17,060 nt of DNA from Allobaculum fili (GCF_020969955.1 NZ_JAHDSX010000048.1:1-17060), one strand, 5' to 3'. Counted from the stretch's first letter, positions 1 to 17,060 are shown. Notes: generated from the letters alone by a model not told the origin. Numbers and translations are program-made.

Positions 1-1
1 C

Positions 2-35
2 AGGATGATTTTTTCAACAGGTAGAAAATCATCCT
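2..35 (+). other. Perfect 11-bp palindromic hairpin at the outer edge of the repeat (terminator-like on the + strand)
   Basis: aggatgatttt (2..12) pairs perfectly with aaaatcatcct (25..35) around a 12-nt loop, followed by tttt then cg. Function is unknown; it could be a terminator or a transposon-end structure. Confidence 0.6.
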
Positions 36-128
36 TTTCGTCATGCCTGAGACGCAAAATATAAGAAATAACAACGCTCATGAACAGGGTATACGATTTT
101 TATCCCTCCTTAACTTAATGACATTGGG
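2..128. repeat. Left copy of an inverted repeat of at least 127 bp; probable end of a multi-copy (IS-like) element
   Basis: Position p on the left pairs with 17062-p on the right. 2..128 is the reverse complement of 16934..17060 with one mismatch (left 70 = a, right 16992 = c). Identity stops at 128/129 and 16933/16934. The repeat reaches both window edges, so its true length is unknown. Confidence 0.95.
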
Positions 129-202
129 ATTTAAGCAGAAAAAAAGGCCTGTCCAACGGTCTGGATCTTGGCCGGCTCAACTGGGGCAACTACGATCTGG
201 TC

Positions 203-2377
203 GTGATTGATGAATCACACAATTTCAGAAACGGCATTGGAACTCATGCCAATACCCATGAGAATCGCTATCAGATGTTGATGGACAAAGTGATCAAAGC
301 CGGTGTCAGAACCAAAGTGCTGATGCTGAGCGCGACTCCTGTCAATAACAGATTTACCGATCTGAAGAACCAGCTTGCCATTGCTTATGAAGGCGAATCG
401 GAACAGCTGGATGAAAAGTTGAATACAATCAAGACAATCGACGAGATTTTTTCACAGGCACAAAAAGCGTTCAAAACCTGGAGCGAACTTTCACCTCAGT
501 CCCGAACAACCGACACGCTGCTGGGAATGCTTGATTTTGATTTCTTTGAGCTTCTGGACAGCGTGACCATTGCAAGATCCAGAAAGCATATTGAAAAGTA
601 TTACAACACAGAAGCGATTGGCAAATTCCCAACACGGTTGAAGCCAGTTTCCCTGCGGCCCAGTCTGACGAAAAAGAAGAACGCCATCAACTATTCGGAA
701 ATTTATGAAACTCTGAACCAGCTGCTTTTGACGGTCTATACTCCATCAAACTTCATTTTCCCCAGCAAGCTCCATAAGTACGCAGAGCTCTCAGGCGGCG
801 GTGGCAATAACCTGACCCAGATTGGTCGGGAGCGCGGAGTTCAGAGACTGATGAGCATTAACCTTCTGAAGCGGCTGGAAAGCTCTGTTCACTCTTTTTA
901 TCTGACTGTGAACAAGATTCTCCAAACGATCAATACCAGCATCGAGAAAGTCAACCGATTTGAGGCAGCAGGTATTGGCAGCGTAAAAGAAGCTGAAACA
1001 GGCGACACTTATGACTTTGATATCGACGATACCAATGAGGACATATTTACCATAGGCGGAAAAGTCGATATTGATCTGCGGGATATGGATTACAAATCCT
1101 GGCGCGAAGAACTGCAGCAGGATCGGGATACCCTGGAACTGCTCATTTCCATGGTTCAGGATATTACCCCTGAATATGATCTCAAGCTGCAGACACTCGA
1201 GCATCTAGTGGAAGAAAAAATCAGCCATCCAATCAATCCGGGAAACAAGAAGCTGCTCATCTTCTCGGCATTTGCAGATACTGCAGAATACCTTTACGAA
1301 CAGCTCGCCCCTGTATTGAAGAGAAAATACGGTCTGAATACAGCAATGGTCACTGGCTCTGTTGAAGGAAAGTCAACCATCAAAGGACTGAAGCCAGAAC
1401 TGAATAATATTCTGACTTGCTTCTCACCAATTTCAAAAGACAGAGATGTACTGATGCCAGGATCAACGGATGAGATTGACGTTCTGATCGCCACCGACTG
1501 TATCTCTGAAGGTCAGAATCTTCAGGACTGTGACTATCTGGTGAACTATGACATTCACTGGAATCCGGTGCGCATCGTTCAGAGATTTGGCCGTGTTGAC
1601 CGCATTGGAAGCAGGAATGAGTTTATCCAGCTTGTAAACTTCTGGCCAGATATGGAATTGGATGACTATATCAACCTGAAATCCAGAGTTGAAACGCGGA
1701 TGAAGATCTCCATCATGACATCCACAGGGGATGATGATCTGATCAACGAAGAAGAAAAAGGTGACCTGGAGTATCGGAAACAGCAGCTTAAAAAACTCCA
1801 GGAAGAAGTTGTGGACATTGAAGACATGTCCAGCGGCGTTTCGATTATGGACCTTGGGTTAAATGAGTTTCGAATGGATCTTCTCGAATATGTTAAGACT
1901 CATCCGAGTCTGGAAAACAAGCCTTACGGACTTCGCGCCGTTGTCGCAGCCAGTAAAGACAATCCAGAGGGCGTGATCTTCATCCTTCGAAACGTCAACA
2001 ACAATGTGAATATCGACAACCGCAACCGAATCCATCCCTACTACATGGTCTATATGGGTGAAGATGGAGAAGTGGTCTGTGATTATCTGAATCCTAAAAG
2101 CCTGCTGGATCGCGTGAGACTTCTTTGCAGAAACAAAAGTGAACCAATTGTATCGCTCTGTCAGAAAGTCAATAAAGAAACAGACGATGGAAAAGACATG
2201 TCGGATATCTCGATGATGCTGAATGAATCAATCTCATCCATAATTGACCTGAAAGAAGAAAGCGACCTGGACAGCCTTTTCTCTGCAGGAGGCACTTCCG
2301 CCCTTCTTTCAGATGTAAGCGGTCTCGATGATTTTGAACTGGTCTGCTTTCTGGTTGTGAAAAAGGAGGATGACTAA
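203..2377 (+). CDS. SNF2-family (DEAD/DEAH-like) helicase, 5'-truncated fragment lacking motif I
   Basis: Motif II VVIDESHNFRN lies at the very start of the ORF. Further motifs: III LMLSATPVNN, IV KLLIFSAF, V VLIATDCISEGQNLQDC, VI WNPVRIVQRFGRVDRIGS. The frame is open back only to a TGA at 119..121, and helicase-like sequence (LSNGLDLGRLNWGNYDLVVIDESH) begins at the repeat boundary (129). No Walker A/motif I is present. GTG 203 is only the first possible start in the track. Confidence 0.85.
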   Translation: MIDESHNFRNGIGTHANTHENRYQMLMDKVIKAGVRTKVLMLSATPVNNRFTDLKNQLAIAYEGESEQLDEKLNTIKTIDEIFSQAQKAFKTWSELSPQSRTTDTLLGMLDFDFFELLDSVTIARSRKHIEKYYNTEAIGKFPTRLKPVSLRPSLTKKKNAINYSEIYETLNQLLLTVYTPSNFIFPSKLHKYAELSGGGGNNLTQIGRERGVQRLMSINLLKRLESSVHSFYLTVNKILQTINTSIEKVNRFEAAGIGSVKEAETGDTYDFDIDDTNEDIFTIGGKVDIDLRDMDYKSWREELQQDRDTLELLISMVQDITPEYDLKLQTLEHLVEEKISHPINPGNKKLLIFSAFADTAEYLYEQLAPVLKRKYGLNTAMVTGSVEGKSTIKGLKPELNNILTCFSPISKDRDVLMPGSTDEIDVLIATDCISEGQNLQDCDYLVNYDIHWNPVRIVQRFGRVDRIGSRNEFIQLVNFWPDMELDDYINLKSRVETRMKISIMTSTGDDDLINEEEKGDLEYRKQQLKKLQEEVVDIEDMSSGVSIMDLGLNEFRMDLLEYVKTHPSLENKPYGLRAVVAASKDNPEGVIFILRNVNNNVNIDNRNRIHPYYMVYMGEDGEVVCDYLNPKSLLDRVRLLCRNKSEPIVSLCQKVNKETDDGKDMSDISMMLNESISSIIDLKEESDLDSLFSAGGTSALLSDVSGLDDFELVCFLVVKKEDD

Positions 2378-3066
2378 TGCTCGGCCTGCCAAAAACAACA
2401 GAATTCAATAAACGAATTCCAAAGAAGAAATTCTACGAGCAGCTTGAGGTTACTCCTGAGACTAAGCGGGTCTTTGTCGACCAGATCAAAAACATTATCT
2501 GGAGAAATAAGATCGCTCCATCCACTGCCAATATTGCTGCTGGCGAGAAAGTGAATGAAATCGAAGTTTTTGAGGTTCAGTTAGCCTCTAAGGATCTCGA
2601 TGAAAAAGTCCTGAAACTGATCGACCAGGGAATTCCCTATCACATTGTTTTTGTTCTCCATCATGAAAAGCAGATCCAAATCTGGACAGCATTCAAGGAA
2701 GCAAAAAACAAAGAAGAGACGGCCTACAAGGTAGCTGCCTACTACCATACGGATTGGATGCCTGAAGACTCTTTCAGCGTTGAACTCAAAGGCATAAATA
2801 TGAACCAGATTTATGAAAGTCTGGTAAGGGAGATTGCTGGCGATTCACTGTTAGGCAATGAAGAAGAAAGCCTAGAAGAATCTGTCGATCGGACAAATGA
2901 AATAAAATACCTGGAGAAAAAGATCGAGAAACTGCAGGCAAAGATGAGAAAGGAAAAGCAGTTCAATAAAAAGGTGAAACTCAATGATGAGTTGAAGCAT
3001 CTGAAATCAGAATTGCGTAAATTTGAATATGGAAAAGATGAAAATGGAGACTGCCGATTTATTTGA
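2377..3066 (+). CDS. DUF4391-like protein with a C-terminal coiled coil
   Basis: 229-aa ORF. Its ATG overlaps the helicase stop (TAATG) and is preceded by AAGGAGG. The N-terminal pattern LPKTTEFNKRIPKKKFYE...IEVFEVQL...LIDQGIPYHIVFVL matches my recollection of DUF4391 proteins found next to SNF2 helicases and Mod/Res genes. The family call is from memory, not from a search. Confidence 0.7.
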   Translation: MLGLPKTTEFNKRIPKKKFYEQLEVTPETKRVFVDQIKNIIWRNKIAPSTANIAAGEKVNEIEVFEVQLASKDLDEKVLKLIDQGIPYHIVFVLHHEKQIQIWTAFKEAKNKEETAYKVAAYYHTDWMPEDSFSVELKGINMNQIYESLVREIAGDSLLGNEEESLEESVDRTNEIKYLEKKIEKLQAKMRKEKQFNKKVKLNDELKHLKSELRKFEYGKDENGDCRFI

Positions 3067-4897
3067 ATCAAATGTTAAAAAGATTGGCGATCTTTTTCCA
3101 GAAGCCATAACTGAATCCTTTGATAACGAAGGAAAAACCCGAAAATCTATAGATTTTGAAATACTGAAAGAATTGCTCTCAGGAAGTATTGCTGAAGGAA
3201 ACGAGACATATACTTTTACCTGGCCAGGAAAGAAGAAAGCATTAGCGCAGGCTCATTCCCCGATTCGAAAAACGTTGCGACCTCTACCTGAAGAAGGAGT
3301 GGATTGGGAACATGCTAAAAACCTATACATTGAAGGGGACAATCTGGATGTTCTCAAACTTCTCCAGGAAAGTTACTTAAATCGAATCAAGATGATCTAT
3401 ATTGATCCTCCCTATAATACGGGACACGATTTTCTCTACAGAGATACATTTGAATCTTCAAAAATACAGTTTGAGGAAAAGATAGAAGCTGTCTCAGAGG
3501 ATAGAGACCGACTGATCCGAAATTTGGAGACCAACGGTCGGTTTCATTCAGACTGGTGTTCAATGATATACCCGAGACTGATCTTGTCTAGAAATCTTCT
3601 GACTGAAGATGGTGTGATTTTTATCAGCATTGACGATAATGAGCAGGAAAATTTAAGGAAGATTTGTGATGAAGTTTTCGGTGAACAGAATTTTGTCGCT
3701 CAGCTTATCTGGGAAAGAGCTTATGCTCCGAAAAATGATGCAAAGTACATTTCGAATAGTCATGACTACATTCTTATGTACTCAAAAAATCTGGATAATT
3801 TTAAAATAGGACGTCTTCCGCGAACGGAAGAAGCCAATGCACGTTATGCGAATCCAGATAACGACCCTAGAGGACCGTGGAAACCAAGTGATCTGTCGGT
3901 AAAAACCTATAATGCTGAATCTGACTATCCAATCACCCTGCCTTCCGGCAGGGTGGTAGAGCCTCCAGCAGGACGCTGCTGGAGTCTCTCCAAAAATAAA
4001 TTTTTGGAGAGACTCCAGGATAACCGCATCTGGTTTGGAGCCAAAGGAGATTCCGTTCCCAGTATGAAACGATTTCTTTCTGAGTTGAAATTTGATGGAA
4101 TGGCTCCCACTTCAATTATGTTTTACAAAGATGTCGGTCACAGTCAGGAAGGTGCGAAAGAAACATCTGCATTATTGGGTGGTGGATACTTCGATGGCCC
4201 AAAACCAGTCAGACTCTTGAAACGGTTGATGACGCTTGCAAACCTGAAAGAAGATTCGATTGTATTAGATTTCTTTTCTGGTTCAGCCTCTCTTGCTCAG
4301 GCAGTGATGGAAATAAATCGTGAAAGTGGCAAGACAATCCAGTATATCTTGGTTCAGATACCAGAAACAGTAGATTCCAAAAGCAAAGCCTATGAGGCGG
4401 GTTATCGAACGATTTGCGATATAGGAATCGATCGAATCAAGAAGGCCACAGGTAAGATTTATAAAGATAATACTCTACTTGGCGAAATTGTTCCTGGTTT
4501 TCGTGTCTTTGAGCTGGCTAGTTCGAACATGAAAGATATTTACTACTCTCCAAACGACTACCAGCAATACTTTCTCTCAATGACTGAATCCAATATAAAG
4601 GAGGATCGTACGGACCTGGATCTTCTTTTTGGTTGTCTTCTTGATTGGGGTCTGGAGTTATCAAAGCCCTACAAATCAGAAGAGATCACTGGTGTCTCTG
4701 TTCACACCTATGATGAAAATGCTTTGGTGGCCTGCTTTGCAGAAAACGTTCCTGAAGAAGTGGTTCGAGAGATCGCTAAACGTCAGCCGCTTCGCGCTGT
4801 TTTCCGGGACAGCAGCTTTGGAGACGATGCCGCTAGAGTAAATGTTGGAGAAATCTTCAAACTTCTCTCACCGGATACAGAAGTCAAAGTGCTGTAG
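3029..4897 (+). CDS. mod: Type III-like N6-adenine DNA methyltransferase (Mod, beta-class)
   Basis: Motif IV IYIDPPYNTG (DPPY at 3404..3415) comes before the AdoMet motif I-like LDFFSGSASLAQAV (about 4268..4303), which is the beta-class order typical of Type III Mod. A long variable region between them is a candidate target-recognition domain. The start is ambiguous (TTG 3023; ATG 3029, 3038, 3044), and the gene overlaps the end of the DUF4391-like gene. Confidence 0.88.
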   Translation: MEKMKMETADLFESNVKKIGDLFPEAITESFDNEGKTRKSIDFEILKELLSGSIAEGNETYTFTWPGKKKALAQAHSPIRKTLRPLPEEGVDWEHAKNLYIEGDNLDVLKLLQESYLNRIKMIYIDPPYNTGHDFLYRDTFESSKIQFEEKIEAVSEDRDRLIRNLETNGRFHSDWCSMIYPRLILSRNLLTEDGVIFISIDDNEQENLRKICDEVFGEQNFVAQLIWERAYAPKNDAKYISNSHDYILMYSKNLDNFKIGRLPRTEEANARYANPDNDPRGPWKPSDLSVKTYNAESDYPITLPSGRVVEPPAGRCWSLSKNKFLERLQDNRIWFGAKGDSVPSMKRFLSELKFDGMAPTSIMFYKDVGHSQEGAKETSALLGGGYFDGPKPVRLLKRLMTLANLKEDSIVLDFFSGSASLAQAVMEINRESGKTIQYILVQIPETVDSKSKAYEAGYRTICDIGIDRIKKATGKIYKDNTLLGEIVPGFRVFELASSNMKDIYYSPNDYQQYFLSMTESNIKEDRTDLDLLFGCLLDWGLELSKPYKSEEITGVSVHTYDENALVACFAENVPEEVVREIAKRQPLRAVFRDSSFGDDAARVNVGEIFKLLSPDTEVKVL

Positions 4898-4906
4898 GTG
4901 ACTTTT

Positions 4907-7900
4907 ATGAAGATCAAATATAAGCACCAAAAATTTCAGGCAGATGCTGCTAAGGCAGTCGTTGATGTTTTCAAAGATCAGCCATATTCAACCCCCTCCT
5001 ATATGATCGACCAGGGTAAAAGAGACCTTACTCTGTTCGAGAATTTAGAGGGGTACGATGATTCGATGGGATGGAATAACGCTAAAATCATCCCAGCTCT
5101 TTCCGATAAGATCATCCTGGATAGAATCAACAAAATCCAGAGAAATGGGCAGATAAAGCCTTCAGATAAACTAGTCGATCGCTCTAACGGCTATAACCTG
5201 TCAATCGAAATGGAAACAGGTGTCGGTAAAACATACACCTACATTAAAACAATGTATGAACTAAACAAGGCCTATGGCTGGAGCAAGTTCATTGTTGTGG
5301 TTCCAAGCATCGCAATTCGTGAAGGTGTCTACAAAAGCTTCCAGACAACTCAGGACCATTTCGCTGAAGAATATGGCAAGAAGATCCGCTTCTTCGTCTA
5401 TAACTCTTCACAGCTTTCTGAGATTGATCATTTTGCTTCTGACAGCTCGATCAACGTCATGATCATCAATGCCCAAGCATTCAACGCTACAGGCAAAGAT
5501 GCCAGACGCATTTATATGGAATTGGATGAATTTCGTTCACGCCGCCCCATTGATGTGATCGCAAAGACGAATCCAATTCTGATTATTGATGAGCCGCAGT
5601 CGGTTGAGGGGAAGAAAACGAAAGAGAAGCTTAAAGAATTCAATCCTTTGATGACTCTTCGTTATTCTGCTACTCACAAGGATCCTTACAACATGATTTA
5701 TCGGCTGGATGCGATTGAAGCTTATAATCAGCGTCTGGTAAAGAAAATTGCTGTAAAAGGAATCTCTGAAACAGGAACAACAGCAACAAACAGTTTTGTT
5801 TACCTGGAAGGCGTGAATGTCTCCAAGAAAAACCCAACCGCGACCATTCAATTCGATGTAAAGATGAAGAATGGAACAAAACCCAAAAGCCGAATCGTTA
5901 ATGAAGGAGATAATCTCTTTGAATATTCTGGCGGGCTGGAAGAATACCGGGATGGTTTTGTCGTAAAGAGAATTGATGGCCGGGATAACCACATTGAGTT
6001 TCTCAATGGCCTGACCCTATATGCGGGAGATGTTGTTGGGAAGATTGATGAAGATCAGCTGCGCAGGATCCAGATTCGCGAAACCATTCTGACTCATCTC
6101 GAAAGAGAGCAAGAACTTTTCTACAAAGGAATCAAGGTTCTGAGTCTTTTCTTCATCGATGAGGTGGACCATTACCGAATCTACAACAAAGTTGGTGAAG
6201 CGGAGAATGGCAAGTTTGCCGATATGTTTGAAGAGGAATATGACATTGCTGTCAGTGCTCTTCGGGAGCAGCTTGATGATCAGGATGAATATGCCAAATA
6301 TCTTGATGCCATTACCGCTTCCCAGACTCACTCCGGTTACTTTTCCATCGATAAAAAAGGTCACCTCTCAAATGGAAAGATCAACAAACGTGAAGGGGTG
6401 TCAGAAGATACATCAGCCTATGATCTGATCATGAAGAATAAAGAGCTTCTGCTGGATCGTGATCCAAAGAAATCACCTGTTCGTTTTATTTTTTCCCATT
6501 CCGCGCTGCGTGAAGGATGGGACAACCCGAATGTTTTTCAGATCTGTACGTTGAAACAAAGCAGCAGCGAGATCCGAAAGCGTCAGGAAGTCGGACGTGG
6601 TCTTCGTCTTTGCGTTAATGATAATGGAGAACGAATGGACGCGAACGTTCTGGGAGATGATGTTCAGAATGTGAATCTGCTGACTGTAATTGCTTCTGAA
6701 AGTTATGACTCTTTTGCCAAAGGACTTCAGTCAGAAATGGCAGAAGATGTTTCCGACCGTCCACGCAAAGTTACCACAGATCTCTTTGCCAATAAAATCA
6801 TTCGCGATGTGAATGGCGATGAACAGGTTGTTACGCCCGACCTGGCGCGAATCATTTACAACAACATGATTCGCAATGATTACATCGATGATGAAGGTGT
6901 TCTTACAGACAAATACTATTCAGACAAGAAAAATGGAACAGTCCAGGTTCCGGAGAAGCTGAAGGACAGTCAGGACTCTATCGTTAAGATTCTCGATTCC
7001 ATTTATGATCCGCGTGTAACGACTCCAGAAAATGGACGATCGAATAATGTGACTTTGAAGGTTGATAAGAGAAAACTGGCGTCTACAGAGTTTAAGAATC
7101 TGTGGAAACAGATTAATCAGAAAACGATTTATACAGTGAACTTTGACTCGGATGAACTTGTCGAAAAATCAATCGCTTCCCTGGATGAACACCTGCAGGT
7201 AGCAAAGGTATTCTTTCGAATTGAAACAGGAAGGATGGACCACATTGAGGATCGTGAACAGCTTGCAACGGGTCAAGCATTTGCTAAGGATCAAACCAGA
7301 AATATCAAAATTTCAGCTTCATCTTCCCAGAACGTGAAATATGATCTGGTTGGTAAAATCGTAGAAGACACCGGATTGACTCGAAAAACGATTATTCGAA
7401 TCCTTCAGGGAATTAAGCCTGAAACGTTCAATCAGTTCAAAGAGAATCCGGAAGATTTCGTCATTAAGGCATCGTCTTTGATCAATGATCAAAAAGCCAC
7501 AGCAATCATCCAGCACATTACCTACGATCTGCTCGATGAAGCTTACGATACAGATATCTTCACGGATGCGACAATCAAGGGTCAGCTTGGCAAGAATGCC
7601 ATGAAAACTCAGAAACATCTTTTTGATCATCTGGTTTTCGATTCGGATAATGAGAAGAAGTTTGCGTCTGACCTGGACACCAGTGATGAAGTGGCTGTTT
7701 ATGTTAAACTGCCGAATTCATTCTTTATCTCCACACCAGTTGGAAAATACAATCCAGACTGGGCGATTGCTTTCTATGAAGGAAACGTCAAACACATTTA
7801 TTTCGTCGCGGAAACAAAGGGGTCCATGAATTCTTTGCAGCTGCGAGAAGTTGAGAAATCAAAAATTGAATGTGCCAGAGAGCATTTCAAAGCAATTTCT

Positions 7901-7966
7901 GGAAAGAATGTCGTTTACGATGTAGTTGACAGCTACCAGTCACTGATGGATAAAGTGATGAAATAA
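4907..7966 (+). CDS. res: Type III restriction enzyme Res subunit (SF2 helicase plus C-terminal PD-(D/E)XK nuclease)
   Basis: Walker A METGVGKTYT, motif II ILIIDEPQS (5588..5599), motif III LRYSATH. The C-terminal nuclease signature is YNPDWAIAF...IYFVAETKG (ETK at 7811..7819). ATG 4907 is preferred over GTG 4898 because AGGTGA lies 5 nt upstream. The gene starts 10 nt after the mod stop. Confidence 0.9.
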   Translation: MKIKYKHQKFQADAAKAVVDVFKDQPYSTPSYMIDQGKRDLTLFENLEGYDDSMGWNNAKIIPALSDKIILDRINKIQRNGQIKPSDKLVDRSNGYNLSIEMETGVGKTYTYIKTMYELNKAYGWSKFIVVVPSIAIREGVYKSFQTTQDHFAEEYGKKIRFFVYNSSQLSEIDHFASDSSINVMIINAQAFNATGKDARRIYMELDEFRSRRPIDVIAKTNPILIIDEPQSVEGKKTKEKLKEFNPLMTLRYSATHKDPYNMIYRLDAIEAYNQRLVKKIAVKGISETGTTATNSFVYLEGVNVSKKNPTATIQFDVKMKNGTKPKSRIVNEGDNLFEYSGGLEEYRDGFVVKRIDGRDNHIEFLNGLTLYAGDVVGKIDEDQLRRIQIRETILTHLEREQELFYKGIKVLSLFFIDEVDHYRIYNKVGEAENGKFADMFEEEYDIAVSALREQLDDQDEYAKYLDAITASQTHSGYFSIDKKGHLSNGKINKREGVSEDTSAYDLIMKNKELLLDRDPKKSPVRFIFSHSALREGWDNPNVFQICTLKQSSSEIRKRQEVGRGLRLCVNDNGERMDANVLGDDVQNVNLLTVIASESYDSFAKGLQSEMAEDVSDRPRKVTTDLFANKIIRDVNGDEQVVTPDLARIIYNNMIRNDYIDDEGVLTDKYYSDKKNGTVQVPEKLKDSQDSIVKILDSIYDPRVTTPENGRSNNVTLKVDKRKLASTEFKNLWKQINQKTIYTVNFDSDELVEKSIASLDEHLQVAKVFFRIETGRMDHIEDREQLATGQAFAKDQTRNIKISASSSQNVKYDLVGKIVEDTGLTRKTIIRILQGIKPETFNQFKENPEDFVIKASSLINDQKATAIIQHITYDLLDEAYDTDIFTDATIKGQLGKNAMKTQKHLFDHLVFDSDNEKKFASDLDTSDEVAVYVKLPNSFFISTPVGKYNPDWAIAFYEGNVKHIYFVAETKGSMNSLQLREVEKSKIECAREHFKAISGKNVVYDVVDSYQSLMDKVMK

Positions 7967-7974
7967 CAACCAAA

Positions 7975-8014
7975 GGACTGGCTCCTCACTCTTCAGGAGT
8001 CAGCCCTTTTCTTC
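7975..8014 (+). terminator. Rho-independent terminator between the convergent res and recombinase genes
   Basis: A 12-bp stem, 7975..7986 with 7995..8006 (one G-U pair, one mismatch), and an 8-nt loop cactcttc. It is followed by ttttcttcgtt. It is weaker on the minus strand, where the G-U becomes a C-A mismatch. Confidence 0.55.
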
Positions 8015-8020
8015 GTTCTC

Positions 8021-9595
8021 TCACTTCTGCTCCGGTTTTCGGTTGATCCGTCGCTTGCCGACAAAGTAGAACTCAAGGCTTCGGTTCTTGTAGACCATCA
8101 CCTTGTCGACCATGGCTCTGACCAGATCGCCATCAAAGTCATCCACGTGTTCGAGCTTCTGTAGGAGATCCAGATAGTTCCTCATCCGGTCACCTTCGTA
8201 TTCCATATCTCGGATCTTTGCTGCCAGTTTTGCGTGGTCTTTTTCCAGCTTCTCATATTCTTCCAGAAGCTCTGTATAGGCTTCATTGAAGTTGCTCGGG
8301 TTCGCTTCAATCAGCTTCTCAGCTTTCTCTGCGATTTTCTCCATCCGCTCCTGAATGCGGTCGGCTTTGGCTTGAAGCTTTTCAGTGTTGTACGTCTCGT
8401 GGAACTTATCAGTCCATTCATCAAGAATGCTCTGTTTGTCTTCAAGCAGTTCATTGAGCGCGTTCACAAATTCCTGTTCCAGTACAGCTTCTGGAACTCG
8501 GTGGGAAGGACAGCGTTGATCGCTGTCGTATTTGTTCTTCCAGCAGATCCATCCAGGCACCTTCTTCTTCGTGTATCGGGTCGCGACGCTTCGGGTGTAC
8601 CAGGACTTACAAGTCGCGCACTGAACTCGGTGGCTGAAGGGAAATGGAGTGTGGCAGCCTAACCGTTCTTTGCCATATCTGTATTTGCGGTCGGCGATCA
8701 TTTTCTGAACCCTGTCGAAGTCTTCCGCGCTGATGATTCCCTGATGGGAGTTGGTTACGTAGTAGGAAGGGATGGCGCCCTTATTTTTGACCTGTTTCTT
8801 GGTGATGAAGTCTGGTGTGTAGACTTTCTGGAGAACCAGATCGCCTTTGTATTTTTCGTTCATCAGCATCTGTTTAATGACGTTGCGGTCCCATTTATCC
8901 CTGCCAAACTTGGTCTTGATCCCGTGGCTTTCCAGATGGTTCTTGATGTCTGTGTAGGTACTTCCGTTCAGAAACATTCGGAAGATCAGCCGGACAATCT
9001 CCGCTTCTTCTTCAACGATCTTAACGCCACCATCCTCGGCTCGGGTATAACCCATCAGATTGCCGTAAGGGATCTTGTAGGTCCCTTCTTCATATTTCTT
9101 CCGGACACCCCATTTCACGTTTTCAGAAATGCTGCGGCTTTCTTCTTGAGCAAGGGAGGACATGATGGTCAGAAGTAGCTCGCCTTTTCCATCAAAGGTC
9201 CAGATGTTCTCTTTTTCGAAATAGACCTCCACGTTATGCTCTTTGAGTTCACGAATGGTCGTCAAGGAGTCAACCGTGTTTCTGGCAAACCGACTGACTG
9301 ACTTGGTGATAATCAAGTCAATCTTGTGGTCGAGCGCATCCTGGATCATTTGCTTGAATCCTTCACGGTGGGCGGTACTGGTTCCGCTGATGCCTTCATC
9401 GGTATAGACGTTTACAAAGTTCCAATCCGCTCGTTCACGGATCATGTTCTCGTAATAGGAAACCTGGGTTTCGTAGCTGCTCTGCTGTTCATCACGATCG
9501 GTTGATACCCTGGCATAGGCAGCAACGTTTTTTCTGGCGATGATTGGCTGAACTCTAGCCATTGTTCTGGTTACTGGGATTTTTCGTACTTGCAT
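8021..9595 (-). CDS. Large serine recombinase (resolvase domain, recombinase domain, zinc ribbon, coiled coil)
   Basis: N-terminal VAAYARVSTDRDEQQSSYETQ (catalytic Ser codon 9505..9503), then DEGISGTS, SVSRFARN and QEESRSISENVK. A Cys-rich zinc ribbon (CATCKS...WICW...CPSH) is followed by a long coiled coil. AAGGAG lies 6 nt upstream of ATG 9595. The gene overlaps the upstream recombinase gene by 25 nt. Confidence 0.9.
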   Translation of the reverse strand: MQVRKIPVTRTMARVQPIIARKNVAAYARVSTDRDEQQSSYETQVSYYENMIRERADWNFVNVYTDEGISGTSTAHREGFKQMIQDALDHKIDLIITKSVSRFARNTVDSLTTIRELKEHNVEVYFEKENIWTFDGKGELLLTIMSSLAQEESRSISENVKWGVRKKYEEGTYKIPYGNLMGYTRAEDGGVKIVEEEAEIVRLIFRMFLNGSTYTDIKNHLESHGIKTKFGRDKWDRNVIKQMLMNEKYKGDLVLQKVYTPDFITKKQVKNKGAIPSYYVTNSHQGIISAEDFDRVQKMIADRKYRYGKERLGCHTPFPFSHRVQCATCKSWYTRSVATRYTKKKVPGWICWKNKYDSDQRCPSHRVPEAVLEQEFVNALNELLEDKQSILDEWTDKFHETYNTEKLQAKADRIQERMEKIAEKAEKLIEANPSNFNEAYTELLEEYEKLEKDHAKLAAKIRDMEYEGDRMRNYLDLLQKLEHVDDFDGDLVRAMVDKVMVYKNRSLEFYFVGKRRINRKPEQK

Positions 9596-10767
9596 GTCTT
9601 TCTCCTTCCATCTATAAAGTGGAACTCCATGGTTCCGTCTGGTTCGACTTCGATCACTTCGACCTGCTCTCGGAAGAAGTCTGTATCGAATTTCTTGATT
9701 CCAAGTGTTCTTGCAGCGATTTTTTCGAGGATAAATTCATCGAGATTGATTGAATGGCACTCTACCAGGTGGTTTCTTCTGGAGTAGCATTGCCAATAAA
9801 TGGTGATCTGATCTTTATATCTTTGAGTGATGCGCTGGAAATTTCGTCCACAGTCTTTGCATTTGAGCTTGCCTGTAAAGGCATTGACTTTCTTACGATT
9901 TCTTCCTGGCTGTCGGTTTTGTTCTGTTCGCTGCTGGGCTTTCTGCCAGGTTTCTTCGTCCACCAGCGGTTCGTGATGGTCTTCGACCAGGTACTGCGGC
10001 AGCTCTCCCTGGTTCTTATGCCGATCATGAAGAATCGGGTCACCTACGTATTCTTTGCAAAGCAGCAGTACTCCAATATAGGTTGGGTTAGCAAGCATGG
10101 CTTTGATCATTGCAGCCTGGAATTTATTGCCTTTCCGAGTCTTCACTCCGGTCCGATTCATCCATTCAAGAATGTCTCGAACTCGCATGCCGTTGGCATA
10201 GTCCTGAAACATCTTTGTGACGATCCAGCCTTCGGTCTCATTCACGATCAGATCATCACCTTTCCAGTCGTAACCAAAGACTGGATTTCGTCCGTTTGGA
10301 ATGCCTTGTTCAAAGCGCTTCTTGATTGCCCAGCGGATGTTATCGGAGATGTTGCGGCTTTCCTCCTGGGCAAAAGAAGCCATGATGGATAGCATGAGTT
10401 CTCCATCATGGCTGAATGTGGAGAGATTCTCTTTCTCAAAGAACACCTCCACGTTATGTTCTTTAAGCTGACGGACAGTTGCTAGAAGGTCGACGGTATT
10501 TCTGGCGAATCGCTGGATGGATTTGGCCAGAATCAGGTCAATCTTTCCCTGCAGAGCCAAAGCAATCATCCGGTTAAACTGAGGTCGCTTCTTGGTGGTG
10601 GTACCGCTGATGCCGTAATCGGCAAACACACCTGCGTTCTGCCAGAGCGGATTGTTATTAATTTTGTTGGTGAAGTGGACGATCTGGTTTGTGATGGAGG
10701 ACTCCATCAACTCGGACTCTACAGAAACTCGGCAATAGGCTGCGACCCGTTTCAGTTTTTTGATCAT
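9571..10767 (-). CDS. Serine recombinase, shorter paralog (398 aa) lacking the long coiled coil
   Basis: VAAYCRVSVES (Ser codon 10725..10723), ADYGISGTT, SIQRFARN, QEESRNISDNIR and a zinc ribbon CKDCG...CYSRRNHLVECH. AAAGGAG lies 6 nt upstream of ATG 10767. Confidence 0.88.
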   Translation of the reverse strand: MIKKLKRVAAYCRVSVESELMESSITNQIVHFTNKINNNPLWQNAGVFADYGISGTTTKKRPQFNRMIALALQGKIDLILAKSIQRFARNTVDLLATVRQLKEHNVEVFFEKENLSTFSHDGELMLSIMASFAQEESRNISDNIRWAIKKRFEQGIPNGRNPVFGYDWKGDDLIVNETEGWIVTKMFQDYANGMRVRDILEWMNRTGVKTRKGNKFQAAMIKAMLANPTYIGVLLLCKEYVGDPILHDRHKNQGELPQYLVEDHHEPLVDEETWQKAQQRTEQNRQPGRNRKKVNAFTGKLKCKDCGRNFQRITQRYKDQITIYWQCYSRRNHLVECHSINLDEFILEKIAARTLGIKKFDTDFFREQVEVIEVEPDGTMEFHFIDGRRKTCKYEKSQ

Positions 10768-10837
10768 GTGGATCTCCTTTCGTCGGACTATATATCACTC
10801 TGAAAGGGGCGATTATCCAGTAAATTCGACGTAGGGA

Positions 10838-11245
10838 TTACTTCAAATTTACGGCTTTGTCGCGACCGAATTTGCCCATATGGAAGCAATGAGAATTGCA
10901 ATACTGCTTCTGATAGCTCTTGTAATTCTCGATCGGGCTGCCGCAGGTCTTGCAATAAGTGATAACCGGGTTTCGTTTATGGACGAGATGCTGGTGCTTG
11001 TTCCACCAGTCTTCCCGACATTTCTGGCAACAGAAGATCTTTCTTTTCGGAGCTTCCTCGGGAAGAAGGGCTCCACAGTGTTTGCAGCGTTTCCGCTGCT
11101 TGGCTTTCTTTCCGGCAAGACCTGCCTGTCTGCACACGTTTTGAACGGCAGATTTTGTCAGACCAAGCTGGCTGGCGATGAAGTCGTAGCTCTTGTTTGC
11201 TTTGCGCATTTCGATGATGGTTTTCTTGTTTTCCTTGCTGACCAT
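10838..11245 (-). CDS. Small DNA-binding protein: sigma-70 region-4-like HTH plus a double zinc ribbon
   Basis: N-terminal IIEMRKANKSYDFIASQLGLTKSAVQNVCRQAG resembles an HTH. The C-terminus has CKHCG..CCQKC and CKTCG..CNSHC pairs. AGGAGA lies 5 nt upstream of ATG 11245. It sits directly upstream of the recombinase pair. Its role (regulator or recombination directionality factor) is not known. Confidence 0.7.
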   Translation of the reverse strand: MVSKENKKTIIEMRKANKSYDFIASQLGLTKSAVQNVCRQAGLAGKKAKQRKRCKHCGALLPEEAPKRKIFCCQKCREDWWNKHQHLVHKRNPVITYCKTCGSPIENYKSYQKQYCNSHCFHMGKFGRDKAVNLK

Positions 11246-11254
11246 GTTGTTCTC

Positions 11255-14110
11255 CTAATCTTTGCAATAGAAGGGAGTTCTGTACCCTTCGGCATTGAGT
11301 ACCAGACCGTTATCCCATGGCGGAAGCTCACACATCTTCTGGCAGATCGTTTCAACCGATATGCTGGGATCAGCTTCTACGATGATTTCATCGTGGACAT
11401 GGGCGACGATTTTGTATTTCTGGCAATTGCTCATGGCGTTCATGAGAAGATCTCGTGAGATCGCCTGCGTGATGTTTTCGACAAATTTCGGACCGTAGCT
11501 TTCCAGCCGTTCCCATTTCTTGTTCAAACCCAAGCCCATGTAGGTCACCGATTCAGTTCCATATTTATTGGTCTCGATTCTTGGCTTGGGGTAAGCCAAA
11601 GATCTTCCTGACGGAAGCTGGATGAAGAGAATGCCTGATGTGTATGAGAAAACCAGGTTCTTGAGAAAGACCGGCTGCTTCGTTCTGAGTGCTTTCTTGA
11701 TGGCTGCATCAACTGCCCACCAGTACTTGACGATTTTCGGATTAGCTTGACGCCAGGAATCAACCAGTGGCTTAAGTTCTTCTTCCTTCATTCCAAAGTC
11801 CAAAGCGCCCATGGCTTTCATCGCTCCTACTGAGCCACCGTATCCACAGTTGTGAACGAGTTTGTTCGATACGGTAAAACGGTGATGTGGTCCGGCATTT
11901 CGTATGTCATAAAGTCGAGTCTTGCTGAGATCAGTTTCCATCCCTTGCATTTTCGTTTTACAGAGTCCTCGGCTTGTTTGATGATTTGTTCTCGGGTATA
12001 TCCTTGGCCGAGTCTTCTGACTACCACATTTCGGGAATAAGGCCAGTACTCTTGCTTGAACTCGCTTAAGACGGTGTTGCGCTTGTTTGCTTGATTTTGC
12101 TCGTGAGAAGCAAATCGAATGTTTCCCGGCTCGTAATTTCCATTTGTATCGATTCGATCTATTTCCAGATGTCGTGAAAGCTGCGGATATAAAGACATGA
12201 GATACTGTCCGGCTTCGATCACAGATGCAAAACGAAATTTGATCCCTCGAGCACCATAATTTCTGTATTCTGGGTCTCTTTCGTTCTCGCATCGGCTTTT
12301 GGCTGCGGTTAATCGCTTTTCTAGCCAAATTGGGATCTTCCGTTTTTGCGAACAAGCCTGGCATCCTTTTGACTTTCCTCTTTGTAATTGATTGAGATCT
12401 TGCCATTGGATACTTTCGCATCCGTTGCACTTTGTTAGGACATAACAGTGATTCCACTTCTGGCTCCAGCGCTTTTGTGGAGAGATGATTGTCACCCAAC
12501 CTAATCGGGTGCCTACCATTTCCGGTTTGTATGAGATGTGTGCCGCTGGAGGCAGCTTTTCCAAATTGTATTGGCTTCTGCGACCCCTTGATCCAGACGA
12601 CATGATCTTTTGTTGCTCGTAGTCCTTCATATTTGATCACCTCACCGATACCTTTCTCAATCACGCCTTCATGCGTGACCCAGTTTTCTCCGTCCCACAG
12701 ACGATGGTCTAAACGGACGTCTTCAATCGGGACCAGTCCTTTATCTGTCAAGACAAGCTCACCTTTGGCAATACACGCCAATTCCGCTTGCTTGCCCTTC
12801 TGTCTCAAGTCTCCGTTCACACCGTGTTTGACCACGGGAACCTTGAACATTCGGCTAGCCGTTTCGCAATAGATATCGCCGTTTTCTTTGAAGACCGTCT
12901 GTCGCCATTCTTCTTCCGCCAACCATGAGAGAACTCGTGCTTCGATCGCAGAGAAGTCTGCGACGATGAAGTCTTTTCCATCCGGAGCGATGAGTGCGGT
13001 TCTGATGAGCTGAGAAAGCGTGTCGGGAATATCGTCATAAAGCATTTCCAAGGCTTGTATATTCATATTGGCAACAAGACTTCTTGCTTCTTTCAGATCT
13101 GGCATTTTGTTCCTGGGGAGATTCTGGAGCTGAACGATACGGCCAGAATAGCGGCCAGTGCGAATCGCTCCATAGAATTGGAACATTCCGCGAATTCTTC
13201 CGTCAGAACAGGCAGAATTGAGCATGGCTTCATACTTCTTGACCGAGGCCATGGCCAGCTGGTTTCGCAGTTCGAGAACGGTTCGTACTTTATCCGAGGC
13301 TTTCTCCATCAAAGCCTTCATGCCTTTCTGGTTGAGGGTATCTGTTGGCAGATTCTGCTGCAAAAGCCACTCCTTCATCTGCGATGGTGAGTTTGGGTTT
13401 TCCAATCCGGTCATCTTTTGAAGACGTTTGAGCAGCGATTCTTTGGCAGATTCGCTGATTTCCAGAGCATGGGTAGCCAGGTTGATGTCGACCAGAACAC
13501 CACAATCGTTAATCCGCTGGTCTAACTGGTACTCCGTCCATATAGACGCTCTGACCGGAAACTTTATCAACCGCTGTTCGATCTCGATTTCCGCTTCTAC
13601 ATCCCGCTTGTTGTACTCCTTGAAAAGCTGCCATTTCTCTGGATCTTCCTGCTCGATGGGACCGCTGCAGAACATCTTGATGAGCGCTCTGCCTTCCTTG
13701 AGCTTTGGCCGTTCAAGGTTCAGCACCTGTGAAAGCTGGTCCAACGATAGCGGAAGCCCAAGCGTGGCTGCATGGACCATGGAGCATTGCCAGTCTTCCG
13801 GATCAAGAAACTCGTAATCATCGAGCATTCCAAGATTTCGGAAATACCTGGACAGACAGATTCTTTCGAAGGCAGCGTTATGTGCCACTTTGATCACGTC
13901 CGGATCGAGAATGGCTTCGATTAGAAAATCAGGCAGTGCTTCAAAGTGCTTCATGTCGATCACATCCACAGGATCGCCATCAAAGGAAAAGGCAAAGAGG
14001 AGGATTTGGAAATCCTCGCTCTCTGCATAGCGGTAAACACCAGCTTTAGAAAGATCAGTAGATGAAGACGTCTCAAGATCGATGAAAAGCCTACGAGAGG
14101 AAGTCATCAT
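11255..14110 (-). CDS. Phage-type family-A DNA polymerase with 3'-5' exonuclease domain, interrupted by an intein
   Basis: Exo I LFIDLETSS and Exo II VAHNAAFE. Pol motif A is FIVADFSAIEARVLSWLA, motif B is split as RQKGKQAELA / CGYGGSVGA, and motif C is IVAHVHDEIIVE. ATG 14110 (GAGGA 5 nt upstream, overlapping the end of the upstream gene) is preferred over the track start at 14221. The exteins are 445 + 197 codons. Confidence 0.9.
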   Translation of the reverse strand: MMTSSRRLFIDLETSSSTDLSKAGVYRYAESEDFQILLFAFSFDGDPVDVIDMKHFEALPDFLIEAILDPDVIKVAHNAAFERICLSRYFRNLGMLDDYEFLDPEDWQCSMVHAATLGLPLSLDQLSQVLNLERPKLKEGRALIKMFCSGPIEQEDPEKWQLFKEYNKRDVEAEIEIEQRLIKFPVRASIWTEYQLDQRINDCGVLVDINLATHALEISESAKESLLKRLQKMTGLENPNSPSQMKEWLLQQNLPTDTLNQKGMKALMEKASDKVRTVLELRNQLAMASVKKYEAMLNSACSDGRIRGMFQFYGAIRTGRYSGRIVQLQNLPRNKMPDLKEARSLVANMNIQALEMLYDDIPDTLSQLIRTALIAPDGKDFIVADFSAIEARVLSWLAEEEWRQTVFKENGDIYCETASRMFKVPVVKHGVNGDLRQKGKQAELACIAKGELVLTDKGLVPIEDVRLDHRLWDGENWVTHEGVIEKGIGEVIKYEGLRATKDHVVWIKGSQKPIQFGKAASSGTHLIQTGNGRHPIRLGDNHLSTKALEPEVESLLCPNKVQRMRKYPMARSQSITKRKVKRMPGLFAKTEDPNLARKAINRSQKPMRERKRPRIQKLWCSRDQISFCICDRSRTVSHVFISAAFTTSGNRSNRYKWKLRAGKHSICFSRAKSSKQAQHRLKRVQARVLALFPKCGSQKTRPRIYPRTNHQTSRGLCKTKMQGMETDLSKTRLYDIRNAGPHHRFTVSNKLVHNCGYGGSVGAMKAMGALDFGMKEEELKPLVDSWRQANPKIVKYWWAVDAAIKKALRTKQPVFLKNLVFSYTSGILFIQLPSGRSLAYPKPRIETNKYGTESVTYMGLGLNKKWERLESYGPKFVENITQAISRDLLMNAMSNCQKYKIVAHVHDEIIVEADPSISVETICQKMCELPPWDNGLVLNAEGYRTPFYCKD
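11827..12630 (-). CDS. HNH/His-Me-finger-like homing endonuclease ORF, +1 frame inside the intein
   Basis: 267-aa ORF in a different frame from the polymerase. Motifs GTRLGWVTII, CNGC...CQAC, EYRNYGARGIKF and IDRIDTNGNYEPGNIRFASHEQNQANKR resemble free-standing phage HNH-type endonucleases. ATG 12630 has a strong SD. The homologous part starts near the alternative ATG at 12519. Confidence 0.65.
   Translation of the reverse strand: MKDYEQQKIMSSGSRGRRSQYNLEKLPPAAHISYKPEMVGTRLGWVTIISPQKRWSQKWNHCYVLTKCNGCESIQWQDLNQLQRGKSKGCQACSQKRKIPIWLEKRLTAAKSRCENERDPEYRNYGARGIKFRFASVIEAGQYLMSLYPQLSRHLEIDRIDTNGNYEPGNIRFASHEQNQANKRNTVLSEFKQEYWPYSRNVVVRRLGQGYTREQIIKQAEDSVKRKCKGWKLISARLDFMTYEMPDHITVLPYRTNSFTTVDTVAQ
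11849..12775 (-). mobile_element. Intein (309 codons) inserted in polymerase motif B
   Basis: The Cys1 codon is at 12775..12773 (CIAKGELVLTDKGLVPIEDV, block A). Block B is LRATKDHVVW. Blocks F/G are LYDIRNAGPHHRFTVSNKLVHN, with terminal His-Asn at 11854..11849 and the +1 Cys at 11848..11846. Confidence 0.8.
12635..12643 (-). promoter_or_regulatory. Shine-Dalgarno site for the internal endonuclease ORF
   Basis: GAGGTGATC on the minus strand is a 9-nt match to the consensus SD (AGGAGGTGATC). Its GAGG core ends 9 nt before ATG 12630. It lies inside intein coding sequence (polymerase frame IGEVIKYEG). Confidence 0.6.
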
Positions 14111-14636
14111 CAGTATCCTCACTGACAAAGTCATCGTTTGCGGTTGTTCTACCTCCCAGACGCGGACCGTCCTTGATCTTCTGAATGTTGCCAAGACCAC
14201 AGGCAACACCTTTATTGCCATTGGAGCTGAACGCGTAGAAGTTCAGAGAAACACGGGCATAGCATCCGGAGTAGACTTCGCTCTGGTCGAGGATTGGCTG
14301 TACGCGACGATCTACGATCTGCGGTGCTTCCTTACTGGACGCGTTCAGGAAGTAGTGGCCTTTATAGACCTCGTCATCTCGTTCGATATCACCATCACGC
14401 AGCGGGAGTTTGATGGCCTGCTTGTTGGGTTTCTTACCGCCGAATTTGGCCAGACCGTTATCGATAGCGGCATCGACTGCTTTCTCGATGGCGGACAGGG
14501 TTTCCAGATCATTTTTAGGAATCAGAATCTGAGTGGAGTACTTTTCTTCTCCACCATTGATAGACACAGGCTTCCATCCGTTGAAGTAGGACAGGCGGGT
14601 TTCTTTTCCCGTTACGACTTTGGTATTTGCTTTCAT
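14091..14636 (-). CDS. DUF2815-type phage SSB-like protein
   Basis: MKANTKVVTGKETRLSYFN... with an acidic C-terminal tail DDFVSEDTDDDFLS reminiscent of SSB tails. ATG 14636 has AAAGGAGAAATAGC upstream and lies 2 nt after the upstream stop. It is preferred over the track start at 14729, which has no SD. The family call is from memory. Confidence 0.75.
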   Translation of the reverse strand: MKANTKVVTGKETRLSYFNGWKPVSINGGEEKYSTQILIPKNDLETLSAIEKAVDAAIDNGLAKFGGKKPNKQAIKLPLRDGDIERDDEVYKGHYFLNASSKEAPQIVDRRVQPILDQSEVYSGCYARVSLNFYAFSSNGNKGVACGLGNIQKIKDGPRLGGRTTANDDFVSEDTDDDFLS

Positions 14637-14637
14637 G

Positions 14638-15729
14638 CTATTTCTCCTTTGTAAATTCGATTTCTTTTCGTTTGTCTGAGACAGGAACCAGAGTTGGCTT
14701 TCCGACTGGTTTTGTGACCAGGTTTCCAAGAATCTCCTGGAAGACAGGTTTGGTCATGACTTTCTCCATATCTGTGATGGTTCTCAGGCTTTTCTTGTAG
14801 ATGTCAGTGAATCCGGCTGCCTGACAAGCAGCGATGACTTTGGCTTCACTCACGTACTTGCGATTGGAGCGGCCAGCGACAAGCTTGAATCCGCTCCACT
14901 TCTTGCCCTTCAGAGCTTTCTGTTGAGCGTAGTCTTTGATCTCTTCTGCCCATTTGATCAGGTCGTCCAGTTTGGGAAGAACCTGCTCGATTTCTTCATC
15001 AGAAAGGCTTGTTGGATCTTTGAATTCATCCTTGGCCAATTCCAGCGCTGCCTCTGCGCGTTTTCTGCATTTGGCTGCAGCTTTGCAAAACTGACACCAG
15101 GAACCATTGCAAAGTTCGCCTTTGCCGTTAAAGGCAAGTTCTGCTTTAGGCTTGAGAACCTCATGAGCCCAGATTTTCAGCTCATCCGGTGTGATGGTCC
15201 AGGAGCTGATGTTTTCTTTGCGCGGCTGGAAAATTGTCATTTCGATGGTATCGATATCGAAGATGCCATCGAACAGTTCCAGAGCACCAAGTGCATACAG
15301 CATCATCTGGGTGTTGTTTTCTGCATTGACCAACACACCCAATCCGTACTTGAAGTCGATCACATGCAGTTTGTTATCACTGGCAATAATGCAGTCAGCC
15401 GTTCCAAAGCCTTCTGGGACGTAAGCGGACAGGTCGAGTTTCTGTTCGATCATGATGACCGGTTTGATCTCATCCTTGATGGTTTCCAGAATCCAGGAAA
15501 CGTACTCGTCGGAATGGCGCTCCATCGCTTCATCCTGGAAGTCGGATTCTGGTCGATCAGACTTCATACCAAGAGCAGCCTTCAGCTCGTGCTCACACAG
15601 AGCATGAGCTGCGGTTCCTTCTTTGGCTGCAAGACCTGAAGTATCCGGATAGGTTTCTTCGAGCCTTGCCGATGGCGTACAATGAAGCCATCGATGAGAT
15701 GAGGATGGAGAAAGAATGCAATGACTCAT
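14638..15729 (-). CDS. DUF2800-type PD-(D/E)XK (Cas4/RecB-like) nuclease with a C-terminal Cys cluster
   Basis: MSHCILSPSSSHRWLHCTPSARL..., VIDFKYGLGVLVNAENNTQMMLYALGA and CNGSWCQFCKAAAKC. GGAGGAG lies upstream, and the ATG overlaps the upstream stop (ATGA). Confidence 0.8.
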   Translation of the reverse strand: MSHCILSPSSSHRWLHCTPSARLEETYPDTSGLAAKEGTAAHALCEHELKAALGMKSDRPESDFQDEAMERHSDEYVSWILETIKDEIKPVIMIEQKLDLSAYVPEGFGTADCIIASDNKLHVIDFKYGLGVLVNAENNTQMMLYALGALELFDGIFDIDTIEMTIFQPRKENISSWTITPDELKIWAHEVLKPKAELAFNGKGELCNGSWCQFCKAAAKCRKRAEAALELAKDEFKDPTSLSDEEIEQVLPKLDDLIKWAEEIKDYAQQKALKGKKWSGFKLVAGRSNRKYVSEAKVIAACQAAGFTDIYKKSLRTITDMEKVMTKPVFQEILGNLVTKPVGKPTLVPVSDKRKEIEFTKEK

Positions 15730-15995
15730 TTCAGCTCCTCCACATCTTTGACAAGAGCCCGGTAGTGAACAGGATCGATCTTCGACAGCCTGTTTGCGCC
15801 GTACTTTTCTAGCAGTTGCTGGATCTGTGCAGTAAAACCGGCTCTGGATTTTTCAGCGAGAATTGCGCGGACTTCTTCGAGTGAGAGTTTTGGCTGCTCG
15901 GGTGGAGTAGAAGATACTGGAGCAGGTTCCGATGCTTGAAGAGAATTGGCAATTCGGTTTAGAACGTTGAGAAGTTCTTTTTGGAATTCATCCAT
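15726..15995 (-). CDS. Small conserved phage protein of unknown function (first gene of the replication operon)
   Basis: AAGGAGGT lies 7 nt upstream of ATG 15995. The C-terminal LSLEEVRAILAEKSRAGFTAQIQQLLEKYGANRLSKIDPVHY resembles small proteins that precede DUF2800 genes in Firmicutes phages (from memory). The track start at 16046 has no SD. Confidence 0.65.
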   Translation of the reverse strand: MDEFQKELLNVLNRIANSLQASEPAPVSSTPPEQPKLSLEEVRAILAEKSRAGFTAQIQQLLEKYGANRLSKIDPVHYRALVKDVEELK

Positions 15996-16052
15996 GGTGA
16001 TTACCTCCTTCACTGGGTAGCCGTGAGGAAGGTAGGTTTGTGACATGAAAAA

Positions 16053-16080
16053 TAAAAAAAACCCTCTATTCCTATAGAGG
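16053..16080 (-). terminator. Candidate intrinsic terminator on the minus strand, upstream of the replication operon
   Basis: A 7-bp stem (16063..16069 with 16074..16080) and a 4-nt loop. On the minus strand it is followed by T8 (A8 at 16054..16061 on the + strand). The stem has only three G-C pairs. Confidence 0.4.
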
Positions 16081-16125
16081 AGATAGAAGCCTTGGTAGTT
16101 TATTGATAATTTGGAGAAAACAAAT

Positions 16126-16557
16126 ATGTATATGATTCAATATACGCATCAGTCTCTTCCAGATGAAGAGTATTGTTTGCTTTTAGGCATCTCGATTAGC
16201 GTGTTTAATTCGAATAATGGATTTATGATAGAAAACATCCTCCGACTTGACCCAACAAAAGACTGGCATTCTTTGATAGATAAGGAATCAGGAAAAATTA
16301 AACAAGAGATGAGTTGCTTTTTAAATTCAGAAGTCGAAGAGGAAATTACCAATCTTTTTAGTGATATCGTAGAAAAACGAAATAGGATAATTCATTCTTT
16401 TCGCATCACTAACCAATATGGAGAGCAGTCCCTAGCCACAAAAAGCAAGAATAGAGATGGTGGAGTGCAATTCGAAATCACAAAGAAGTATTTACAAGAT
16501 TTTATTAAGGAGAATGATGTTCTTTCCTCTAAACTTCATGAACTACGAGGATTTTAA
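16126..16557 (+). CDS. Small lower-G+C protein with an RNxxxH (HEPN-like) motif; candidate toxin or abortive-infection gene
   Basis: The only + strand gene in the phage-like block. GGAG lies 9 nt upstream of ATG 16126 (the track starts at TTG 16111). The motif EKRNRIIHS has Arg at 16378..16380 and His at 16393..16395. Hand counts of 60-nt lines give 30-42% G+C here versus about 48% in one line of the adjacent operon. The HEPN assignment rests on this motif alone. Confidence 0.5.
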   Translation: MYMIQYTHQSLPDEEYCLLLGISISVFNSNNGFMIENILRLDPTKDWHSLIDKESGKIKQEMSCFLNSEVEEEITNLFSDIVEKRNRIIHSFRITNQYGEQSLATKSKNRDGGVQFEITKKYLQDFIKENDVLSSKLHELRGF

Positions 16558-16558
16558 T

Positions 16559-16840
16559 TTAGTTCAGGATTTCATTCACTTTGTTCTGAACCGCTACTGC
16601 ATCATAACCTGCATTTTTGAGTCGATTTGCTTTGTCGTGGCCATTGCCCCATTTACCGGCAATGACCTCTCGGGCAACCGCATCCACGCTCTTCTTTACG
16701 GCTCCCAGCTTCTGGTTAACCAGTGCCTGGATAGTGTTGGGATCATACCCGGCTGCTCTTAGGCGGTTGACCCGATCCTGTCCGTTCCCCTACTTGCCAT
16801 TAATGACTTCTTGGGCGATTACGGCGTTGGACTTCTTCGG
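16559..16840 (-). pseudogene. Endolysin C-terminal remnant: two CW_7 (Cpl-7-type) cell-wall-binding repeats, no catalytic domain, in-frame stop
   Basis: The minus-strand translation reads KKSNAVIAQEVINGK*GNGQDRVNRLRAAGYDPNTIQALVNQKLG, then AVKKSVDAVAREVIAGKWGNGHDKANRLKNAGYDAVAVQNKVNEILN*. The TAG at 16790..16792 sits where the second repeat has TGG (Trp). No start codon or enzymatic domain lies upstream. Confidence 0.7.
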
Positions 16841-16933
16841 GGGTGAACAATAGTTATTTTCTATTTCAACTGAGATTATTATTTTAAATATAGAAACTAT
16901 ATTTTAAAAGATACAATTAAAGGTGATATCCGC

Positions 16934-17060
16934 CCCAATGTCATTAAGTTAAGGAGGGATAAAAATCGTATACCCTGTTCATGAGCGTTGTCATTTCTTA
17001 TATTTTGCGTCTCAGGCATGACGAAAAGGATGATTTTCTACCTGTTGAAAAAATCATCCT
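16934..17060. repeat. Right copy of the inverted repeat (partner of 2..128)
   Basis: Reverse complement of 2..128 with one mismatch at 16992. It contains AAGGAGGG (16951..16958) and an outward-facing ATG at 16981 (MSVVISYILRLRHDEKDDFLPVEKII...) that runs off the window. The mirror copy starts at 81 on the minus strand. Confidence 0.95.
17027..17060 (-). other. Mirror copy of the terminal 11-bp hairpin
   Basis: aggatgatttt (17027..17037) pairs with aaaatcatcct (17050..17060). It is the same structure as 2..35. Confidence 0.6.

Follow-up and report, generated by a model that had tools for sequence, protein, structure and literature searches.

A likely class-1-type intein in a prophage family-A DNA polymerase that nests a same-strand, +1-frame gene of the HNH family

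How can one stretch of DNA interrupt a polymerase gene and at the same time carry a second gene in another frame? This question is raised by a window (the whole stretch of DNA that was analysed) of 17,060 nucleotides from Allobaculum fili (GCF_020969955.1, NZ_JAHDSX010000048.1:1-17060), with 100% identity to a prophage-like element in strain 128 of Allobaculum mucilyticum. Judging from the sequence and its relatives, it is likely that a class-1-type intein sits in motif B of the prophage family-A polymerase and that it nests a same-strand, +1-frame gene of the HNH/AP2 family and of the free-standing type. The features of the locus are listed in Table 1.

Table 1 Features of the polymerase locus, all on the minus strand of the window.
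Feature	Coordinates	Strand	Basis or remark
Polymerase ORF, family A	14221..11255	minus	988 codons, ORF list
N-extein (3'-5' exonuclease region and polymerase motifs up to motif B Lys, ..RQKGKQAELA)	12776..14221	minus	
Intein, in frame with polymerase, Cys1 ... His-Asn then Cys+1	11849..12775	minus	309 codons, motif B
N-terminal splicing region, blocks A, N2, B and N4	12476..12775	minus	codon-position variability, AF2, PDB profile matches
Shine-Dalgarno-like GGTGAGGTGATC, within intein codons Gly-Glu-Val-Ile	12635..12646	minus	core GAGGTG ends 7 nt before ATG
Nested ORF, +1 relative to polymerase	11827..12630	minus	267 codons plus stop, ends 22 nt into C-extein
Central overprinted zone	11950..12490	minus	HNH frame selected at amino-acid level; polymerase frame merely stop-free
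C-terminal splicing region, blocks F and G (..RLYDIRNAGPHHRFTVSNKLVHN)	11849..11962	minus	overlapped by disordered C-terminal tail of HNH ORF
C-extein (CGYGG.. of motif B, motif C, C-terminus)	11255..11848	minus	

The split of the polymerase within motif B had been described from the sequence alone, and its junctions (..RQKGKQAELA|CIAKGELVLT.. and ..KLVHN|CGYGGSVGA..) and coordinates proved accurate. The N-extein matched Pfam DNA_pol_A (2.6e-21, residues 261-481) and phrog_17 (2.4e-133, with the match beginning at residue 36), and the C-extein matched phrog_10285 (6e-107, residues 792-988). The true start of the polymerase is probably Met38/39, near position 14110. The predicted spliced polymerase has 679 aa from the first ATG and 642 aa from Met38, so the 642 aa given by the sequence-only reading are right if Met38 is the start and wrong for the first ATG. 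A group I or group II intron was rejected as the identity of the insert: an Rfam scan of the window matched neither an intron nor any other RNA family, and selection keeps the host frame open.

The +1 ORF comprises a zinc-ribbon (CxxC..CxxC), an RCxNPxxxxYxNYGxRGI motif and an HNH-like beta-beta-alpha unit (EIDRID..PGN..RF..N..N). It matched the PHROG HNH-endonuclease families phrog_374 (4.5e-20) and phrog_3377 (9.5e-20), and 573 protein homologues were found at 49-86% identity, with lengths given as 257-284 aa and, for the stand-alone calls, as 233-321 aa. The AF2 model of the protein was confident (mean pLDDT 80.8) and ordered over residues ~20-250, with pLDDT < 50 for residues 255-267; the motif region formed strands at 156-159 and 171-174 followed by a helix at 176-181. 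The BFVD structural matches to this model were free-standing phage HNH/AP2 endonucleases (E 1e-10 to 1e-8). Taken together, the PHROG matches at ~1e-20 and the AF2 fold are in line with the claim that the +1 frame reads as an HNH-like protein. Pfam HNH_3 gave sub-threshold matches in 17 of 117 members (best 0.0038), no Pfam or NCBIfam family reached its threshold for the ORF, and there was no match of the HNH profile to PDB sequences and no significant Foldseek match of the model to the PDB. Domain searches of both translations had been suggested earlier; PHROG recognised the +1 frame as HNH, and Pfam and NCBIfam recognised neither the intein nor the +1 ORF at their thresholds.

The 117 HNH proteins compared share ~60% identity and 35 invariant columns. 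At the position occupied in HNH enzymes by the catalytic His (end of the first strand), all 117 sequences have an invariant Arg within D158-R159, a position assigned by aligning the motif with the HNH_3 consensus; the Asn residues conserved in the HNH unit are present (N170, N179 and N182). Because of this Arg, the nuclease activity of the nested protein is uncertain. A further possibility, which we regard as rather unlikely, is that the protein is no conventional HNH nuclease but belongs to a large 'DRID' branch with Arg in place of the catalytic His. Its homologues are nested in polymerase motif-B inteins at least twice: in Bacillota prophages they lie in the +1 frame, and in Salmonella Jerseyviruses they lie four codons upstream and in the +2 frame. 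If both associations are independent, this would be an endonuclease family with a specific and recurrent habit of settling out of frame in intein-coding DNA. With its start signals and its two termini placed within splicing blocks, the overlap might then tie mobility gene and splicing domain together as one unit, and such inseparability would bear directly on how inteins acquire endonucleases.

The two ORFs overlap over 804 nt, comprising 782 nt of intein and 22 nt of C-extein. The sequence-only reading had proposed about 0.6 kb of dual coding; the overlap is real and larger than that, and constraint at the amino-acid level in both frames is confined to the ends (the 5' ~140 nt and the 3' ~100 nt). 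This was seen in the entropy by codon position in a MAFFT alignment (fast settings) of 125 distinct sequences, which is not a tree-based dN/dS. Variability was at polymerase codon position 3 until ~nt 150 of the intein; the pattern changed frame at intein nt ~195-285 and again at ~825-870. Across the central ~540 nt the entropy was 1.2-1.7 bits at polymerase position 1 (which is HNH position 3) and 0.4-0.8 at polymerase position 3. In the C-terminal splicing region variability was low at all positions, with the remainder again at polymerase position 3. In the middle, purifying selection works on the HNH frame; towards either end it works on the polymerase frame.

The polymerase frame is under strong selection against stops throughout the intein. 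Of 135 distinct relatives, 132 had no stop in it anywhere in the intein, a check that had been proposed, and the third frame was open for just 6-125 codons. Endonuclease codons ending in T before AAN, AGN or GAN had been recognised as a risk of polymerase-frame stops, and the risk is avoided: T-ending codons preceded AA, AG or GA codons in 1 of 4649 cases, vs 25.5% elsewhere. Synonymous permutation of the HNH codons gave a mean expectation of ~12 polymerase-frame stops, with 0 observed, and the mean fraction of permutations yielding none was 5e-5, in agreement with the proposal that selection holds the overlapping frame open. The middle of the polymerase-frame translation is as featureless as it had appeared: it matched no Pfam, NCBIfam or PHROG family, and its AF2 model had pLDDT ~30-35 over residues 82-289. 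This model was built on a shallow alignment of 15 sequences, since a search with the in-frame intein protein returned 30 proteins, gene callers seldom reading through the intein. In this model the two halves of the splicing domain are joined by the polymerase-frame middle as a disordered linker.

These patterns bear on whether the +1 ORF is a decaying, unexpressed endonuclease relic, with only the polymerase/intein frame of any importance. We consider this improbable. In some relatives the HNH is indeed broken or truncated while the polymerase frame is intact (L076, L108, L122, L128 and L085-L088), there are mini-intein derivatives in which the HNH core is gone and the splicing blocks are kept, and the canonical catalytic His appears to be missing. 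However, 111 of the 135 distinct copies hold at least 250 uninterrupted HNH codons, and the variability at HNH position 3 over 540 nt, the invariant columns and the conserved start codon and Shine-Dalgarno (SD) motif are all contrary to decay.

We infer from the conserved splicing residues that the insert is a class-1-type intein. It is 309 aa long in 106 of the 114 relatives in which it could be delimited, and Cys+1 was found in every delimited copy. Among 24 diverse members, Cys1, His58 (block B TxxH) and the terminal His-Asn were invariant and T55 was kept in ≥ 90%. In the C-terminal splicing region R116, Y118, D119, N122, G124, R128, T130-S132 and L135-N138 were invariant, H137-N138 of the spliced mini-intein alignment among them. 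The Hint blocks A, B, F and G that had been recognised from the sequence alone are present with invariant nucleophiles and invariant block B and G residues. The N-terminal splicing region was modelled by AF2 as beta strands (pLDDT 50-77, residues 6-81), and hhalign to the Npu DnaE intein gave 88.7% probability (E 2.5e-6, 112 columns). The weak matches in a PDB profile search were all to inteins or a BIL domain (Neq Pol intein 0.009, Npu DnaE intein 0.08, BIL domain 0.28), those to the Neq Pol and Npu DnaE inteins spanning block B. No Hint domain was recognised by Pfam at threshold (Hint_2 0.15 in 2 of 24 members) or by NCBIfam at its thresholds.

The O-helix/motif B is essential in family-A polymerases, and the insert lies inside it, between ELA and CGYGG. 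This argues against a tolerated, non-splicing insertion that is kept in the mature polymerase and hosts a free-standing HNH gene, which we hold to be very improbable. The invariant splicing residues, a profile that resembles those of the Npu DnaE and Neq Pol inteins, and the fact that exactly these splicing blocks are kept by the mini-intein derivatives also speak against it. In its favour are the missing Pfam call of a Hint domain and the existence of a proposed host of this kind, the ShiLan element, in which an HNH endonuclease that is out of frame lies within a phage's DNA methylase gene (Arsenault et al. 2025, PMC11855218). The two cases share an HNH gene in an alternative frame of a stop-free insertion, and both raise the question by what means this gene is translated. 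They differ in that ShiLan has no detectable splicing domain, whereas the Allobaculum insert has Hint blocks A, B, F and G and all nucleophiles.

An SD and ATG of its own had been claimed for the nested ORF, and both were found in place, with GAGGTGATC at 12643..12635 followed by ATG at 12630. The canonical internal ATG was kept in 113 and the SD-like motif in 114 of 125 distinct relatives, and those relatives without the canonical ATG had an in-frame ATG upstream instead. Both signals are preserved at biased synonymous sites of the polymerase frame. The ATG-preserving site was TAT in 91% vs 56% in the background. The SD-preserving Glu site (GAG or GAA) had G in 104 of 118, with GAG at 88% vs 44% in the exteins. 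The binomial P values for these biases are overstated owing to the phylogenetic relatedness of the sequences. That the nested gene is translated independently, while selection holds the host frame open, is well supported, though inferred, by the stop avoidance, the codon-position switch and the biased ATG and SD sites.

The same signals speak against a programmed +1 frameshift that would yield an N-extein/N-intein/HNH fusion ending just past the splice junction. Such a product is conceivable in that both ORFs lie on one mRNA and overlap extensively. However, a stop lies 1-3 codons upstream of the conserved ATG in the HNH frame of most relatives (the open stretches span 259-272 codons and the ORFs 257-270), no slippery motif was noticed at the junction on reading the sequence, and the maintenance of ATG and SD, with upstream ATGs compensating for a lost one, would not be expected. 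The frameshift is thus highly unlikely, and we retain internal initiation as the preferred reading.

The same architecture was found in 135 distinct sequences from isolates, complete genomes, MAGs and phage records. Overall it occurs in hundreds of copies in Bacillota, in some Actinomycetota and in named Streptococcus and Gardnerella phages. One copy (L008) was left out as a misassembly with internal duplications. That two compensating sequencing or assembly indels shifted an in-frame HNH domain out of frame has next to no probability: L008 is misassembled and L001 has a 64-nt deletion, yet the same +1 relationship recurs in more than 100 independent assemblies, complete genomes included, and none of the 573 protein homologues, all stand-alone calls, is an in-frame HNH version. 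The recurrence also settles the check for paired indel errors that had been proposed. A continuous polymerase ORF of 950-1000 codons was present in nearly all complete loci, and a split-gene reading was rejected, the apparent splits being gene-caller artefacts.

Comparison of polymerases with and without the insert, as had been suggested, showed many intein-free alleles reading through the junction without interruption (RQKGKxAELACGYGG), and phage records agreed. The spliced-junction relatives in viral contigs were contiguous in 80 of the 80 best, and 76 of 78 matched RQKGKxxELA[C/L]G[Y/F]GG; the intein-free target site is ..GCGGAATTGGCG|TGTGGATACGG.... Megablast of the polymerase gene against phage records gave short matches only; it was the searches at the protein level that were informative. 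The distribution of full, mini and empty alleles was sporadic. Empty alleles, mini-inteins and copies with a broken HNH are as would be expected of a homing cycle.

We therefore favour the intein with a nested, separately initiated gene, which may work as follows. In the polymerase precursor, the stretch shared with the nested gene would be read through as ~180 unstructured residues that link the N- and C-terminal halves of the splicing domain; the intein, given its conserved splicing residues, would excise itself and join ..AELA to CGYGG... A ~30-kDa HNH-family protein would start at the conserved internal SD/ATG; it presumably cuts or marks intein-free polymerase alleles, into which the whole unit may then be copied. 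The likeliest origin would be the invasion of a mini-intein by a free-standing endonuclease gene, and the surviving insertions may be only those which left the essential polymerase frame open.

The sequence-only reading had been aware of no described contiguous intein with an out-of-frame endonuclease. This does not stand: such inteins are already in Gosselin, Arsenault & Gogarten (bioRxiv 10.1101/2025.01.02.630785), in Phillips, DeSimone & Gogarten (bioRxiv 10.64898/2026.09.14.751524) and in Gorbalenya 1998, as cited by both. The non-canonical inteins of Gosselin et al., with the endonuclease in a separate frame, likewise have a contiguous Hint domain in the host frame, an endonuclease ORF in another frame between the splicing blocks and a structureless host-frame middle, and the same origin is proposed, by which a free-standing endonuclease gene invaded an intein. 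They are found in actinobacteriophages; the genes they carry are LAGLIDADG or VSR-like in antisense orientation, or endonuclease VII-like on the same strand in frame 3, and their HNH endonucleases are in frame, whereas the Allobaculum case is HNH/AP2-type, same-strand, +1, and in a family-A polymerase of Bacillota prophages. In the cyanobacterial dnaX intein of Phillips et al., with an out-of-frame LAGLIDADG, dN/dS is low in the endonuclease frame and synonymous change is lost in the host frame, so that frame-dependent selection is common to both; full, mini and empty alleles are also sporadic and secondary invasion of a mini-intein is proposed. It differs in endonuclease family, in host gene and in residing on cyanobacterial chromosomes.

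Two further systems are close. The fractured genes of Dassa et al. 2009 (PMC2677866), a possible evolutionary neighbour, also tie a free-standing-type endonuclease gene to an intein in an essential replication gene, but there the endonuclease gene lies between split-intein halves and the host gene, broken into two genes, is spliced in trans, whereas 132 of 135 copies of the present locus have an uninterrupted host frame. The best BFVD structural matches were free-standing phage HNH/AP2 homing endonucleases, such as those of Staphylococcus phage SEP9 and (putative) Bacillus phage Izhevsk; tblastn gave 28.6% identity to the SEP9 HNH gene, and these are stand-alone intergenic genes which are not nested in coding sequence. 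With its ORF between the splicing blocks, its stop-free and relaxed host frame and its constrained endonuclease frame, the nested-HNH polymerase intein family is a new, very large member of the inteins with alternative-frame endonucleases. That it is an intermediate towards split inteins is plausible, an idea which both preprints discuss.

The locus is a very clean and very large case of natural overprinting, in which two proteins constrain the ends and one protein plus the avoidance of stops constrains the middle. It speaks for the splicing-first view, whereby inteins acquire their mobility genes when free-standing endonuclease genes invade. It also offers a tractable test system for internal initiation within a translated gene, for splicing through a 180-residue disordered linker and for homing by a protein outside the intein polypeptide. 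Gene callers systematically mis-annotate such loci, either by breaking the polymerase up into an N-terminal piece, a 'hypothetical' gene of 270 aa and a fragment of 185 aa or by giving one long polymerase and missing the nested gene; metagenome gene callers gave the C-extein as a gene of its own, of 185-187 aa.

The family-A DNA polymerase ORF of the window matched the phage protein families phrog_17 (2.4e-133) and phrog_10285 (6e-107) in a PHROG search, and its insert lies between ..RQKGKQAELA and CGYGGSVGA... Intein-free alleles, which are common, were compared with it and read continuously through RQKGKxAELACGYGG (site sequence ..AAGGGCAAGCAAGCGGAATTGGCG / TGTGGATACGGTGGCTCA.., the slash marking the insertion point). 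The ORFs, junctions and SD-like sequence described in the sequence-only reading were all correct in coordinates and sequence when re-read in the window. Across 24 diverse members no variation was seen at Cys1, at the block-B His (TxxH), in the terminal His-Asn or over much of block F. Pfam made no Hint domain call on the insert; a PDB sequence search using a profile of the two splicing halves ranked the Pol intein of Nanoarchaeum first (0.009), followed by that of Npu DnaE (0.08) and by a bacterial intein-like domain (0.28), and hhalign profile alignment against an Npu DnaE intein sequence gave 88.7% probability (E 2.5e-6, 112 columns). There was no Rfam match to an intron. We accept the insert as an intein, which is predicted to splice.

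Features of the polymerase locus and its surroundings in the window
Feature	Coordinates	Strand	Remarks
Family-A DNA polymerase ORF	14221..11255	-	988 codons; Pfam DNA_pol_A
Insert in polymerase	12775..11849	-	309 codons; CIAKGELVLT at start, KLVHN at end
SD-like sequence GAGGTGATC	12643..12635	-	Precedes nested ORF
Nested ORF	12630..11827	-	267 codons, +1 frame; 3' end 22 nt inside C-extein
135-aa ORF	10838..11245	-	Weak HTH match; directly downstream of polymerase
Two large serine recombinase genes (Resolvase + Recombinase + Zn ribbon)	8021..10767	-	Adjacent, overlap 25 nt; downstream of polymerase
Helicase_C-domain protein, N6/N4 DNA methylase, ResIII/DEAD helicase with C-terminal endonuclease domain	203..7966	+	Beyond recombinases

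The nested ORF matched PHROG HNH-endonuclease families at 4.5e-20 and 9.5e-20, and of its 573 homologues nearly all are 257-284 residues long. Its AlphaFold2 model is confident (mean pLDDT 80.8), has an ordered part spanning about residues 20-250 between disordered termini (1-16 and 255-267), and resembles free-standing phage HNH/AP2 endonucleases in the viral structure database BFVD (1e-10 to 1e-8). The polymerase-frame translation of the insert had no family match except for a short N-terminal PHROG hit, and in an AlphaFold2-type model of it pLDDT was 50-77 over residues 6-81, fell to about 30-35 over residues 82-289 and came back to about 50 towards the C-terminal end (shallow alignment). 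The models and family matches of the two translations therefore indicate a folded protein in one frame and, in the other, two splicing-domain halves connected by an unstructured linker. For the nested ORF, Pfam showed HNH_3 below threshold only, and neither the sequence profile nor the model search gave a match in the PDB. Window positions 12157..12152 are codons D158-R159 of the nested ORF, inside the HNH-like motif EIDRID. The Asn residues of this motif are conserved in the EIDRID branch, and the catalytic-His position, as assigned via alignment to the HNH_3 consensus, is Arg in 117/117 aligned proteins. Because of this Arg, we consider the nested protein a putative endonuclease on the basis of family annotation and evolutionary behaviour, not of a complete active site.

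Metagenomes, IMG/VR and GTDB genomes yielded 168 related loci. Across the nested ORF the polymerase frame continues without a stop, so that the polymerase ORFs are 950-1000 codons long, while the third frame is open for 6-125 codons only. Among 135 distinct intein regions the polymerase frame is open in 132, and an HNH frame of 250 or more uninterrupted codons is also retained in 111. A polymerase-frame stop can arise only where a T-ending HNH codon precedes a codon starting with AA, AG or GA; in 64 distinct full-length copies, T-ending codons were found at 1 of 4649 such places, versus 25.5% before other codons. Permutation of synonymous codons within each sequence gave a mean of 12 expected polymerase-frame stops and almost never zero; third-frame stops were as expected (15 vs 14.8). 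These counts decisively bear out the prediction of the sequence-only reading that the polymerase frame stays stop-free in relatives.

We also aligned 125 distinct sequences and examined the entropy at each codon position. Variability lay at polymerase position 3 (about 1.5 bits) in the N-extein and on to about intein nt 150; it was damped at every position between nt 195 and 285, shifted to polymerase position 1, equivalent to HNH position 3, between nt 285 and 825 (1.2-1.7 bits), and from nt 870 onward was back, damped, at polymerase position 3. Both proteins thus constrain the DNA only over about 140 nt on the 5' side, where block B/N4 overlaps the N-terminus of the HNH protein, and over about 100 nt on the 3' side, where blocks F/G overlap its tail; along the central 540 nt, selection on the polymerase frame just keeps it open. 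Where the HNH model has its disordered ends, the polymerase frame encodes the splicing blocks, and where the HNH core is folded, it encodes the disordered linker.

The nested ATG is made from intein Tyr-Glu/Asp codons (TAT GAx) and the SD core GAGGT is supplied by Glu-Val. TAT was used at the start site in 114/125 copies, versus a TAT share of 56% in the exteins of these loci, the synonymous Glu site was G in 104/118, versus a GAG background of 44%, and an SD-like motif was present in 114/125 copies; as the sequences are related, nominal P values for these biases are inflated, with their direction clear. Where the canonical ATG is missing, another ATG lies in frame a few codons upstream, or the copy belongs to a truncated, decaying group. 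Reading of the nested gene by frameshifting from the polymerase frame is disfavoured, since an HNH-frame stop usually lies 1-3 codons ahead of the ATG. Independent initiation is the best-supported mechanism that we infer for the nested gene, and the comparative data strongly support the earlier proposal of an out-of-frame endonuclease that would be separately initiated.

Several states of the element were found among relatives. Empty alleles have 60-69% extein identity. Mini-inteins at the same site (proteins P0126-P0129 and P0138; alignment A3) are about 120-150 residues long and have lost the HNH core; they keep the polymerase-frame reading of the first overlapped HNH codons, which identifies them as deletion derivatives, not ancestors. 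The HNH frame is stopped or truncated, with the polymerase frame intact, at loci L076, L108, L122, L128 and L085-L088, and a few loci have broken polymerase frames (L035, L064, L095 and L001). Relative to L002, L001 lacks 64 nt of the N-terminal splicing region (2780-2800). The deletion creates a stop 24 residues past the start of the intein and brings the N-extein into frame with the HNH ORF; four further contigs similar to L001 were reported by look-up. The L001 polymerase is probably dead, its likeness to an atypically split intein being superficial. Full, empty, mini, HNH-broken and polymerase-broken states would together make up the range of forms that a homing element residing in an essential gene is expected to show.

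L001 also contains a second intein of 306 residues upstream (1434-2351; ..RTGRF / CLTGDHEV...VWVTGN / SGRHIQ..), which some related polymerases share. Its site is uninterrupted in the window (RTGRYSGR), and P0126 also appears to begin with the end of such an intein. Two viral contigs, IMGVR_UViG_3300029439_000006 (L055/L232) and IMGVR_UViG_3300029380_000015 (L052/L235), each carry an occupied and an intein-free polymerase copy about 20 kb apart, which may be tandem elements or chimeric assemblies. A locus closely related to the window, L008 (GCA_029782595.1 JARCCX010099761.1), was excluded as an assembly artefact with internal tandem duplications in the intein/HNH region.

The sequence-only reading had known of no described contiguous intein with an out-of-frame endonuclease, a novelty claim since superseded by papers of 2025-2026. 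Gosselin, Arsenault and Gogarten (10.1101/2025.01.02.630785) described actinobacteriophage inteins with endonucleases in antisense (LAGLIDADG, VSR-like) or in same-strand frame 3 (endonuclease VII-like), and proposed their origin by invasion of free-standing genes; as cited there, Gorbalenya 1998 was the first such proposal. Phillips et al. 2026 (10.64898/2026.09.14.751524) reported frame-dependent selection on an out-of-frame LAGLIDADG gene in a cyanobacterial dnaX intein, Arsenault et al. (Genes 2025, PMC11855218) an out-of-frame HNH in a non-splicing methylase insertion, and Dassa et al. 2009 (PMC2677866) free-standing endonuclease genes between split-intein halves. The window combines these systems in a same-strand, +1-frame HNH-family gene within a contiguous family-A polymerase intein. 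Our literature search found no paper on this particular polymerase-intein/HNH family, which is an unusually populous addition to a known type of intein, not a new type.

A different motif-B intein (CLHRHTQVL...LVAHN / CELGLGY) was seen in the Jerseyvirus 'intein-containing DNA polymerase precursor' of Salmonella phage vB_SalS-S10 (OL770276.1, 1008-4106), inserted four codons upstream of the window's site. Its nested ORF (2441-3184) encodes, in the +2 frame rather than +1, a protein of 247 aa that is homologous to the HNH-family protein of the window (32% identity, E 9e-18). Such tblastn matches were obtained in 149 Salmonella phage records, and a BFVD entry from phage LPSE1, labelled 'uncharacterized protein', is the same ORF.

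The 267-residue nested product is 100% identical over its whole length to that of Allobaculum mucilyticum strain 128 (chromosome NZ_CP078089.1, near 2.97 Mb; L089). Genes for a DUF2800/PD-(D/E)XK protein and an Enc34-type ssDNA-binding protein lie upstream of the polymerase, which, with the serine recombinases downstream, identifies the locus as a replication module lying at one edge of a prophage-like element. The region of the recombinases and the plus-strand block is probably the element boundary; relatives have DUF932, VapE or SNF2 genes in place of the recombinases and 135-aa ORF. Metagenome gene callers (L001-L007) reported an N-terminal polymerase piece, a 270-aa ORF and a C-extein 'gene' of 185-187 aa, and GenBank copies from Streptococcus Javan phages (e.g. 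Javan113, L170) and Gardnerella phages are given as one long polymerase, labelled only 'DNA polymerase I' or 'DNA polymerase', with the nested ORF omitted. Either annotation style loses one product of the locus.
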